56,879 nt of DNA from an uncultured virus (IMG/VR IMGVR_UViG_3300021138_000005) (IMGVR_UViG_3300021138_000005), one strand, 5' to 3'; counted from the first letter of the stretch, positions 1 through 56,879 are shown. Numbers and translations are program-made. Notes: a model not told the origin generated them from the letters alone.

Positions 1-476
1 TGTCAGGCAATAGAGATATTATCCAAAATAATATACGCAAGCAGCTAGCAATGCAGAGTGGCCAGATCAAGGGCACTAATCAAAACGGAAATTGGCAATG
101 GTCTAATTCTGCTGGTTCTCCGTTACCAAACAGCAGTGATTATGGAAACTACGCATTATCGCAGGCACCTGCTCGATATGTAACCAGCATGAGCACCAGT
201 ACATACGAGCTGGCTAAAGGCATGTTTGGTGGTCCAAATGTGCCAGAAGAACTAATAGAAGTATTGGCTAACATGGCCACATATTATGCCAGCCAGACTG
301 GCCAACCTGTGACCAATCTGTTCAAGAAGGGCATAATGATAAATGACTTCCTTGCTACTGTGAACAGCATTCGACTGCCAACAAGCCAGCTAGGATATGT
401 GGGGATCAATCCTAACCCTGTGTGGATCAATAATCCAACACTAGGGCCAACCATAGAAGCGGTATTAACCTCGTGA
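1..476 (+). CDS. hypothetical (probable virion/baseplate-region) protein, likely starting just before the window
   Basis: The frame of ORF 51..476 stays open to the window edge (tca ggc aat aga... = SGNRDIIQNNIRKQLA-MQSG); no recognisable motif. Confidence 0.55.
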   Translation, partial: SGNRDIIQNNIRKQLAMQSGQIKGTNQNGNWQWSNSAGSPLPNSSDYGNYALSQAPARYVTSMSTSTYELAKGMFGGPNVPEELIEVLANMATYYASQTGQPVTNLFKKGIMINDFLATVNSIRLPTSQLGYVGINPNPVWINNPTLGPTIEAVLTS

Positions 477-1621
477 CATCTGTACCATATTGCATCTATC
501 CGTGGTATCATCAAAAAATTGGTACTGACGGAAATGCGCTACCCTGCTGTGCATGGAGTAAATCCGAAATACAAACTCGAGATGGGTTCATACACAGCGA
601 CTTCATGCAAGATCTTAGACAAAAGATGCTTGATCACCAGCCTCCGTCTAATTGTTGGAAATGCAGCCATTCTGAGTCGCATGGTAAGAAAAGCGTGAGG
701 CAAGTTGGCTTTGAAGATGCAGAATTTACTGGCATTGATTGGCAAGACACTATTAGTGTACGTAGCCAAGAAGTAGATCTCAGCAATGTGTGCAATCTTA
801 GATGCCGTATGTGTAGCAGTACTCGATCCAGCAAATGGGCAGCTGATGAGATAGCTATGGGTCAACCGGCTGCAGGATTGATGCAAAATGATTGGCATCT
901 CAGCATAGAAGAAGCCAAGGTTACCAGAACACTAACCTTTTTGGGCGGCGAACCTCTGCTGCATCAAGATAGGATTTACACAGCATTAAGACTCATCGAC
1001 CAACATGGAGAGATTGACAAGCTGTATGTTATGATGAGCACCAATGCGATGCAGTTTATAACTGATGAATTGTTAGATCTATTGCTGAAATGTCGCCTTG
1101 TTAGATTCTGTCTTAGCATCGACGGTTTTGGAGCAATTTCTGAGTACATACGTTCCGACAGCGATTGGGAAACCATAAATCATGTCACTATGAAAATAGA
1201 TGATCTGCGCAGAAATAATGAAAACATAGTGTATCACATACAGCCGACTATATCCATCTACAATTACGATATGATGGATGAGTTAGTAGATTGGGCTAAT
1301 AATCTATCTACGAAACCTGGTATATCTCCTGTGTTCTTGCATTGGCCAAACAGCATGTCTGCATTAAACATACCTATGCACCTGCGACTACCAGTATCTG
1401 CTAGATATGAGCAGCGTAGCGACTGGCCAATTTATGGACAAATGTATTCTATAGTAAGCAGTTTCCTCGGTGCAGACGAACACCGAGACATTAAATTATT
1501 GGATGATTTTCATAAACTTAATAGCAAATTAGATGAATTACGTAATACATCTTTGGCTGCATCTAATCCCGAATTAGATGCATTCATATCAACAATAACA
1601 GAGTATTCTAACCATGAGTAA
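473..1621 (+). CDS. radical SAM protein with N-terminal twitch/SPASM-like Cys cluster
   Basis: CNLRCRMC (CxxxCxxC), GGEP and SIDG motifs; N-terminal C..PW / PCC / CxxC. Confidence 0.85.
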   Translation: MTSVPYCIYPWYHQKIGTDGNALPCCAWSKSEIQTRDGFIHSDFMQDLRQKMLDHQPPSNCWKCSHSESHGKKSVRQVGFEDAEFTGIDWQDTISVRSQEVDLSNVCNLRCRMCSSTRSSKWAADEIAMGQPAAGLMQNDWHLSIEEAKVTRTLTFLGGEPLLHQDRIYTALRLIDQHGEIDKLYVMMSTNAMQFITDELLDLLLKCRLVRFCLSIDGFGAISEYIRSDSDWETINHVTMKIDDLRRNNENIVYHIQPTISIYNYDMMDELVDWANNLSTKPGISPVFLHWPNSMSALNIPMHLRLPVSARYEQRSDWPIYGQMYSIVSSFLGADEHRDIKLLDDFHKLNSKLDELRNTSLAASNPELDAFISTITEYSNHE

Positions 1622-2054
1622 ATACAGCCAAGGTCGTTTCATACCAAAGAACCCAGCTAAACTGATTGGCAAAGCTGATGTAGTGTTCCGCAGCAGCTGG
1701 GAACTAACCGTAATGAACTTCCTTGACACACATCCAAGCGTGATACAGTGGGCTAGCGAGAGTCTGCGCATACCCTACACTAATCCTCTTACGGGTAAAC
1801 CTAGCCAATACGTGCCTGATTTCATGGTGTTATACCAAGACAAGAATGGAAATCGCCGAGCAGAAGTGGTAGAAGTTAAACCCAGCAAAGAAGCTATTGC
1901 AGAGAATGCCAAGAGCAAGCGCGATAAGGTAAGCCTCATATTAAACACTGCTAAATGGGCAGCAGCTATGGCATTTTGCAAGAAGAATGGCATGACTTTC
2001 AGGATCCTCACTGAAAGCGACATATATATCACAAAGCCCAAGAGGAAACGCTGA
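1614..2054 (+). CDS. head completion nuclease (T4 gp4-like / TnsA N-terminal PD-(D/E)xK fold)
   Basis: QGRFIPKNPAK..FRSSWE..WASE..IPY..YVPDF..EVKP..N.AKW.AA pattern typical of gp4-like proteins. Confidence 0.8.
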   Translation: MSKYSQGRFIPKNPAKLIGKADVVFRSSWELTVMNFLDTHPSVIQWASESLRIPYTNPLTGKPSQYVPDFMVLYQDKNGNRRAEVVEVKPSKEAIAENAKSKRDKVSLILNTAKWAAAMAFCKKNGMTFRILTESDIYITKPKRKR

Positions 2055-2530
2055 TGGCTAAACGTTTCAAGACCCTAGAAGATACCTTTGATATAGAATC
2101 AGTCGAAGAAGAAACAGAGGTAGCTGAGACTTCTAATGAAGACATACATGCTGCTCTAGCTCTTGCAAATGACATAGATAAGCAATTATCCACCGCACGT
2201 GGCAAGGATGAGCATGATGTTGAAATGGATCATCTGGCAGATCTCGCTATCAAGGCACATATGGATCTACAGGATCTGGGCATGAATGTTGAATTACGCC
2301 ACGCTGGTGAAATATTCAGCAGCAGCAGCCAGATGCTGAAGATAGCAGTTGATGCCAAGAACGCCAAGGTTGATAAGAAGCTGAAGATGCTGAAACTGCA
2401 GCTGGACAAGCTCAAGATGGATAGAGCAATCAAGACTCCGAGTAGCGAAGCAGTTGATGTTAAAGCTACATTGATGGATCGTAACGAACTGTTGAAACAG
2501 CTTGATGAAATCGAAAGAGACGCTAAATAA
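2054..2530 (+). CDS. hypothetical coiled-coil protein, possible terminase small subunit
   Basis: Helical, acidic then basic; lies upstream of the terminase; function inferred from position only. Confidence 0.45.
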   Translation: MAKRFKTLEDTFDIESVEEETEVAETSNEDIHAALALANDIDKQLSTARGKDEHDVEMDHLADLAIKAHMDLQDLGMNVELRHAGEIFSSSSQMLKIAVDAKNAKVDKKLKMLKLQLDKLKMDRAIKTPSSEAVDVKATLMDRNELLKQLDEIERDAK

Positions 2531-2548
2531 CATCACATTGGAGCATCT

Positions 2549-3373
2549 ATGGCCATGAAGTCGTTCAGAGAATATCTCGCTGAAAGCACTCGAGAATACG
2601 GGTACGTAATTAAACTTGCTGCAGAACCGAGCGACGAGCAGCTTGACGCGGCTGAGCGGTATCTCACGCAGTTTGGTCTTGTTGAGATGACCCACCCTGT
2701 GTTGCTTGCAGGAGATACGCGAGATTTTGTTGATGTGCCAAATCAAACAGTATGGCAGATCAATTTTGTTACAACAATGCCTCTGAGCAGCTATATTACC
2801 ATGGAAGGCTTGCGCGAAGTTTTGAATGTTCCAGAAAAGAACATAGTAGTACGCACCGCGACTGAGCCAGTAGAAGAGTACACCGACGATTACATGACTG
2901 ATCGAGGTTTTCAGAAGATTGCCAAAGATGACAGTTTAACCTCTGCAGCACGACTTGATACTGATCGTTTCTATCAAGACATAGAACAGCCTGTGGTCAA
3001 CGATGTCTACGGTGATGCCTATAACAAGCGTTTCTTGGATTATCTTGCTGGTGTTAAAGCAACCCGTCCAAGCGACGAGTATCATGCACCGGCTCCTCTG
3101 TTTAGTTGGATGGATATGAACAAGGTCGTTCCTCGTGAGCCTGTTCAGGACATGACAGACTTTAATGCTAGGTACGATACACCTAAGCCAATGACACGCA
3201 CAAATAAGACCATGCCAGAAGATCCTACACCACGTAGCGGTTTAGGATCCGAAGGTAACTTTGATGATGGCGCGCAGATAATGTATAGGTTCTACAAGGA
3301 CCGTGACGGCAAGAGAGTAAACATGGGAGCAACAAAAACTCCCAACAAACCAGAATTTGTAAGGAAGGGTTAA
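2549..3373 (+). CDS. hypothetical, probable head-internal protein
   Basis: N-terminus MKSFREYLAES resembles the T4 capsid-targeting sequence; TAAATA upstream. Confidence 0.55.
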   Translation: MAMKSFREYLAESTREYGYVIKLAAEPSDEQLDAAERYLTQFGLVEMTHPVLLAGDTRDFVDVPNQTVWQINFVTTMPLSSYITMEGLREVLNVPEKNIVVRTATEPVEEYTDDYMTDRGFQKIAKDDSLTSAARLDTDRFYQDIEQPVVNDVYGDAYNKRFLDYLAGVKATRPSDEYHAPAPLFSWMDMNKVVPREPVQDMTDFNARYDTPKPMTRTNKTMPEDPTPRSGLGSEGNFDDGAQIMYRFYKDRDGKRVNMGATKTPNKPEFVRKG

Positions 3374-3377
3374 TACC

Positions 3378-4487
3378 ATGGATTTCCATAGCATAGTGGG
3401 CAAGCTTAGGGCTATTGAGTCCTTGGGTACACAGGGAATAGACGATCATCTGCATGAGATGGACGAGTGCAACATGACACCAGCACTTGAGGAATGTCCA
3501 GTGCATGGTCTCGAGGAGTGCCCAGGATATGCCGGCACTATACAGCTTGAAGACAGCCGCGGTGAGATGATGGATGAAGAATCCACAACTGATCGCGACA
3601 ATCATGCTGAAAAAGCGGGCGAAGAAGTTGCGCACGATATAGAATACGACGAACGTCACAAGGATCATATCCATGGTCACAAGCGCGGCGGCGAAGACGA
3701 CAACGCTGAGCGAGCTGGTGAAAAAGTAACCAAAGACATTGAATGGGACGACGAAGAAGAGATGGACGAAGATGCTCCTCTTGGACCACCACCTTTCTCA
3801 GGTCCGGGTGCTACCAACAATGGTCCAGACACAGCCGGTTATGTATATGCTTACAGTGAAAGCCAAAAGCAGTTGCGCGAAAGCATGAACATCGTGATGA
3901 GCCAAAACATCGATGATCAAGGCAGCCACAAGAGCATGACTGTTACCGCTACTGATGAGGATTTTGATACCTTAGAGCGTTTGCTTGCTATGAGCGGTAT
4001 CGGTCGCAGTCAAGCACCTGCAGAAGTTGTAGTTGCAGCGCCAACTGCAGGAATGCCATATGGTGTATCAGCAGAGCAGACATGTCAGCATTGTGGTAAT
4101 CCTGCAAGCCAATGCACTTGCGAAGAAGTAGCAATGGAAAATGCTGATCACGATCACGGTCATGAAGAGCATCCCGAAGCCGGCGAGCCGATTGATCCCA
4201 AGGATTATGTTTGGAACGGCGATCACATTAATCAGCGCTTTGGTAAGATTGGCGATAACACGCTGATGGCAGAGCGTGCTGATAGTCTGTTTAATGCTCT
4301 TAATGAGCAATACACTAACTATCTCATTGAAGCTGAACTAGAACCAAGCAACGCTGGGTTTAATAGTCCTTTAACTGCAACCGATCGTGATACTTTTGAT
4401 AAAGATCCATTTGCTAATGAGGAACCAGTTACAGATGGTAGCCGCAGTCCTTTGAGCTATATCGGTCGTCAAGACGTGATGAATTGA
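3378..4487 (+). CDS. acidic probable prohead core/internal protein
   Basis: Very Glu/Asp-rich, internal repeat (AEKAGEEVAHDIEYD / AERAGEKVTKDIEWD), RLLAMSG motif. Confidence 0.55.
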   Translation: MDFHSIVGKLRAIESLGTQGIDDHLHEMDECNMTPALEECPVHGLEECPGYAGTIQLEDSRGEMMDEESTTDRDNHAEKAGEEVAHDIEYDERHKDHIHGHKRGGEDDNAERAGEKVTKDIEWDDEEEMDEDAPLGPPPFSGPGATNNGPDTAGYVYAYSESQKQLRESMNIVMSQNIDDQGSHKSMTVTATDEDFDTLERLLAMSGIGRSQAPAEVVVAAPTAGMPYGVSAEQTCQHCGNPASQCTCEEVAMENADHDHGHEEHPEAGEPIDPKDYVWNGDHINQRFGKIGDNTLMAERADSLFNALNEQYTNYLIEAELEPSNAGFNSPLTATDRDTFDKDPFANEEPVTDGSRSPLSYIGRQDVMN

Positions 4488-4549
4488 TATTTTCGCAAAA
4501 TAACCGATAAGTAACAGCGGCATCACGCCGCTGTTCTCTTGAGTAACAC

Positions 4550-6136
4550 ATGGCAAAGAACGACATAGATTTCCAATTAGTAAAGCAGGCTCATCAAAAG
4601 ACTGCTTACACACCACATCAGATACGCGAAATAGCACGCTGTGCGAAAGATCCGCTCTACTTCATGGAGAACTACATGAAGATACAGCATCCTACCAAAG
4701 GGCGCATAGCCTTTGAAGCATACGAATATCAAAAAAAACTTGTAGATTCATATTGGAAGAACACATCGGTAGTGGCGTTACTGCCGCGCCAGAGCGGTAA
4801 GACTACAACTGCTGCAGGATATTTGTTATGGTATGCTATGTTCAACAAGGATGTAACGGTTTTGATAGCTGCCAACAAGTTCCGTGCTGCCAATGAAATC
4901 ATGGATCGCGTGAAGTTTGCCTATGAAGAATTGCCTGATTGGCTGCGTGCAGGCGTTGCAACATATAATGTGCAAGATATCAAGTTCGATAACGGATCAC
5001 GCATCAAGGCAACAACAACTACGCCAGATAGCGGACGCGGTATGTCTATATCACTGCTATATCTAGACGAGTTTGCATTCGTTAAACCTCGCATTGCAGA
5101 AGAGTTTTGGACTGCTATGAGTCCTACGCTAGCAACTGGTGGTAAATGCATCATTACCAGCACACCGAACAGCGACGAGGACAAGTTTGCTGAGATCTGG
5201 TTTGGTGCCAACAAGACAGTGGATGACTACGGTAATGATACTGCAGATGGTCTTGGTGTGAATGGATTCGCAGCATTCACAGCACATTATAGCGAAGTAC
5301 CTGGCAGAGATGAAGTATGGGCCGACCGAGAACGTGCTAAGATAAGCATTGATCGGTTCCGTCGAGAATACGGTTGCGAATTTGTAACTGCTGATGAGAC
5401 ACTGATAAATGCTAGCACGTTACTGCAACTGCAAGGTGTGGAACCAATCTTTAAGACTGGTCAAACACGATGGTATGATCAGATACGGGCTAACAAGACC
5501 TATCTAGTAGCATTGGATCCTAGCGCCGGTGTGGGCAAAGATTTCAGTTGCATACAAGTTTTCAGTCTGCCCGACATGGCACAGGTAGCAGAATGGACAC
5601 ACAATCGCACCAGTATACCGCAACAGGTCAAGACCATGCAGAGCATCATCAATTTCATATACAGTGAGATGCGTAAACTCAATGATCAACGAGGTGAACC
5701 GGAAATATATTTCACTCTTGAAAACAACAGCTGGGGCGAAGCCGCAATCGTGACCATAGACGAGATGGGTGAAGATACCTTTAATGCTATTTGGTTACAC
5801 GAACCCAAGGTCAAAGGCGTGTCAAGATTGCGCAGAGGACTGAATACCAATACACGCAGCAAGGCTATGGCGTGTACTAAACTGAAAAGCCTCATAGAAA
5901 GCAATAAATTATCTTTACGTAGCAGGACTTTAATACGACAACTCAAGTTCTTTGTAGCCAAGGGAAACAGTTTTGAAGGCAAGGTTGGCGAGAACGACGA
6001 TGCAGTCATGGCTATGATATTATGTGTTCGCATGATGCAGATGGTGACTCGCTGGGACGAAGAGATTGGCAACTTGATGAAAGACAGCTTCGCAGAAGAT
6101 GTTGATGAGCCGATGCCTATCAGCTTTGGTTATTAA
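4550..6136 (+). CDS. terL: terminase large subunit (T4 gp17-like)
   Basis: Walker A PRQSGKTT, Walker B LYLDEFAF, ITSTPNS motif III, nuclease ALDPSAG and C-terminal NDDAVMA. Confidence 0.93.
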   Translation: MAKNDIDFQLVKQAHQKTAYTPHQIREIARCAKDPLYFMENYMKIQHPTKGRIAFEAYEYQKKLVDSYWKNTSVVALLPRQSGKTTTAAGYLLWYAMFNKDVTVLIAANKFRAANEIMDRVKFAYEELPDWLRAGVATYNVQDIKFDNGSRIKATTTTPDSGRGMSISLLYLDEFAFVKPRIAEEFWTAMSPTLATGGKCIITSTPNSDEDKFAEIWFGANKTVDDYGNDTADGLGVNGFAAFTAHYSEVPGRDEVWADRERAKISIDRFRREYGCEFVTADETLINASTLLQLQGVEPIFKTGQTRWYDQIRANKTYLVALDPSAGVGKDFSCIQVFSLPDMAQVAEWTHNRTSIPQQVKTMQSIINFIYSEMRKLNDQRGEPEIYFTLENNSWGEAAIVTIDEMGEDTFNAIWLHEPKVKGVSRLRRGLNTNTRSKAMACTKLKSLIESNKLSLRSRTLIRQLKFFVAKGNSFEGKVGENDDAVMAMILCVRMMQMVTRWDEEIGNLMKDSFAEDVDEPMPISFGY

Positions 6137-6153
6137 ACGATAAATATTCCATC

Positions 6154-7215
6154 ATGAATCACAACTGGGACATCATAGGCGATAAGATCTTCGGAATACT
6201 GCGTGGTAGAGGCTACCGCTTGCAGATGTTCGACAAGGGCGGCAGCAAGACCATGGATCCGCACGATGCTACGCGATTCTTTGCTACCATACCCAGCAAC
6301 AATCCCAACCTAGACACCTTTAATGTGTTGATCAGTTTACATAATGAAGATACCAGCAGCCATCTCGATATCAAGACACCAGATCTTGCCAATGACCAGG
6401 ATTTTAACACTGTTGTAAAGATCAAAGATAGCTTACAAAACAACATCGGTGATCGCGAAGGTCTAAGCGTAAACTGGTACAAGTTTGACCATGACATTGA
6501 CCCGCGTGAGGACGCCGTGAACAACATCCAAGAAAGCCGTGATATCAGCAAGCCATATGGCAGCACCAAGAGCAGCTATCAGAAGATAGGAAATAGCAAA
6601 TTAGTAATTCGCCACACTGATCCGGTGAACGAAGAAAAACAGGGTAGCCGTTGGCGCCATATCAAGAACATATTCATCGAGACCAAGTTAGGCGAACGCT
6701 TTAACTATCCGCATCCGCACATAGCAGGTGCACGTGCCATGGCAAGGCATCTAGCTAACGAAGGTCGCTTCAACGATCAAGTTAGCAAGGCCATCCTAAA
6801 GATGAGCGAAGATTTCATCAAGCTCAAGAAGGCCAACAAGCTGATGCGCGGCAAGGATGATGATCTTAGCTTACAGGTCAAGGGTGCTCTTGAGCAGCTT
6901 GCTAAAGAAAGCAAGCGTCTTAGTGGCAGCAAGGGTTATGCAACAGGCATTGCTAATCTTGCCAATCGTACCATGAATACTCCGGCTGAACGAGTTATAG
7001 AACTGCGTAACAAGTTGGCTGAGACTTGTGGTTGCCAACAAGGAGACGAAGCTGAACTGGGTTCACTGGAAGCAGCTGCACGTTATCTTATCAGCAACGG
7101 TTATGAGGTAAAACCTGCAGAACCAGCAATCGACCATGATCAATCTTATACAATAGGAGATGATCCGGTTGATGTAGAAATCTTGCGTCTAGAGGAGCTT
7201 GCTGGTATTATCTAA
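6154..7215 (+). CDS. hypothetical phage protein (probable virion/core)
   Basis: 353-aa ORF, TAAATA upstream, C-terminal LRLEELAGI motif shared with other ORFs in the window. Confidence 0.6.
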   Translation: MNHNWDIIGDKIFGILRGRGYRLQMFDKGGSKTMDPHDATRFFATIPSNNPNLDTFNVLISLHNEDTSSHLDIKTPDLANDQDFNTVVKIKDSLQNNIGDREGLSVNWYKFDHDIDPREDAVNNIQESRDISKPYGSTKSSYQKIGNSKLVIRHTDPVNEEKQGSRWRHIKNIFIETKLGERFNYPHPHIAGARAMARHLANEGRFNDQVSKAILKMSEDFIKLKKANKLMRGKDDDLSLQVKGALEQLAKESKRLSGSKGYATGIANLANRTMNTPAERVIELRNKLAETCGCQQGDEAELGSLEAAARYLISNGYEVKPAEPAIDHDQSYTIGDDPVDVEILRLEELAGII

Positions 7216-7217
7216 AG

Positions 7218-7706
7218 ATGATACTAGTGATATGCTTAGCTAGAACCACAGCGTCGGCCCGTTTATTTGATAGATTATTAAAACGCTACGATGACACCTC
7301 GACCGAATGCCGAGTTGTGCATACGTCTGGCGATCTAAGCTTCGGTATATCCTATGCAATGCTACAACTAGAAAAAGAATTCACTACTTCGCATCAATTT
7401 TGGACAGATAAACCAAGGTATGCAGCCATAGTTGTTCTTTGGGAACCTGTGACTGAAATAGGAATCGGACACATAGTTGCTAAGTTAAATGATTTGCGAG
7501 GAGACGAGATTATGTTTTCGACTATGAATAGCTATCAACCCATTGCTTGGGTAGCTGGGCATCCTCGGGCCGTCGTAAAATGGGCATCTGGACTTCCTTG
7601 GATTGCAACCACAGAAATGGAAACTTGGCCGAAGATACACGGAAAATCAGATACCTCTGTATACTCATGGTGGGCACAGCGCATCAATCTACGAGTATTG
7701 GAATAG
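7218..7706 (+). CDS. hypothetical protein
   Basis: ORF in operon arrangement, AT-richer than its neighbours. Confidence 0.55.
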   Translation: MILVICLARTTASARLFDRLLKRYDDTSTECRVVHTSGDLSFGISYAMLQLEKEFTTSHQFWTDKPRYAAIVVLWEPVTEIGIGHIVAKLNDLRGDEIMFSTMNSYQPIAWVAGHPRAVVKWASGLPWIATTEMETWPKIHGKSDTSVYSWWAQRINLRVLE

Positions 7707-7712
7707 CAATCT

Positions 7713-8540
7713 ATGAGAACAGCTGTTTTTGTTCGAGGTCATGCTCGAACTTGGTGTTTAACTAAATTTAATATTCTTTCGCTTTTTTCTTCAATATATC
7801 CAGATTGCGATTGGTATTTTGCATTTGTAAAATCTAATACCATAGATGAACAATCATTGCGAAAAGACCTAAATGGATACAGCCTAAAATCAGTGCTGAT
7901 GCCTGATGAAAAAATCTATCCTTTACCAACCTCTGATATCCGAACAGCGCATTGGAATTATTATAATCCAGCGTATTGGCGAATAGCGTGGTTAGATTGG
8001 TTACTGAATATAGAAAAACGAGCTTGCGAATTAGAAAGTAAACTGAAATACGATAATGTTTTATTCATAAGGCCGGATTGCTGGTATTTTGATCGTGGTG
8101 CGCCCTATGAGAGAGCCACAGTCAAATTAGGTCCGATGGCTGTGACCGAGATTGGTAATTCTTCGATAGACGGTAACTTAGAAGATTGGTATAATGGTGA
8201 TTTAATATGGCGAACAGGGAGCATAGCAGCCGACATCATGTCACTGCGCTATCTGGACACATATTTTACAGAAGGTAAGCAACAGACCCTTCACGGTAAC
8301 AGTCACACATTATTATCATTATATCAACCGCGCAATTATCTAATAAGCAATAAAGAAGCTCAGTCATTTATGAGCCAGTTGATACGCCCTGATCACGCAG
8401 ACAACATGCCTTGGACCTTCGAAAAATACGACCAGTTTCACAATGATAGTAGAATTTGGCACCAGCTCTCGGTATCTGAAAAGATAACATGGTGCTATAA
8501 ACTTGGCATAGATCCCAAGGATTACCAGCTGGAAGATTGA
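7713..8540 (+). CDS. hypothetical, possible glycosyltransferase-like protein
   Basis: MRTAVFVRGHARTW and YDNVLFIRPD resemble the 'AV..GxxR ... YDxVxxxRxD' family of large phages; AT-rich. Confidence 0.45.
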   Translation: MRTAVFVRGHARTWCLTKFNILSLFSSIYPDCDWYFAFVKSNTIDEQSLRKDLNGYSLKSVLMPDEKIYPLPTSDIRTAHWNYYNPAYWRIAWLDWLLNIEKRACELESKLKYDNVLFIRPDCWYFDRGAPYERATVKLGPMAVTEIGNSSIDGNLEDWYNGDLIWRTGSIAADIMSLRYLDTYFTEGKQQTLHGNSHTLLSLYQPRNYLISNKEAQSFMSQLIRPDHADNMPWTFEKYDQFHNDSRIWHQLSVSEKITWCYKLGIDPKDYQLED

Positions 8541-8543
8541 CTC

Positions 8544-8571
8544 TTGACAAGCGCTAGGGTATAAATACACT
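8544..8571 (+). promoter_or_regulatory. overlapping sigma70-like promoter (TTGACA-N16-TACACT) and T4-type late promoter TATAAATA upstream of the SSB gene
   Basis: TTGACA 8544-8549, TATAAATA 8560-8567, TACACT 8566-8571. Confidence 0.65.
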
Positions 8572-8649
8572 GTCAGTTAGCAATATCACGTTGCTGACTG
8601 TCTATAACTCAATTAGGCACATGAAAGCACACATAGGAGGCACATTATC

Positions 8650-9702
8650 ATGGGATTAGACCTTAAAGCTATACAAGCTAAACTACTCGAGCAACAGGCT
8701 CGCAAAGACCGCTCCAAGGGCGGCACATTTACCGGAGACAATTCAATCTATCCATTCTGGAACAACCCAGAGGGCTCCACTGCCACTCTGAGGTTTCTCC
8801 CGGACGGCGACGACACCAACGACTTCTTCTGGGTGGAACGGCTCATCATCAAGATTCCATTCCCTGGAGTCAAGGGGCAAAATGATGCTCGTCCAGTTGA
8901 AGTGCAGGTTCCTTGCATGGACATGTGGAAGCCGGGCAGCTGCCCCATCGCAGCCGAAACACGTCCATGGTGGAAGGATCCTACTTTGGAAGATATGGCT
9001 CGCAAGTACTGGCGGAAGAAGAGCTATGTGTTCCAGGGTTTTGTCACGCAGAATCCTAACAAGGATGATAACACGCCGGAAAATCCAATCCGGAGATTTA
9101 TCATCAATCCTAGCGTGTTTGATGCTATTAAGGCAATCCTTATGCGTCAGGACCTTGAAAATAGCCCTACTGATTACGCATCTGGACGTGATTTTTACCT
9201 TAGCAAGACAACTAAAGGAGGCTATGCCAATTATAGCAGCTCTAGTTGGTCAATGAAGGAACGCGGTCTCAGCGAAGACGAGCTGAGCGCAGTGGAAAAG
9301 CACGGCTTGTTTACGCTCAACAGCTTCCTCCCAAAGAAGCCAGATGATGCGCATCTCGCAGCTATCATGGAACTGTTTGAAGCCTCAGTGAACGAGGAAC
9401 TCTACGATGCAGATCGATGGGGACAGTTCTATCGTCCAAACGGCATGCGCATGGATAGCTTTGCTAACAACAACGATGATGCCACTGCCAACACTGTGGC
9501 CACACCTGTGACCAAACCAGTCACAGCAGCCAGCATCATGGAACGTGCGGCTCCAAAAGCAGCTCCTGTGGATGAAGCTCCATTTGATGCGGATCCCCCA
9601 AAAGCAGCAGCGGTGACACCAGCAGGCGACAAGCCAAAGCTAAGCTCACCAGATGACATCCTGGCAGCTATCCGCGCACGCAAGCTCGGCGGTCAATCTT
9701 AA
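8650..9702 (+). CDS. single-stranded DNA-binding protein (T4 gp32-like)
   Basis: ATLRFLPD, CPI, YWRKKSY, GRDF..K...GGYANY.SS motifs; GGAGG RBS; sits upstream of recA. Confidence 0.85.
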   Translation: MGLDLKAIQAKLLEQQARKDRSKGGTFTGDNSIYPFWNNPEGSTATLRFLPDGDDTNDFFWVERLIIKIPFPGVKGQNDARPVEVQVPCMDMWKPGSCPIAAETRPWWKDPTLEDMARKYWRKKSYVFQGFVTQNPNKDDNTPENPIRRFIINPSVFDAIKAILMRQDLENSPTDYASGRDFYLSKTTKGGYANYSSSSWSMKERGLSEDELSAVEKHGLFTLNSFLPKKPDDAHLAAIMELFEASVNEELYDADRWGQFYRPNGMRMDSFANNNDDATANTVATPVTKPVTAASIMERAAPKAAPVDEAPFDADPPKAAAVTPAGDKPKLSSPDDILAAIRARKLGGQS

Positions 9703-9713
9703 TCCATAACATC

Positions 9714-9741
9714 TAGGATGGGCGATGTCTCGCCCATCCTA
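9714..9741 (+). terminator. perfect 12-bp hairpin between the SSB and recA genes (terminator or processing site)
   Basis: taggatgggcga-tgtc-tcgcccatccta; no U-tract. Confidence 0.45.
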
Positions 9742-9764
9742 CCACATGATCACAGGAGCAAAAC

Positions 9765-10853
9765 GTGAAGCCATTTGACATCAGTAAGTTTCGCCGCGAC
9801 ATCGCCAAGACCATTCCCAGTCTCAGCCTTGGTTTCCATGATCCAAAGACTTGGATCCACAGCGGTAATTACGCACTAAACTATGCTATCAGTGGTGACT
9901 TCAAGAACGGTATCCCGTTGGGCAAGGTCACCATGTTCGCTGGACAATCTGGTTCCGGCAAAAGCTATATCTGCTCAGGCAACGTCATACGAAACGCTCA
10001 GCGAGCGGGTGTGTTCCCGATCTTGATCGATACAGAGAACGCACTTGACGAGAACTGGCTCAAGCCACTGGGTGTTGATACAAGCGAAGAAAAGCTGCTC
10101 AAAGTAAACATGGCCATGATCGACGACGTTGCTCGTTTGGTCAGCGACTTCATGAAGGACTACAAGAGCCGCTTTGACAAGGTTGAAACAGCAGAGCGTC
10201 CAAAGATCCTGTTCGTGTTAGATTCGCTGGGCATGTTGCTGACTCCCACTGACGTCAATCAGTTCGAAGCTGGTGAGATGAAAGGTGACATGGGTCGCAA
10301 GCCCAAGGCACTGGCAGCATTGGTGCGCAACTGTGTGAACATGTTTGGCGAGTATGACGTGGGCTTGGTGGTTACCAACCATACCTATGCATCACAGGAC
10401 ATGTTTGATCCAGATGACAAGATCTCCGGCGGTCAGGGTTTCGTGTACGCTTCATCTATCGTGGTAGCCATGCGCAAGCTCAAGCTCAAGGAAGACGAGG
10501 AAGGCAAGAAAGTCACAGACGTGCGAGGTATCCGTGCTGCCTGCAAGATCATGAAGACGCGCTATAACAAGCCCTTTGAAAGCGTGGAGATCAAGATACC
10601 CTGGGACACTGGCATGAATGAGTACAGCGGCCTCATTGAAATGTTTGAAAAGAAGGGTGTGTTGGTCAAGGATGGCAACAAGCTCAAGTACACCGACAAG
10701 ACAGGCAAGGAACATAAGTACTTCCGGTCTGGCGTCAGCGATGAGCTGTTGGATCTGATCATGACTGAATGGGACGAGAGCAAGGTGGTTGTCGCCCAGG
10801 ATGTTGTGGATCCAGACGCTGATGATCAAGATATCGCACCATCGGAGGATTGA
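9765..10853 (+). CDS. uvsX: RecA/UvsX recombinase
   Basis: GQSGSGKS Walker A, IDTENALD, VLDSLG, GDMG, VTNHTY, SGG.GF.YASS. Confidence 0.93.
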   Translation: MKPFDISKFRRDIAKTIPSLSLGFHDPKTWIHSGNYALNYAISGDFKNGIPLGKVTMFAGQSGSGKSYICSGNVIRNAQRAGVFPILIDTENALDENWLKPLGVDTSEEKLLKVNMAMIDDVARLVSDFMKDYKSRFDKVETAERPKILFVLDSLGMLLTPTDVNQFEAGEMKGDMGRKPKALAALVRNCVNMFGEYDVGLVVTNHTYASQDMFDPDDKISGGQGFVYASSIVVAMRKLKLKEDEEGKKVTDVRGIRAACKIMKTRYNKPFESVEIKIPWDTGMNEYSGLIEMFEKKGVLVKDGNKLKYTDKTGKEHKYFRSGVSDELLDLIMTEWDESKVVVAQDVVDPDADDQDIAPSED

Positions 10854-10856
10854 TAT

Positions 10857-11105
10857 ATGAACGTTAGCGCAAGCTTGATGCTGGAAGTCTGGGAAGTGGT
10901 CAGTGAACTGCTCCCCAACAACAAACGCGAAGACATGGCCCGCAAGCTGGTCAACATCTTCGCAGACAAGGGCATGGACCGAGACGATTTCGAAGCCATC
11001 CACGGCGAAGATGAGCACCTTGACAGTGCCATAGAAGCACAGTACACTGGTGAGTCAGCTGGTTATGATGACTATGATGACGAACTATCCTATGAGGATG
11101 AATGA
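10857..11105 (+). CDS. hypothetical acidic protein
   Basis: GGAGG RBS; tightly packed in the recA operon. Confidence 0.65.
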   Translation: MNVSASLMLEVWEVVSELLPNNKREDMARKLVNIFADKGMDRDDFEAIHGEDEHLDSAIEAQYTGESAGYDDYDDELSYEDE

Positions 11106-11305
11106 TGATAATGAAAGTGAAGGCAAATACTGCAAGCAGTCCTGGCGAAACGGAGGATCTGCTTGATAGAGCAAAGACAGCACTAGAATCTAAAGATCAA
11201 GCTACCATCGCTGCATTACAATTAGAGATACAATTAGCCATGCTGCAGTACCTACAACGGATAGATTGGAAACTCTGGGAACTCTACAACAAGTTCGGGA
11301 CTTAA
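11102..11305 (+). CDS. hypothetical protein
   Basis: Overlaps upstream stop, abuts next gene. Confidence 0.55.
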   Translation: MMIMKVKANTASSPGETEDLLDRAKTALESKDQATIAALQLEIQLAMLQYLQRIDWKLWELYNKFGT

Positions 11306-11779
11306 ATGTGGTACAACAAGATAGTCGATGACATGGGGCAACTACCAGATGCCATCGACTGGTTCCAGAAACAGCTGGAGACAGCCTGGGTGGAAGCAAA
11401 GATAGTTGGTGGCATTGAGCGTGCTGCCCAGGAGCTCAGCGGCATCATGGCCTACCGCTTCGGGCAGCTACAGGAAGTAGAAGCCATACTCAAGCATCTT
11501 AATATTCGCTATGACAAGATGCGCAGCGACCATTATCGCAAGTATCTTGAGCGCTATCAGCGCGAGCTCACTGATCGCAGCATTGAAAAGTACATAGATG
11601 GCGAGGATGACGTGGTCACCATGGCCACGCTGATCAACGAAGTTGCGCTGGTGCGCAACAAGTATCTGGCACTGATCAAAGGCCTGGAACAGAAATCATA
11701 TAACATATCTAATATCATCAGATTACGAGTGGTTGGAATGGAAACAGTAACATTAGACCAAGGTATGATTGGGTCCTAA
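11306..11779 (+). CDS. UvsY-like recombination mediator
   Basis: Helical ~157 aa, 'Y..ELT...IEKYIDGEDDV' pattern, located after uvsX. Confidence 0.65.
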   Translation: MWYNKIVDDMGQLPDAIDWFQKQLETAWVEAKIVGGIERAAQELSGIMAYRFGQLQEVEAILKHLNIRYDKMRSDHYRKYLERYQRELTDRSIEKYIDGEDDVVTMATLINEVALVRNKYLALIKGLEQKSYNISNIIRLRVVGMETVTLDQGMIGS

Positions 11780-11880
11780 GTGATTTATTCTGCCTCTTAT
11801 TAAATTTAATTGGGCAATTTTTACATCTTTTTCCGTATTTTTGTCAGTGATTTCAACAGCGTATTTGGTTAAATTAACGC

Positions 11881-11908
11881 TTGACAGACCGTAGCAGTGT
11901 GCTATTGT
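11881..11908 (+). promoter_or_regulatory. sigma70-like early promoter
   Basis: TTGACA-N16-TATTGT with extended TG, preceded by an AT-rich UP-like tract. Confidence 0.6.
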
Positions 11909-11941
11909 ACACATATTAGAGCAACAGCTACGGAGATTCTC

Positions 11942-12964
11942 ATGGAACAGTATGTGCGCATTAGCTCGGGTTGGACCCGCGGTGGGGCTACTATTACAGA
12001 TCGTTCTTTCCTCTTGCTGGACAATCTCAAGCGTGACAAGGACGGCATGTACATCACCGTGGACAGTGACGGTGGTGCAGATCTCCGCGCTGGACGCAAC
12101 CGCGTTTACATGGAAGGCATCCACTGCTTCGCACCCACAACCAAGGATGCTGGCATACCCAGCATGATTCCTGTGCAGAGCAAGACTGATGAAGAGATCG
12201 CGCATGACCAGCGCGAGACGTTTGAGATCCTGGGCGAGATGACCCGCGCAGTTGCCAGCAACACGGTCAAGGGCTTGGTCGTGAGTGGTCCGGCTGGTAT
12301 TGGCAAGAGCCACACTGTGGAGACCACGCTGCACGACACGTTGGACATGCTGGGCAAGCTCACTGGACAGGGCAGCATGTATGAAGTGATCAGCGGTGGC
12401 ATCAGTGCTGCTGTGCTCTACGAAAAGCTCTGGGAATACCGCGAAGACAGCCAGGTGCTGGTGTTTGACGACTGCGACGGTGTGCTCTACGACGAAGACA
12501 GCTTGAACGTGCTTAAGGCAGCACTGGACAGCAAGAAGACGCGCCGCATCAGCTGGAACACACGCAGCCTGCATCTGGAGCGCAAGGACATCCCCAACAG
12601 CTTTGAGTACAAGGGCGGTGTGATCTTCATCACCAACGTGAAGTTTGACCAGGTCAAGAGCGCACGCATTGGCAACCACCTGGAGGCTATCATGAGCCGC
12701 TGCCATTACATGGACATCGGCATTGACACTGCTCGTGAGAAACTGCTGCACATCCGCAATGTGGTCGAACGCAGCAACATGCTGGGCAGCTATGGCTTCG
12801 ACGCAGATACCAAGGCTGAGGTCATGGGCTATATCAATGACCACAGCAAGCAGTTGCGCGAGCTTAGCCTGCGCATGGTGCTGAAGATAGCTGACTTGCG
12901 CAAGGCAATGCCTGGCAATTGGAAACGTTTCGTTGAAAAAAACTGCCATCGCAAGACAGCGTGA
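11942..12964 (+). CDS. AAA+ family ATPase
   Basis: GPAGIGKS Walker A, LVFDDCD Walker B, FITN sensor, SRC arginine finger; start moved to ATG 11942 after GGAG RBS. Confidence 0.8.
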   Translation: MEQYVRISSGWTRGGATITDRSFLLLDNLKRDKDGMYITVDSDGGADLRAGRNRVYMEGIHCFAPTTKDAGIPSMIPVQSKTDEEIAHDQRETFEILGEMTRAVASNTVKGLVVSGPAGIGKSHTVETTLHDTLDMLGKLTGQGSMYEVISGGISAAVLYEKLWEYREDSQVLVFDDCDGVLYDEDSLNVLKAALDSKKTRRISWNTRSLHLERKDIPNSFEYKGGVIFITNVKFDQVKSARIGNHLEAIMSRCHYMDIGIDTAREKLLHIRNVVERSNMLGSYGFDADTKAEVMGYINDHSKQLRELSLRMVLKIADLRKAMPGNWKRFVEKNCHRKTA

Positions 12965-12977
12965 TTAAATATCTCCA

Positions 12978-14138
12978 ATGGAAACAATAGTAGACTCGGA
13001 TAGCTATTGCGCAGCCCCATTTAAGCATATGGTAGCTGAATCGAACGGTAGGATAGCGCCCTGCTGTCTTTGGATTGATCAACCTAGCGATGCTGACCGA
13101 CCAAACGCCCTGTCAGTAGATCCTTTCAATAGCAAATGGATGGACAGCATAAGGTCATCTATGCTGAACAATGGAAGGCTAGCTGGATGTAACGAATGTT
13201 ACTTGCGAGAAGCATCTGGAGTGAGCAGTTATCGCAATGCGTTTAATATTGAGTTTGGTCGACCAAAAGCACCCGAATTAGAATACCTCGAATTCAATCT
13301 AGGTAATCTATGCAATCTAAAATGCCGCATGTGCGGATCGTGGAGCAGCAGCAAGTGGGCAGCAGATGAGATTGCCTTGGGTCTCAGACCAGATGATTTA
13401 GTGCGGCCAAAGATAGAAATGCTAGCGCCCTATCTAGCTACATTAAAAAAGATCAGATTCATAGGTGGTGAACCCAGCTTGGAACAGGATGCTATTTTTG
13501 AGATATTAAATCAAATACATGCTGCGACTGGTACAGTATCTCATCTGCACGTGATCCTTACAACTAATGTCATGGTATTGTTTGAACCCAGGGTTATTGA
13601 GCAGCTTAGCAGATGCCTGAGAGTCGAACTGCAGTGTAGCGTTGATGGCTACAAACAGGTCAATGATTATCAGCGCACTGGGTCGGACTGGAAACAGGTA
13701 TCAGAAAATCTCAGCTGGTACCAAGAACATTCACCAGATGTGTTTGATCCTATGATATTAACATCTTGGTCGTTATTAAATGCCGGTTCTGCGATAGATC
13801 TGCTAACCTTTGTCAAAGATACATTACCTAGATTCTATGTGTGGGGGCATTTGGTGCGGGAACCAGCATATCTCGACATTTGCAACCTACCACAAGATTT
13901 GAAATTCAAGTTAAGATCTAAACTTGATCAATGGAGTTTGTATGACGATACGCATTGGATACGTCATAACAAACAGGTAATAATTTCTCAACTTGTGTTA
14001 GAATCTAAAATATCGCCAACTGATGTTATGGCAAAGATTGCGGTATTAGACAGATTGCGAAATGAGGATTTTGCCAGCATCTTTCCAGAAACACACGCAG
14101 CATTATTAGCAGCTTGCGAAAACACCAATCAGGCATAA
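12978..14138 (+). CDS. radical SAM protein with N-terminal twitch/SPASM-like Cys cluster (paralog of 473..1621)
   Basis: CNLKCRMC, SSKWAADEIA identical to the first paralog, GGEP, SVDG. Confidence 0.85.
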   Translation: METIVDSDSYCAAPFKHMVAESNGRIAPCCLWIDQPSDADRPNALSVDPFNSKWMDSIRSSMLNNGRLAGCNECYLREASGVSSYRNAFNIEFGRPKAPELEYLEFNLGNLCNLKCRMCGSWSSSKWAADEIALGLRPDDLVRPKIEMLAPYLATLKKIRFIGGEPSLEQDAIFEILNQIHAATGTVSHLHVILTTNVMVLFEPRVIEQLSRCLRVELQCSVDGYKQVNDYQRTGSDWKQVSENLSWYQEHSPDVFDPMILTSWSLLNAGSAIDLLTFVKDTLPRFYVWGHLVREPAYLDICNLPQDLKFKLRSKLDQWSLYDDTHWIRHNKQVIISQLVLESKISPTDVMAKIAVLDRLRNEDFASIFPETHAALLAACENTNQA

Positions 14139-14144
14139 ACTAAT

Positions 14145-14495
14145 GCTGAGCTGTGTGCCATCAGAAAGGTTACCGCTGATGGGAATCTGCCTAGGATCAA
14201 CACCCAGGGTCCGCATAGCTAGCGAACCGGGAGCGCGGGCCTTGAGCCCAGTCGTCCAGCGCATCTATCGGGGCTGCTTGGTGACGAGGAAAAGTGGCTG
14301 ACTGTTTTTCCATGCTGGAGCAGCACAGCAGCCTAGGTCTCCGGACCTGACGGCGCTACTATACGGCATGGTCGTGAAGCTGGGTGCGTAGTTCTTGATA
14401 AGAGCCAGTTGCGGTGCAGGTGGTATTGGGCAGCAGTGAACGGACCTACGATAACGGTCGCCGGAGGAGTGGACGCTCGCGTAACCGGCTCTTGC
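14145..14495 (+). ncRNA. putative structured non-coding RNA, family unassigned
   Basis: ~350-nt GC-rich gap without a credible ORF, with several complementary segments (see findings); strand uncertain. Confidence 0.5.
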
Positions 14496-14520
14496 TCTTG
14501 ACACAATCTCCGACTATATT
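14492..14520 (+). promoter_or_regulatory. groES promoter
   Basis: TTGCTC-N17-TATATT directly upstream of CIRCE; a TTGACA also lies at 14498. Confidence 0.55.
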
Positions 14521-14528
14521 ATGAGGTG

Positions 14529-14555
14529 TTAGCACTGCCACACATGGAGTGCTAA
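14529..14555 (+). promoter_or_regulatory. CIRCE element (HrcA operator)
   Basis: TTAGCACTG-N9-GAGTGCTAA versus consensus TTAGCACTC-N9-GAGTGCTAA, immediately upstream of groES. Confidence 0.9.
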
Positions 14556-14581
14556 CTTTCCATTTAACATAGGAGACAACG

Positions 14582-14872
14582 ATGGAACTGAGACCGCTTA
14601 ATAATCGGGTCATAGTAAAGCGCGTGGACAGCGAGACTGTCACGAAGGGCGGCATCGTCATCCCGGACACAGCAGCAGAGAAGCCAGACCAAGGCACTGT
14701 TCTCGCTGTTGGCAAGGGAACCAAGGATGATAGCGGCAACTATATCCCGCTGGATGTTAGCGTGAATGATCGCGTGTTGTTTGGCAAGTATGCAGGCACA
14801 CAGATCAAGATTGACGGGCAAGACCTACTTGTCCTCAAAGAAGAAGAACTTTTTGCCGTTATTGAAAACTGA
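14582..14872 (+). CDS. groES: co-chaperonin GroES
   Basis: [36 protein letters not shown]. Confidence 0.97.
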
Positions 14873-14879
14873 GGAGTAG

Positions 14880-16514
<1,635 letters not shown>

Positions 16515-16540
16515 TTGGATTCACATTGCCGTAAATATGT

Positions 16541-16564
16541 AGAGGAGGGAGCAATCCCTCCTCT
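16541..16564 (+). terminator. hairpin terminator after groEL
   Basis: agaggaggga-gcaa-tccctcctct. Confidence 0.6.
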
Positions 16565-16602
16565 CTGCTTGTGTGATGGCCCAATATGAGGTATACTGAT
16601 AC

Positions 16603-18069
16603 ATGATCAAACACGCCGTAATCCGCATCGAAGACGAAGTTAATATAGCTATGACAGGTCTTGATCTAGGTGCTCGCAAGGCCTGCGTGAACGCTGTGAA
16701 ATACTTCATCCCAGGCGCACGTTATAGTGCTGCATATCGTCTGGGCAGATGGGACGGAACCAAGAGCTTTGCCACTCTGGGAGGTAGGACCTATCTCAAT
16801 CTCTTAGATCGCATGCTACCTATCTTACAGGAGCATGGCTACGATTTTGAGATAGAAGACAACCGGCTGCGCTATGAGCTGAGCTTGAACACAGTTACCG
16901 ATCAAGCACATGCCCACAAGGTGTGGCCCAAGGGACACGAGCGTGCCGGACAGCAGATATTGCTGCGTGACTACCAGGTGGATGTAATCAACACATTCGT
17001 AGAAAATCTACAAGCAGTTCAACAGGTTGCTACAGGCGCAGGGAAGACTCTGATCACAGCTACATTAAGTGGATTAATAGAACCCTATGGCCGCAGCATA
17101 GTGATCGTGCCCAACAAGAGCTTGGTTGAGCAGACTGCGATTGACTACAGAAATCTGGGGTTGGACGTGGGTGTGCTCTACGGTGATCGCAAGGAATATG
17201 ATCGCACACACACCATCTGCACTTGGCAGAGCCTGAACGTGCTGGACAAGAAGAGCAAGGATGCGCTGGATGACCATCAGCATGAGATATTCATGCGTGA
17301 CCTCATGGGCATCATCGTGGACGAGGCACACATGGCCAAGGCAGACGTGCTGACCAAGCTGCTGACCAACAACTTCCGCCACATACCCATACGCTGGGGA
17401 TTGACTGGTACGATCCCAGAGGAAGAAGAGAGTCAGATCAGCCTGCTAGCGGCCATTGGCCCCAACGTAGGCGATCTGTTTGCGCATGAGCTACAGGATC
17501 GTGGCGTGTTGGCCAAGTGCCATGTGAACGTGCTGCAGACTCGCGAGACAGTGAAGTACACCAACTACCAGGAAGAGCTCAAGTTCCTCACCACTGACAC
17601 AGATAGAATCAAGTGGATGGCCAAGATGATTGGTGCTATCAAGGACAGCGGCAACACGCTGGTGTTGGTTGATCGCATTGAAACTGGCAAGATGTTGGAA
17701 GAATACATCCGAGGCAGCACATTCATCAGCGGCGCAGTCAAGACCAAGGACCGCAAGGAAGAGTATGACAACATTGCCATCAGCGATGATCAGGTGTTGA
17801 TAGCCACCTATGGCGTGGCAGCGGTGGGCATCAATGTGCCTCGCTTGTTCAATCTGGTCATGCTAGAGCCAGGCAAGAGCTTTGTGCGAGTGATCCAGAG
17901 CATTGGTCGTGGACTGCGCAAGGCTGAAGACAAGGATTTTGTTCAGATCTGGGATCTAACCAGCACCTGTAAGTTCAGTGCCAAGCACTTGGCCAAGAGG
18001 AAAACTTTCTATACCCAAGCTCGCTATGACTTTACCATTGAAAAAGTAGACAGAACTGCCCTAGAATAA
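16603..18069 (+). CDS. uvsW: UvsW-like superfamily 2 DNA helicase
   Basis: WDG motif, LRDYQ, ATGAGKT, DEAH, GLTGT, QSIGRGLR. Confidence 0.9.
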   Translation: MIKHAVIRIEDEVNIAMTGLDLGARKACVNAVKYFIPGARYSAAYRLGRWDGTKSFATLGGRTYLNLLDRMLPILQEHGYDFEIEDNRLRYELSLNTVTDQAHAHKVWPKGHERAGQQILLRDYQVDVINTFVENLQAVQQVATGAGKTLITATLSGLIEPYGRSIVIVPNKSLVEQTAIDYRNLGLDVGVLYGDRKEYDRTHTICTWQSLNVLDKKSKDALDDHQHEIFMRDLMGIIVDEAHMAKADVLTKLLTNNFRHIPIRWGLTGTIPEEEESQISLLAAIGPNVGDLFAHELQDRGVLAKCHVNVLQTRETVKYTNYQEELKFLTTDTDRIKWMAKMIGAIKDSGNTLVLVDRIETGKMLEEYIRGSTFISGAVKTKDRKEEYDNIAISDDQVLIATYGVAAVGINVPRLFNLVMLEPGKSFVRVIQSIGRGLRKAEDKDFVQIWDLTSTCKFSAKHLAKRKTFYTQARYDFTIEKVDRTALE

Positions 18070-18108
18070 TCCTACATTTCAGTCAATCTATCACTAAGTA
18101 CTGGTGAT

Positions 18109-18609
18109 ATGAAGATACTGACCAACGACAATGTGAGTTTCTCGCTTAATCAAATACCAGATGATGCCGGTGATGTGCGTTTCGGTGTGTTGGATTATAG
18201 CGACCAAAGCAATGTAGATTATTATTTCGTACCACTGATATTCCTCGAGAGCTTCAATAGTCCATGTGTTGATTTGAGAATAGGGGACTTTAGCCTGCAG
18301 ATGCCTTTGGATTGGAGCGTGATCATAGGTGACAAGGACAGCGGCGAGATGGAGATCATGCCTCTGATCTATCTCAATGACAAAGACTTTGATGTGTTCT
18401 GCTACAATCCAATCAACGGATACATGCCCAACTTCCTCAAGCTAGAGATCATCAACATCTGGCCAGACGTCAAGTGGTACTTCCCCAAGCTGAAAAACGG
18501 GCACATGCTGGCAGTGCCTCTGAGCGACAAGCAGGGACCCTACTGCGCATACTTCCTCAAAGACATAGGCAAGATCCCCGAGAGCTTGGACATACGCAAG
18601 CTCATATAG
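18109..18609 (+). CDS. hypothetical protein
   Basis: 166-aa ORF with genome-typical codon usage, TAAGTA upstream. Confidence 0.7.
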   Translation: MKILTNDNVSFSLNQIPDDAGDVRFGVLDYSDQSNVDYYFVPLIFLESFNSPCVDLRIGDFSLQMPLDWSVIIGDKDSGEMEIMPLIYLNDKDFDVFCYNPINGYMPNFLKLEIINIWPDVKWYFPKLKNGHMLAVPLSDKQGPYCAYFLKDIGKIPESLDIRKLI

Positions 18610-18643
18610 CAATAAATACTCGGCGACCATACGGGAGAAACAC

Positions 18644-18913
18644 ATGTCCAGCAGCGTAACAATTTACACCAAGCCAAATGATCCGTGGTCAAAGAAGGCC
18701 ACAGCATTGCTAGCTAGCAAGAATATAGCATACAGCGAAAACATCGTCACAGATAACAGTTCGCATGCTAACAGATTAGCTTCTCATCAGTCAGTGGTGA
18801 CCAAAGAACAAGCTGACACAGCAGCACCCGGTTGGAAGGCCAAGCCTGTGACCATCATAGATGGCGAGACTGTGGTTGGGTTAAAGGCTCTTAGAGCTAA
18901 ACTAGGCGACTGA
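18644..18913 (+). CDS. glutaredoxin-like protein lacking the CxxC active site
   Basis: IYTKPNDPWSKKA aligns with IYTKDNCPYCTRA of 53271..53531; P..IIDG..V.G tail. Confidence 0.65.
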   Translation: MSSSVTIYTKPNDPWSKKATALLASKNIAYSENIVTDNSSHANRLASHQSVVTKEQADTAAPGWKAKPVTIIDGETVVGLKALRAKLGD

Positions 18914-18914
18914 A

Positions 18915-19310
18915 TTATCTACTGTTAATATAGGCCCAAGTCACGTCATACAGTGGGTTTGGCTGTATAGTCCAGCTGTATTCCTGACCACCAAACACAG
19001 TTACAGTGTTTTCCTTGATGACCTGGGCATACACATTGCTGCCACCATTGGGAGAAACTATGATGTTGGCCTGTCCAGGAGCAGTGACAGCACCATTTAC
19101 TAGAGTGCACAACCCGCTTGTTACTGCAGCATTGCTGATGCTGCGAAAATAGTATTCACTTGTAGCTTCTTGCTTGTTGATATATGCTAAACCTGCTGCA
19201 TTCTGTGATGGAAACCAAGCTGTTGCTAGTATACCTGGACCTGGTTGCGGGGGAAGATTTGGACCTGCGATATATTCGCGCATGTATTTCTTATTAAGTG
19301 GACGACCCAT
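18915..19310 (-). CDS. 'MGRP' family probable virion protein
   Basis: MGRPLNKKY start; shares YI.KQ, C.LVNG, PGQANI, Y.W with neighbouring paralogs. Confidence 0.7.
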   Translation of the reverse strand: MGRPLNKKYMREYIAGPNLPPQPGPGILATAWFPSQNAAGLAYINKQEATSEYYFRSISNAAVTSGLCTLVNGAVTAPGQANIIVSPNGGSNVYAQVIKENTVTVFGGQEYSWTIQPNPLYDVTWAYINSR

Positions 19311-19354
19311 GGTCTAGCTCCTCGATCTATGCTGTGAATATTTAGTCAAACGAA

Positions 19355-19384
19355 ACCCCCGGATTGCTAAGGTTCTCCGGGGGT
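19355..19384 (-). terminator. hairpin terminator downstream of 19422..20534
   Basis: acccccgga...tccgggggt inverted repeat, followed by TTT on the minus strand. Confidence 0.55.
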
Positions 19385-19421
19385 GTCGCCTGAGTCTGCC
19401 AGCTCTTACAGCAGGCAAGCG

Positions 19422-20534
19422 TTATTGGGTGTTCAAGTTAGCCCATGTTGGACCAGGTAGCTGATAACCATTTGGCAACCAGCTCCATGTCTGACCAATG
19501 AAGTTCTTGACTGTGTTGTCGTAGACTTCAGCAGCCAGCGTAGGAGTTGAGATCGGTCCTATGGTAACAGTTGGACGTGCTACATATCCGCTGCCGCCAC
19601 TGGTCACGGTCACGCTGGTCACAGAACCTGCTGCGTTAACCACGCCCACGGCTGTGGCATTACCAGTGCTGAATGTAACGCCAGCTTCGTTGCCAGGTTG
19701 GAAGCCGCTGCCACCGTTGGTTACCTGTACGCTGCTGACTTGGTAAGTCACGTTGATAGTTGCGCCTGTACCACCGCCGCCGCTCAAGCTGACCGGATTG
19801 GCAGGCAGTGTGGTGTAGTCCCCTATGTTGGCCACGCTGAATGCGTTGATGCCCCAGGCGAAATTAAACGTAGCACCGTTGGCATCCACGTTGGCTGCCA
19901 CGTTTGAAGTTGATGCCACTGGATCTACGGGCAAGGCAGCACTGGTGTAAACTCCGCGGTTGGTGATGTTCACGCCTGTGATACCACCCGTGCCATTGGC
20001 TGAGCTAACTGTCAAAACCACAGGAGTGCTGTAGCCTGCGCCACTGAATGTGAGCGTGTCGCCCACGCTATAACGTGTGCCTGCTGCTGCTATGGTGTCA
20101 GCTGTGACCTTGACGCTGGTTACCGTGACATTGGCCTGTTGGTTGCCAGTGTATGTGCCTCCTGTCAAGCTGAGCACGTTGCCCACGCCGTAGTCCTGTG
20201 TGACAGAACCCGTGTTGGCCACTATGACAGTGCCAGCGTACACACCTAGGTTAGCATTGGCAGCAACTGCGCCGCCGCCTTCGCCGCCATATGGATAAAC
20301 TGCGATGTTGGCCTGTCCTGGACCAGTGATTGGTCCGTTGACCAAGTAGCACTGACCTGGTGTGGATGGACCCTGTCCGTTTGTGCTAAGCCACTGATAG
20401 CTGCTGCTGGTCAGCTGCTTGACGATCCAGCTTGGACGAGCGACTGTGTCGCCCTGTATCCATGCGTTACCAATGATCTGCTGACCAGTGGTGCTGATGT
20501 TACCAAAATATTTCTTCTTTACGGGGCGTCCCAT
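19422..20534 (-). CDS. 'MGRP' family virion protein with inserted Gly/Thr-rich (GSGY..P.VT) repeat modules
   Basis: MGRPVKKKYFG start, AGGAG RBS, internal repeats like those of 39352..41868. Confidence 0.75.
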   Translation of the reverse strand: MGRPVKKKYFGNISTTGQQIIGNAWIQGDTVARPSWIVKQLTSSSYQWLSTNGQGPSTPGQCYLVNGPITGPGQANIAVYPYGGEGGGAVAANANLGVYAGTVIVANTGSVTQDYGVGNVLSLTGGTYTGNQQANVTVTSVKVTADTIAAAGTRYSVGDTLTFSGAGYSTPVVLTVSSANGTGGITGVNITNRGVYTSAALPVDPVASTSNVAANVDANGATFNFAWGINAFSVANIGDYTTLPANPVSLSGGGGTGATINVTYQVSSVQVTNGGSGFQPGNEAGVTFSTGNATAVGVVNAAGSVTSVTVTSGGSGYVARPTVTIGPISTPTLAAEVYDNTVKNFIGQTWSWLPNGYQLPGPTWANLNTQ

Positions 20535-20599
20535 TGTCTACTCCTTGGCGTTCTAAGCCTACGGGGCACCGTTGCCCCATAATTGTTTCGTGATATTTA

Positions 20600-21319
20600 T
20601 CAGATGTCCCAGAAGTAGGTGTTGGTCCAGATGCTGGCCCATCCCTGTGCTAGGTTTGTATCATAAACGGTGCCCAGCAGCCATGGCATGTTCACATCCC
20701 AGGTACCATCTGCCTGCTGGAACGCATAGCCTTCACCGCCATCTCCGCCACCAGTGATATAGCCACTGTTGAAGCTAATCACTGTGTTGTCGTTGAGCTC
20801 TGCCACTGCTTGATAGTAACCTTCGCCACCATCGGCATTGTACCACATCATGCCTATGTACATGTCTCCAACATTTGGGATGCCATAGTTATCTGTGAGC
20901 GTGCAGGGCAACTGCATGGCGCTGTCGTACACGTCTTGAAGCAAGAAGCTGTTGCTGCTGAGTTGACGTATGATGTAGGCATAGGTGGTACCATTACCAA
21001 GATTAGCCAATGGTATGATGATGTTGTTGAATGCGCTGTTGCCAGTATAGCCTGTGAATGGTACAGGTGATTCTGCACTGCCAACGGTTTGGCTGTAGCT
21101 GATGGTGTAATCACCAACGCCTCCTGTGCCTGTACCATAATCAGTGATAGTGGTGTTGTCGTCCTGTCCCGTGGGTTCAAGTATGGTGTTCAATTCTATG
21201 AAACCGCTGATCATCTCCGTGACAGTGAGCGTGGTATCCACTATGTAACCGAGGAACAGGCTGTTCTGTGCTTGCCACAGCGACTTGTTCCAATAGCGTT
21301 GGCTTAATCTGCTGCCCAT
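20600..21319 (-). CDS. 'MGRP'-related virion protein
   Basis: MGSRLSQRYW start; YIIRQLSSNSF, CTLTD; GTGTGGVGDYTIS insert. Confidence 0.65.
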   Translation of the reverse strand: MGSRLSQRYWNKSLWQAQNSLFLGYIVDTTLTVTEMISGFIELNTILEPTGQDDNTTITDYGTGTGGVGDYTISYSQTVGSAESPVPFTGYTGNSAFNNIIIPLANLGNGTTYAYIIRQLSSNSFLLQDVYDSAMQLPCTLTDNYGIPNVGDMYIGMMWYNADGGEGYYQAVAELNDNTVISFNSGYITGGGDGGEGYAFQQADGTWDVNMPWLLGTVYDTNLAQGWASIWTNTYFWDI

Positions 21320-21321
21320 GA

Positions 21322-21543
21322 TCAGTTACCTCCCTTGGTGCTAGAACCAATCTTGTCTACTATGCTCTGCTTGTCAGTGGGATAAACACTGCTCTGGTCT
21401 GGATTCATGCTGGCCAATGCTGCGTTGGCCTCTTCCTTGGTGTCATATGTCTCTGTGTTCCAAACCTTGTCGCCTCGGTCGCTGATGACCAGCGTCTTGA
21501 GCGTCCATGCCTTGGGTGCCTCTGCGGCAGGTGCTTTAGCCAT
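21322..21543 (-). CDS. hypothetical small protein
   Basis: GGGAG RBS, TAAATA upstream. Confidence 0.6.
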   Translation of the reverse strand: MAKAPAAEAPKAWTLKTLVISDRGDKVWNTETYDTKEEANAALASMNPDQSSVYPTDKQSIVDKIGSSTKGGN

Positions 21544-21568
21544 GCGGATATCTCCCTGTTATGAGTAG

Positions 21569-21934
21569 TTATTTAGCGGTCAGGTTGCTGTCAACCACGT
21601 GTACCCTGTTGGCTTCTGGACCCCAGATGCTCCACTCCAGATGGTTGCCATGCCAGTCCTTGATCTTGCTGCTGGTGATGCGCATGGCGAATCCTGAGGC
21701 CATACCAGTGAATCTGATGCTCATCAGTCCGGACATGGGTGGTTGGGCTGATTCACAGAGCCTGTAGCTGCCTATCTCGTCAGTGTCGCAATCCTGTACC
21801 AAGAATCTATCACTGCCAACCTGCTTGAGTATCCAGCCTCGACCCACACGGCCTTGATTGTTGATCACTGGCATCAGCACTGGTGATTCACCTGTGGGAA
21901 TACCGATCCATCGGTCTGTTAAAGGGCGGCCCAT
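21569..21934 (-). CDS. 'MGRP' family protein (minimal form)
   Basis: MGRPLTDRWIG, WILKQVGS..FLV. Confidence 0.7.
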   Translation of the reverse strand: MGRPLTDRWIGIPTGESPVLMPVINNQGRVGRGWILKQVGSDRFLVQDCDTDEIGSYRLCESAQPPMSGLMSIRFTGMASGFAMRITSSKIKDWHGNHLEWSIWGPEANRVHVVDSNLTAK

Positions 21935-21940
21935 GGTATT

Positions 21941-21991
21941 ATTATATCACAGTATGACACAGTTGATGAAACAGTTTAATCAGCGTATACT
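21941..21991. promoter_or_regulatory. divergent sigma70-like promoters
   Basis: Plus: TTGATG-N17-TATACT (21963-21991); minus: TG-A-TATAAT (21946-21941); each -10 box is 6 nt from an ATG. Confidence 0.6.
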
Positions 21992-21997
21992 AGGTAC

Positions 21998-22510
21998 ATG
22001 GCAAAGAAAGCAAACACACAGGGTCAGAAGCTGAGCTTGGATGCAGTGCTGCAGGCGCTGGATACCCGAGACTTTGGATTCTATGAACGCCTCACTGACG
22101 AGGAACGCAAGGGCTACAGTCCCTTCTTGCTGATGCGCTACATGAGCAGTCTCAGCCCGCAGAGCCCCATGCAAAGCTATGCTGTGCTGGCAACCAATGA
22201 CTTGGTGAACCTTGGATTCTTCAGCTTGGGCAAGCATCCAGAACTGCAGCACAAGCTGATGTGTCTAGCTGGCACAGGACGCAAGCAGTACAGGCCCTAC
22301 GTGGGTGCCAAGAACGCCAAGAGCAAGACCAAGGTGGTTGACGAGTTCCTGCTGGGCCTGTACCCTAGCATAAACGCAGAAGAACTGGTGTTGCTGAAAT
22401 CGCAGCTGGACAAAGAATCTCTGAAGCAGCTGGGCAAGGATGCTGGGCTCAGCGACAGCGAACTGAAAGAATTGGTCGAGGATGGCAAAAAGCTGGAGCG
22501 TGATTCCTAA
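21998..22510 (+). CDS. clamp loader small subunit-like (T4 gp62-like)
   Basis: YSPFLLMRYMS, HPELQ, KQYRPY pattern; replication gene context. Confidence 0.55.
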   Translation: MAKKANTQGQKLSLDAVLQALDTRDFGFYERLTDEERKGYSPFLLMRYMSSLSPQSPMQSYAVLATNDLVNLGFFSLGKHPELQHKLMCLAGTGRKQYRPYVGAKNAKSKTKVVDEFLLGLYPSINAEELVLLKSQLDKESLKQLGKDAGLSDSELKELVEDGKKLERDS

Positions 22511-23192
22511 GCAGTGCCGCTGTGAGTTCTGTAAGAAGGAATTCAGCGACGAGCTGAGGTTGATCAATCATGTGTGTGAGAAGAAGCGGCGGTGGTTCCA
22601 AAAGGACCAACCTCAGGGCCGCATAGCCTTCATGGCCTGGTCGCGCTTCTATGAGATGAACAGTGCTGTGGCTGGCAAGAAGCACAAGAAGACCTATAAG
22701 GAATTCATAGACAGCAAGTACTATCTAGCATTCAGCAAGTTTGCCAGGCATCTCTTAGATACTGCTGCACCAGAACCTGCACGCTTCATAGATTATGTGT
22801 TGAAGAATAATCTGCCCATAGACAAATGGACGCATGATACTGTGTATGAGGAATACATCAAAGACCTAATACGCAACGAGAGTCCAGAACAAGCATTAGA
22901 GCGCGGCATCGTGTTGATGCGAGAATGGGCACAGCAGCACGACCTACAGTGGTATGATTTCTTTAGAGAAGTGAACGCAAATCAGATGACACGCTGGGTG
23001 ACCACAGGACGCATCAGTCCCTGGGTGCTATATAATGCTAGCAGCGCAGAACTAGCACTCAAGCGTTGTACACCGGAGCAGATCAGTATGATAGCAGGCA
23101 TAGCACCGGCACCGCAGTGGTCGCTGAAGCTCAACAAAGACAAAGAGAGCACAACGTTCGTCAAGGACACTCTCAAGAAAGCAGGGTTATGA
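22482..23192 (+). CDS. hypothetical protein with N-terminal C2H2/C2HC zinc finger
   Basis: CEFCKKEF.....LINHVC. Confidence 0.7.
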   Translation: MAKSWSVIPKQCRCEFCKKEFSDELRLINHVCEKKRRWFQKDQPQGRIAFMAWSRFYEMNSAVAGKKHKKTYKEFIDSKYYLAFSKFARHLLDTAAPEPARFIDYVLKNNLPIDKWTHDTVYEEYIKDLIRNESPEQALERGIVLMREWAQQHDLQWYDFFREVNANQMTRWVTTGRISPWVLYNASSAELALKRCTPEQISMIAGIAPAPQWSLKLNKDKESTTFVKDTLKKAGL

Positions 23193-23488
23193 TGTCAGAT
23201 ATTGGTAGCATGTACGACAACAGCGATAATGATGAGATCGTAGTCACTGATACCAAGAGACCTGTGATCAAGCAGGGCATGATCACCGAGTTTGAAGTTA
23301 ACGGGCAGCGCATTCGCACCATAGATCCTACGTATGTTACGCTGATAGAAAATAGACTGGCGCAGGCTGAGCAAGTCATACAAGAGATGCGCAACGAGAT
23401 CAATAGGATCAACAATGGCATGAGAACTCGCAGGGCAGAGACGGCACAGCTCCAGCGTCAACTTGACGGCAAGATTGATAGGCAGTAG
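23189..23488 (+). CDS. hypothetical coiled-coil protein
   Basis: Start placed at the ATGA overlap with the upstream stop; C-terminal heptads. Confidence 0.6.
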   Translation: MMSDIGSMYDNSDNDEIVVTDTKRPVIKQGMITEFEVNGQRIRTIDPTYVTLIENRLAQAEQVIQEMRNEINRINNGMRTRRAETAQLQRQLDGKIDRQ

Positions 23489-23496
23489 GATTAGCC

Positions 23497-24081
23497 ATGT
23501 TAAATCGCGGCGACATTGACATTGATTTTGCGCATAGAGAAGCAGCGTTAAGTGAATTGAGACACACGCCTGCTAGCATCATCAGAGATGGCAAGATAAC
23601 TCGACATAACACAGGGGTGTATTTCCATAGTGTACCCAAAGACCCTATCACTGGATTGTGTAGTTTGGATTACAATGCCGCTGAAGATCGAGGATTCTTC
23701 AAGATAGATATGTTGAATGTAGGTGTGTATGAGCACGTCCGCAATGAAGCACATCTCAGAAATCTCATGGAAAGATCGCTAGATTGGTTAGTGTTTACCG
23801 ATCCCAGCTTTGTAGCCAAGCTGTTCCACTTGGGCAACTATGGCGACCTCTGTGCTAGATTGCGTCCAACCAGCATTGAACACATTGCTATGATATTAGC
23901 ACTGATCCGTCCAGGCAAAAAACATCTGCAAAGCGTGTGCGAATCGCAGGGGTTTGACAGCATACGCAACGAGATTTGGGTCAAAACTGACGAAGATACC
24001 TATAGTTTCAAGAAGGCGCACGCAATTTCATACGCAGTTTTGGTGTATGTTCATGCCAACATTTTGCTTGAACAATCTTAA
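23497..24081 (+). CDS. miniature DNA polymerase III alpha (DnaE)-like protein
   Basis: GDIDIDF, RHNTGVYF, FKIDMLNV, ALIRPG, YSFKKAHAISYA match DnaE PDxDxD, HAGGVV, KxDxLG, ALxRPG, YxFNKSHAxxY. Confidence 0.75.
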   Translation: MLNRGDIDIDFAHREAALSELRHTPASIIRDGKITRHNTGVYFHSVPKDPITGLCSLDYNAAEDRGFFKIDMLNVGVYEHVRNEAHLRNLMERSLDWLVFTDPSFVAKLFHLGNYGDLCARLRPTSIEHIAMILALIRPGKKHLQSVCESQGFDSIRNEIWVKTDEDTYSFKKAHAISYAVLVYVHANILLEQS

Positions 24082-24117
24082 ATCTATGCTAATATAAGCA
24101 ATCAGAGGAGCATTCAC

Positions 24118-24591
24118 ATGGCACGCACTAAGTTAGCATTCCAAGTAATCGGCGATATGTTCGGCAAATCAGTACAGATCATAGACGGAGATACGATCCT
24201 CAGTGTCGGAACCGATCTGCAGTATGATCCCATTGCCAAGCTAAACACCAAGCTCAAGAAAGGCTACTTGTTCCGTAATCCTCGGTCTACGCCTGAGCTG
24301 ATCGCAACGATTTGGGCTACTGTTGAGAATCTTACGAACGCGGTGAACGTATGGACAGAAGTTGAGCGCGAAGAAGGCAAGGATCCTCAATATATCAGCT
24401 ATGTTCGCATTGCAGATGCAGGCGATGCTACTATGTTTGCATTCTCGCATAACGAGTTTGAAAAGTGGGGCGACGATAAAGAAAAGGCCGATGTTAAGGA
24501 ACGCAAGGCAGCCAGTAAGCCGCTTAAGGTGCATGTGAACAAGGATGGCACTATCCGCGCTCGTGTCACAGTGACCACACTTGGAGACTAA
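24118..24591 (+). CDS. hypothetical protein
   Basis: GAGGAG RBS and upstream TTGAAC-N16-TAATAT. Confidence 0.7.
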   Translation: MARTKLAFQVIGDMFGKSVQIIDGDTILSVGTDLQYDPIAKLNTKLKKGYLFRNPRSTPELIATIWATVENLTNAVNVWTEVEREEGKDPQYISYVRIADAGDATMFAFSHNEFEKWGDDKEKADVKERKAASKPLKVHVNKDGTIRARVTVTTLGD

Positions 24592-24959
24592 GTGTGCTTA
24601 ACCAGCTGAATAGTTCTGCGCTTCACGCGCTTGTTCATGAGATCCTTGAGGTTTACTACAGGACCTTGTAGGATCTCAGTTTCCTTCATACTGAAAATTC
24701 TCAGGCATCGTTTGAATACGTAGAATCTATCTCGCATGAACATGTTAATTGGGATCTGGCGATTGCTTTCCCACCACCATGTGTCGCCGCATCCTAGAAA
24801 CTCTCGTTTCATCTCATCGCTAAAGGTGTTGTCCATCACATACATGTGGACAAACGCATTGTCTGCATGCTGTACAATACCCAGATATTCTTTGTCTAGA
24901 TGGCTTATAATCGTGAGGAATGGGAACTTTTCCTGTAACACCTGTTTGGTATCTGACAT
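24588..24959 (-). CDS. hypothetical protein
   Basis: AGGA RBS; WWWESNR.IPI motif; TATAAATA upstream on the minus strand. Confidence 0.7.
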   Translation of the reverse strand: MSDTKQVLQEKFPFLTIISHLDKEYLGIVQHADNAFVHMYVMDNTFSDEMKREFLGCGDTWWWESNRQIPINMFMRDRFYVFKRCLRIFSMKETEILQGPVVNLKDLMNKRVKRRTIQLVKHT

Positions 24960-24983
24960 AATGTTCCTATTTGCGTGTGGGGG

Positions 24984-24995
24984 TATTTATAAATA
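24984..24995. promoter_or_regulatory. palindromic bidirectional late promoter TATTTATAAATA
   Basis: TATAAATA reads on both strands between divergent genes 24959(-) and 25031(+). Confidence 0.6.
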
Positions 24996-25030
24996 GAGCA
25001 GGTGTCGATTGAACAAAATGTCAGGAACAA

Positions 25031-25906
25031 ATGCCAACGGTCTTCCTCTATAGCTTCAAGGAATACGTGCAACTCCTGCAGTTCGATGCGAACCCGCAAC
25101 TGGTGAATTGGCCGATGACCATATATGATACCAAACTTTACAAGGGCGTGACCAATAACATAGATTTTGTTATCCGTAACAATGAACGGCGTCCTATCAA
25201 TCTTGTTGGATTAACGCTGCAAGCAACGATACAGGATCAGCTCACGGGCGAAGTTGTACTGACCAAGAACGTTGAAGTAACAGTTGCCATACAAGGCAAA
25301 GCACGATTGACGCTTGATCCGGGCGAAACAGAAGATCTAACAGCTGGTTATTATAATTACAGCATACAGAACACCGATGTGAATGGTATAAGCCAGCTGT
25401 TCTACACAGACATAAATCAAAGCGGCATTGGTACTTTCGAGCTATTTGACGGTGTACTGCGCACCATGTTACCAGCTACAGAAGTCTTAGCAGCACAATT
25501 CACGCAAACACCTATAGGTAACAATGACGATGTGATGTTTGTGACTGGATCTTTTCCGGGCGATGCACAGACACAACGGGCCAATGGTATGCACACTGTT
25601 GCTGTGTATCAGACTAGATTTCTTGGCAAGTTTTTCATTCAAGCTAGCCTTAGCAATAATAATCCTATGCCCAGCGAATGGTTCTTCATACCTCTACAAC
25701 CTGGACCAGATCCGACGTATACTTTTGATTATACCAACAACCAAGGTCCTGGCCCAACCTTGTTCAATTTCGACCTCAATGCCTATTGGGTGAGATTTGG
25801 ATACATACCTGTATGGAGCGGCATAGACAGTCCTATTAGCGTTGACCAGTTTGCGACTTTGATCGTAAACGACGGTGTGTTTAACAAAATCCTATACAAA
25901 TCCTAA
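25031..25906 (+). CDS. probable virion structural protein (BppU-like Ig-fold N-terminus)
   Basis: KLYKGVTNNIDFVIRN..RRPINL.G, G.Y.YSI pattern; late promoter upstream. Confidence 0.5.
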   Translation: MPTVFLYSFKEYVQLLQFDANPQLVNWPMTIYDTKLYKGVTNNIDFVIRNNERRPINLVGLTLQATIQDQLTGEVVLTKNVEVTVAIQGKARLTLDPGETEDLTAGYYNYSIQNTDVNGISQLFYTDINQSGIGTFELFDGVLRTMLPATEVLAAQFTQTPIGNNDDVMFVTGSFPGDAQTQRANGMHTVAVYQTRFLGKFFIQASLSNNNPMPSEWFFIPLQPGPDPTYTFDYTNNQGPGPTLFNFDLNAYWVRFGYIPVWSGIDSPISVDQFATLIVNDGVFNKILYKS

Positions 25907-25926
25907 ATTGATATTATAATCAGGGC

Positions 25927-26946
25927 ATGGCTCTGATGCATCAACTAGTGGCTGAGAATCTACCACCGAAGCGTAAGACCAGTCCTCGTGGCTGGTTGAT
26001 GTTCAATGCCCCATGCTGTACTCACAGAGGGCATAGCCGCGATACGAGAATGCGCGGCAACATGCTGATCCTGCCAGACGGTCACATAGCCTACAACTGC
26101 TACAACTGTGGTTTCAAAACCGTGTTCGACAATGTAAACATCAGCAGGAACTTTGAGAACCTCATGGATTGGATGGGTGTACCCACCGAGGACATCCGCA
26201 AGGTCAAGCTAGAAGTGCTACAGAACAAGCTGAATGGTGTGACAGCTGTTAATGATCACAATGAATTGAATTTTGTGCATGACTTCAAGGAAGTGCCGCT
26301 GCCTGAGAATGCACGACCCATACAGGTAGTGATGGAAGATGATGAGCTCAGCCAGCAGTTTGGAAACTGCATAGATTATCTCAACAGCAGAGGCGCAGCT
26401 GTGGGCGAAGGCTGGGACTATCATTGGACGCCCAGCACCAAGTGGAATCTGGACCAGCGCATCATCATACCATTCTATTATCGTGATAAGATAGTCGGTT
26501 GGACTGCCAGATATGCTGGTACTCCTCCCAGTGGTACACCGCGGTATTACAACAGCGATCTGCAGACAGGATATCTGTTTAACTGCGATGCTATTAACAA
26601 AGGTAACCGTAAATACATCATACTTGTTGAAGGTCCATTTGATGCGATAGCAATAGATGGTGTAGCTGCACTTGGCAGCAAGCTCAGCAAGCAACAACTT
26701 AGTTGGTTAAACAGCACTGATCGTGAGATCATACTGTTGCCAGATAGACAACGCAACAACCAAGGCCTGATAGATATAGCATTAGAACAAGGTTGGAGCG
26801 TTAGCTTTCCTGATTGGGAAGATGATGTTAAAGATGCTGCTGATGCTAGTTGTCGGTATGGTAAACTGTTTACTCTGCGTACAATAATAGATAGCAAGAC
26901 CAACAGTGCACTACAGATTGGTACCAAACGCAAGACGTTTAGATGA
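25927..26946 (+). CDS. DNA primase (gp61/DnaG-like)
   Basis: Zn finger (PCC..H / CYNCG), IIIPF, TOPRIM VEGPFDA, PD, KDAAD. Confidence 0.88.
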   Translation: MALMHQLVAENLPPKRKTSPRGWLMFNAPCCTHRGHSRDTRMRGNMLILPDGHIAYNCYNCGFKTVFDNVNISRNFENLMDWMGVPTEDIRKVKLEVLQNKLNGVTAVNDHNELNFVHDFKEVPLPENARPIQVVMEDDELSQQFGNCIDYLNSRGAAVGEGWDYHWTPSTKWNLDQRIIIPFYYRDKIVGWTARYAGTPPSGTPRYYNSDLQTGYLFNCDAINKGNRKYIILVEGPFDAIAIDGVAALGSKLSKQQLSWLNSTDREIILLPDRQRNNQGLIDIALEQGWSVSFPDWEDDVKDAADASCRYGKLFTLRTIIDSKTNSALQIGTKRKTFR

Positions 26947-26958
26947 GAGGGATGATGT

Positions 26959-28401
26959 ATGGCCGATAGATTTGGTAACGAAGAAAAAGAAGAGATCAAG
27001 GATTATGGCGAGGACAAGCAACGGTTATTGCTCAGCGTGCTGTTAAGCAGCGAAGACATCTTTACACGCTGTGTCAACATCATCAATCCCAAGTACTTCG
27101 TTAACAAGCTACGTCCTGCTGTGCGTTACATGCTTAAGCACAGCGAGGAATATCGTGTACTCCCCAAGATAGAACAGGTGAATGCTGAAACTGGATTAGA
27201 GTTCTCTCGCATTGACGATATTAGTTCTGGTCATCAAGATGCATTTTTGGATGAGATCGAAGAATTTTGCAAGAATCGTGCACTGGCAGATGCAGTACTA
27301 GCCAGTGCTGAATTGATCGACAGGGGCAATTATGGTGAAGTTGAGAAGTTGGTCAGAGAAGCCATATTGGTTAGCTTGCAAAGTGACATCGGTACTAATT
27401 ACTTTGAAGATCCGCGTGCAAGGCTGCTGAAGATCAAGGATCGCAATGGACAGGTCACGACTGGGTGGAAGACTGTAGATGACAAGCTATATGGCGGCAT
27501 CAACAGAGGTGAGATAACCATCTGGTGTGCAGGATCTGGTGTTGGCAAGAGTTTGTTTCTGCAGAACATGAGCATCAACATGGCACGTAATGGTCTCAAT
27601 GTGGTTTACATCACGCTGGAATTGAGTGAAGGCTTAACCAGCATGCGTATGGATTCCATGCTAACTGACATTGGTACCAAAGAAATCTTCCGCAATTTAG
27701 ATACGGTTGAATTAAAGATCAAAGCAGCTCAACGCAAGAGTGGACATTTGCATGTTAGGCAGCTACCACAGGGCAGCACAGTTAATGATATCAAAGCGTA
27801 TCTCAAGAACTATGAGATTGAAACACAGAAGCGCTGTGACGTGATCGTGGTGGATTATTTGGATCTGCTGTACCCTAACAATAAGAAGATCAATCCCAGT
27901 GACCTATTCATCAAGGACAAGTTCGTCACAGAAGAACTGCGTGGTCTGGCAGTTGAACGCAATATGGTCTGTGTCACAGCATCGCAGCTGAATCGCAGTG
28001 CCACGCAGGAACAAGAACATGATCACAGCATGATCTCGGGTGGTATATCCAAGATCCAGACAGCAGATAACGTGATATCAATCTTTGCCAGCGCAGCAAT
28101 GAAAGAGCGCGGACAGTATCAGATACAGTTCTTGAAGACACGCAGTTCTAGTGGCGTGGGCAGCAAGGTATATCTGGGCTTTGATCAGAACACGCTGAAG
28201 ATATTTGACTTGGATGAGGAACAGCAGAGCATGTTGCAGGGAGGCGGCGCCGGTGCAGATGTATTCAATGACCTGCGCAGGAAGAATCTCAATCCACCGC
28301 CCAAGGGCATGAGCGATACGCCAGCAGCAGCTAGACCCGGAGTGGATATCAGCAAGAGTCTAGGTCAGCTCAGCAGCTTGACCAGTTTGATTAGGCGTTA
28401 G
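26959..28401 (+). CDS. replicative DNA helicase (gp41/DnaB-like)
   Basis: AGSGVGKS, YITLELSE, VVDYLDL, TASQLNR, KTR. Confidence 0.93.
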   Translation: MADRFGNEEKEEIKDYGEDKQRLLLSVLLSSEDIFTRCVNIINPKYFVNKLRPAVRYMLKHSEEYRVLPKIEQVNAETGLEFSRIDDISSGHQDAFLDEIEEFCKNRALADAVLASAELIDRGNYGEVEKLVREAILVSLQSDIGTNYFEDPRARLLKIKDRNGQVTTGWKTVDDKLYGGINRGEITIWCAGSGVGKSLFLQNMSINMARNGLNVVYITLELSEGLTSMRMDSMLTDIGTKEIFRNLDTVELKIKAAQRKSGHLHVRQLPQGSTVNDIKAYLKNYEIETQKRCDVIVVDYLDLLYPNNKKINPSDLFIKDKFVTEELRGLAVERNMVCVTASQLNRSATQEQEHDHSMISGGISKIQTADNVISIFASAAMKERGQYQIQFLKTRSSSGVGSKVYLGFDQNTLKIFDLDEEQQSMLQGGGAGADVFNDLRRKNLNPPPKGMSDTPAAARPGVDISKSLGQLSSLTSLIRR

Positions 28402-28840
28402 TGATTGGCTTCTTGTAGATCTGACGCAGGCGATTAACTACCTTTTGCGCGTTGCTGGAGTCTGTGCTCATCAGCTTGGTGAAAGCAGCTGCTAGTTCTT
28501 TCAATTGATCTGGATCTGTAGGTTCCGTTCCGCTTCTTAGCTGATTAAACGCAGTCTTGAACAGCTGGCTATTTTCTAAACCTAAATCATCTGCCAGACT
28601 AGACAAGCTAAATTTCTCAGGTGCAGTATCACGAGGTTCGGTCATGACCTTCTCAATGTCTGCATCATCCTGAGGTTGATCTTCTGTGCCAGCTTCCGGA
28701 GCAGCAGCTGGTTCTTCGGCAGGTTCAGCTGCATCTGTAGCTGGTGTGTTGTCGCCTAATATGCCACTATCTGCTGGAGCAGCTTCTTCTATGCGGCGCA
28801 TCAATTCTCGCATAGCGTCTGATTGCAGTGTGATGTTCAT
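28391..28840 (-). CDS. hypothetical acidic protein (probable head protein)
   Basis: GGAG RBS, TAAATA upstream on the minus strand, E/A/P-rich linker. Confidence 0.65.
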   Translation of the reverse strand: MNITLQSDAMRELMRRIEEAAPADSGILGDNTPATDAAEPAEEPAAAPEAGTEDQPQDDADIEKVMTEPRDTAPEKFSLSSLADDLGLENSQLFKTAFNQLRSGTEPTDPDQLKELAAAFTKLMSTDSSNAQKVVNRLRQIYKKPITNA

Positions 28841-28909
28841 GGCGTGCTCCGGATCGTTTACAAAAGGTATTTATCGGTAGTCTGGCTATAGCTAAATAAT
28901 TGGCTTACT

Positions 28910-29173
28910 ATGAGGATCCCAATGGCTGACAAGATCAACAGCTTCATCGACGAACTGGATAAGTTCGTCCCTGCCAAGAGCAAACACACGGTCATTGAGA
29001 GCCGAGCTAGTCACATCATTGCTAGTGCTATCAATCTTGTGCAGCTGATACGAGAGAGCTATCCAGAAGAAGATGCCAACGATCTTATTAAGCGATTGCA
29101 TCGCAGTATAATGAGCGAAGATCAACGTAAATTTGGTAGAAAGATCAAAGAATTACGAGGCAGCGAGCGATGA
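28910..29173 (+). CDS. hypothetical protein
   Basis: TAAATA upstream; ATGA overlap with the next gene. Confidence 0.65.
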   Translation: MRIPMADKINSFIDELDKFVPAKSKHTVIESRASHIIASAINLVQLIRESYPEEDANDLIKRLHRSIMSEDQRKFGRKIKELRGSER

Positions 29174-29817
29174 GAGCCAGCGAGTTTGCGCCTGTTAATT
29201 CTAATCTAGAGGAAGGCATGTTCCAGAAAGTTGGAACATGGTTTAGGTCAATAGTACCTAGTGCCGACAGCAAGATGGCCGGCGGTGAAAAAGAAATGAC
29301 AGCGTATGCTGAAGATTTCACCAATAAGATGCTCAAGATAGCTGGCAGGTACACTGACAACGACAATAAACGAATAACGATTAAGACACTGCAGCAGCTT
29401 GAATCTAGAGCTCCCTACTTGTTCATGAAAAATATCATGAAATTAGGGGATGGAGACATCGCAGGTATATTGAAGGCATTAGCAAAAAAAGGCAAGATAG
29501 CCACTGCTAAACCTGTAACGGTACAGGATATCAATAACCAGGACAATACCCTGGAGAGCGTATGGGGTGTCAGAGATGGCAAAGCAGCTGAGATACTACT
29601 AGACAAGCTAATTGGTATTGCTGCTATACGTAAGATGGAAATAGACTATCTATCAGATCCGTCGCATCAAACCGAGATTGATAATCCACAAGCTATTAGA
29701 CAGGTTTATAAACAAGCCGCACAGCCAAGTCAAGCATCGCAAGCTACACAACCAGCACCTGCATTAAATGTGGCATCTATAAATGCAACATTACAAGCAC
29801 TAGGAAACTTGCCATGA
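29170..29817 (+). CDS. hypothetical, probable head-internal protein
   Basis: MRASEF...LEEG N-terminus. Confidence 0.6.
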   Translation: MRASEFAPVNSNLEEGMFQKVGTWFRSIVPSADSKMAGGEKEMTAYAEDFTNKMLKIAGRYTDNDNKRITIKTLQQLESRAPYLFMKNIMKLGDGDIAGILKALAKKGKIATAKPVTVQDINNQDNTLESVWGVRDGKAAEILLDKLIGIAAIRKMEIDYLSDPSHQTEIDNPQAIRQVYKQAAQPSQASQATQPAPALNVASINATLQALGNLP

Positions 29818-31523
29818 ATGCACATGAATTTGAAACTTATGGCGATCCTATATTAGAAGCATATCTGAGCCGCTGGGATAATGATGTTGCTAAGCCCTTG
29901 CAAGAGTGGCAGCGCATGCTGTCTGAAGCTAAGTTAAGTCCTGAACAGATCAATACTTTGTTTGGTGATGTTGCTACTCGTACTAAAGACATGAAGACCA
30001 CAACTGGTAAAGTTGCAGGTGTTGCTGCCAAAGGTGCTAAACTAGCTGCTAAAGCATTACCGTCTAATGTTACAGCTAAGATTCACGATCTCATCAAGGA
30101 TACCAAACCTGTAAAGGATTTTGATGCTGCATTTGAACGTGCTAAAGCCAATCTGGTTAACAAGCTAGGCGGCGATGATAGCAAAATAGTGCAATACACT
30201 ACATCGCTTGCTCGTTTAGCTAAAGCGCATCCAATAATGGGAGCAGCTGTGATTGGTGTGCTGACTACAGCTGCGGCAGTTGCTACAGGAGGTGTTGGTG
30301 CAGGCATAGTAGGCGCACTTCTCAAGACTGGCAACGAATTACTCAAGGGTGAAAGCCTCAGCAAGAGCCTAGCTAGTGGTGCTGGTGCTGGTACAGTAGG
30401 TGCCTTAGCCGGATGGGGTGTCAAGGAAATAGCACAATGGATGCCGGGTATGAGCTTTGACATGTCTAAAGTTCCTGGGTACGCTGATCTAGTGCATGTA
30501 AAACATCTGCATCAGACCAACGGTATCACTACTTTCAGCCTTGATACAGATATGACATCTGATGCTGCTCGTAAAGTTAACAAGCTATTAGATATCGCAC
30601 GTAACTCGGATTATGATAAACAATATAAGATATACCGCGACATTGAACAGGTATTCAGCGATCCAGAGTATCTTGACACAATAAAGAAGGTTACAGGTAA
30701 CAACACAGATCTATATAACAAGGCAGTAGCTACTGCTAAAAAAGCAGCTGATTTCTGGGGAGGCGTAGCCGATGCAGCACAAGGTGGTGCTACTGCGGCA
30801 GCTAAACCAAATGAAAAAATATCTACAGCTGAAAGCATAAATCTCAGCGAAGCAGATATCAAAGGTATTGCCGGTAGCATCGCTAACTGGGCCAAGACGC
30901 AAGCTAGCCAAGTAACACAACAAATAACACCAGAAAAACTGGGTAAAGCATGGCGCGATGCTGGCTCTCCCGATGACAGCAATGCATTGCATGGTATATT
31001 GCTTAAGGCAGGAGTACCTGCTGATGTGTTAGCTGCAGCATATGGTGCACAGAAGATACCAGTGCCTCGTGGTCAAAGCATGACCAAGGATGCTATACGT
31101 AAGCGCGATGCTAGGGCTAAGGCAAAGGCTGCAGCAGATAATCTGCCAGTAAACACCGGAGATCCTGCAGAGGATGCCAAGGTAAAACAGATATACGCAC
31201 AGCAAGGTAAGGCTGCTGCCATCACATATCTACAAACTTTATTGACTAACGCGCAGGAGGCTGAGAAAGCTAATGCTGCTAATGCGCCTGCTGCCGTACA
31301 AGGCATGAAATTACAAGCAAGTAACGGTAAGACCTACGAATTAAGCATTGGCAAAGCCGGTGATCGCATATGGTTAGATAGTGACACTCGCAGTGAAGCA
31401 CCTGAAAACATAGACGCCGAACTCAGCCAAAAGATTGAATCACCTCAGGCACCTAAACCAGTAGCAATAAAAAGCCACGTTGACCCATCATACACGCAGG
31501 CTGCTGCTAAACCAGTAAGATAA
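29814..31523 (+). CDS. Ala-rich protein with hydrophobic Gly/Ala segments (candidate ejection protein)
   Basis: PIMGAAVIGVLTTAAAVATGGVGAGIVGALL and GAGAGTVGALAGWG segments. Confidence 0.6.
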   Translation: MNAHEFETYGDPILEAYLSRWDNDVAKPLQEWQRMLSEAKLSPEQINTLFGDVATRTKDMKTTTGKVAGVAAKGAKLAAKALPSNVTAKIHDLIKDTKPVKDFDAAFERAKANLVNKLGGDDSKIVQYTTSLARLAKAHPIMGAAVIGVLTTAAAVATGGVGAGIVGALLKTGNELLKGESLSKSLASGAGAGTVGALAGWGVKEIAQWMPGMSFDMSKVPGYADLVHVKHLHQTNGITTFSLDTDMTSDAARKVNKLLDIARNSDYDKQYKIYRDIEQVFSDPEYLDTIKKVTGNNTDLYNKAVATAKKAADFWGGVADAAQGGATAAAKPNEKISTAESINLSEADIKGIAGSIANWAKTQASQVTQQITPEKLGKAWRDAGSPDDSNALHGILLKAGVPADVLAAAYGAQKIPVPRGQSMTKDAIRKRDARAKAKAAADNLPVNTGDPAEDAKVKQIYAQQGKAAAITYLQTLLTNAQEAEKANAANAPAAVQGMKLQASNGKTYELSIGKAGDRIWLDSDTRSEAPENIDAELSQKIESPQAPKPVAIKSHVDPSYTQAAAKPVR

Positions 31524-31538
31524 TAGGAAGAAAAGATC

Positions 31539-32684
31539 TTGAGGCACAGCGACATTGTAATACCTCAGCGTTGGTTCATAACAGAAGCCAAGGCTCGAAT
31601 AGATCATCCAGAAGACCTGGTGTTTGAAGAAGGTTCTGCTGGCGCCAATCGTGCTCTCAATGCCATCGTTCATGCTGCTGAACAGCCGCACACTGTGACC
31701 ATCAAGTGGGATGGCAGCCCAGCCATAATCTTTGGTAGAGATGCAGATGGCTTTACTCTCACTGATAATAGTGGATTCCGCAGCAAGAAGCCAGGTGGTA
31801 TGCCTCGCAGTGCTGGTGATCTCAATACCATGCTGTTTATGCGCAAGCCCGACGATCCTGGCAGGCAAGATTATGCCAAGAGCATAGCAGGATTGTATGG
31901 TAAACTAGAACGTGCCATGCCGGATGACAAACAAGAATATCTGCAAGGTGACGTGCTTTGGACTGAAATACCGCCAGTGGTTGACGGTTATTATGTGTTT
32001 AAACCTAATAAGATAACCTATCGCATACCGGTTGATAGCCCTCTTGGCAAGCGCATCGCTACTAGCAAGGCCGGTATAGTGGTACACAGCAGATTTGATA
32101 GCAAAGAGGACGACGAGCCGCATGCGATAGGTGATATTGCCAGCACAGGGTTGAAAGAAGTCCCTGGTTTGGTGATCATGAGTCCTGAGATACATGATCT
32201 CGAAAGTGTACCATTACCAACTGCTGCTATCAAGACTGTGCGCAGTTTCATCAACAGCAACAGCGCTAGCATAGACAGTTTTCTCGATCAGGCTAGTTTA
32301 GCAGCAAGACAGCTCACCAATCTGCCAGATCTGATGAAGAAATACGTTAACAGCCGAGCTTATGCCGGTACGCATGGTCTAGAAGATGCAGCTAACGGCT
32401 TCATATCTTGGGCTCAGAGCAATACCAAAGATCTAACCGATCGCAAGCGCGAGAATCTATTAAACTGGATCAACGATAATCCCAAGGGTTATGGTGCAAC
32501 TTGGATGGTAGCAGACAAGCTAACAAACCTCAAAGACATGCTGCGACGCAGCGTTGACACACAGGTTGGCACCACAGTCAAGGCCGATCTGCGAGATGTT
32601 CCAGGACATGAGGGCTATGTTGCTGATACCCCCAGCGGCAAGATCAAGCTTGTAAACAGACCTCACTTCATGAAGAAGGATTGA
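31539..32684 (+). CDS. DUF6267-like protein with covalent nucleotidyltransferase (ligase-like) motifs
   Basis: HPEDL, TIKWDG (motif I), LQGD (III), EGYV (IV), KLV (V). Confidence 0.65.
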   Translation: MRHSDIVIPQRWFITEAKARIDHPEDLVFEEGSAGANRALNAIVHAAEQPHTVTIKWDGSPAIIFGRDADGFTLTDNSGFRSKKPGGMPRSAGDLNTMLFMRKPDDPGRQDYAKSIAGLYGKLERAMPDDKQEYLQGDVLWTEIPPVVDGYYVFKPNKITYRIPVDSPLGKRIATSKAGIVVHSRFDSKEDDEPHAIGDIASTGLKEVPGLVIMSPEIHDLESVPLPTAAIKTVRSFINSNSASIDSFLDQASLAARQLTNLPDLMKKYVNSRAYAGTHGLEDAANGFISWAQSNTKDLTDRKRENLLNWINDNPKGYGATWMVADKLTNLKDMLRRSVDTQVGTTVKADLRDVPGHEGYVADTPSGKIKLVNRPHFMKKD

Positions 32685-32688
32685 ACCT

Positions 32689-32886
32689 ATGCGAATCAGA
32701 GATCTAATCAAGAAAAACGGAGAATTCCCAGATATAACAGAAAGCGCTAGCGGTGGTGCTACATCTGCAGGTAGCGTGGCTAGCATAGCCAATCCCATGG
32801 GAAACGTCAATCGCCGCCCAAGTCTCTTTGGTTACATTCCCTATGAAAAACCAAAGAAGACCAAGAAAACCCGTAAACGCAAGTAA
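32689..32886 (+). CDS. small hypothetical protein
   Basis: MRIRDLI...ITES then SGGATSAGSVA and a basic tail. Confidence 0.6.
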   Translation: MRIRDLIKKNGEFPDITESASGGATSAGSVASIANPMGNVNRRPSLFGYIPYEKPKKTKKTRKRK

Positions 32887-32950
32887 TCTAACAGGCGGTA
32901 TAAATAATCTCAGCAAAACAATTTTGCATTAACTCTTAAGGAGAGAGAAA

Positions 32951-33748
32951 ATGACCGATCAAGTAAATGGCAATTACCAGGCTGGTTCGTTCCTCAGTGG
33001 ACAGCCAACATGGTGGGCATTCGCTACCGTGGTACCAATGAGCCAGACCAATGTTGACACTCCAGTTGTTGACCTTCCTGGTTACCAGACATACGCTACC
33101 CTTGGCACATGGACTAATGTCACTGTAACCAACGGTGCAGGTGTACCAACAACCTACAGCAGCCTAAACACCTACCTCAATGCATTCTATCAGCAGCAGA
33201 ACATGAACATTCTCGTGAATGCTTTCGCTGCTCGTGGCAACCCAGTGCAGGTTGGCGCTACCTACTTTGCAACCAAGACCATTAACGGCAATCCAGTTAA
33301 TGGTAATGCTACATATTGGGCAGATGCTGGTTATACCAACAACATCAGCACTCCAACCAGCATATTTGGTACTTCTACATACAACTCAACCGTCAATTTC
33401 ACCATTGTTACGATCAGCACTGAAAAGAACAATGAGTGGGAGCTCAATGGTTATTACAACTATGGTACTGGTGCAGTTGCCACAACTCCTGATAACACCA
33501 ATGTCAATGGTTACAATATCCTCAGCAGCAACACGCTGTATGGCGGTCTTGACGGCTTGCTCTGCTATGATAACCAGAGTGGTCAGGTTGTCAGCGGTTC
33601 AAGCAACAGCAGCCCAGCTGCAGTAAACAGCACGTTTGCAACAACCAACACTGTTGCACCATACGTGACTGCATTCAACACCAGCAGCACCAGCCTCTGC
33701 AACATCATGGCTTCTCTGGACATGATGCTCCCAGGCAGCTTGATCTAA
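32951..33748 (+). CDS. Thr/Asn-rich probable virion structural protein
   Basis: TATAAATA at 32899, strong TAAGGAG RBS, own terminator. Confidence 0.65.
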   Translation: MTDQVNGNYQAGSFLSGQPTWWAFATVVPMSQTNVDTPVVDLPGYQTYATLGTWTNVTVTNGAGVPTTYSSLNTYLNAFYQQQNMNILVNAFAARGNPVQVGATYFATKTINGNPVNGNATYWADAGYTNNISTPTSIFGTSTYNSTVNFTIVTISTEKNNEWELNGYYNYGTGAVATTPDNTNVNGYNILSSNTLYGGLDGLLCYDNQSGQVVSGSSNSSPAAVNSTFATTNTVAPYVTAFNTSSTSLCNIMASLDMMLPGSLI

Positions 33749-33776
33749 TAAATCAACCCCACAGGGTACTAACACA

Positions 33777-33802
33777 GAAAGGGCACCTCCGGGTGCCCTT
33801 TC
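33777..33802 (+). terminator. rho-independent terminator
   Basis: gaaagggcacc-tccg-ggtgccctttc. Confidence 0.7.
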
Positions 33803-33843
33803 GCATGAATAAGCACTAAATATCACACTGGGGAGAGCAAGCA

Positions 33844-34017
33844 ATGCTGCTGGATGAAGTATTTGAGGGTGTCAAGCGCATCAAGCGAGCCTGGGTCCGC
33901 AAGGATGGCCAGCTTGCCAAGGTTGATCGTGAGGTTGGCCCACAGCGCGACCTGCCAAAGCTTCCCAAGCCAATGTTCCCCATAAAGAAACCAAGGTACG
34001 CAGACCCCAATGCTTGA
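33844..34017 (+). CDS. 57-aa hypothetical protein not in the ORF track (MLLDEVFEGVKRIKRAWVRKDG...)
   Basis: ATG 33844 to TGA 34017 in frame; GGGAG RBS; TAAATA at 33817. Confidence 0.6.
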   Translation: MLLDEVFEGVKRIKRAWVRKDGQLAKVDREVGPQRDLPKLPKPMFPIKKPRYADPNA

Positions 34018-34720
34018 ATTCATACGTACCATAACCTCGGAGGATGATGACATGAGACGTCTCAAGAAATTCGCACAGGTAGATCTCAACGGCGCAGAAG
34101 GACTCTATGAGACCACTGCTGACCGTTTCAGCCGCCAAGCGAAACATCATCTCAGCCAAGGAGAGATCGCAAGTGCGGTCTTGATACCTCAATATGAGGT
34201 AGGTGAACAGGTCATATACGAAGGTAGATCAACTGAAGTGCGCATCGCACAAGGTCCGCGCAATACTGTGGGCATAATTGACAAAGGAAATCTCAAGATG
34301 GTACATGAGACCAAGATAAGCAAGCGCATCCAAGAAGGTGTGTTAGGCGGTGTCCAGGCCATGCCAGCATTAAACCGTATGATGCAGCTAGCTGGTTTGG
34401 AAAACAGCGGTGCAGTTATTGCGGAAGAAACGCTGGTAGAAGACATGGGCAATGACATGTTGGGTAAGCTTGTAACACAAGCTGAAAACATGCCGCAGTA
34501 CAAGGGAAATGCCGAAGCAGCACGCTTCTATGTGATAGGTAGCTTGCTAAGCGCAATAAGCGGTAGCGTCAAAGCCAATCCTCCGCAGACTGCTGCGGGA
34601 CAGCAGAAGCAACAAGAACTAAATGCCTTAGCAGTAATGGGAGCCGATCTCATCAAGAGCGCACAGGACATGACCAAAGCCAAGGCAGCTCCAGCAGCAG
34701 GGACAGCAGCAACAGAATGA
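34010..34720 (+). CDS. hypothetical probable head protein (true start may be ATG ~34052)
   Basis: GGAGG RBS before MRRLKK; LNRMMQLAGL motif. Confidence 0.65.
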   Translation: MLEFIRTITSEDDDMRRLKKFAQVDLNGAEGLYETTADRFSRQAKHHLSQGEIASAVLIPQYEVGEQVIYEGRSTEVRIAQGPRNTVGIIDKGNLKMVHETKISKRIQEGVLGGVQAMPALNRMMQLAGLENSGAVIAEETLVEDMGNDMLGKLVTQAENMPQYKGNAEAARFYVIGSLLSAISGSVKANPPQTAAGQQKQQELNALAVMGADLIKSAQDMTKAKAAPAAGTAATE

Positions 34721-34947
34721 AGTTCCTTGAGATCACAGGCGGATTGATGGTGCCAGTCAGCAATGACGAGATGCTGGTCAGCGAACGTGTGCGCGGACAT
34801 GGCGCTCCGCTGCCTCGCAGGGAACTGAACGAGCGCGAGCAAGAGCTTGCTCGCCAATTGGTGTTCAGAGGTGTGCTAGACCGTGCGTTTATTGACGGTC
34901 GCACCTATTATACATACAATGATATTGAGTACGTGGAGAGAGACTGA
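34717..34947 (+). CDS. small hypothetical protein
   Basis: Overlapping start/stop with both neighbours; MKFLEI start. Confidence 0.65.
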   Translation: MKFLEITGGLMVPVSNDEMLVSERVRGHGAPLPRRELNEREQELARQLVFRGVLDRAFIDGRTYYTYNDIEYVERD

Positions 34948-35612
34948 TGACTGTTGTCACTGATGCAGAACGCGAGGCAATGGCCCGCATGATGGCCATA
35001 ATGAATGGCGAAGCACCACCGGCTCCTCGTGCCAATGGTAATCAGATGGTCACAGAGAGCCTCAGCACCGAAGGCGGCCCAGGCAGCCCTAGCCAAGCAG
35101 AAGTACATGCTATGGCTCGAGTGCTGGAGAATCTCAACAAGGTTGCCAACGAAGTGATCATGGAAAGCAACCAGGATACCAAGCTGGCAGTCCACACGCG
35201 CAGAGACACCAATAGTGTTAGCGTTGGCGAGTACAAGATAGAGATACATCTAAACGAGCAACGTGCCGCAGGCAAGCAATACTATAGCATTGAGCACAGT
35301 GGTACTGGTATCGTGATTGCCAATGACATCACTCTGTATGAAGTAGCATTGGCTGCCGTTAAGATGCTGAACAATCACAAGTATGTGAACAATCCAACTG
35401 TGCGCAGATTGTTTGAGCTTGACGATCATTACACCAGCTGCAAGATTGATGCCATGAGCAGCAAGCAGGCACAGAAGCGTGCCGAACAGCGCGGTGACAT
35501 GATCAAGGAAGATATCTACGCAACCAAGTTCCAGAAAGCCCTTGATACTGCTGGAAGCATCAAGCGCGACATAAAGGCGATCCTCGAAGATGCCGGTAAA
35601 GCTAACCGATAA
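34947..35612 (+). CDS. hypothetical protein
   Basis: 221-aa ORF in the late operon. Confidence 0.7.
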   Translation: MTVVTDAEREAMARMMAIMNGEAPPAPRANGNQMVTESLSTEGGPGSPSQAEVHAMARVLENLNKVANEVIMESNQDTKLAVHTRRDTNSVSVGEYKIEIHLNEQRAAGKQYYSIEHSGTGIVIANDITLYEVALAAVKMLNNHKYVNNPTVRRLFELDDHYTSCKIDAMSSKQAQKRAEQRGDMIKEDIYATKFQKALDTAGSIKRDIKAILEDAGKANR

Positions 35613-35907
35613 AGCCATAGAACGTTTTGGTCAGCTGCGTGCTACCAGTGCAGGCGATCCGCGAATAGAAATACGTGCTGGTGGTTGTAATGGTTTTGAG
35701 AAGCGATTCAGTTGGACCGTGGACCGTTATGATGATGATATGATATTAGAAACAGCATCAGGTCCGGTGGTCATTGACAGCATCAGCTATGACATGTTAG
35801 ACAATGCTGTGGTAGATTATAAAACTGATCTAGCCGGAGCGTATTTTGTCATAGACATACCAGAAGCGGCTAGCACCTGTGGTTGCGGCACCAGTTTCAG
35901 CCTTTAA
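35590..35907 (+). CDS. iscA: A-type Fe-S cluster carrier (IscA/SufA/HesB family)
   Basis: GGCNGF and C-terminal TCGCGTSF. Confidence 0.9.
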   Translation: MPVKLTDKAIERFGQLRATSAGDPRIEIRAGGCNGFEKRFSWTVDRYDDDMILETASGPVVIDSISYDMLDNAVVDYKTDLAGAYFVIDIPEAASTCGCGTSFSL

Positions 35908-35989
35908 TAACTCAGTATTCCATCCCTGCTATCGCTAAATAAATACCAGCAATCCAAGCAATAAGGCCGGCTGGCCAGGAGAGGTTTCC

Positions 35990-38900
35990 ATGTTCGTTGA
36001 TGATGTAAAGACAAGTGCAGAGCACAGGCTCGCCCAGATAGCTCACACGCTTAAGCATGTGTATGACACAGAACTAACACTAGATGAGTCAACCATCGAC
36101 GAGCTAGCAGCATTGCATGACAGCAGTGAGATAGTCAAGAACAGCATAGTCAGCGAGAGTGCGTTCAACAGCTGGCACAGCAATCCCACATACACCAAGC
36201 ACATGTTGATAATGGAAGCAGTGCGTTTATACCTCACTGAGATAGCACCAAGGCGCCGCCCTAAGAATTTGCGTGAGAGCAATGAATCCAGTCTCAACGA
36301 AAGCCATGCAACAAAGGTCGGTCGTTGGATGATGAACTTTGCTGAGAAGGCCAATACCAACGACGACAAATTGCTGGCCATGCTGAACAGCTTTGGGCGT
36401 GTTGGTGAGGACCTAGTGCGAGTTGGACAGCCGTTTGCTCCTAAGACACTCAAGGATCTCATAGCTTACTACGAAGCTCGCGTTGGTGATACCAACGACG
36501 ACGAAGATGATCGCAGGCAGGCCAAGGAGAACCTCATGGCACTGCGCATGGGTCACAAGATGTACGACAAGCATCATGCTAAAAAGACCGAAGAAAGCGC
36601 GCCAGTTGAAGAAGAAACTGTAGCACATATGGCAGATGCAGGTGCAGCATCGCACGATATGGATCCAGAGCTAGCAGCATTGATGAAGAAGTATGGCGTT
36701 GCAGGTGGAGAAACATTAGATGAAATGCCATCTCCGAGGGCTATGGCTAGAGCAGCACGCAGCTGGGCAGATTCTAAGATGAACAGAGACCGTAAGCTTC
36801 ACCGGATAGACAGGACGCCGGGTGATGGAAATAGCAAAGAAGAACTTAGGGCTACAGCCTCTGATGCCATACAAGATTTCTTACAACGCGGTGGTAAAAT
36901 CAAGAAGGTTGCTAGTGAAGAAATCACAGACGAAGGCAACGAATTCACTGGCGCACTGGCAGCAGCCAAAGCAGCACACAAGGATGAGTTTGAAGTTGAC
37001 GGAAAAACATACAAGGTGAACGAACAGATGACTAGCAGGATAGCACGAGCACTCAACGAAGAACACATGCAGCATCATGATTATCAAGCTAGCATGGCAC
37101 GCAGCGAGCTCTATCGCAATGCCAAGTATGGCATGGACATGCTCAAGATGATCCGCAAAGAAGACGAGATCGAGCCTTGGATAGCTGCTAGCTTGACCAT
37201 GGCAGCTGCTAATTTGGACAAGATCTATCACTACATGGACTATTATATGCATGCCGAACCTGGTGTGCTAGGTGAAGATGCACCAATGGCTGATTACAGC
37301 ATGGATGACGAAGACATTGGCGGTGATGACGAACTAGGTGAGACCAGCGGTAGCATAGCACGCATGAACCTGCTTAGCATCGTTGAAGATAGCATCAAGC
37401 TGTTCCAAATGATACAACCAGGTGATCACCTCGAAGGCTGGATAGCTATGAAGCTGACCAAGGCCAGCGGTGGTATCAGCAGTGCTAAACATTTCCTAGA
37501 TTACAAGGCATTTGAACGTCATGCTGGGGAAGATGTTGGTCTAGAAGAAAGCCGCTATGGATTGGTAGCGCGCCTATTGCGCGAAGCTGCTGAGACGCCA
37601 GAACAGGATCTACAGCAGGCACAGACCTTGATAGCTGCTAAGAGCATCAGCGATGACCTACAGAGCATGGCAGAGAAGGTGGCACGCATGGGTGTTGATG
37701 ACCTCATGCCATTAGTTGATACCATGAAGACACAGTTCGGTCCAGAAGCTGCTGACGCTTACAACGATGTCATGAAGAGCCAGCTCGAGTCGCTACTATC
37801 AGCTACTCAAGAAGCCAAGGATCAGAGCGACGACGCAGTGCTAGCATTGCAAGGCGGCGGAATACCTGGACAGGGTGCTAGCGATATCGAAAACGTTGGC
37901 ATGGAACCAGGTGCAGCTGCACCAGAAGTTCCTGATATGGGTGATGGTACGGGTACCATGCCAGCAGCAGCTGGTGGCGAAGAGCCTCTTGGTCGCGCTA
38001 AGAAAGAAGTACCAGGTGAAGAAGAGATCCCAGGTCTAGCAGAAAGCCGCAAGAAGGTAGCTGAGAAGTGGGGCACTGAAATGCACACTGCTGAAAAGGA
38101 CAAGGGCAAGTGGGATGGTTATACCGTAGCAGAACTCAAGGCCAAGAAGAAGAAGCTCATGGACAAGGAAGAGCGTTCAGCTGCCGAACAGAAGACTGTG
38201 AAGCAGATTGATTTTGCTATCCGTGCAAAGCAAAAGGACAAGTGGGGCGACATCAAGAAAGAAAGCGTCGACGAAGCTAAGGCAAAAGGCAAGAAGCCTG
38301 ACTTTCTTGATATCGACAAGGACGGCGATAAGAAAGAACCAATGACCAAGGCTATCAAAGACAAAGCCAAGGACAAGAAAGTCGACGAAGCTGCTAAGAA
38401 GAGCAAGAGCCCGTATGCCATAGGCATGTGGCAGGCCAAGAAGTCAGCTGGTATGGATCCAGACAAGCCTGCTAAAGATCTTCCTAAGAAGGTCATCAAG
38501 AAGGCACATGAGATTGGTAAGGAAATCGAAAAAACCGATGAAGCTATTGCACGCGCTGGTAAGCTTGTAGAAACGGCACTGCGCGGCAAGCGCAAGTATG
38601 AAGCTGATTTAGCAGAACATCGTGCAGAATTTGCCAAACGCCTAGCAGAAGGCAAGGTTAAAGATCTTCTAAAGAGCGGGCAAGGCATTGAAGGTGATCT
38701 TCTCGAAAAGAAGATCGCATCATGCGTTGCTATGGCTGCTGATCTTAATCAGCAGATTCGCATACTTGAAAGCGATAGCAAAGCTAAGTTGTTTGCGGCT
38801 ATCAAGGACGAACGCAAGGCAGTACGTTTTGCAGAAGCTCGTGCTACCAAGCCATACGGTGTCATGTACGAAGGTCAAAACGGTAAGCGCATGACCAAAT

Positions 38901-39004
38901 TCTTCGAAGATCAAAAGGCTCGTGATTATTGGGCACAGCTCAATAGCGATGTAAAGCCTGCATTGATCAATCCAGAGCACTTTGACCGCGCAGCAGCCAA
39001 GTGA
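35990..39004 (+). CDS. large acidic/Lys-rich probable prohead core or scaffold protein
   Basis: 1004 aa, many E-terminated segments, duplicated helical domain, DIDKDGD motif, late promoter upstream. Confidence 0.6.
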   Translation: MFVDDVKTSAEHRLAQIAHTLKHVYDTELTLDESTIDELAALHDSSEIVKNSIVSESAFNSWHSNPTYTKHMLIMEAVRLYLTEIAPRRRPKNLRESNESSLNESHATKVGRWMMNFAEKANTNDDKLLAMLNSFGRVGEDLVRVGQPFAPKTLKDLIAYYEARVGDTNDDEDDRRQAKENLMALRMGHKMYDKHHAKKTEESAPVEEETVAHMADAGAASHDMDPELAALMKKYGVAGGETLDEMPSPRAMARAARSWADSKMNRDRKLHRIDRTPGDGNSKEELRATASDAIQDFLQRGGKIKKVASEEITDEGNEFTGALAAAKAAHKDEFEVDGKTYKVNEQMTSRIARALNEEHMQHHDYQASMARSELYRNAKYGMDMLKMIRKEDEIEPWIAASLTMAAANLDKIYHYMDYYMHAEPGVLGEDAPMADYSMDDEDIGGDDELGETSGSIARMNLLSIVEDSIKLFQMIQPGDHLEGWIAMKLTKASGGISSAKHFLDYKAFERHAGEDVGLEESRYGLVARLLREAAETPEQDLQQAQTLIAAKSISDDLQSMAEKVARMGVDDLMPLVDTMKTQFGPEAADAYNDVMKSQLESLLSATQEAKDQSDDAVLALQGGGIPGQGASDIENVGMEPGAAAPEVPDMGDGTGTMPAAAGGEEPLGRAKKEVPGEEEIPGLAESRKKVAEKWGTEMHTAEKDKGKWDGYTVAELKAKKKKLMDKEERSAAEQKTVKQIDFAIRAKQKDKWGDIKKESVDEAKAKGKKPDFLDIDKDGDKKEPMTKAIKDKAKDKKVDEAAKKSKSPYAIGMWQAKKSAGMDPDKPAKDLPKKVIKKAHEIGKEIEKTDEAIARAGKLVETALRGKRKYEADLAEHRAEFAKRLAEGKVKDLLKSGQGIEGDLLEKKIASCVAMAADLNQQIRILESDSKAKLFAAIKDERKAVRFAEARATKPYGVMYEGQNGKRMTKFFEDQKARDYWAQLNSDVKPALINPEHFDRAAAK

Positions 39005-39017
39005 TTGGTGAACACTG

Positions 39018-39362
39018 ATGAGATACAGCGAGATATCTAGCCTGCCTAGCAGCCCAGAAGAAGCAGAGAACGCTATGCTGGATCTCATCAGCGTTTATCG
39101 CAGCAAGGATGAGGCCAGCATTCCCATGCCAGAGATCCTAAGCGTCCTGCATAATCAAGGTTTTGATGCCAATGCTCGTTGGGTAATGGACAAACTCCAG
39201 GATAAGAGCGGAGTGAAACGAATAACACCTCAAGAAGTAATATTACAACAAGATGATTTACCTGACAGCGAAGCATCGGATGACGAAGCTAAACAAAGCG
39301 AAGACAAGGTTGCACAGATGGCAGCCAAGGCAGCTAAGAAGGGTGTGAGCAATGCCAACTAA
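39018..39362 (+). CDS. hypothetical protein
   Basis: MRYSEI start; operon context. Confidence 0.65.
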   Translation: MRYSEISSLPSSPEEAENAMLDLISVYRSKDEASIPMPEILSVLHNQGFDANARWVMDKLQDKSGVKRITPQEVILQQDDLPDSEASDDEAKQSEDKVAQMAAKAAKKGVSNAN

Positions 39363-41868
39363 TTACACGACCACGGCTAACTCGATCTTCATAACGGCTG
39401 CTGATGCACGGCAGAATCCCATACGCGAACGCATCGTGTTTGACGAAGGTACTGCTATAAGCGCAGCGATATTGGAATCAGTGCGCACCGGATTCTATAA
39501 CGCATTAATAAACAATGGCACGACAATGACACAAAATTATGGCGTCAACGAGCCTGTTTATAACATCGATGACATGACTAGCACATTCGAAGTGCCCAAT
39601 CATCCATATAATACAGGCGATGCTGTGTTTGTTAACAGTACGGGCGAGTTGCCGAGTCCATTGGCGATGAACACGTTGTACTATGTAATATTCGTAGACC
39701 AAAATAACATAAGATTAGCAGCAAGCAAGCAAGCTGCTCTAGCCAAGCGTCCGATAAACATATCGTTGAGCAGCGGGGTGACCAGCATAACACTTACTGA
39801 TCAGGGTAACGGATACACAGCTACTCCTACGGTTACCATTAGTGGCGGAAATGCCACGGTTAATGCTACTGCACAAGCATATCTGGCACCATATGGCAGC
39901 ATCAGTTATATTGTAGTTGGATCAAACGGTAATGGATATCATTATCCACCATCGGTGGAGATAGTCGCACAGGGTAGCGGCGCTACTGCAGGTGCTGCTA
40001 CATTTACTACTGTGCTAGCATTGGTAAATCAGAATGGCATCAATTATGCAGTAGGCGATGTACTAAGCGTAATTGGTGGTACCAGCACAACCACAACAAA
40101 AGCTACGGTTACAAGCATATTTGGCAGCGGCTCAGTAGAAACTGTTGCGTTAACAACGCCTGGATCATATAGCGTTCTACCATCACTGAGCAATGTAGTA
40201 ACCAGCGTAAGTCCAGGTGGCGGGTCTGGTTGTACTTTGGATCTAACCATGGGCATAGGTTCTATATCTGTTGCTACTCCTGGTTTGCAATATACAGCTC
40301 CGCCGTTGGTTACTATAGCAGGTGGCGGCGGCGTTGGTGCATCAGCATACACTACATTATCTGCTGGTATTGTAAACAGCATTAACATGTCGTTTCCGGG
40401 CTCGGGTTATGTAAGCCAACCTGCTATTACCATAACTAGCGGCACAGGTGCTACTGCCACTCCGTATCTGCAACCAACAGGAGTTGGCAATATCATCCTA
40501 ACATACAATGGCGGAGCTACTTACACATCAAACCCGAGCATCAATATTGTTGCAGCAGGGTCAGGCGCAACGGTTAGCACAGTGTACATGCAGATCACTA
40601 TTGCAACTATGGCCATTGGTGGTGCAGGCAGTCAATATGTTGTGGGCGATACACTGATTGTATCGGGCGGAGAGGGATCTGCTAGTGCTACAATCATTGT
40701 AAATGTTGTTGATTCTGCAGGATCCATTGTAAATTATACCTTGGCTACGAGTGGATTATACAGTATATTACCAGCAATGCAAGGGAATGCAACATACGGT
40801 GGTACAGGTCAAGCAGCTAGCTTTAATCTAACTGCAGGTTTGAACAGTGTGTTGCTGTCAAACGTTGGAACTGGTTACACGGCACCACCTACAGTGCTTA
40901 TAACCCCGTCAGATGGTAATGGTACAGGCGCAAGCGCATATACCTTGCTTAGTGGATCAAGTGTTGGAAACGTAGTAGTTACTGCACCCGGTGTGGGATA
41001 TATTGCAGCACCCACAGTAACTATCACAAGTGGCAGCGGTGCCACAGCAACTGCGAATCTTACAGCAACATCAGTACAAGTTGTAAACGTAAGCAACACT
41101 GGTAGTGGATATACGTTTGCTCAGGTAAATTTTGATAGTCAGTACGGTGTTAATGCAACTGCCACTGCTATTCTCAGTGGCGGGCATGTAGCAAGCATTG
41201 TTGTGAATGATGGCGGATCTGGTTACACTCAACCGCCAATAGTCACGATAACAGGAGATGGATTTGGAGCAACAGCTGTTGCGCAATTGACACCGACTAC
41301 GATCAGTAGCGTGCAAATAACTCAAAATGGTGCAAATTACACTAGCATACCGTTTGTGACGATTGCAGGTGCAGCAACTGCCAATGTCAGCCTTTACAGC
41401 ACAGGTGTACAACAAATAGTAGTGACCAACGGCGGGCAATATTATCCTAGTCCGCCTCAGGTAAATGTAGTAGCAAGTGCAGGTGAGTCAGTACAACCTA
41501 CTCAACCCAGCACTACTACTGTAATAGGATATAGCTTGGCTACTATTAGCATAGTTGATCAAGGTCAAGGCTATGATAGTGCACCTGCTATATCAATCAG
41601 CGCACCTCAAAATCTAAACAGCAATGCAGCCACAGCAACGGCTACGATTGGGTATGGATCGGGTACTATGAGCATATTACCTTATCCATCTAGTTATGAC
41701 TATTTCCAGGTATGGCAGGGTGGCAATGCTCTGGATCCTAACCAAACACGGCCATATGCTGATCAGATGGGTACCATAATCAATTACTTTCAGAATCTTG
41801 GTTATACCATAACACAGCAGACCAATCCAACTACCAACAATACTTTCCAGTGGAACGTGAAGTGGTAA
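39352..41868 (+). CDS. virion structural (fibre/baseplate-like) protein with many GxGY..P.V.I..G.GA.A repeats
   Basis: More than ten Gly/Thr-rich repeat units between distinct N- and C-terminal segments. Confidence 0.75.
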   Translation: MPTNYTTTANSIFITAADARQNPIRERIVFDEGTAISAAILESVRTGFYNALINNGTTMTQNYGVNEPVYNIDDMTSTFEVPNHPYNTGDAVFVNSTGELPSPLAMNTLYYVIFVDQNNIRLAASKQAALAKRPINISLSSGVTSITLTDQGNGYTATPTVTISGGNATVNATAQAYLAPYGSISYIVVGSNGNGYHYPPSVEIVAQGSGATAGAATFTTVLALVNQNGINYAVGDVLSVIGGTSTTTTKATVTSIFGSGSVETVALTTPGSYSVLPSLSNVVTSVSPGGGSGCTLDLTMGIGSISVATPGLQYTAPPLVTIAGGGGVGASAYTTLSAGIVNSINMSFPGSGYVSQPAITITSGTGATATPYLQPTGVGNIILTYNGGATYTSNPSINIVAAGSGATVSTVYMQITIATMAIGGAGSQYVVGDTLIVSGGEGSASATIIVNVVDSAGSIVNYTLATSGLYSILPAMQGNATYGGTGQAASFNLTAGLNSVLLSNVGTGYTAPPTVLITPSDGNGTGASAYTLLSGSSVGNVVVTAPGVGYIAAPTVTITSGSGATATANLTATSVQVVNVSNTGSGYTFAQVNFDSQYGVNATATAILSGGHVASIVVNDGGSGYTQPPIVTITGDGFGATAVAQLTPTTISSVQITQNGANYTSIPFVTIAGAATANVSLYSTGVQQIVVTNGGQYYPSPPQVNVVASAGESVQPTQPSTTTVIGYSLATISIVDQGQGYDSAPAISISAPQNLNSNAATATATIGYGSGTMSILPYPSSYDYFQVWQGGNALDPNQTRPYADQMGTIINYFQNLGYTITQQTNPTTNNTFQWNVKW

Positions 41869-41869
41869 C

Positions 41870-42121
41870 ATGCGCAGCACGTTACATGGTCCAGAAGCAT
41901 ACCTGTTAAAGAGCAAGAAACCTCACATACAGGCCTTGGTCGCCCGAGTGCAGGACATGACCGTAGACGAGATAGATGCTCTTCCTGAGAAACCAGACGT
42001 TAAGCTTGGACTCAAGAATATCAAGAAACAAGGTGATCAAGCTGCGTCGTATGCTCAAGCCGAACTGTTGGCAGACATGATGATTGCCAAATATCATCCT
42101 GAACTCGCTAGACATATCTAA
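41870..42121 (+). CDS. hypothetical protein
   Basis: Short ORF directly following 41868. Confidence 0.55.
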   Translation: MRSTLHGPEAYLLKSKKPHIQALVARVQDMTVDEIDALPEKPDVKLGLKNIKKQGDQAASYAQAELLADMMIAKYHPELARHI

Positions 42122-42145
42122 ACATCTAGCACATACTAGGACACA

Positions 42146-42679
42146 ATGATGATTTACACAGAAACAACTCCAAATCCTGATGCCATTAAGTTCATACCTA
42201 CTGTACCTGTAACTACCGGCGGTACCATAGATGTGAGATCGCATCAACATACCCATAACATACATCTGTTAAATGAGCTGTTTAACATACCTGAAATAAT
42301 TGGTGTATATCTGGGATCAGATTTTGTCACAATAACCAAAGACGCTGGAAGCTGGGATGATATCAGATCTGCGATAATTGGTATAATCGCTGAGAATCTC
42401 AGCGAACCGATCGATCTATCAACAAATTCAAACCAACCTAGTTCAACAAACAGCAACACAGTCAATCAGATCTTGGAACTATTAGATCAAAGGATAAGAC
42501 CAGCAGTTGCCAACGACGGCGGTGACATCGTATTCAAGGATTACACAGACGGTATAGTATATCTAGAGCTGCAGGGCAGCTGCAGCGGTTGCCCAAGCAG
42601 CACGGCTACATTACGCTATGGTGTAGAAAATCTTATCAAGCATTACATTCCTGAAGTACTAGAAGTGAGATCCATCTGA
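42146..42679 (+). CDS. nfuA: NifU/NfuA-type Fe-S scaffold/carrier
   Basis: TETTPNPDAIKF N-domain; IRPAVANDGGDI, GSCSGCPSSTATL C-domain. Confidence 0.92.
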   Translation: MMIYTETTPNPDAIKFIPTVPVTTGGTIDVRSHQHTHNIHLLNELFNIPEIIGVYLGSDFVTITKDAGSWDDIRSAIIGIIAENLSEPIDLSTNSNQPSSTNSNTVNQILELLDQRIRPAVANDGGDIVFKDYTDGIVYLELQGSCSGCPSSTATLRYGVENLIKHYIPEVLEVRSI

Positions 42680-42680
42680 C

Positions 42681-43364
42681 ATGGTCAAGTACAATCCCAT
42701 ATACACCTACAAGAAACTGGACAGGCAAGACGGTGGTGGGCAAGGCCGTGTGTATGTGGATGATGTGGGAAACAAGATCCCATCAGTTACAACTATTTTG
42801 TCTAAGACCAAAGACATGACACATCTCATAGCGTGGAAGAAGCGCATCGGTGAAGACAAAGCCAAGCAGATCACCGAAGAATCTGCAGGACTTGGCACTA
42901 CCATGCATGCCCATTTGGAGGCATATGTGCTGGGTGAGCAACGGCCTGGTGGAAACAACTATGGTCGGCTCATGGCAGAACGCATGGCTGATACAGTGAT
43001 CACAGAAGGTCTCAAGGATGTTGACGAAGTGTGGGGCGTAGAAAGCCATCTCTATTATGAAAATCTCTGGGCTGGTACCACTGATTTGGTCGGAACATGG
43101 CAGGGCAAACCTGCTATCATTGATTTCAAGACCACTATCAAACCCAAGAAGCGAGAATGGGTTGAGGACTATCGTTTACAGCTGGCAGCATATGCCATGG
43201 CCCACAACAACATACACGGTACTGATATCAAGACTACTGTGGTGTTGATGTGCAGCCGAGAATGTGAATTCCAGAAGTTTGTCTGGGAAGGCGCTGAATT
43301 CGAAGAAAGCACGCTGCTTTGGAGCCAGAAGGTGGCTGATTATTATGAACGTTTTGTGTTCTAA
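42681..43364 (+). CDS. PD-(D/E)xK exonuclease
   Basis: PSVTTIL, GT.MH, AGTTDL, IIDFKT, QLAAYA. Confidence 0.85.
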   Translation: MVKYNPIYTYKKLDRQDGGGQGRVYVDDVGNKIPSVTTILSKTKDMTHLIAWKKRIGEDKAKQITEESAGLGTTMHAHLEAYVLGEQRPGGNNYGRLMAERMADTVITEGLKDVDEVWGVESHLYYENLWAGTTDLVGTWQGKPAIIDFKTTIKPKKREWVEDYRLQLAAYAMAHNNIHGTDIKTTVVLMCSRECEFQKFVWEGAEFEESTLLWSQKVADYYERFVF

Positions 43365-43385
43365 TTTGCTACTAAGTAGATCATC

Positions 43386-44081
43386 ATGGAACATTTAGAA
43401 GAGATAACACAGTTTTTCGACAAATGGCGAGATCACAGATCTCAACAGGTTCGGCTAGAAGATATCAATGTTAATAGCGTTAGGAATAGCCTTGGCTATC
43501 TTACTATGCAATTTGATTTTGATATACCGCATGCAGAAATGTTACAAGAAGCTCGCAATCTCAAAGATTTCTTTGTATATCACAGGGCAGCTGGTAATCA
43601 CAAAGGCTGGCGAAGCCTGTGCATACACGGAATTAGCAGTGTACACACTGAGAACCATGACAGGTATGGATTTCCAACCAGAGAATTGGCTCCATATGAT
43701 TGGACCGATATCACTAAATTTTGTCCAATCACTACTAGATTTTTCAGAGATACATTTGGATATGAATGGTATGAACGAGTTAGATTCATGCTATTAGAAC
43801 CAGGTGGTTACATACTACCGCATGCTGATGTAGATTGGAAGCAGCTAGGGCCGGTTAACCTAGCGTTGAATAATCCAGATGGGTGCGAATTCATCATGGA
43901 AGATCATGGCATAATACCATTTACCAACGGAACCGCTAACATGTTGGCTATAGGTAATGTACATGCTGTGTACAACAACAGCCATGAAGATCGTTTCCAT
44001 ATTATAGTGCACGGTGCAAGAGGCTCTGCGTGGAATGACTATATCACGAATAGCTACAAGGCATCTATCAATGCTCAATGA
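43386..44081 (+). CDS. Asp/Asn beta-hydroxylase-like 2OG-Fe(II) oxygenase
   Basis: RVRFMLLEPGGYILPHAD, HAVYN, R.HIIVHG. Confidence 0.8.
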   Translation: MEHLEEITQFFDKWRDHRSQQVRLEDINVNSVRNSLGYLTMQFDFDIPHAEMLQEARNLKDFFVYHRAAGNHKGWRSLCIHGISSVHTENHDRYGFPTRELAPYDWTDITKFCPITTRFFRDTFGYEWYERVRFMLLEPGGYILPHADVDWKQLGPVNLALNNPDGCEFIMEDHGIIPFTNGTANMLAIGNVHAVYNNSHEDRFHIIVHGARGSAWNDYITNSYKASINAQ

Positions 44082-45531
44082 AAATGTTAATGTCTGTTAC
44101 GCTATCTTAGATACAACTAAACAAGAATCAAACAGCGAGGTTCGTGACTTATTATTAGAGGTAAATTTTGCGCTAGATAGCGTGATAACACCCATGGTAG
44201 GTACTAGCATATCGGAATTACTACACACAACTGCAGATAACACAGACCATACGCATCTAGTGATCTATGCAAGCGGGACATATCTCAAAAAAAGCTATGC
44301 TATAGCATCATATTGGCATGAACATTGCAAAGACGATTGGTTAGCCTCTGGGCATATCATGTGGAAGCCCAACGAGCAATATCCGTGGATGCATGAACAA
44401 ACGATAGCTATAAACATTAAGAATTGGATAGCATGCGGGCGTCCTGAATTGGGTGAGCATGAAACCGGATTCATGCAATTACCCATGTGTACTAGAAGCG
44501 ACGAAAACATACACGACGATTATACACCTTTGTGGTTACAGAGAACAGACTATGGAAATGTAGACACGCAAAAACGCAAACCGGGTTGGAATATTATTGC
44601 TAGCGCAATGCAAAATGATATGCGTATCGTAAACATTCCAATTGATATACGCAAAGAAAAAATTTATATCTATCCGCAGGATGATGGAAAAAACTTAGCA
44701 TCCGCTATTTCAAAACTGAGAGCTGATCCGCATCAACCACTTGAAATGTTTGCCAACGATACCCAACAGCGATTTGTTGAACAAATGCGATGGGTCTTAG
44801 ATTCAGATGAGAAGTCGGCTATTTTTCTATTCAATACAGGCGAAACCTCTGTAGATAGATATCTAACACCAGGAATAGTGCCTGATAACATCTGGACAAC
44901 CGCAAGCGGGTTCAAGAGCTTTGCTGAATGGCATTTTCGTAGAGCATCTCAGAATTGCAAGATACACACCTATGATAGAAATAATAAGTCTCTTGAAATT
45001 TGGCAGCATATACACCAAAATTGGAATGGTAGAGATTATTACAACTTTATCAAGGAATACGATCCTAACTGCGACGACGAAGAAACCTATTGTTGGGGAA
45101 ATATATTACCTACCGAAACGCCAAAGAACGGAAGCCTGCGGCAATTAAACGATTTGATTGCTTCCTTTGGAACAGAAGATGAATTTGCTAACGCATGGAA
45201 TTCATTCCGCAATCTAGAGCATCATTATCATCAATGTAACATAGTAGACGATCCGATGAGTCTTGCTGCACACATCGAACCTACTAAGGTAAATTTCTTA
45301 TGGTTAAACAATATCTTCTACTTTAGGCGAAACATCTTGCAGTACGGAATGAACAAGATGCGGCAGAGTCTTGTTACATTAGCAACGCATATAAATCAAG
45401 TAGCTCCGCAAAGCGTAATGCACGGCGAATGCACCTACATGTATTTTGGTGAACGTCCGTCTGTGATATTAGATCAGTTAGAGCTGTACCATGAACCAAG
45501 ATACCATTTGAACAAAAAGACTTATACCTAG
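44071..45531 (+). CDS. hypothetical protein (AT-rich accessory)
   Basis: Long ORF; start placed at ATG 44071 overlapping the upstream gene; HDDYTP.W motif. Confidence 0.6.
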   Translation: MLNENVNVCYAILDTTKQESNSEVRDLLLEVNFALDSVITPMVGTSISELLHTTADNTDHTHLVIYASGTYLKKSYAIASYWHEHCKDDWLASGHIMWKPNEQYPWMHEQTIAINIKNWIACGRPELGEHETGFMQLPMCTRSDENIHDDYTPLWLQRTDYGNVDTQKRKPGWNIIASAMQNDMRIVNIPIDIRKEKIYIYPQDDGKNLASAISKLRADPHQPLEMFANDTQQRFVEQMRWVLDSDEKSAIFLFNTGETSVDRYLTPGIVPDNIWTTASGFKSFAEWHFRRASQNCKIHTYDRNNKSLEIWQHIHQNWNGRDYYNFIKEYDPNCDDEETYCWGNILPTETPKNGSLRQLNDLIASFGTEDEFANAWNSFRNLEHHYHQCNIVDDPMSLAAHIEPTKVNFLWLNNIFYFRRNILQYGMNKMRQSLVTLATHINQVAPQSVMHGECTYMYFGERPSVILDQLELYHEPRYHLNKKTYT

Positions 45532-45571
45532 CTTGCGATAAATATCTCGCACAATCGGAGTTTGTCTCACA

Positions 45572-47119
45572 ATGGCCATAGTATCTATCAGCCGACTACA
45601 ACATCGTAGGGGTTTGCTTGCAGACTTGCCTGCTAACCTCAACGAAGCAGAACTTGGTTGGTGCCTCGATACGCGACAGCTGTTCATAGGCAACGGTAAT
45701 GCATATACTGGTAATAGCCAGATACTTACGCAGTGGAGTCCCAATGACGAGCTGATAACTCATACATATCAAGGATATACTGGAGTAACTGCAAATACTG
45801 CCATAGCCGGTAGCCCTACTGTGCGCACTCTAAATAGCATATTAAATGATTACCTTGATGTCAAAGATTATGGTGCTACCGGCAACGGTGTAACCGATGA
45901 TACAGTAGCGATACAAAATGCTATAGCAGACGAGTGGCATAGGATAGCTAATTCGCCGTACAGTGCGTTAATGAGCAGAAACCAAATATTCTTTCCAGCT
46001 GGCAACTATCTAATAAGCTCTACAATATTGGTGTATCCGTATATCTCTTTGATAGGCGAGGGAATTGATAAGACTCAGATCACGCTCAATACTGGTTCTA
46101 GTGGTCCGGTCTTCGCAACCGCAGACAGCCTGGGACAGTCTGGCACAAATATCGGTACCAATAACGCAATATTGCCAAAATATATCGTGATTGATGGTAT
46201 GACCGTGAATGGTAGCGCCGACGTGCTACAAGAAAATCCGGTCATAATGCTACAACGCTGTACTGATACAACTATCAACAATGCCAAGCTGATCAATTCA
46301 TGGACACCTGGCAGTGGCGCAGGCAATGGTAATAATGGTATAGATATCCAATCGCTTGGTGGTGCAGTACTCACCGGTAATATCAACATACTCAACACTA
46401 CTGTACTTTATGCAGCTAATGCAATACAAATAATAGATCCTGTGACCAAGGTAAACATTCAGAACAGCACGTTATATGGATCATATAACGGTGTATATCT
46501 GGCCTCTAACATCTATGGCAGTCCAAATTATATAACCTTGCGCGATAGTGTAATAGAGCAGATCGACCACAACGGTTTGTATGCAGATACAAACGGAGCA
46601 ATTAGCAGCATTGGTAATGATTATATCACAGTAGGCGGCGGTGTAAATCCTAGCATAGTTTTTACAGCTAATACCGTAGGATGCCAAAGCATAGCTGATA
46701 ATTTCACTGCTACATCGCGAGATCTTAGGATATCAAACGGTAGCCCGGGTAAAAATGTAATATTTGACCCGGCGCAAACTGAGGTGGTAAACAATACTCC
46801 TACTCCTCATCTTACTCAGCTACTACCAAATCAATCTAACACGCCTACTAATATCAGTTGGAATACAACGGGTGCAACTACGTTTAGTGCATTTATAGAT
46901 TATTCTGTACATCTGGGAACATATGCCAAATCCGGCAGGATAACAATGATATCAGATGGCACAGCAGCCAATTTGATTGATTCGGCTGTTGACCTCAACA
47001 ATACAGCTAGTGTAGTGTTCTCTGTTAGCATTGTTAGCGGTGTAGTTACAGTTAATTACACCAGCACTGGTGTTATACCTGGAAGCATGCTGTGGATACA
47101 GACCTATTGGGCACTATGA
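45572..47119 (+). CDS. virion protein: tropism-determinant-like N-terminus plus pectate-lyase-like beta-helix
   Basis: RLQHRRG..ELGW..DT.QLFIGNG; VKDYGATGNGVTDDT.AIQ.A; FFPAGNY. Confidence 0.78.
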   Translation: MAIVSISRLQHRRGLLADLPANLNEAELGWCLDTRQLFIGNGNAYTGNSQILTQWSPNDELITHTYQGYTGVTANTAIAGSPTVRTLNSILNDYLDVKDYGATGNGVTDDTVAIQNAIADEWHRIANSPYSALMSRNQIFFPAGNYLISSTILVYPYISLIGEGIDKTQITLNTGSSGPVFATADSLGQSGTNIGTNNAILPKYIVIDGMTVNGSADVLQENPVIMLQRCTDTTINNAKLINSWTPGSGAGNGNNGIDIQSLGGAVLTGNINILNTTVLYAANAIQIIDPVTKVNIQNSTLYGSYNGVYLASNIYGSPNYITLRDSVIEQIDHNGLYADTNGAISSIGNDYITVGGGVNPSIVFTANTVGCQSIADNFTATSRDLRISNGSPGKNVIFDPAQTEVVNNTPTPHLTQLLPNQSNTPTNISWNTTGATTFSAFIDYSVHLGTYAKSGRITMISDGTAANLIDSAVDLNNTASVVFSVSIVSGVVTVNYTSTGVIPGSMLWIQTYWAL

Positions 47120-47140
47120 TTGGCATTTAACAGCCTACGC

Positions 47141-47641
47141 ATGATAGATAACCCATTCCTATTGCATCCACAACAGCTACAAAAGCATTGGAAAGATCTC
47201 CGCAAATCTATATCTGATAACAGTGCAGATTTAGCAAAATTGAATGCAGTTTCTGAGTTTTGGAATCGTGCTCCGATCAGCAGTCCGTATCTGGATTATC
47301 TAAACACCGCAACTTGGCCCGATGCGTGGTCTCTGGTTGATACTAAACTCTTGGATACAAATACATTGGCCCTTGGGATGTTCTATACATTGTTGTTAAG
47401 TGACGACAAGGTTTGGACAGCTAACCGATTGATGCTAGCAATGCTGCGTAACAAAAAAGAAAGCTGGGAACGGTTAGTATGTGTCGTCGACGGCCGTTGG
47501 TTGTTAAATTATGATCGCGATCAGATCATCGACGGATATGAGATCGCAGATATGTGCTTTATGCATATGTACAAATATAATTTGCATAAGCGCGGTTTCT
47601 ATGAAATTGACAGCTCGCAGCTGAAATTACATTACGCCTGA
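47141..47641 (+). CDS. hypothetical protein
   Basis: ORF following the virion gene; ATG start chosen. Confidence 0.6.
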   Translation: MIDNPFLLHPQQLQKHWKDLRKSISDNSADLAKLNAVSEFWNRAPISSPYLDYLNTATWPDAWSLVDTKLLDTNTLALGMFYTLLLSDDKVWTANRLMLAMLRNKKESWERLVCVVDGRWLLNYDRDQIIDGYEIADMCFMHMYKYNLHKRGFYEIDSSQLKLHYA

Positions 47642-47879
47642 TGTGCTGATATTAAACAAGGATTTCAAGCGAATATTCTGCGCCAACAAATAGTTAACAG
47701 GTTGGATGCTCGCGTTTAATTTTGTCAAAAATCTGCCAAATAATGGTAATTTTTCCAAGGATTTATAGGGTTTTTAGTGGTATCATAGGTTTGTCATAAA
47801 CCCACATTTGCGTTAAATATACCTGTTGCTGAAAGCAACTGTCCACCATACAATAGCAGGGAAAGATAGAGAGATGATC

Positions 47880-50195
47880 ATGGCCACTTCACCTAAGAAC
47901 GAGATACTGGTAACCAAACGTAACGGTAGCAAGGAGCCACTGAACATTGAAAAACTGCACAAAGTAGTGTTCTGGGCAACTGAGGGTATCCAAGGTGTTA
48001 GTGCTAGTGAAGTAGAGATCCGCAGCCAGATACAATTCTATAGTGGCATTAAAACCCAGGATCTACAGGAAACACTGATCAAGGCTGCGGCTGATCTGAT
48101 CAGCGAAGAAACACCTAACTATCAGTATGTTGCTGGACGCTTGGTTAACTACCATCTGCGCAAGGAAGTCTATGGCGATTATAAGCCGTGGCACATACTT
48201 GATCTCATAAAGAAGAACGTTGCCGACGGATTTTATGACGCACAACTGTTGGAAGAGTACACCGAAGGCGAATGGGACGCGATCAATCGCTTCATCGATC
48301 ATGAGCGCGATGCCAGCCTGACCTACGTGGCAATGGAGCAGATGCGCGGCAAGTATCTGGTGCAGAATCGCGTTACCGGTGAGATCAAGGAAACACCGCA
48401 GATGTCGTATGCGCTGATCGCAGCCACGCTGTTCATTCGCCATGATAAGCCCACGAGATTGAACGTTATACATGATTACTACGATGCTATCAGCAGGCAC
48501 GACATCAGCTTGCCAACACCAATCATGGCAGGCGTGCGCACCCCACAGCGCCAATTCTCGTCTTGCGTTTTGATCGAAACTGGCGACAGCTTGGACAGCA
48601 TCAATGCCACTGCCAGTGCAGTGGTCAAATACGTTAGCCAAAAGGCTGGTATCGGCATCGGTGCTGGGTCTATTCGTGCTATTGGTTCCCCAATCAGGAA
48701 CGGTGATGCCAGCCATACAGGCGTGGTACCGTTCTACAAGCTGTTCCAGGCGGCCACCCGTTCTTGCTCACAGGGTGGTGTACGCAATGGAGCAGCTACC
48801 CTTTACTATCCAATCTGGCATCTGGAAGTCGAAGAGATGCTGGTGCTCAAGAACAATCGCGGCACAGAAGACAACCGCGTGCGCCACATGGATTATGGTG
48901 TGCAGTTCAGCAAGCTGTTCTATGAACGCCTGATACAAGGCGGCGATATCACGCTGTTCTCTCCCAGCGATGTTCCTGGCTTGTATGATGCGTTCTTCGC
49001 AGATCAGGACAAGTTCAGGGTTCTATATGAGAACGCAGAACGCAACAAGAAGTTGCGCAAGAAGACAGTAAAGGCAATTGACTTATTCAGCAGCTTCATG
49101 CAGGAGCGCAAGGATACTGGCCGCATCTATCTACAGAACGTGGACAATGCTAACCAACATGGTGCGTTCATCGAAAGCATTGCTCCTATCAAGCAGAGCA
49201 ACCTCTGCGCTGAGATCGATCTGCCAACCAAGCCACTGAATGATTTCAATGATGAAGAAGGCGAGATCAGCCTCTGCACGCTGAGCGCCATCAACTGGGG
49301 CAATATACGTAGTCCAGCAGACTTTGAAAAGCCCTGCAAGCTAGCAGTGATGGCGCTGGACAATCTTCTTGATTACCAAAGCTATCCAGTCAAAGCAGCT
49401 TATCGTAGCACTATGAACCGCCGGCCTCTGGGCGTGGGTATCATCAACTTTGCCTACTGGTTAGCCAAGAATGGCGTGAGCTATAGCGATCCCGCAGCAC
49501 TGCCATTGGTTGACGAATACATGGAAGCTATGAGCTATTACTTGATCAAAGCTTCAGTTGATCTGGCACGCACAAAGGGTGCTTGCGGCAAGAGCGAGGA
49601 GACCAAGTATGGGCATGGTATCGTTCCTATTGACACACGCAAGCGTGATATTGACGAGTTGGTACCACATGTTGAACGCATGCCGTGGGCAGAACTGCGT
49701 GAGGATCTGCAGGTAGTTGGCATACGCAACAGCACGCTGATGGCAGTGATGCCTGCAGAAACCTCGGCTCAGATAGCCAATGCTACCAACGGCATCGAAC
49801 CACCGCGCAGCTTGATTAGCGTAAAGCAGAGCAAGCACGGTGTGCTCAAGCAGGTTGTTCCAGAGTTCCGCAGGCTCAAGAACAAGTACGAGCTGCTCTG
49901 GGATCAGAAGAGCCCAGAAGGTTATCTCAAGATATGCGCAGTGCTACAGAAGTACATTGACCAAGGCATATCGGTGAATACGTCTTACAATCCTCAGCAT
50001 TATCAAGATGATAAGATTCCGCTTAGCGAGATGCTGGGCCACTTGTTAATGTTCTACAAGTACGGTGGAAAGCAGCTTTATTATTTCCAGACCTACGATG
50101 GTCAGGGAGAGCTCAATGTGACCAAGCTGATCTCAGAGGATGTGAGTGCTTTACCACCGATCGACGAAGCTGACTGCGAGAGCTGCACCATCTAA
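47880..50195 (+). CDS. nrdA: ribonucleotide reductase class Ia alpha subunit with ATP cone
   Basis: VTKRNG ATP cone, FSSC, QSNLCAEI, LCTL, LYY, C-terminal CESC. Confidence 0.97.
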   Translation: MATSPKNEILVTKRNGSKEPLNIEKLHKVVFWATEGIQGVSASEVEIRSQIQFYSGIKTQDLQETLIKAAADLISEETPNYQYVAGRLVNYHLRKEVYGDYKPWHILDLIKKNVADGFYDAQLLEEYTEGEWDAINRFIDHERDASLTYVAMEQMRGKYLVQNRVTGEIKETPQMSYALIAATLFIRHDKPTRLNVIHDYYDAISRHDISLPTPIMAGVRTPQRQFSSCVLIETGDSLDSINATASAVVKYVSQKAGIGIGAGSIRAIGSPIRNGDASHTGVVPFYKLFQAATRSCSQGGVRNGAATLYYPIWHLEVEEMLVLKNNRGTEDNRVRHMDYGVQFSKLFYERLIQGGDITLFSPSDVPGLYDAFFADQDKFRVLYENAERNKKLRKKTVKAIDLFSSFMQERKDTGRIYLQNVDNANQHGAFIESIAPIKQSNLCAEIDLPTKPLNDFNDEEGEISLCTLSAINWGNIRSPADFEKPCKLAVMALDNLLDYQSYPVKAAYRSTMNRRPLGVGIINFAYWLAKNGVSYSDPAALPLVDEYMEAMSYYLIKASVDLARTKGACGKSEETKYGHGIVPIDTRKRDIDELVPHVERMPWAELREDLQVVGIRNSTLMAVMPAETSAQIANATNGIEPPRSLISVKQSKHGVLKQVVPEFRRLKNKYELLWDQKSPEGYLKICAVLQKYIDQGISVNTSYNPQHYQDDKIPLSEMLGHLLMFYKYGGKQLYYFQTYDGQGELNVTKLISEDVSALPPIDEADCESCTI

Positions 50196-50200
50196 GCAGG

Positions 50201-50229
50201 TTGGCAATCTAGCCAGCCTGCTCTATAAT
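50201..50229 (+). promoter_or_regulatory. sigma70-like promoter for nrdB, overlapping a hairpin
   Basis: TTGGCA-N17-TATAAT; gcaggttggc/gccagcctgc inverted repeat. Confidence 0.6.
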
Positions 50230-50255
50230 TAACACATACAGATGAGGAAACAATC

Positions 50256-51359
50256 ATGAGCGTTTTTGACGTCGCTAACCGATCGGACCATACCAAGAGC
50301 CTAGCGTTCCTTGATCCCAACGGTGGAGTGAGCATACAGCGCTATGATACCATGAAGTACAAGACGTTGGACAAGCTCACAGAGAAACAATTATCGTTTT
50401 TCTGGTTACCTACCGAAGTTGATATCTTCAAGGATGCCAAAGACTTCAAGGACCTTACTGCGCACGAACAGCATATATTCACAAGCAACCTCAAGCGGCA
50501 GATACTGCTGGACAGCGTGCAAGGTCGCGCACCCAGCGTGGCATTTGGTCCTATCTGCAGCTTGCCAGAATTGGAAAACTGGATCACCACTTGGACGTTC
50601 AGTGAGACCATCCACAGCCGCAGCTACACTCACATCATTCGCAATGTCTACAGCAATCCCAGCAAGATCTTTGACGAGCTCATGGACATTGCTGAGATCG
50701 TGGACTGCGCAGGTGACATCAGCAAGTACTACGACGAGCTGATTGCCATGAACAACCTGCTGGCTCAGCCTGGTCCTCGACCTGGATATGATGCCTATCG
50801 CCACAAGCAGCTGATCTGGTTGTGCATGATGAGCGTGAACATTCTAGAAGGCGTGCGCTTCTATGTGAGCTTTGCCTGCAGCTGGGCTTTTGCCGAAGTC
50901 AAGAAGATGGAAGGCAATGCCAAGATCATCAAGTTCATCGCACGAGACGAGAACCTTCACTTGGCCAGCACACAGACGCTGCTGAAGATCCTACCCAAGG
51001 ATGATCCAGACTATGCCAAGATTGAAGTAGAATGCCAAGCCGAAGCAGTGAAGATGTTTGAGGATGCTGTGGATCAAGAGAAACGCTGGGCAGAATATCT
51101 GTTCAAGGATGGCAGCATGATCGGACTGAACAATCAGCTGCTGGGCGATTATGTGGAATGGATTGCTAACAAGCGCATGACTGCCGTGGGATTGCCCAGC
51201 AAGTACAAGGGAGGTTCAAATCCCCTACCTTGGACACAGAAGTGGATAGCTGGCGGCGAAGTTCAAGTGGCACCGCAGCAAACACAAATAAGTTCTTACG
51301 TCAGCGGCGGTACCAAACAAGACGTGGGCTCTGATAGTTTCAAAGGCTTCAGCTTGTGA
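50256..51359 (+). CDS. nrdB: ribonucleotide reductase class Ia beta subunit
   Basis: FFW.P.E, LDSVQ, ETIHSRSY, EGVRFY, RDENLH. Confidence 0.96.
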   Translation: MSVFDVANRSDHTKSLAFLDPNGGVSIQRYDTMKYKTLDKLTEKQLSFFWLPTEVDIFKDAKDFKDLTAHEQHIFTSNLKRQILLDSVQGRAPSVAFGPICSLPELENWITTWTFSETIHSRSYTHIIRNVYSNPSKIFDELMDIAEIVDCAGDISKYYDELIAMNNLLAQPGPRPGYDAYRHKQLIWLCMMSVNILEGVRFYVSFACSWAFAEVKKMEGNAKIIKFIARDENLHLASTQTLLKILPKDDPDYAKIEVECQAEAVKMFEDAVDQEKRWAEYLFKDGSMIGLNNQLLGDYVEWIANKRMTAVGLPSKYKGGSNPLPWTQKWIAGGEVQVAPQQTQISSYVSGGTKQDVGSDSFKGFSL

Positions 51360-52555
51360 AACTTTGGGATATACCCAATATAAAAATCGTAGCTCCGTTT
51401 GCCAAAGCAATAGGATGCGATTGGATAGAGACTGTTCCTGTGTTGCCTGATCCGAGCTGCGACGTCGATCAATGTCATGCTAATGTAGAAGCTTATATCA
51501 CCAGCTATGGTGGTACCAGAACATTGGGATATTACATGCTTGAGAGTGCATGGGGATTCCAGGCTATACTGCATTCTGTTTGGTGTTCTACAGAAGGTAA
51601 GTTAATTGACATAACACCATTTGCTGATAATCGATCATTTAATGTGTTTTCTAAACTAACGAACGGTATACAAGTTATCAGAAATCGTAACATATATTCT
51701 CAGTCTCTTGCTAAATACAACGCACAAGAGACTGAAAATATGTATTATGTTTATGCACTAATTGATCCGCGCAATGAATTACCGTTCTACATAGGCAAGG
51801 GCAAAGGTAGGAGAGCAAAAACTCATCTATGGCTTATACCAGAAACACGGAATGAGCACAAAGAAAACAAAATAGCTGCTATTCGTGCAGCTGGTATGGA
51901 GCCACGAATAGAATATCTAGCCGAAGACATAATCGACGAGTCTATGGCATATAACATGGAAGAAGATCTAATTGTTAAGTATGGTCGTAAAGGTTACGAA
52001 TCTCACGGTATATTGACTAATATTTGTTTATCTGCTAGACCGCCTAATCACAAAGGCATGAACTATGAACAGATATATGGTGCAGAACGCGCTTATACAG
52101 AAAGAAAGAAACGAGCCGATCTACAGAAGGCCAGAGGTGGATATGGGCCAAAGAAACATTCAGCTGATACTAGATCACTGTTGAAAATAATTAACGGAAA
52201 GGACAAAAATGCCAACAACAGCGGATTGTCCGAAACTGATATCATAGAACACGGACAGAGATTCTGTAATCAGTTTAGCTTTGAGATATCAGCTAAGAAA
52301 TGGGAATGGTATTGTGCAGAACATGATATTCCTACTTTGAGAAAGACATATAGATTTGATGGTAGAGATATATTTGAAGTATTCTGTGAGAAATTCAATG
52401 CCAAGAAAAAACACGACAGCATGCTTTGGTTTGTCAACAAGACTACCGGAGAGCAGATGCGCTTGTTTGATTGGGAAGTTGGAATTAAAGCTATACCAAC
52501 TGGATTTGTCAGAGGTCGAGGATATATTGAAAAATCTAAAAAACCAAAGGTGTAG
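51356..52555 (+). CDS. GIY-YIG (LEM-3-like) putative homing endonuclease with an extra N-terminal domain
   Basis: YYVYALIDPR..PFYIGKG...R..H, E..LI..YGR, LTN; NUMOD-like HS..TR and G.VRGR tail; AT-rich. Confidence 0.75.
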   Translation: MKLWDIPNIKIVAPFAKAIGCDWIETVPVLPDPSCDVDQCHANVEAYITSYGGTRTLGYYMLESAWGFQAILHSVWCSTEGKLIDITPFADNRSFNVFSKLTNGIQVIRNRNIYSQSLAKYNAQETENMYYVYALIDPRNELPFYIGKGKGRRAKTHLWLIPETRNEHKENKIAAIRAAGMEPRIEYLAEDIIDESMAYNMEEDLIVKYGRKGYESHGILTNICLSARPPNHKGMNYEQIYGAERAYTERKKRADLQKARGGYGPKKHSADTRSLLKIINGKDKNANNSGLSETDIIEHGQRFCNQFSFEISAKKWEWYCAEHDIPTLRKTYRFDGRDIFEVFCEKFNAKKKHDSMLWFVNKTTGEQMRLFDWEVGIKAIPTGFVRGRGYIEKSKKPKV

Positions 52556-52561
52556 ACTCTG

Positions 52562-53254
52562 ATGCGAGTGGCGATTGTCACACCCTATCACACTGAGGAT
52601 GCTGCGATACTGCGCAGGTGCCACGATAGCGTGATAGCTCAGACCTATTCAAACGTTCGCCACATGATGGTTAGCGATGGTAATCCTCATCCCATGGTAG
52701 ACAAGTTAGATGTGGATCACTACAAGCTACCCCAAGCTCATGCGGATGCCGGTGCAACACCCCGGGCCCTGGCAGCACTAAGTGCATTCAGCCAAGGCTA
52801 CGATGCGGTGGGATTCATTGATGCTGATTGCTATCTCAAACCCAATCATGTAGAACTCATGGTCAACATACTGCGTGAGAGCGGCGCAGATGGTGTTATA
52901 GCCACTCGCGTGATACACAGCCAAGACGATCGCGAGATGTATGTTGATCGTGTGGAAAGCAACGGCGAGAACATGGTCGATACCAACAGTTGGTTCCTCA
53001 CCAAAAAAGCACTGTCTGCTATGACCAGTTGGATAGTTGAACCCGGTCAGCGTCTGTGGAGCGATAGATACTTTGCCAAGGCAGTGATAGACAGCGGGCT
53101 TGGCATAGTGCGCAGCGATGAACCAACAGTGGTATATGTTACACGCTGGGCCTGGCATTATGAGTATGCCGGTTGGCCCGTACCAGACGGGGCTGTTTGG
53201 ATACATAATAACACTGATGGTTCATTAAGCCACGTTACACATACCAATAAATAA
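52562..53254 (+). CDS. glycosyltransferase family 2
   Basis: VAIVTPY, SV.AQTY, VSDG, FIDAD (DxD). Confidence 0.85.
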   Translation: MRVAIVTPYHTEDAAILRRCHDSVIAQTYSNVRHMMVSDGNPHPMVDKLDVDHYKLPQAHADAGATPRALAALSAFSQGYDAVGFIDADCYLKPNHVELMVNILRESGADGVIATRVIHSQDDREMYVDRVESNGENMVDTNSWFLTKKALSAMTSWIVEPGQRLWSDRYFAKAVIDSGLGIVRSDEPTVVYVTRWAWHYEYAGWPVPDGAVWIHNNTDGSLSHVTHTNK

Positions 53255-53270
53255 TCGAGGGGATATTCTA

Positions 53271-53531
53271 ATGCATGCAATCATCTATACCAAAGACAAC
53301 TGTCCATACTGCACCAGAGCCAAGGCCTTGTTTAATAAGAAGGGCATCACGTATGAAGAAAAGATCATAGCTGTGAACGGTAAAGATGGTAGGATCCTGA
53401 CTGAGAATCAAGAGTGGACCACCAGAGAGGCTCTGTTAGAAGCTGCTCCTGCTGCCAAGACTGTGCCACAGATATGGCTGGACGGACAGCACATAGGCGG
53501 ACATGACGAACTAGTGAAACATCTGGGATAA
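53271..53531 (+). CDS. glutaredoxin
   Basis: CPYC, TVPQI, IGG. Confidence 0.92.
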   Translation: MHAIIYTKDNCPYCTRAKALFNKKGITYEEKIIAVNGKDGRILTENQEWTTREALLEAAPAAKTVPQIWLDGQHIGGHDELVKHLG

Positions 53532-53535
53532 GACC

Positions 53536-54537
53536 ATGCCATACATCCAAGCACCTGAGCCACAAGCACTGGATCTCACAGACCCCGGTGTAGTGGATGT
53601 CTACAGCAGTCCCAATGTGTTCATAAATTATGTGCAAACTGCACTGTGGCTAGCGCCACAGTTGGGCAACAGCGTGCTGACCAGTCTTAACATACCTGTT
53701 CCAGCGCCAATGGCCAATTATGCTCCAAACCCAGAACAGATAAACAATTACGTGGCCAGCGCGGCTTATGCAGCTGCCAATCCTGGAACCCCAATCATCG
53801 CAGTGCAGGGCGGCACATCTCCTCCTGGTACCTCAGAAGCTCAAGCGCAAGGCAATCCGCCTGGATCAAATACCAGCGACCCCAATGACTTGGCAGGCAA
53901 TCCAGAGGTGATACCACCTAGTGTGACTCCGCCTAGCGGCGGAGGCGGTTCGTGGGGAGCATTGGAAAATTATCTCCAGCAGTGCATAGAAGAATCAAAA
54001 AGTGGCAAGTGGCACCGAACATTCCAGGAACCTGGTAATCCAAACATACTAAACTGTTATGCGCATTCTGGAGGTATAGACAATGCCAAGAAGATAGCCA
54101 GTAAACAGAAAGATGGTATTCCACCAGCTGATAAATGTCCTTGGTGTGCCGCATTTGCCAGCACCATACTTCAGGCCATTGGCGTGCCCAGTCTAAAATC
54201 ATTGTCGGCAGACGCTTACTCTGCCGAATATGCCAAAGTACCTGGAGTCCAATCCATATCATTGTCAGATCCGTCTCAATGGCGCAGAAACGATATCATA
54301 GTGATGAACATGGAAAATGGCCATCATGTTTGTTTCATACGTGGGGTTGATCTCAGCAATCAGACCATCTTGGCAGCTGGAGGCAATCAAGGCAACGACA
54401 TGAAAGAAAGCTTATTTCCTGGATATTTGCCGCGGATCAAATCAGTTAACAGAGCATGGACACTTCCACCAGAAGCTGACAAACCAATCATTGGCAAGCT
54501 GACTGCTCCTCAGGGTGGCGCACCAAAGACGCGCTGA
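53536..54537 (+). CDS. TIGR02594-like / CHAP-type peptidoglycan hydrolase (probably virion-associated)
   Basis: PWCAAF, HHVCF, GGNQ catalytic pattern after a Pro/Gly-rich linker. Confidence 0.72.
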   Translation: MPYIQAPEPQALDLTDPGVVDVYSSPNVFINYVQTALWLAPQLGNSVLTSLNIPVPAPMANYAPNPEQINNYVASAAYAAANPGTPIIAVQGGTSPPGTSEAQAQGNPPGSNTSDPNDLAGNPEVIPPSVTPPSGGGGSWGALENYLQQCIEESKSGKWHRTFQEPGNPNILNCYAHSGGIDNAKKIASKQKDGIPPADKCPWCAAFASTILQAIGVPSLKSLSADAYSAEYAKVPGVQSISLSDPSQWRRNDIIVMNMENGHHVCFIRGVDLSNQTILAAGGNQGNDMKESLFPGYLPRIKSVNRAWTLPPEADKPIIGKLTAPQGGAPKTR

Positions 54538-54539
54538 TA

Positions 54540-54568
54540 TTGCGCATCAATGCATATTATCGTACAAT
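54540..54568 (+). promoter_or_regulatory. sigma70-like promoter
   Basis: TTGCGC-N17-TACAAT. Confidence 0.55.
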
Positions 54569-54590
54569 TGAATAAAAATAGGAAACAGCA

Positions 54591-54941
54591 ATGCTCATAG
54601 AAAAATCATGGAAAGTAGACGACATCTGCACTGTCAAGATGAGCAGCGGTGAGGAACTCATCACCAAGATAGTTGCAGCTGACGATACCAGCATCACCAT
54701 GAGCAAGCCTTTATCGGTACAGATCAGTCAGGATGCACAGGGCAGAGTTGGACTACAGATGGTACCTGGATTTGCTCTCACCGTCGGGGTTGATTCTAAA
54801 CTTAAGGTTGGCTTAAACAATATCATCTTCATCGCGCCAACAGAAGAAAACATTAAGAAGAGCTATCTCGCTAATACCAGCAGCCTGGCTATACCTGGCA
54901 AGCCTGGTTTGAGCAGAGCAGGCGATGCTCTTGCGATATAA
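54591..54941 (+). CDS. hypothetical protein (small beta-barrel, Sm-like)
   Basis: KMSSGEELI.K..., I...P pattern common in T4-like phages. Confidence 0.6.
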   Translation: MLIEKSWKVDDICTVKMSSGEELITKIVAADDTSITMSKPLSVQISQDAQGRVGLQMVPGFALTVGVDSKLKVGLNNIIFIAPTEENIKKSYLANTSSLAIPGKPGLSRAGDALAI

Positions 54942-55164
54942 CACTAATTCCGAACCAAGCAAAAGCATGCAGTGGACACAAGGGCAACCCTGTAGCCACT
55001 GCGGCAAGCCCACTGAAGCCATATTACATCAGTTTCAAGGCGGTAATACACAGTGGGCATATTGGGCGCCTCTGTACCACAACGCTGAACGCAATCTGGG
55101 ATTCTGCGATGTAAAGTGCAGTTTTGAGTGGTCTAAGGTTGACTATACAAGGATTGATGCTTAA
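54925..55164 (+). CDS. small Cys-rich (Zn-binding) hypothetical protein
   Basis: CSHCGK ... FCDVKC. Confidence 0.5.
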   Translation: MLLRYNTNSEPSKSMQWTQGQPCSHCGKPTEAILHQFQGGNTQWAYWAPLYHNAERNLGFCDVKCSFEWSKVDYTRIDA

Positions 55165-55172
55165 ATAAGTTT

Positions 55173-55499
55173 GTCATTGTTGATAGCATTTGATAGGCGG
55201 ACAAGACGGGGCTTCGATGCCCCCACCTCCACCATAGATACATCTTTGACTAACGATATTTGGTTAAAGGCTGCAGAGCAGATATGAAGGTGTATCTTTG
55301 TCGGGGGTGAAAGGGATCGATTGACGTGCTGGATGATGAAGTAGATGGCAGGTTAGGCACGCCTCCGGGCAACCGGATAGTCCAAAAAACTAAATGCAGC
55401 GAAAGCAGCAAATGACAATACTCCTTTTGAAGCAATGAAAATTGCCGCCTAAGGTTTAGTGTCTGCGGTCAGGGGAGAACCGTATTACCCAATCTCCCC
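55173..55499 (+). ncRNA. ssrA: circularly permuted (two-piece) tmRNA
   Basis: Acceptor 3' end GACGGGGCTTCGATGCCCCCACCTCCACCA (ends 55234) precedes 5' end GGGGGTGAAAGGGATCGA (55303); G3-U pair; tag ORF ...ANDNTPFEAMKIAA* ending 55452; outer boundaries approximate. Confidence 0.9.
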
Positions 55500-55503
55500 A
55501 CTT

Positions 55504-56238
55504 TTACTTTTGATATTCGAAATAAAGCCTGTCACCGTTGTCCTTCTTGAAGGTAACCAGTGTTACGGCATTCTCTTTAGCAATGCGATGTGCAGACTCA
55601 AAATCCCAGGGAAATATTTCAATCCATGACCCATTCTTGTGGGTCTGTCCTGGATTGGCACGCACATAAATCTTGCCGCCTGGTGCTGTAAGCTCAAAGA
55701 CCTTGCGGAACCTAGCAGACACATCGTCATAATCACCAAAATTAATGCTACCGAACACTATCACAGCATCATAGGTCTCCGGTTCGACGTTATATTCCAA
55801 GATGTCGACCATGTAGTCGGCACTGTTGTTGAACTTGTCTATGCCCACTAGATTCTTTATGCGAGGCTTGAATTGGTTGTATCCGCAACCCACGTCAAGC
55901 ACTGCCTTGGGATTGAGCTTGTTGATCTCATCAACGATGTTCCAGCCTGTGTATTGGTAAACGTCTGTGCGAGGTTGCCAAACACCGCCGCCCCAGAATC
56001 TTGCGGCATACTTGTCGTCAATGTCAGCAGTTACGTTAGTCACAGAGCCTGATAGATCAATCTCAACGTCAAACAGATTGGCAAGGTCGTCTTTGAACTT
56101 TGCTAAACGCTTGGGTGTCCATGGTAGATCTAGAATGATCGTATCTGCTGATATACTGGTGCGTATTTGATCCCATCTCGGTAAATTAAAGGTCTCGCGC
56201 AATTTTTCCACAAGATGATTGAAAATTTTCGTGTTCAT
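55504..56238 (-). CDS. class I SAM-dependent methyltransferase with N-terminal extra (ACP-like) domain
   Basis: VLDVGCG, GID, YDAVIVFGSINF, PGG.IY. Confidence 0.8.
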   Translation of the reverse strand: MNTKIFNHLVEKLRETFNLPRWDQIRTSISADTIILDLPWTPKRLAKFKDDLANLFDVEIDLSGSVTNVTADIDDKYAARFWGGGVWQPRTDVYQYTGWNIVDEINKLNPKAVLDVGCGYNQFKPRIKNLVGIDKFNNSADYMVDILEYNVEPETYDAVIVFGSINFGDYDDVSARFRKVFELTAPGGKIYVRANPGQTHKNGSWIEIFPWDFESAHRIAKENAVTLVTFKKDNGDRLYFEYQK

Positions 56239-56307
56239 GTAATTTTTCCGTATCGGCGTTTGGTTTATATACTATATAACATAAATATCAGCATAGAGTG
56301 AAAAAAC

Positions 56308-56879
56308 ATGTCAGATAATAAAACTGAAGATTGGCAAGGCAGCAGATGGGAATTTACCAAGAACCGCAGCCGTTGGCATTTCGACACTACTCGAGCTCCA
56401 GAACCGGGCACGGACAGCTACACTAGTGTGTGTAGATTTCGCGCAGATTTCAGCGCAGCTATCGCAGAATGCATGCCGCGTGCCAAGTTAAGCAGCTGGG
56501 GTACCCGCAACAATTTCAACAAGGACATAGCTGACCAAGGACTATACAGTGCCAGCGCAGAAGAACAGGATCTGATCAGAGCTGGTGCAGATCCGGATGC
56601 TGCGGTGTTCAATAGAACAGCTGCCGAAGATATAGGCCTGTTCCAACAGATCAGCGAATGCCTTGGCATGGATGACAGCATGATCAAGTTCCATAACCAG
56701 ACCACAGGGCAGATGCTGCACACGCACATAGACAATTTCGCAGCACGTCCAGAGCGTGAGAACAGCTTCAAGGTAACTGAGATGGATGAGAATCCACAGA
56801 TCATGCGACGTTTTGCGGTCATGCTGGCTGACTGGCAGCTGGGACAGATATTCCAACTGGGCAATGCCAATTTCACAGG
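56308..56879 (+). CDS. 2OG-Fe(II) oxygenase-like protein, truncated by the window end (not in the ORF track)
   Basis: ATG 56308, open to the end: MSDNKTEDWQGSRWEF...HNQTTGQMLHTHID...RRFAVMLADWQLGQ; HxD motif; TAAATA upstream. Confidence 0.65.
   Translation, partial: MSDNKTEDWQGSRWEFTKNRSRWHFDTTRAPEPGTDSYTSVCRFRADFSAAIAECMPRAKLSSWGTRNNFNKDIADQGLYSASAEEQDLIRAGADPDAAVFNRTAAEDIGLFQQISECLGMDDSMIKFHNQTTGQMLHTHIDNFAARPERENSFKVTEMDENPQIMRRFAVMLADWQLGQIFQLGNANFT

What the first reader, a model, noticed from the sequence alone, without database searches (positions are those of the whole stretch)
14145..14495. Unassigned ~350-nt structured RNA between a radical SAM gene and groES
Seen: the longest non-coding gap in an otherwise tightly packed window, clearly GC-richer than the upstream gene. 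It has nested complementarity: gctgtgtgc (14150-58) with gcagcacagc (14320-29) closes a ~180-nt domain containing ccatcag/ctgatgg (14158-82), gggc-cttga-gccc (14237-49), ccagc/gctgg (14256-14318) and ggaaaag/tttttcc (14288-14311). It continues with aggtc-tccg-gacct (14335-48) and a second domain closed by aagagccagttgcg (14400-13) with cgtaaccggctctt (14480-93). GCCTAGG and CGGACCT each occur twice, allowing alternative pairings. I cannot match it to RNase P, SRP, 6S, tRNA or a known riboswitch. Inference: a possibly undescribed phage ncRNA (protein sponge, ribozyme or chaperone-linked regulator); its 3' end abuts the groES promoter.
Basis: partly seen in the sequence, partly recalled or inferred. 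Interest (0 to 1): 0.75.

Follow-up and report, generated by a model that had tools for sequence, protein, structure and literature searches.

The report
New structured RNA of lake jumbo-phages
A roughly 340-base stretch just upstream of a giant freshwater phage's chaperonin genes looks like a conserved, folded, non-protein-coding RNA gene of no known family, whose job is still unknown.

Summary
The gap is real: 14139-14581, 443 nt. It holds a sharply bounded conserved block, about 14148-14495. I found 12 distinct full-length variants plus one truncated copy, all in one clade of uncultured freshwater jumbo phages.

- **Selection:** the block is more conserved than four-fold degenerate sites of the adjacent groEL (0.74-0.94 against 0.53-0.81).
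- **Not coding:** 1-nt indels shift every reading frame.
- **Folded:** several local helices carry compensatory changes.
- **Own promoter:** a conserved sigma-70-like promoter sits in front, TTGC-N16/17-TAAAYT at 14114-14141.
- **Downstream neighbour:** the groES promoter and a CIRCE operator follow it.
- **In RNA libraries:** contigs from 4 of 4 laid lake metatranscriptomes cover 14160-14489.
- **No known family:** no Rfam 15 family matches. It is absent from the nearest outgroup phages, including one complete 381-kb genome, and was not found in the bacterial genomes searched.

Verdict: a genuine, apparently undescribed, clade-restricted phage ncRNA gene of about 342 nt on the + strand. Its function is unknown. 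My best guess is a trans-acting protein-binding RNA that works through its near-invariant 3' 60 nt.

The parts
12978..14138 (+). Upstream twitch-domain radical SAM gene. It is variable and optional, and not part of the RNA.
   Evidence: NF033640 at 232.6 bits against a cut-off of 170. It is only 48-73% aa identical among phages whose GroEL is 94-99% identical. It is absent in L001, L003, L109 and L011. GC is low.
14114..14119 (+). -35-like hexamer TTGCGA of the RNA's promoter
   Evidence: TTGC is invariant in 11 of 11 aligned sequences although the upstream genes differ (A1). The promoter totals 8 of 12 consensus matches, below the scan tool's threshold of 9, so it was not listed. This assignment is an inference.
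14136..14141 (+). -10-like hexamer TAAACT. It contains the stop codon of whichever gene lies upstream.
   Evidence: TAAACT, TAAATT or TAAAAT is conserved in all variants, 16-17 nt after TTGC. This assignment is an inference.
14148..14489 (+). Body of the proposed ncRNA, about 342 nt
   Evidence: Conservation starts at about 14148. CM R1 matches at E 1e-116 to 1e-163 in relatives. Contigs from RNA libraries cover 14160-14489 and stop at 14487-14489 in 3 runs. The + strand is favoured: 98.4% of cells pair against 91.3% if read on the - strand.
14149..14220 (+). 5' three-way domain. Outer stem 14149-57/14212-20, hairpin 14158-64/14176-82, hairpin 14190-95/14204-08.
   Evidence: the first hairpin has 4 of 7 pairs compensatory, the second has 2 of 5, and the outer stem shows 3 wobble-consistent changes. 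An alternative partner for the 5' strand is 14323-29, with 1 compensatory pair.
14221..14278 (+). Domain 2. Stems 14221-23/14276-78 and 14225-29/14269-73 enclose hairpin 14237-40/14246-49.
   Evidence: Three sequence groups keep the stem with different pairs. 14225-73 is A-U, C-G or A.G. 14227-71 is U-A, C-G or U-G. 14221-78 is G-U, G-C or A-U. The hairpin loop varies (UUGA/CAGA) while its stem is invariant.
14280..14309 (+). Variable, indel-rich stretch
Evidence: Indels of 1-3 nt and substitutions.
14310..14371 (+). Domain 3. Stem 14310-15/14366-71 encloses hairpin 14335-39/14344-48.
   Evidence: 100% of cells pair and both one-sided changes give G-U. The loop of the inner hairpin varies. No double changes, so this is compatible rather than proven.
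14378..14438 (+). Domain 4, a three-way junction. Stem 14378-90/14427-38, hairpin 14393-96/14400-03, hairpin 14404-12/14416-24.
   Evidence: 14393-14403 is U-A in 5 and G-C in 6 of the 11 distinct sequences. 14382-14434 switches G-C to A-U. In L011 the second hairpin is replaced by a shorter hairpin of different sequence.
14435..14494 (+). Near-invariant 3' block. Proposed hairpin 14443-46/14456-59, terminal stem 14460-64/14485-89 and small hairpin 14473-75/14480-82.
   Evidence: 55 of 60 positions are invariant in 12 sequences. Variation is confined to the 4-nt loop 14476-79. The stems are invariant and therefore untested.
14492..14520 (+). groES promoter: -35-like TTGCTC (14492-97), 17-nt variable spacer, -10-like TATATT (14515-20)
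   Evidence: The spacer 14496-14512 is variable, while GACTATATTAT is conserved, also in outgroup L013. This assignment is an inference.
14529..14555 (+). CIRCE-like operator TTAGCACTG-N9-GAGTGCTAA
   Evidence: It occurs once in the window, against 0.03 expected. It matches 17 of 18 bases of the consensus quoted in a passage of PMC7464140. An exact-pattern scan of the 163 fetched loci matched 53, including most element-bearing loci but not L001 or L012, whose alignment rows nevertheless show the repeat. It is not present as such in L013 or L026.
14582..14872 (+). groES (Cpn10), followed by groEL at 14886-16514
   Evidence: Pfam PF00166 at 1e-32 and PF00118 at 3e-81.

Best explanation
Window 14114-14489 is a separate gene for a structured non-coding RNA of about 342 nt on the + strand.

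Host RNA polymerase would start at about 14148 from a conserved sigma-70-like promoter (TTGCGA-N16-TAAACT). The transcript folds into at least four local multi-helix domains plus 3' hairpins. It ends at about 14489, at the foot of a terminal GCCGG/CCGGC stem, directly in front of the -35 of the CIRCE-controlled groESL promoter.

One clade of roughly 0.5-Mb freshwater jumbo phages gained it, and it has been kept under purifying selection there while the genes upstream of it are swapped or lost.

- **Supported directly by the data:** conservation, non-coding nature, local helices with compensatory changes, presence in RNA-library contigs, and no known family.
- **Inferred:** promoter, ends and strand.

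The mechanism I commit to is inference, and I put it at about 0.35 on its own. The RNA acts in trans as a stable protein-binding RNA, a scaffold or decoy. Its near-invariant and partly single-stranded 3' 60 nt, which includes CCGGAGGAGUGGA, would be the recognition surface. It would not act as an antisense RNA or as a leader of groES.
For: **Conservation and selection**
- The block is sharply bounded and shared by 12 distinct full-length variants at 80-94% identity.
- In all 7 phage comparisons, identity to the window is higher in the block (0.74-0.94) than at four-fold sites of the adjacent groEL (0.53-0.81).
- The neighbouring radical SAM gene is only 48-73% aa identical or absent, and the AAA gene is 61-96% identical or absent.

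**Non-coding**
- Indels of 1 nt shift the frame of every ORF. The ATG at 14143 is lost in L003 and L007. Peptides differ completely between variants.

**Structure**
- A curated set of 75 pairs gives 98.4% of 820 cells paired.
- 11 pairs changed on both sides. Shuffles average 3.9, with 0 of 500 reaching 11, and slid registers give 0-2.
- The double changes come from several lineages, not only from L011.
- Hairpin loops vary while their stems hold. One hairpin is replaced in L011 by a different hairpin.

**Strand**
- 59 G-U cells would become C-A on the other strand, so pairing is 98.4% on + against 91.3% on -.

**Promoter**
- TTGC is invariant in 11 of 11 sequences across unrelated upstream genes, with a TAAAYT 16-17 nt later.

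**RNA libraries**
- In 4 of 4 laid lake metatranscriptome runs (4 studies), contigs lie on 14160-14489.
- One contig is 317 nt long and lies wholly on 14173-14489.
- Contigs of 3 runs stop at 14487-14489 with no loose end, while DNA contigs such as L105 run on. This is a weak hint of a 3' end.

**No known family or antisense target**
- No Rfam family matches.
- No complement longer than 12 nt exists elsewhere in the window.
Against: - Folding energy is no better than dinucleotide shuffles (z -0.08 and -0.64).
- There are only 11-12 closely related sequences, so covariation power is low. I chose the curated structure after looking at these same sequences, which biases towards it.
- 7 of the 11 double-changed pairs involve the single divergent L011 lineage.
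- Several strands have alternative partners that the data cannot separate. Examples are 14150-57 with 14212-20 or 14323-29, and GACC 14443-46 with 14456-59 or 14370-73.
- The promoter hexamers total only 8 of 12 consensus matches, and the scan tool reported neither promoter nor terminator here.
- Contigs cannot give strand, level or true ends, and RNA libraries can contain DNA.
- No partner protein, target or activity is known. The trans-acting protein-binding mechanism rests only on the pattern of invariance and on the failure of alternatives.
Confidence: 0.6

Rival explanations
1. It is a cis-acting upstream transcript of groESL. Transcription from the 14114-14141 promoter reads through the weak 3' stem into groES. 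This would give a long processed leader or HrcA-independent expression, or it would modulate the overlapping groES -35 by transcriptional interference. The conserved fold would serve processing, stability or termination control.
For: The block ends 2-3 nt before the -35-like TTGCTC of groES. No canonical terminator was found. The RNA block and the CIRCE operator are both specific to the same clade and adjacent, while outgroups L013 and L026 have neither.
Against: A separate conserved -10 (GACTATATTAT) and operator lie between the block and groES, and that -10 is shared with outgroup L013, which lacks the block. The spacer 14496-14512 is free to vary. Contigs of three RNA runs end at 14487-14489 without a loose end (weak). 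340 nt under this much constraint is a lot for an interference element.
Confidence: 0.15
2. It is a primer or R-loop transcript of a replication origin. It would be a structured, G-rich RNA made from its own promoter that forms a persistent hybrid and primes DNA synthesis, in the manner of ColE1 RNA II or the T4 ori(uvsY) transcript. Both comparisons are recalled, not tested here.
For: The RNA strand is G-rich: G 118 against C 88 in 348 nt. It sits inside the recombination and replication cluster of gp32, UvsX, UvsY-like and UvsW-like helicase genes. It has its own promoter.
Against: Cumulative GC skew does not turn here. No AT-rich unwinding element follows. The closest outgroup phages lack the block altogether, including one complete genome, which is odd for an origin. 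The 3' end appears to sit at a stem, not in a hybrid-forming tract (weak).
Confidence: 0.07
3. It is a DNA-level element with only incidental transcription. It could be a protein-binding or recombination-boundary region next to a hypervariable gene slot.
For: The block marks the edge of a slot where genes are exchanged or lost. Thermodynamic stability is unremarkable.
Against: Compensatory changes keep base pairs in at least five helices. The G-U pattern is strand-specific. Loops vary while stems hold. The block is present in RNA-library contigs.
Confidence: 0.08
4. It is a highly diverged member of a known RNA class (RNase P RNA, 6S, SRP, tmRNA piece, GOLLD/ROOL-like) that covariance models miss.
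For: Its size is in the range of RNase P RNA, tmRNA and CsrB (sizes recalled). The phage already carries a permuted tmRNA gene at 55173-55452, so it does import host-type RNAs.
Against: No hit at E up to 10 in the gap of the window. None lies on the element in 11 homologous loci, where the single hit, IRES_Bip at E 0.036, falls outside it. No recognisable class-defining sequence blocks are visible by eye, which is inference only.
Confidence: 0.05
5. It encodes a small protein: the 52-aa + strand ORF 14143-14301 or the 79-aa - strand ORF 14265-14504.
For: Both ORFs exist in the window. A + strand ORF starting near 14143 is open for 46-99 codons in most variants.
Against: A 1-nt insertion at the hairpin loop in L001, L073 and L011 changes the whole downstream peptide. 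The start codon is lost in L003 and L007. The 79-aa - strand ORF is absent from 5 of 12 variants and shifted in others. There is no Shine-Dalgarno sequence before 14143.
Confidence: 0.02

Closest known systems
Large 'ornate' phage-associated ncRNAs of unknown function (GOLLD, ROOL). Seen only as a search listing and abstract of bioRxiv 10.1101/2024.12.08.627333; sizes and gene contexts are recalled.
   Same: Both are phage-borne, hundreds of nucleotides long and multi-helix. Both are conserved without coding, were found in lake or environmental sequence, and have no known function.
   Different: There is no cmscan match to either family. This RNA is shorter, at about 342 nt. It is not next to tRNA genes. 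It is known from one narrow phage clade only.
CsrB/RsmZ-type protein-sponge sRNAs (features recalled)
   Same: Similar size, own promoter, many hairpins and a terminal stem-loop. Both would act in trans by binding protein, which is my proposed mode.
   Different: The defining repeated GGA loops are not enriched: 10 observed against 8.1 expected. No internal repeat unit was seen by eye; I ran no repeat-finding tool on the element.
ColE1 RNA II and T4 ori(uvsY) primer transcripts (recalled)
   Same: Both are structured, G-rich transcripts with their own promoters. This one lies in a replication and recombination gene neighbourhood.
   Different: There is no sign of an origin: no skew turn. The block is absent from sister phages.
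CIRCE/HrcA-controlled groESL leader
   Same: Immediately adjacent. A 17-of-18 match to the CIRCE consensus lies at 14529-14555.
   Different: The conserved block lies upstream of the groES -35/-10, so it is not part of that leader.

Membership tests
Any Rfam 15 family, including RNase P, 6S, SRP, tmRNA, GOLLD, ROOL, riboswitches and freshwater motifs | Covariance-model score at or above the family's gathering score | tested here: not met
   The only gathering-level hit in the window is tmRNA_permuted at 55173-55452. At E up to 10 the gap gives only ceN33 (E 5.1) and mir-16 (E 9.9). Eleven homologous loci give one hit, outside the element.
Structured ncRNA (generic) | Base pairs maintained by compensatory substitutions | tested here: met
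   11 of 75 pairs changed on both sides, against a shuffle mean of 3.9 (0 of 500 shuffles reach 11) and 0-2 in slid registers. 98.4% of cells pair. Caveats: only 11 distinct sequences, and the structure was chosen on the same data.
Structured ncRNA (generic) | Fold more stable than dinucleotide shuffles | tested here: not met
   z is -0.08 (372 nt) and -0.64 (342 nt), with 48 and 28 of 100 shuffles folding as well.
Independent sRNA gene | Own promoter and defined 3' end | tested here: inconclusive
   TTGC-N16/17-TAAAYT is conserved across unrelated upstream genes but falls below the scan's threshold, and no terminator was reported. RNA-library contigs of 3 runs stop at 14487-14489 (weak hint).
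Protein-coding gene | Reading frame and start codon conserved among homologues | tested here: not met
   Frameshifting 1-nt indels, lost start codons and unrelated peptides.
CsrB-like sponge | Many GGA / ANGGA motifs | tested here: not met
   GGA occurs 10 times against 8.14 expected (fraction of shuffles reaching 10 is 0.28). A.GGA occurs once against 1.65 expected.
Riboswitch or 5' leader of groES | Lies between the gene's promoter and its start codon | tested here: not met
   The conserved -35/-10 and CIRCE of groES lie 3' of the block (14492-14555), separated from it by a freely varying spacer. Promoter positions are inferred, not mapped.
Antisense (base-pairing) sRNA with a target in this window | Extended complementarity to another transcript | tested here: not met
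   The longest complement elsewhere in the window is 12 nt, which is chance level. The rest of the roughly 0.5-Mb genome and the host could not be tested.
Ribozyme | Catalytic activity or a known catalytic core | not testable with these tools
   No Rfam ribozyme family matches. Activity needs a bench assay.

The most novel reading that the evidence does not exclude
This is the founding member of a new class of large structured phage RNA. One lineage of half-megabase lake phages gained it together with a host-type CIRCE operator. It works as an RNA-protein or RNA-only assembly, or as a ribozyme, that ties phage development to the host's chaperone and heat-shock circuit. For example, it might capture a host regulator through its invariant 3' block.
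Probability: 0.15. Interest if true: 0.8.

Novelty: new variant of a known kind. Interest (0 to 1): 0.58.

Why it matters
Large conserved non-coding RNAs without a known function are rare, and past examples have turned out to be unusual machines. This one is well bounded and clearly non-coding. Local helices are supported by compensatory changes, and it appears in natural lake RNA libraries. It sits in uncultured phages of about 0.5 Mb that also carry their own chaperonin, tmRNA and Fe-S assembly genes.

It gives a short, synthesisable candidate for structure probing, cryo-EM and pull-downs. It is also a concrete case of a giant phage gaining an RNA gene next to a host-style heat-shock operator. 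Its narrow distribution and unknown function limit the immediate impact.

Tried and rejected
**Searches for relatives that found nothing**
- blastn of 14100-14600 against GenBank phages gave no match.
- An exact 24-mer of the GGAAAAG hairpin was absent from IMG/VR, because that region is variable.
- Motif scans brought chance hits that the covariance model rejected:
  - 17 of 31 viral loci.
  - 11 of 21 metagenome loci, for example a high-GC coding sequence in L103.
  - L149 and L154.
  - 8 of 8 bacterial genome loci.
- CM R1 found nothing in 60 of the 71 groEL loci. It found nothing in 5 outgroup phage contigs, including a complete 381-kb genome. The positive control matched 3 of 3 contigs, one copy each.
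- In 151 sampled genomes of the class of G009, only 2 chance-level hits appeared (13.6 and 14.8 bits). One lies in a genome flagged unpublished (G049). Nothing rests on it beyond the count of 2 of 151.
- An earlier-findings look-up returned nothing.

**Structure and function ideas that failed**
- The RNAalifold and MFE long-range closure (14227-36 with 14476-88) was rejected. The 3' side varies without compensation and is better explained as the loop of a small hairpin.
- A CsrA-type sponge was rejected.
- An antisense target inside the window was rejected.

**Metatranscriptome observations that are not evidence**
- No contig was laid on 13900-14137 or on 14512-14545 in any of the 4 runs, and only X3 has any cover in 14546-14579. 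These flanks vary between strains, and holes prove nothing, so I do not use them.
- Contig starts at 14173 fall right after a strain-variable site and say nothing about a 5' end.
- Contig depths were not used to rank the RNA against groES.

**Other**
- No whole genome is held for this window.
- Literature searches found no description of this RNA (listings and abstracts only).

Full report
**What is in the sequence.** The gap runs from 14139 to 14581 (443 nt). It lies between a twitch-domain radical SAM ORF (12978-14138; NF033640) and groES-groEL (14582-14872 and 14886-16514). GC across the gap is 0.54-0.60. The upstream gene is at 0.33-0.47 and the window averages about 0.47. GCCTAGG and CGGACCT each occur twice in the gap. 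The predicted fold is no more stable than dinucleotide shuffles. For 14139-14510 on the + strand z is -0.08, on the - strand z is +0.33, and for 14148-14489 z is -0.64. ARAGORN finds no tRNA or tmRNA. Rfam 15 has no match in the gap at gathering level, and only two junk hits at E 5-10.

**Who carries it.** The window belongs to a jumbo phage. Its UvsW-like helicase is about 50% identical to those of Sinorhizobium phage Phosso, Agrobacterium phage Atu_ph07 and PA5oct-like phages. GenBank phages have no DNA match to the gap.
- Using GroEL as bait I fetched 71 IMG/VR loci. A covariance model built from seven copies (R1) matched the window and 11 of the 71 loci at E 1e-116 to 1e-163. These are exactly the phages whose GroEL is 94-99% identical.
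- Motif scans of IMG/VR and of JGI metagenomes added a few more copies.
- In total there are 12 distinct full-length variants plus one copy truncated by a contig end.
- The nearest outgroups (GroEL 59-86% identical) have only about 90-140 nt in front of groES and no match.
- Five outgroup contigs searched whole, one of them a complete 381-kb genome, have no copy. Three positive controls each have exactly one.
- An exact-motif scan of one genome per prokaryotic species gave 8 loci, none confirmed.
- A sample of 151 genomes of the class of G009 gave only two chance-level hits. One is in a genome flagged unpublished, and nothing rests on it.
- So the element is a gain of one phage clade. A 216-kb contig of this clade is rated 42% complete, which implies a genome of about 0.5 Mb.

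**Conservation.** The conserved block is sharply bounded. Similarity begins at about 14131-14148 and ends at 14495. A freely varying spacer follows (14496-14512), and then conserved groES control signals.
- What lies upstream differs between phages. It can be a radical SAM gene only 48-73% identical in protein. It can be no radical SAM gene (L001, L109, L003). The AAA gene upstream is 61-96% identical, or absent in L011.
- In all seven comparisons the block is more similar to the window (0.74-0.94, gaps counted as differences) than four-fold degenerate sites of the adjacent groEL (0.53-0.81). That is purifying selection on the nucleotide sequence itself.
- The last 60 nt (14435-14494) are invariant at 55 positions in 12 sequences.

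**Not coding.** Single-nucleotide indels occur at several places among sequences that are otherwise about 90% identical.
- The + strand ORF starting at 14143 loses its ATG in L003 and L007. In L001, L073 and L011 a 1-nt insertion throws it into another frame, which gives unrelated peptides.

**Structure.** RNAalifold structures were unstable between parameter settings. I therefore tested helices one by one on the alignment. I kept a nested set of 75 pairs, all in local domains.
- **5' three-way domain:** 14149-57/14212-20, enclosing hairpins 14158-64/14176-82 and 14190-95/14204-08.
- **Domain 2:** 14221-23/14276-78 and 14225-29/14269-73, enclosing GGGC/GCCC.
- **Domain 3:** 14310-15/14366-71, enclosing AGGUC/GACCU.
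- **Domain 4, a three-way junction:** 14378-90/14427-38, with hairpins 14393-96/14400-03 and 14404-12/14416-24.
- **Three 3' hairpins.**

On 11 distinct sequences 98.4% of 820 cells pair. Eleven pairs changed on both sides. Shuffles average 3.9, none of 500 reaches 11, and slid registers give 0-2. The double changes do not come from one lineage only.
- Pair 14393-14403 is U-A in five and G-C in six distinct sequences.
- Domain 2 is kept with three different pair combinations in three sequence groups.
- Hairpin loops vary while their stems hold. In L011 one hairpin is replaced by a shorter one of different sequence.

The caveats are serious.
- The sequences are few and close.
- I chose the structure after seeing them.
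- Seven of the 11 double changes come from L011.
- Five helices never vary and so are untested.
- Several strands have alternative partners that cannot be told apart.

The contradicted ones are GGAAAAG/TTTTTCC and the 14-bp closure of the '3' domain'.

**Strand and signals.** Fifty-nine paired cells are G-U, which would be C-A on the other strand. Pairing is therefore 98.4% on + against 91.3% on -. That comparison is biased by how the structure was chosen, but it agrees with the promoter.
- **RNA promoter.** TTGC at 14114-17 is invariant in 11 of 11 aligned loci although it sits inside the last codons of different genes. TAAACT, TAAATT or TAAAAT follows 16-17 nt later. This hexamer contains the stop codon of whichever gene lies upstream. 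Such a promoter would start the RNA at about 14148, where conservation begins. The hexamers total 8 of 12 consensus matches, below the scan tool's threshold, so this promoter is an inference from conservation.
- **groES signals.** Directly after the block come a -35-like TTGCTC (14492-97), a variable 17-nt spacer and a conserved -10-like TATATT within GACTATATTAT. Next is TTAGCACTG-N9-GAGTGCTAA at 14529-14555. This matches 17 of 18 bases of the CIRCE consensus quoted in a passage of PMC7464140 and is visible in all 11 aligned rows of A1. An exact-pattern scan of the fetched loci found it in most element-bearing loci but missed L001 and L012. L013 and L026 do not have it in this form.
It also means the element is not the groES leader.

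**RNA libraries.** Twenty-two public lake-water runs hold a small share of the sampled words of 13900-14900, and 20 of them are on record as RNA. I laid four of them, from four studies. In all four, contigs lie on the element (14160-14489). One is a 317-nt contig that lies wholly on 14173-14489. Contigs of three runs stop at 14487-14489 with no loose end, while metagenomic DNA contigs such as L105 continue. That position is the foot of the proposed terminal GCCGG/CCGGC stem and 5-7 nt before the first strain-variable site. I read it as a weak hint of a 3' end. These are contigs, so they give neither strand nor level, and RNA libraries can contain DNA.

**What it is not.**
- No Rfam family matches the window copy or falls on the element in 11 homologous loci.
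- GGA motifs are not enriched (10 against 8.1 expected), so a CsrB-type sponge is not supported.
- No complement longer than 12 nt exists elsewhere in the window.
- Neighbouring genes include no recognisable RNA-binding protein. They are gp32, UvsX, a UvsY-like protein, phrog_1250 AAA, radical SAM, GroES/EL, a UvsW-like helicase and glutaredoxin.

**Most likely explanation.** This is an independent gene for a structured ncRNA of about 342 nt, which I put at about 0.85. How it acts is open. I commit, at about 0.35, to a trans-acting protein-binding RNA whose near-invariant 3' 60 nt is the recognition surface. My reasons are as follows.
- Sequence rather than only pairing is frozen in that block.
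- Part of that block is predicted to be unpaired.
- The rest of the molecule behaves like a scaffold of exchangeable hairpins.
- Antisense, leader, sponge-repeat and coding readings each fail a test.

The rivals are a cis-acting upstream transcript of groESL (0.15), a DNA-level element (0.08), an origin primer or R-loop RNA (0.07), a diverged known class (0.05) and a small protein (0.02).

**Novelty.** Searches of the paper library (listings and abstracts only) turned up no description of such an RNA, and Rfam 15 has none. It is a new family within a known kind, the large phage ncRNAs of unknown function. It has a narrow distribution, which tempers its interest.

Noticed in passing
window 55173-55452 (+): There is a full-length match to Rfam tmRNA_permuted (RF04321, 75.5 bits, E 1e-12). 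It suggests the phage carries its own two-piece tmRNA gene. ARAGORN did not report it.
   Followed up: no
window 14529-14555: A CIRCE-like HrcA operator (17 of 18 consensus bases) sits in front of the phage groESL. An exact-pattern scan found it in most element-bearing relatives (it missed L001 and L012, whose aligned sequences nevertheless show the repeat), but not in this form in outgroups L013 and L026. The phage chaperonin may therefore be under host heat-shock repression.
   Followed up: partly
window 473-1621 and 12978-14138: Two paralogous twitch-domain radical SAM genes (NF033640). The one next to the RNA is low in GC and only 48-73% identical among phages with near-identical GroEL. 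It is absent from some of them, so it sits in a fast-turnover gene slot. NifU-like (42146-42679) and IscA-like (35590-35907) Fe-S assembly genes are also present.
   Followed up: partly
L013 5727-8282: In this outgroup phage the UvsW-like helicase homologue is split by about 1.1 kb. Residues 2-148 and 149-482 match on either side of the insert. It could be an intron, an intein or a homing-endonuclease insertion.
   Followed up: no
window 8650-18069: A T4-like recombination and replication cluster: gp32-like, UvsX/RecA-like, UvsY-like (phrog_231) and UvsW-like helicase genes. groESL and the RNA are embedded in it.
   Followed up: partly
window 1614-2054: A TnsA-like endonuclease N-terminal domain protein (PF08722, 3e-22) lies next to the first radical SAM gene.
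   Followed up: no
G006 (contig of L003): CheckV rates a 216-kb contig of this clade as 42% complete. These phages may therefore have genomes near 0.5 Mb.
   Followed up: no
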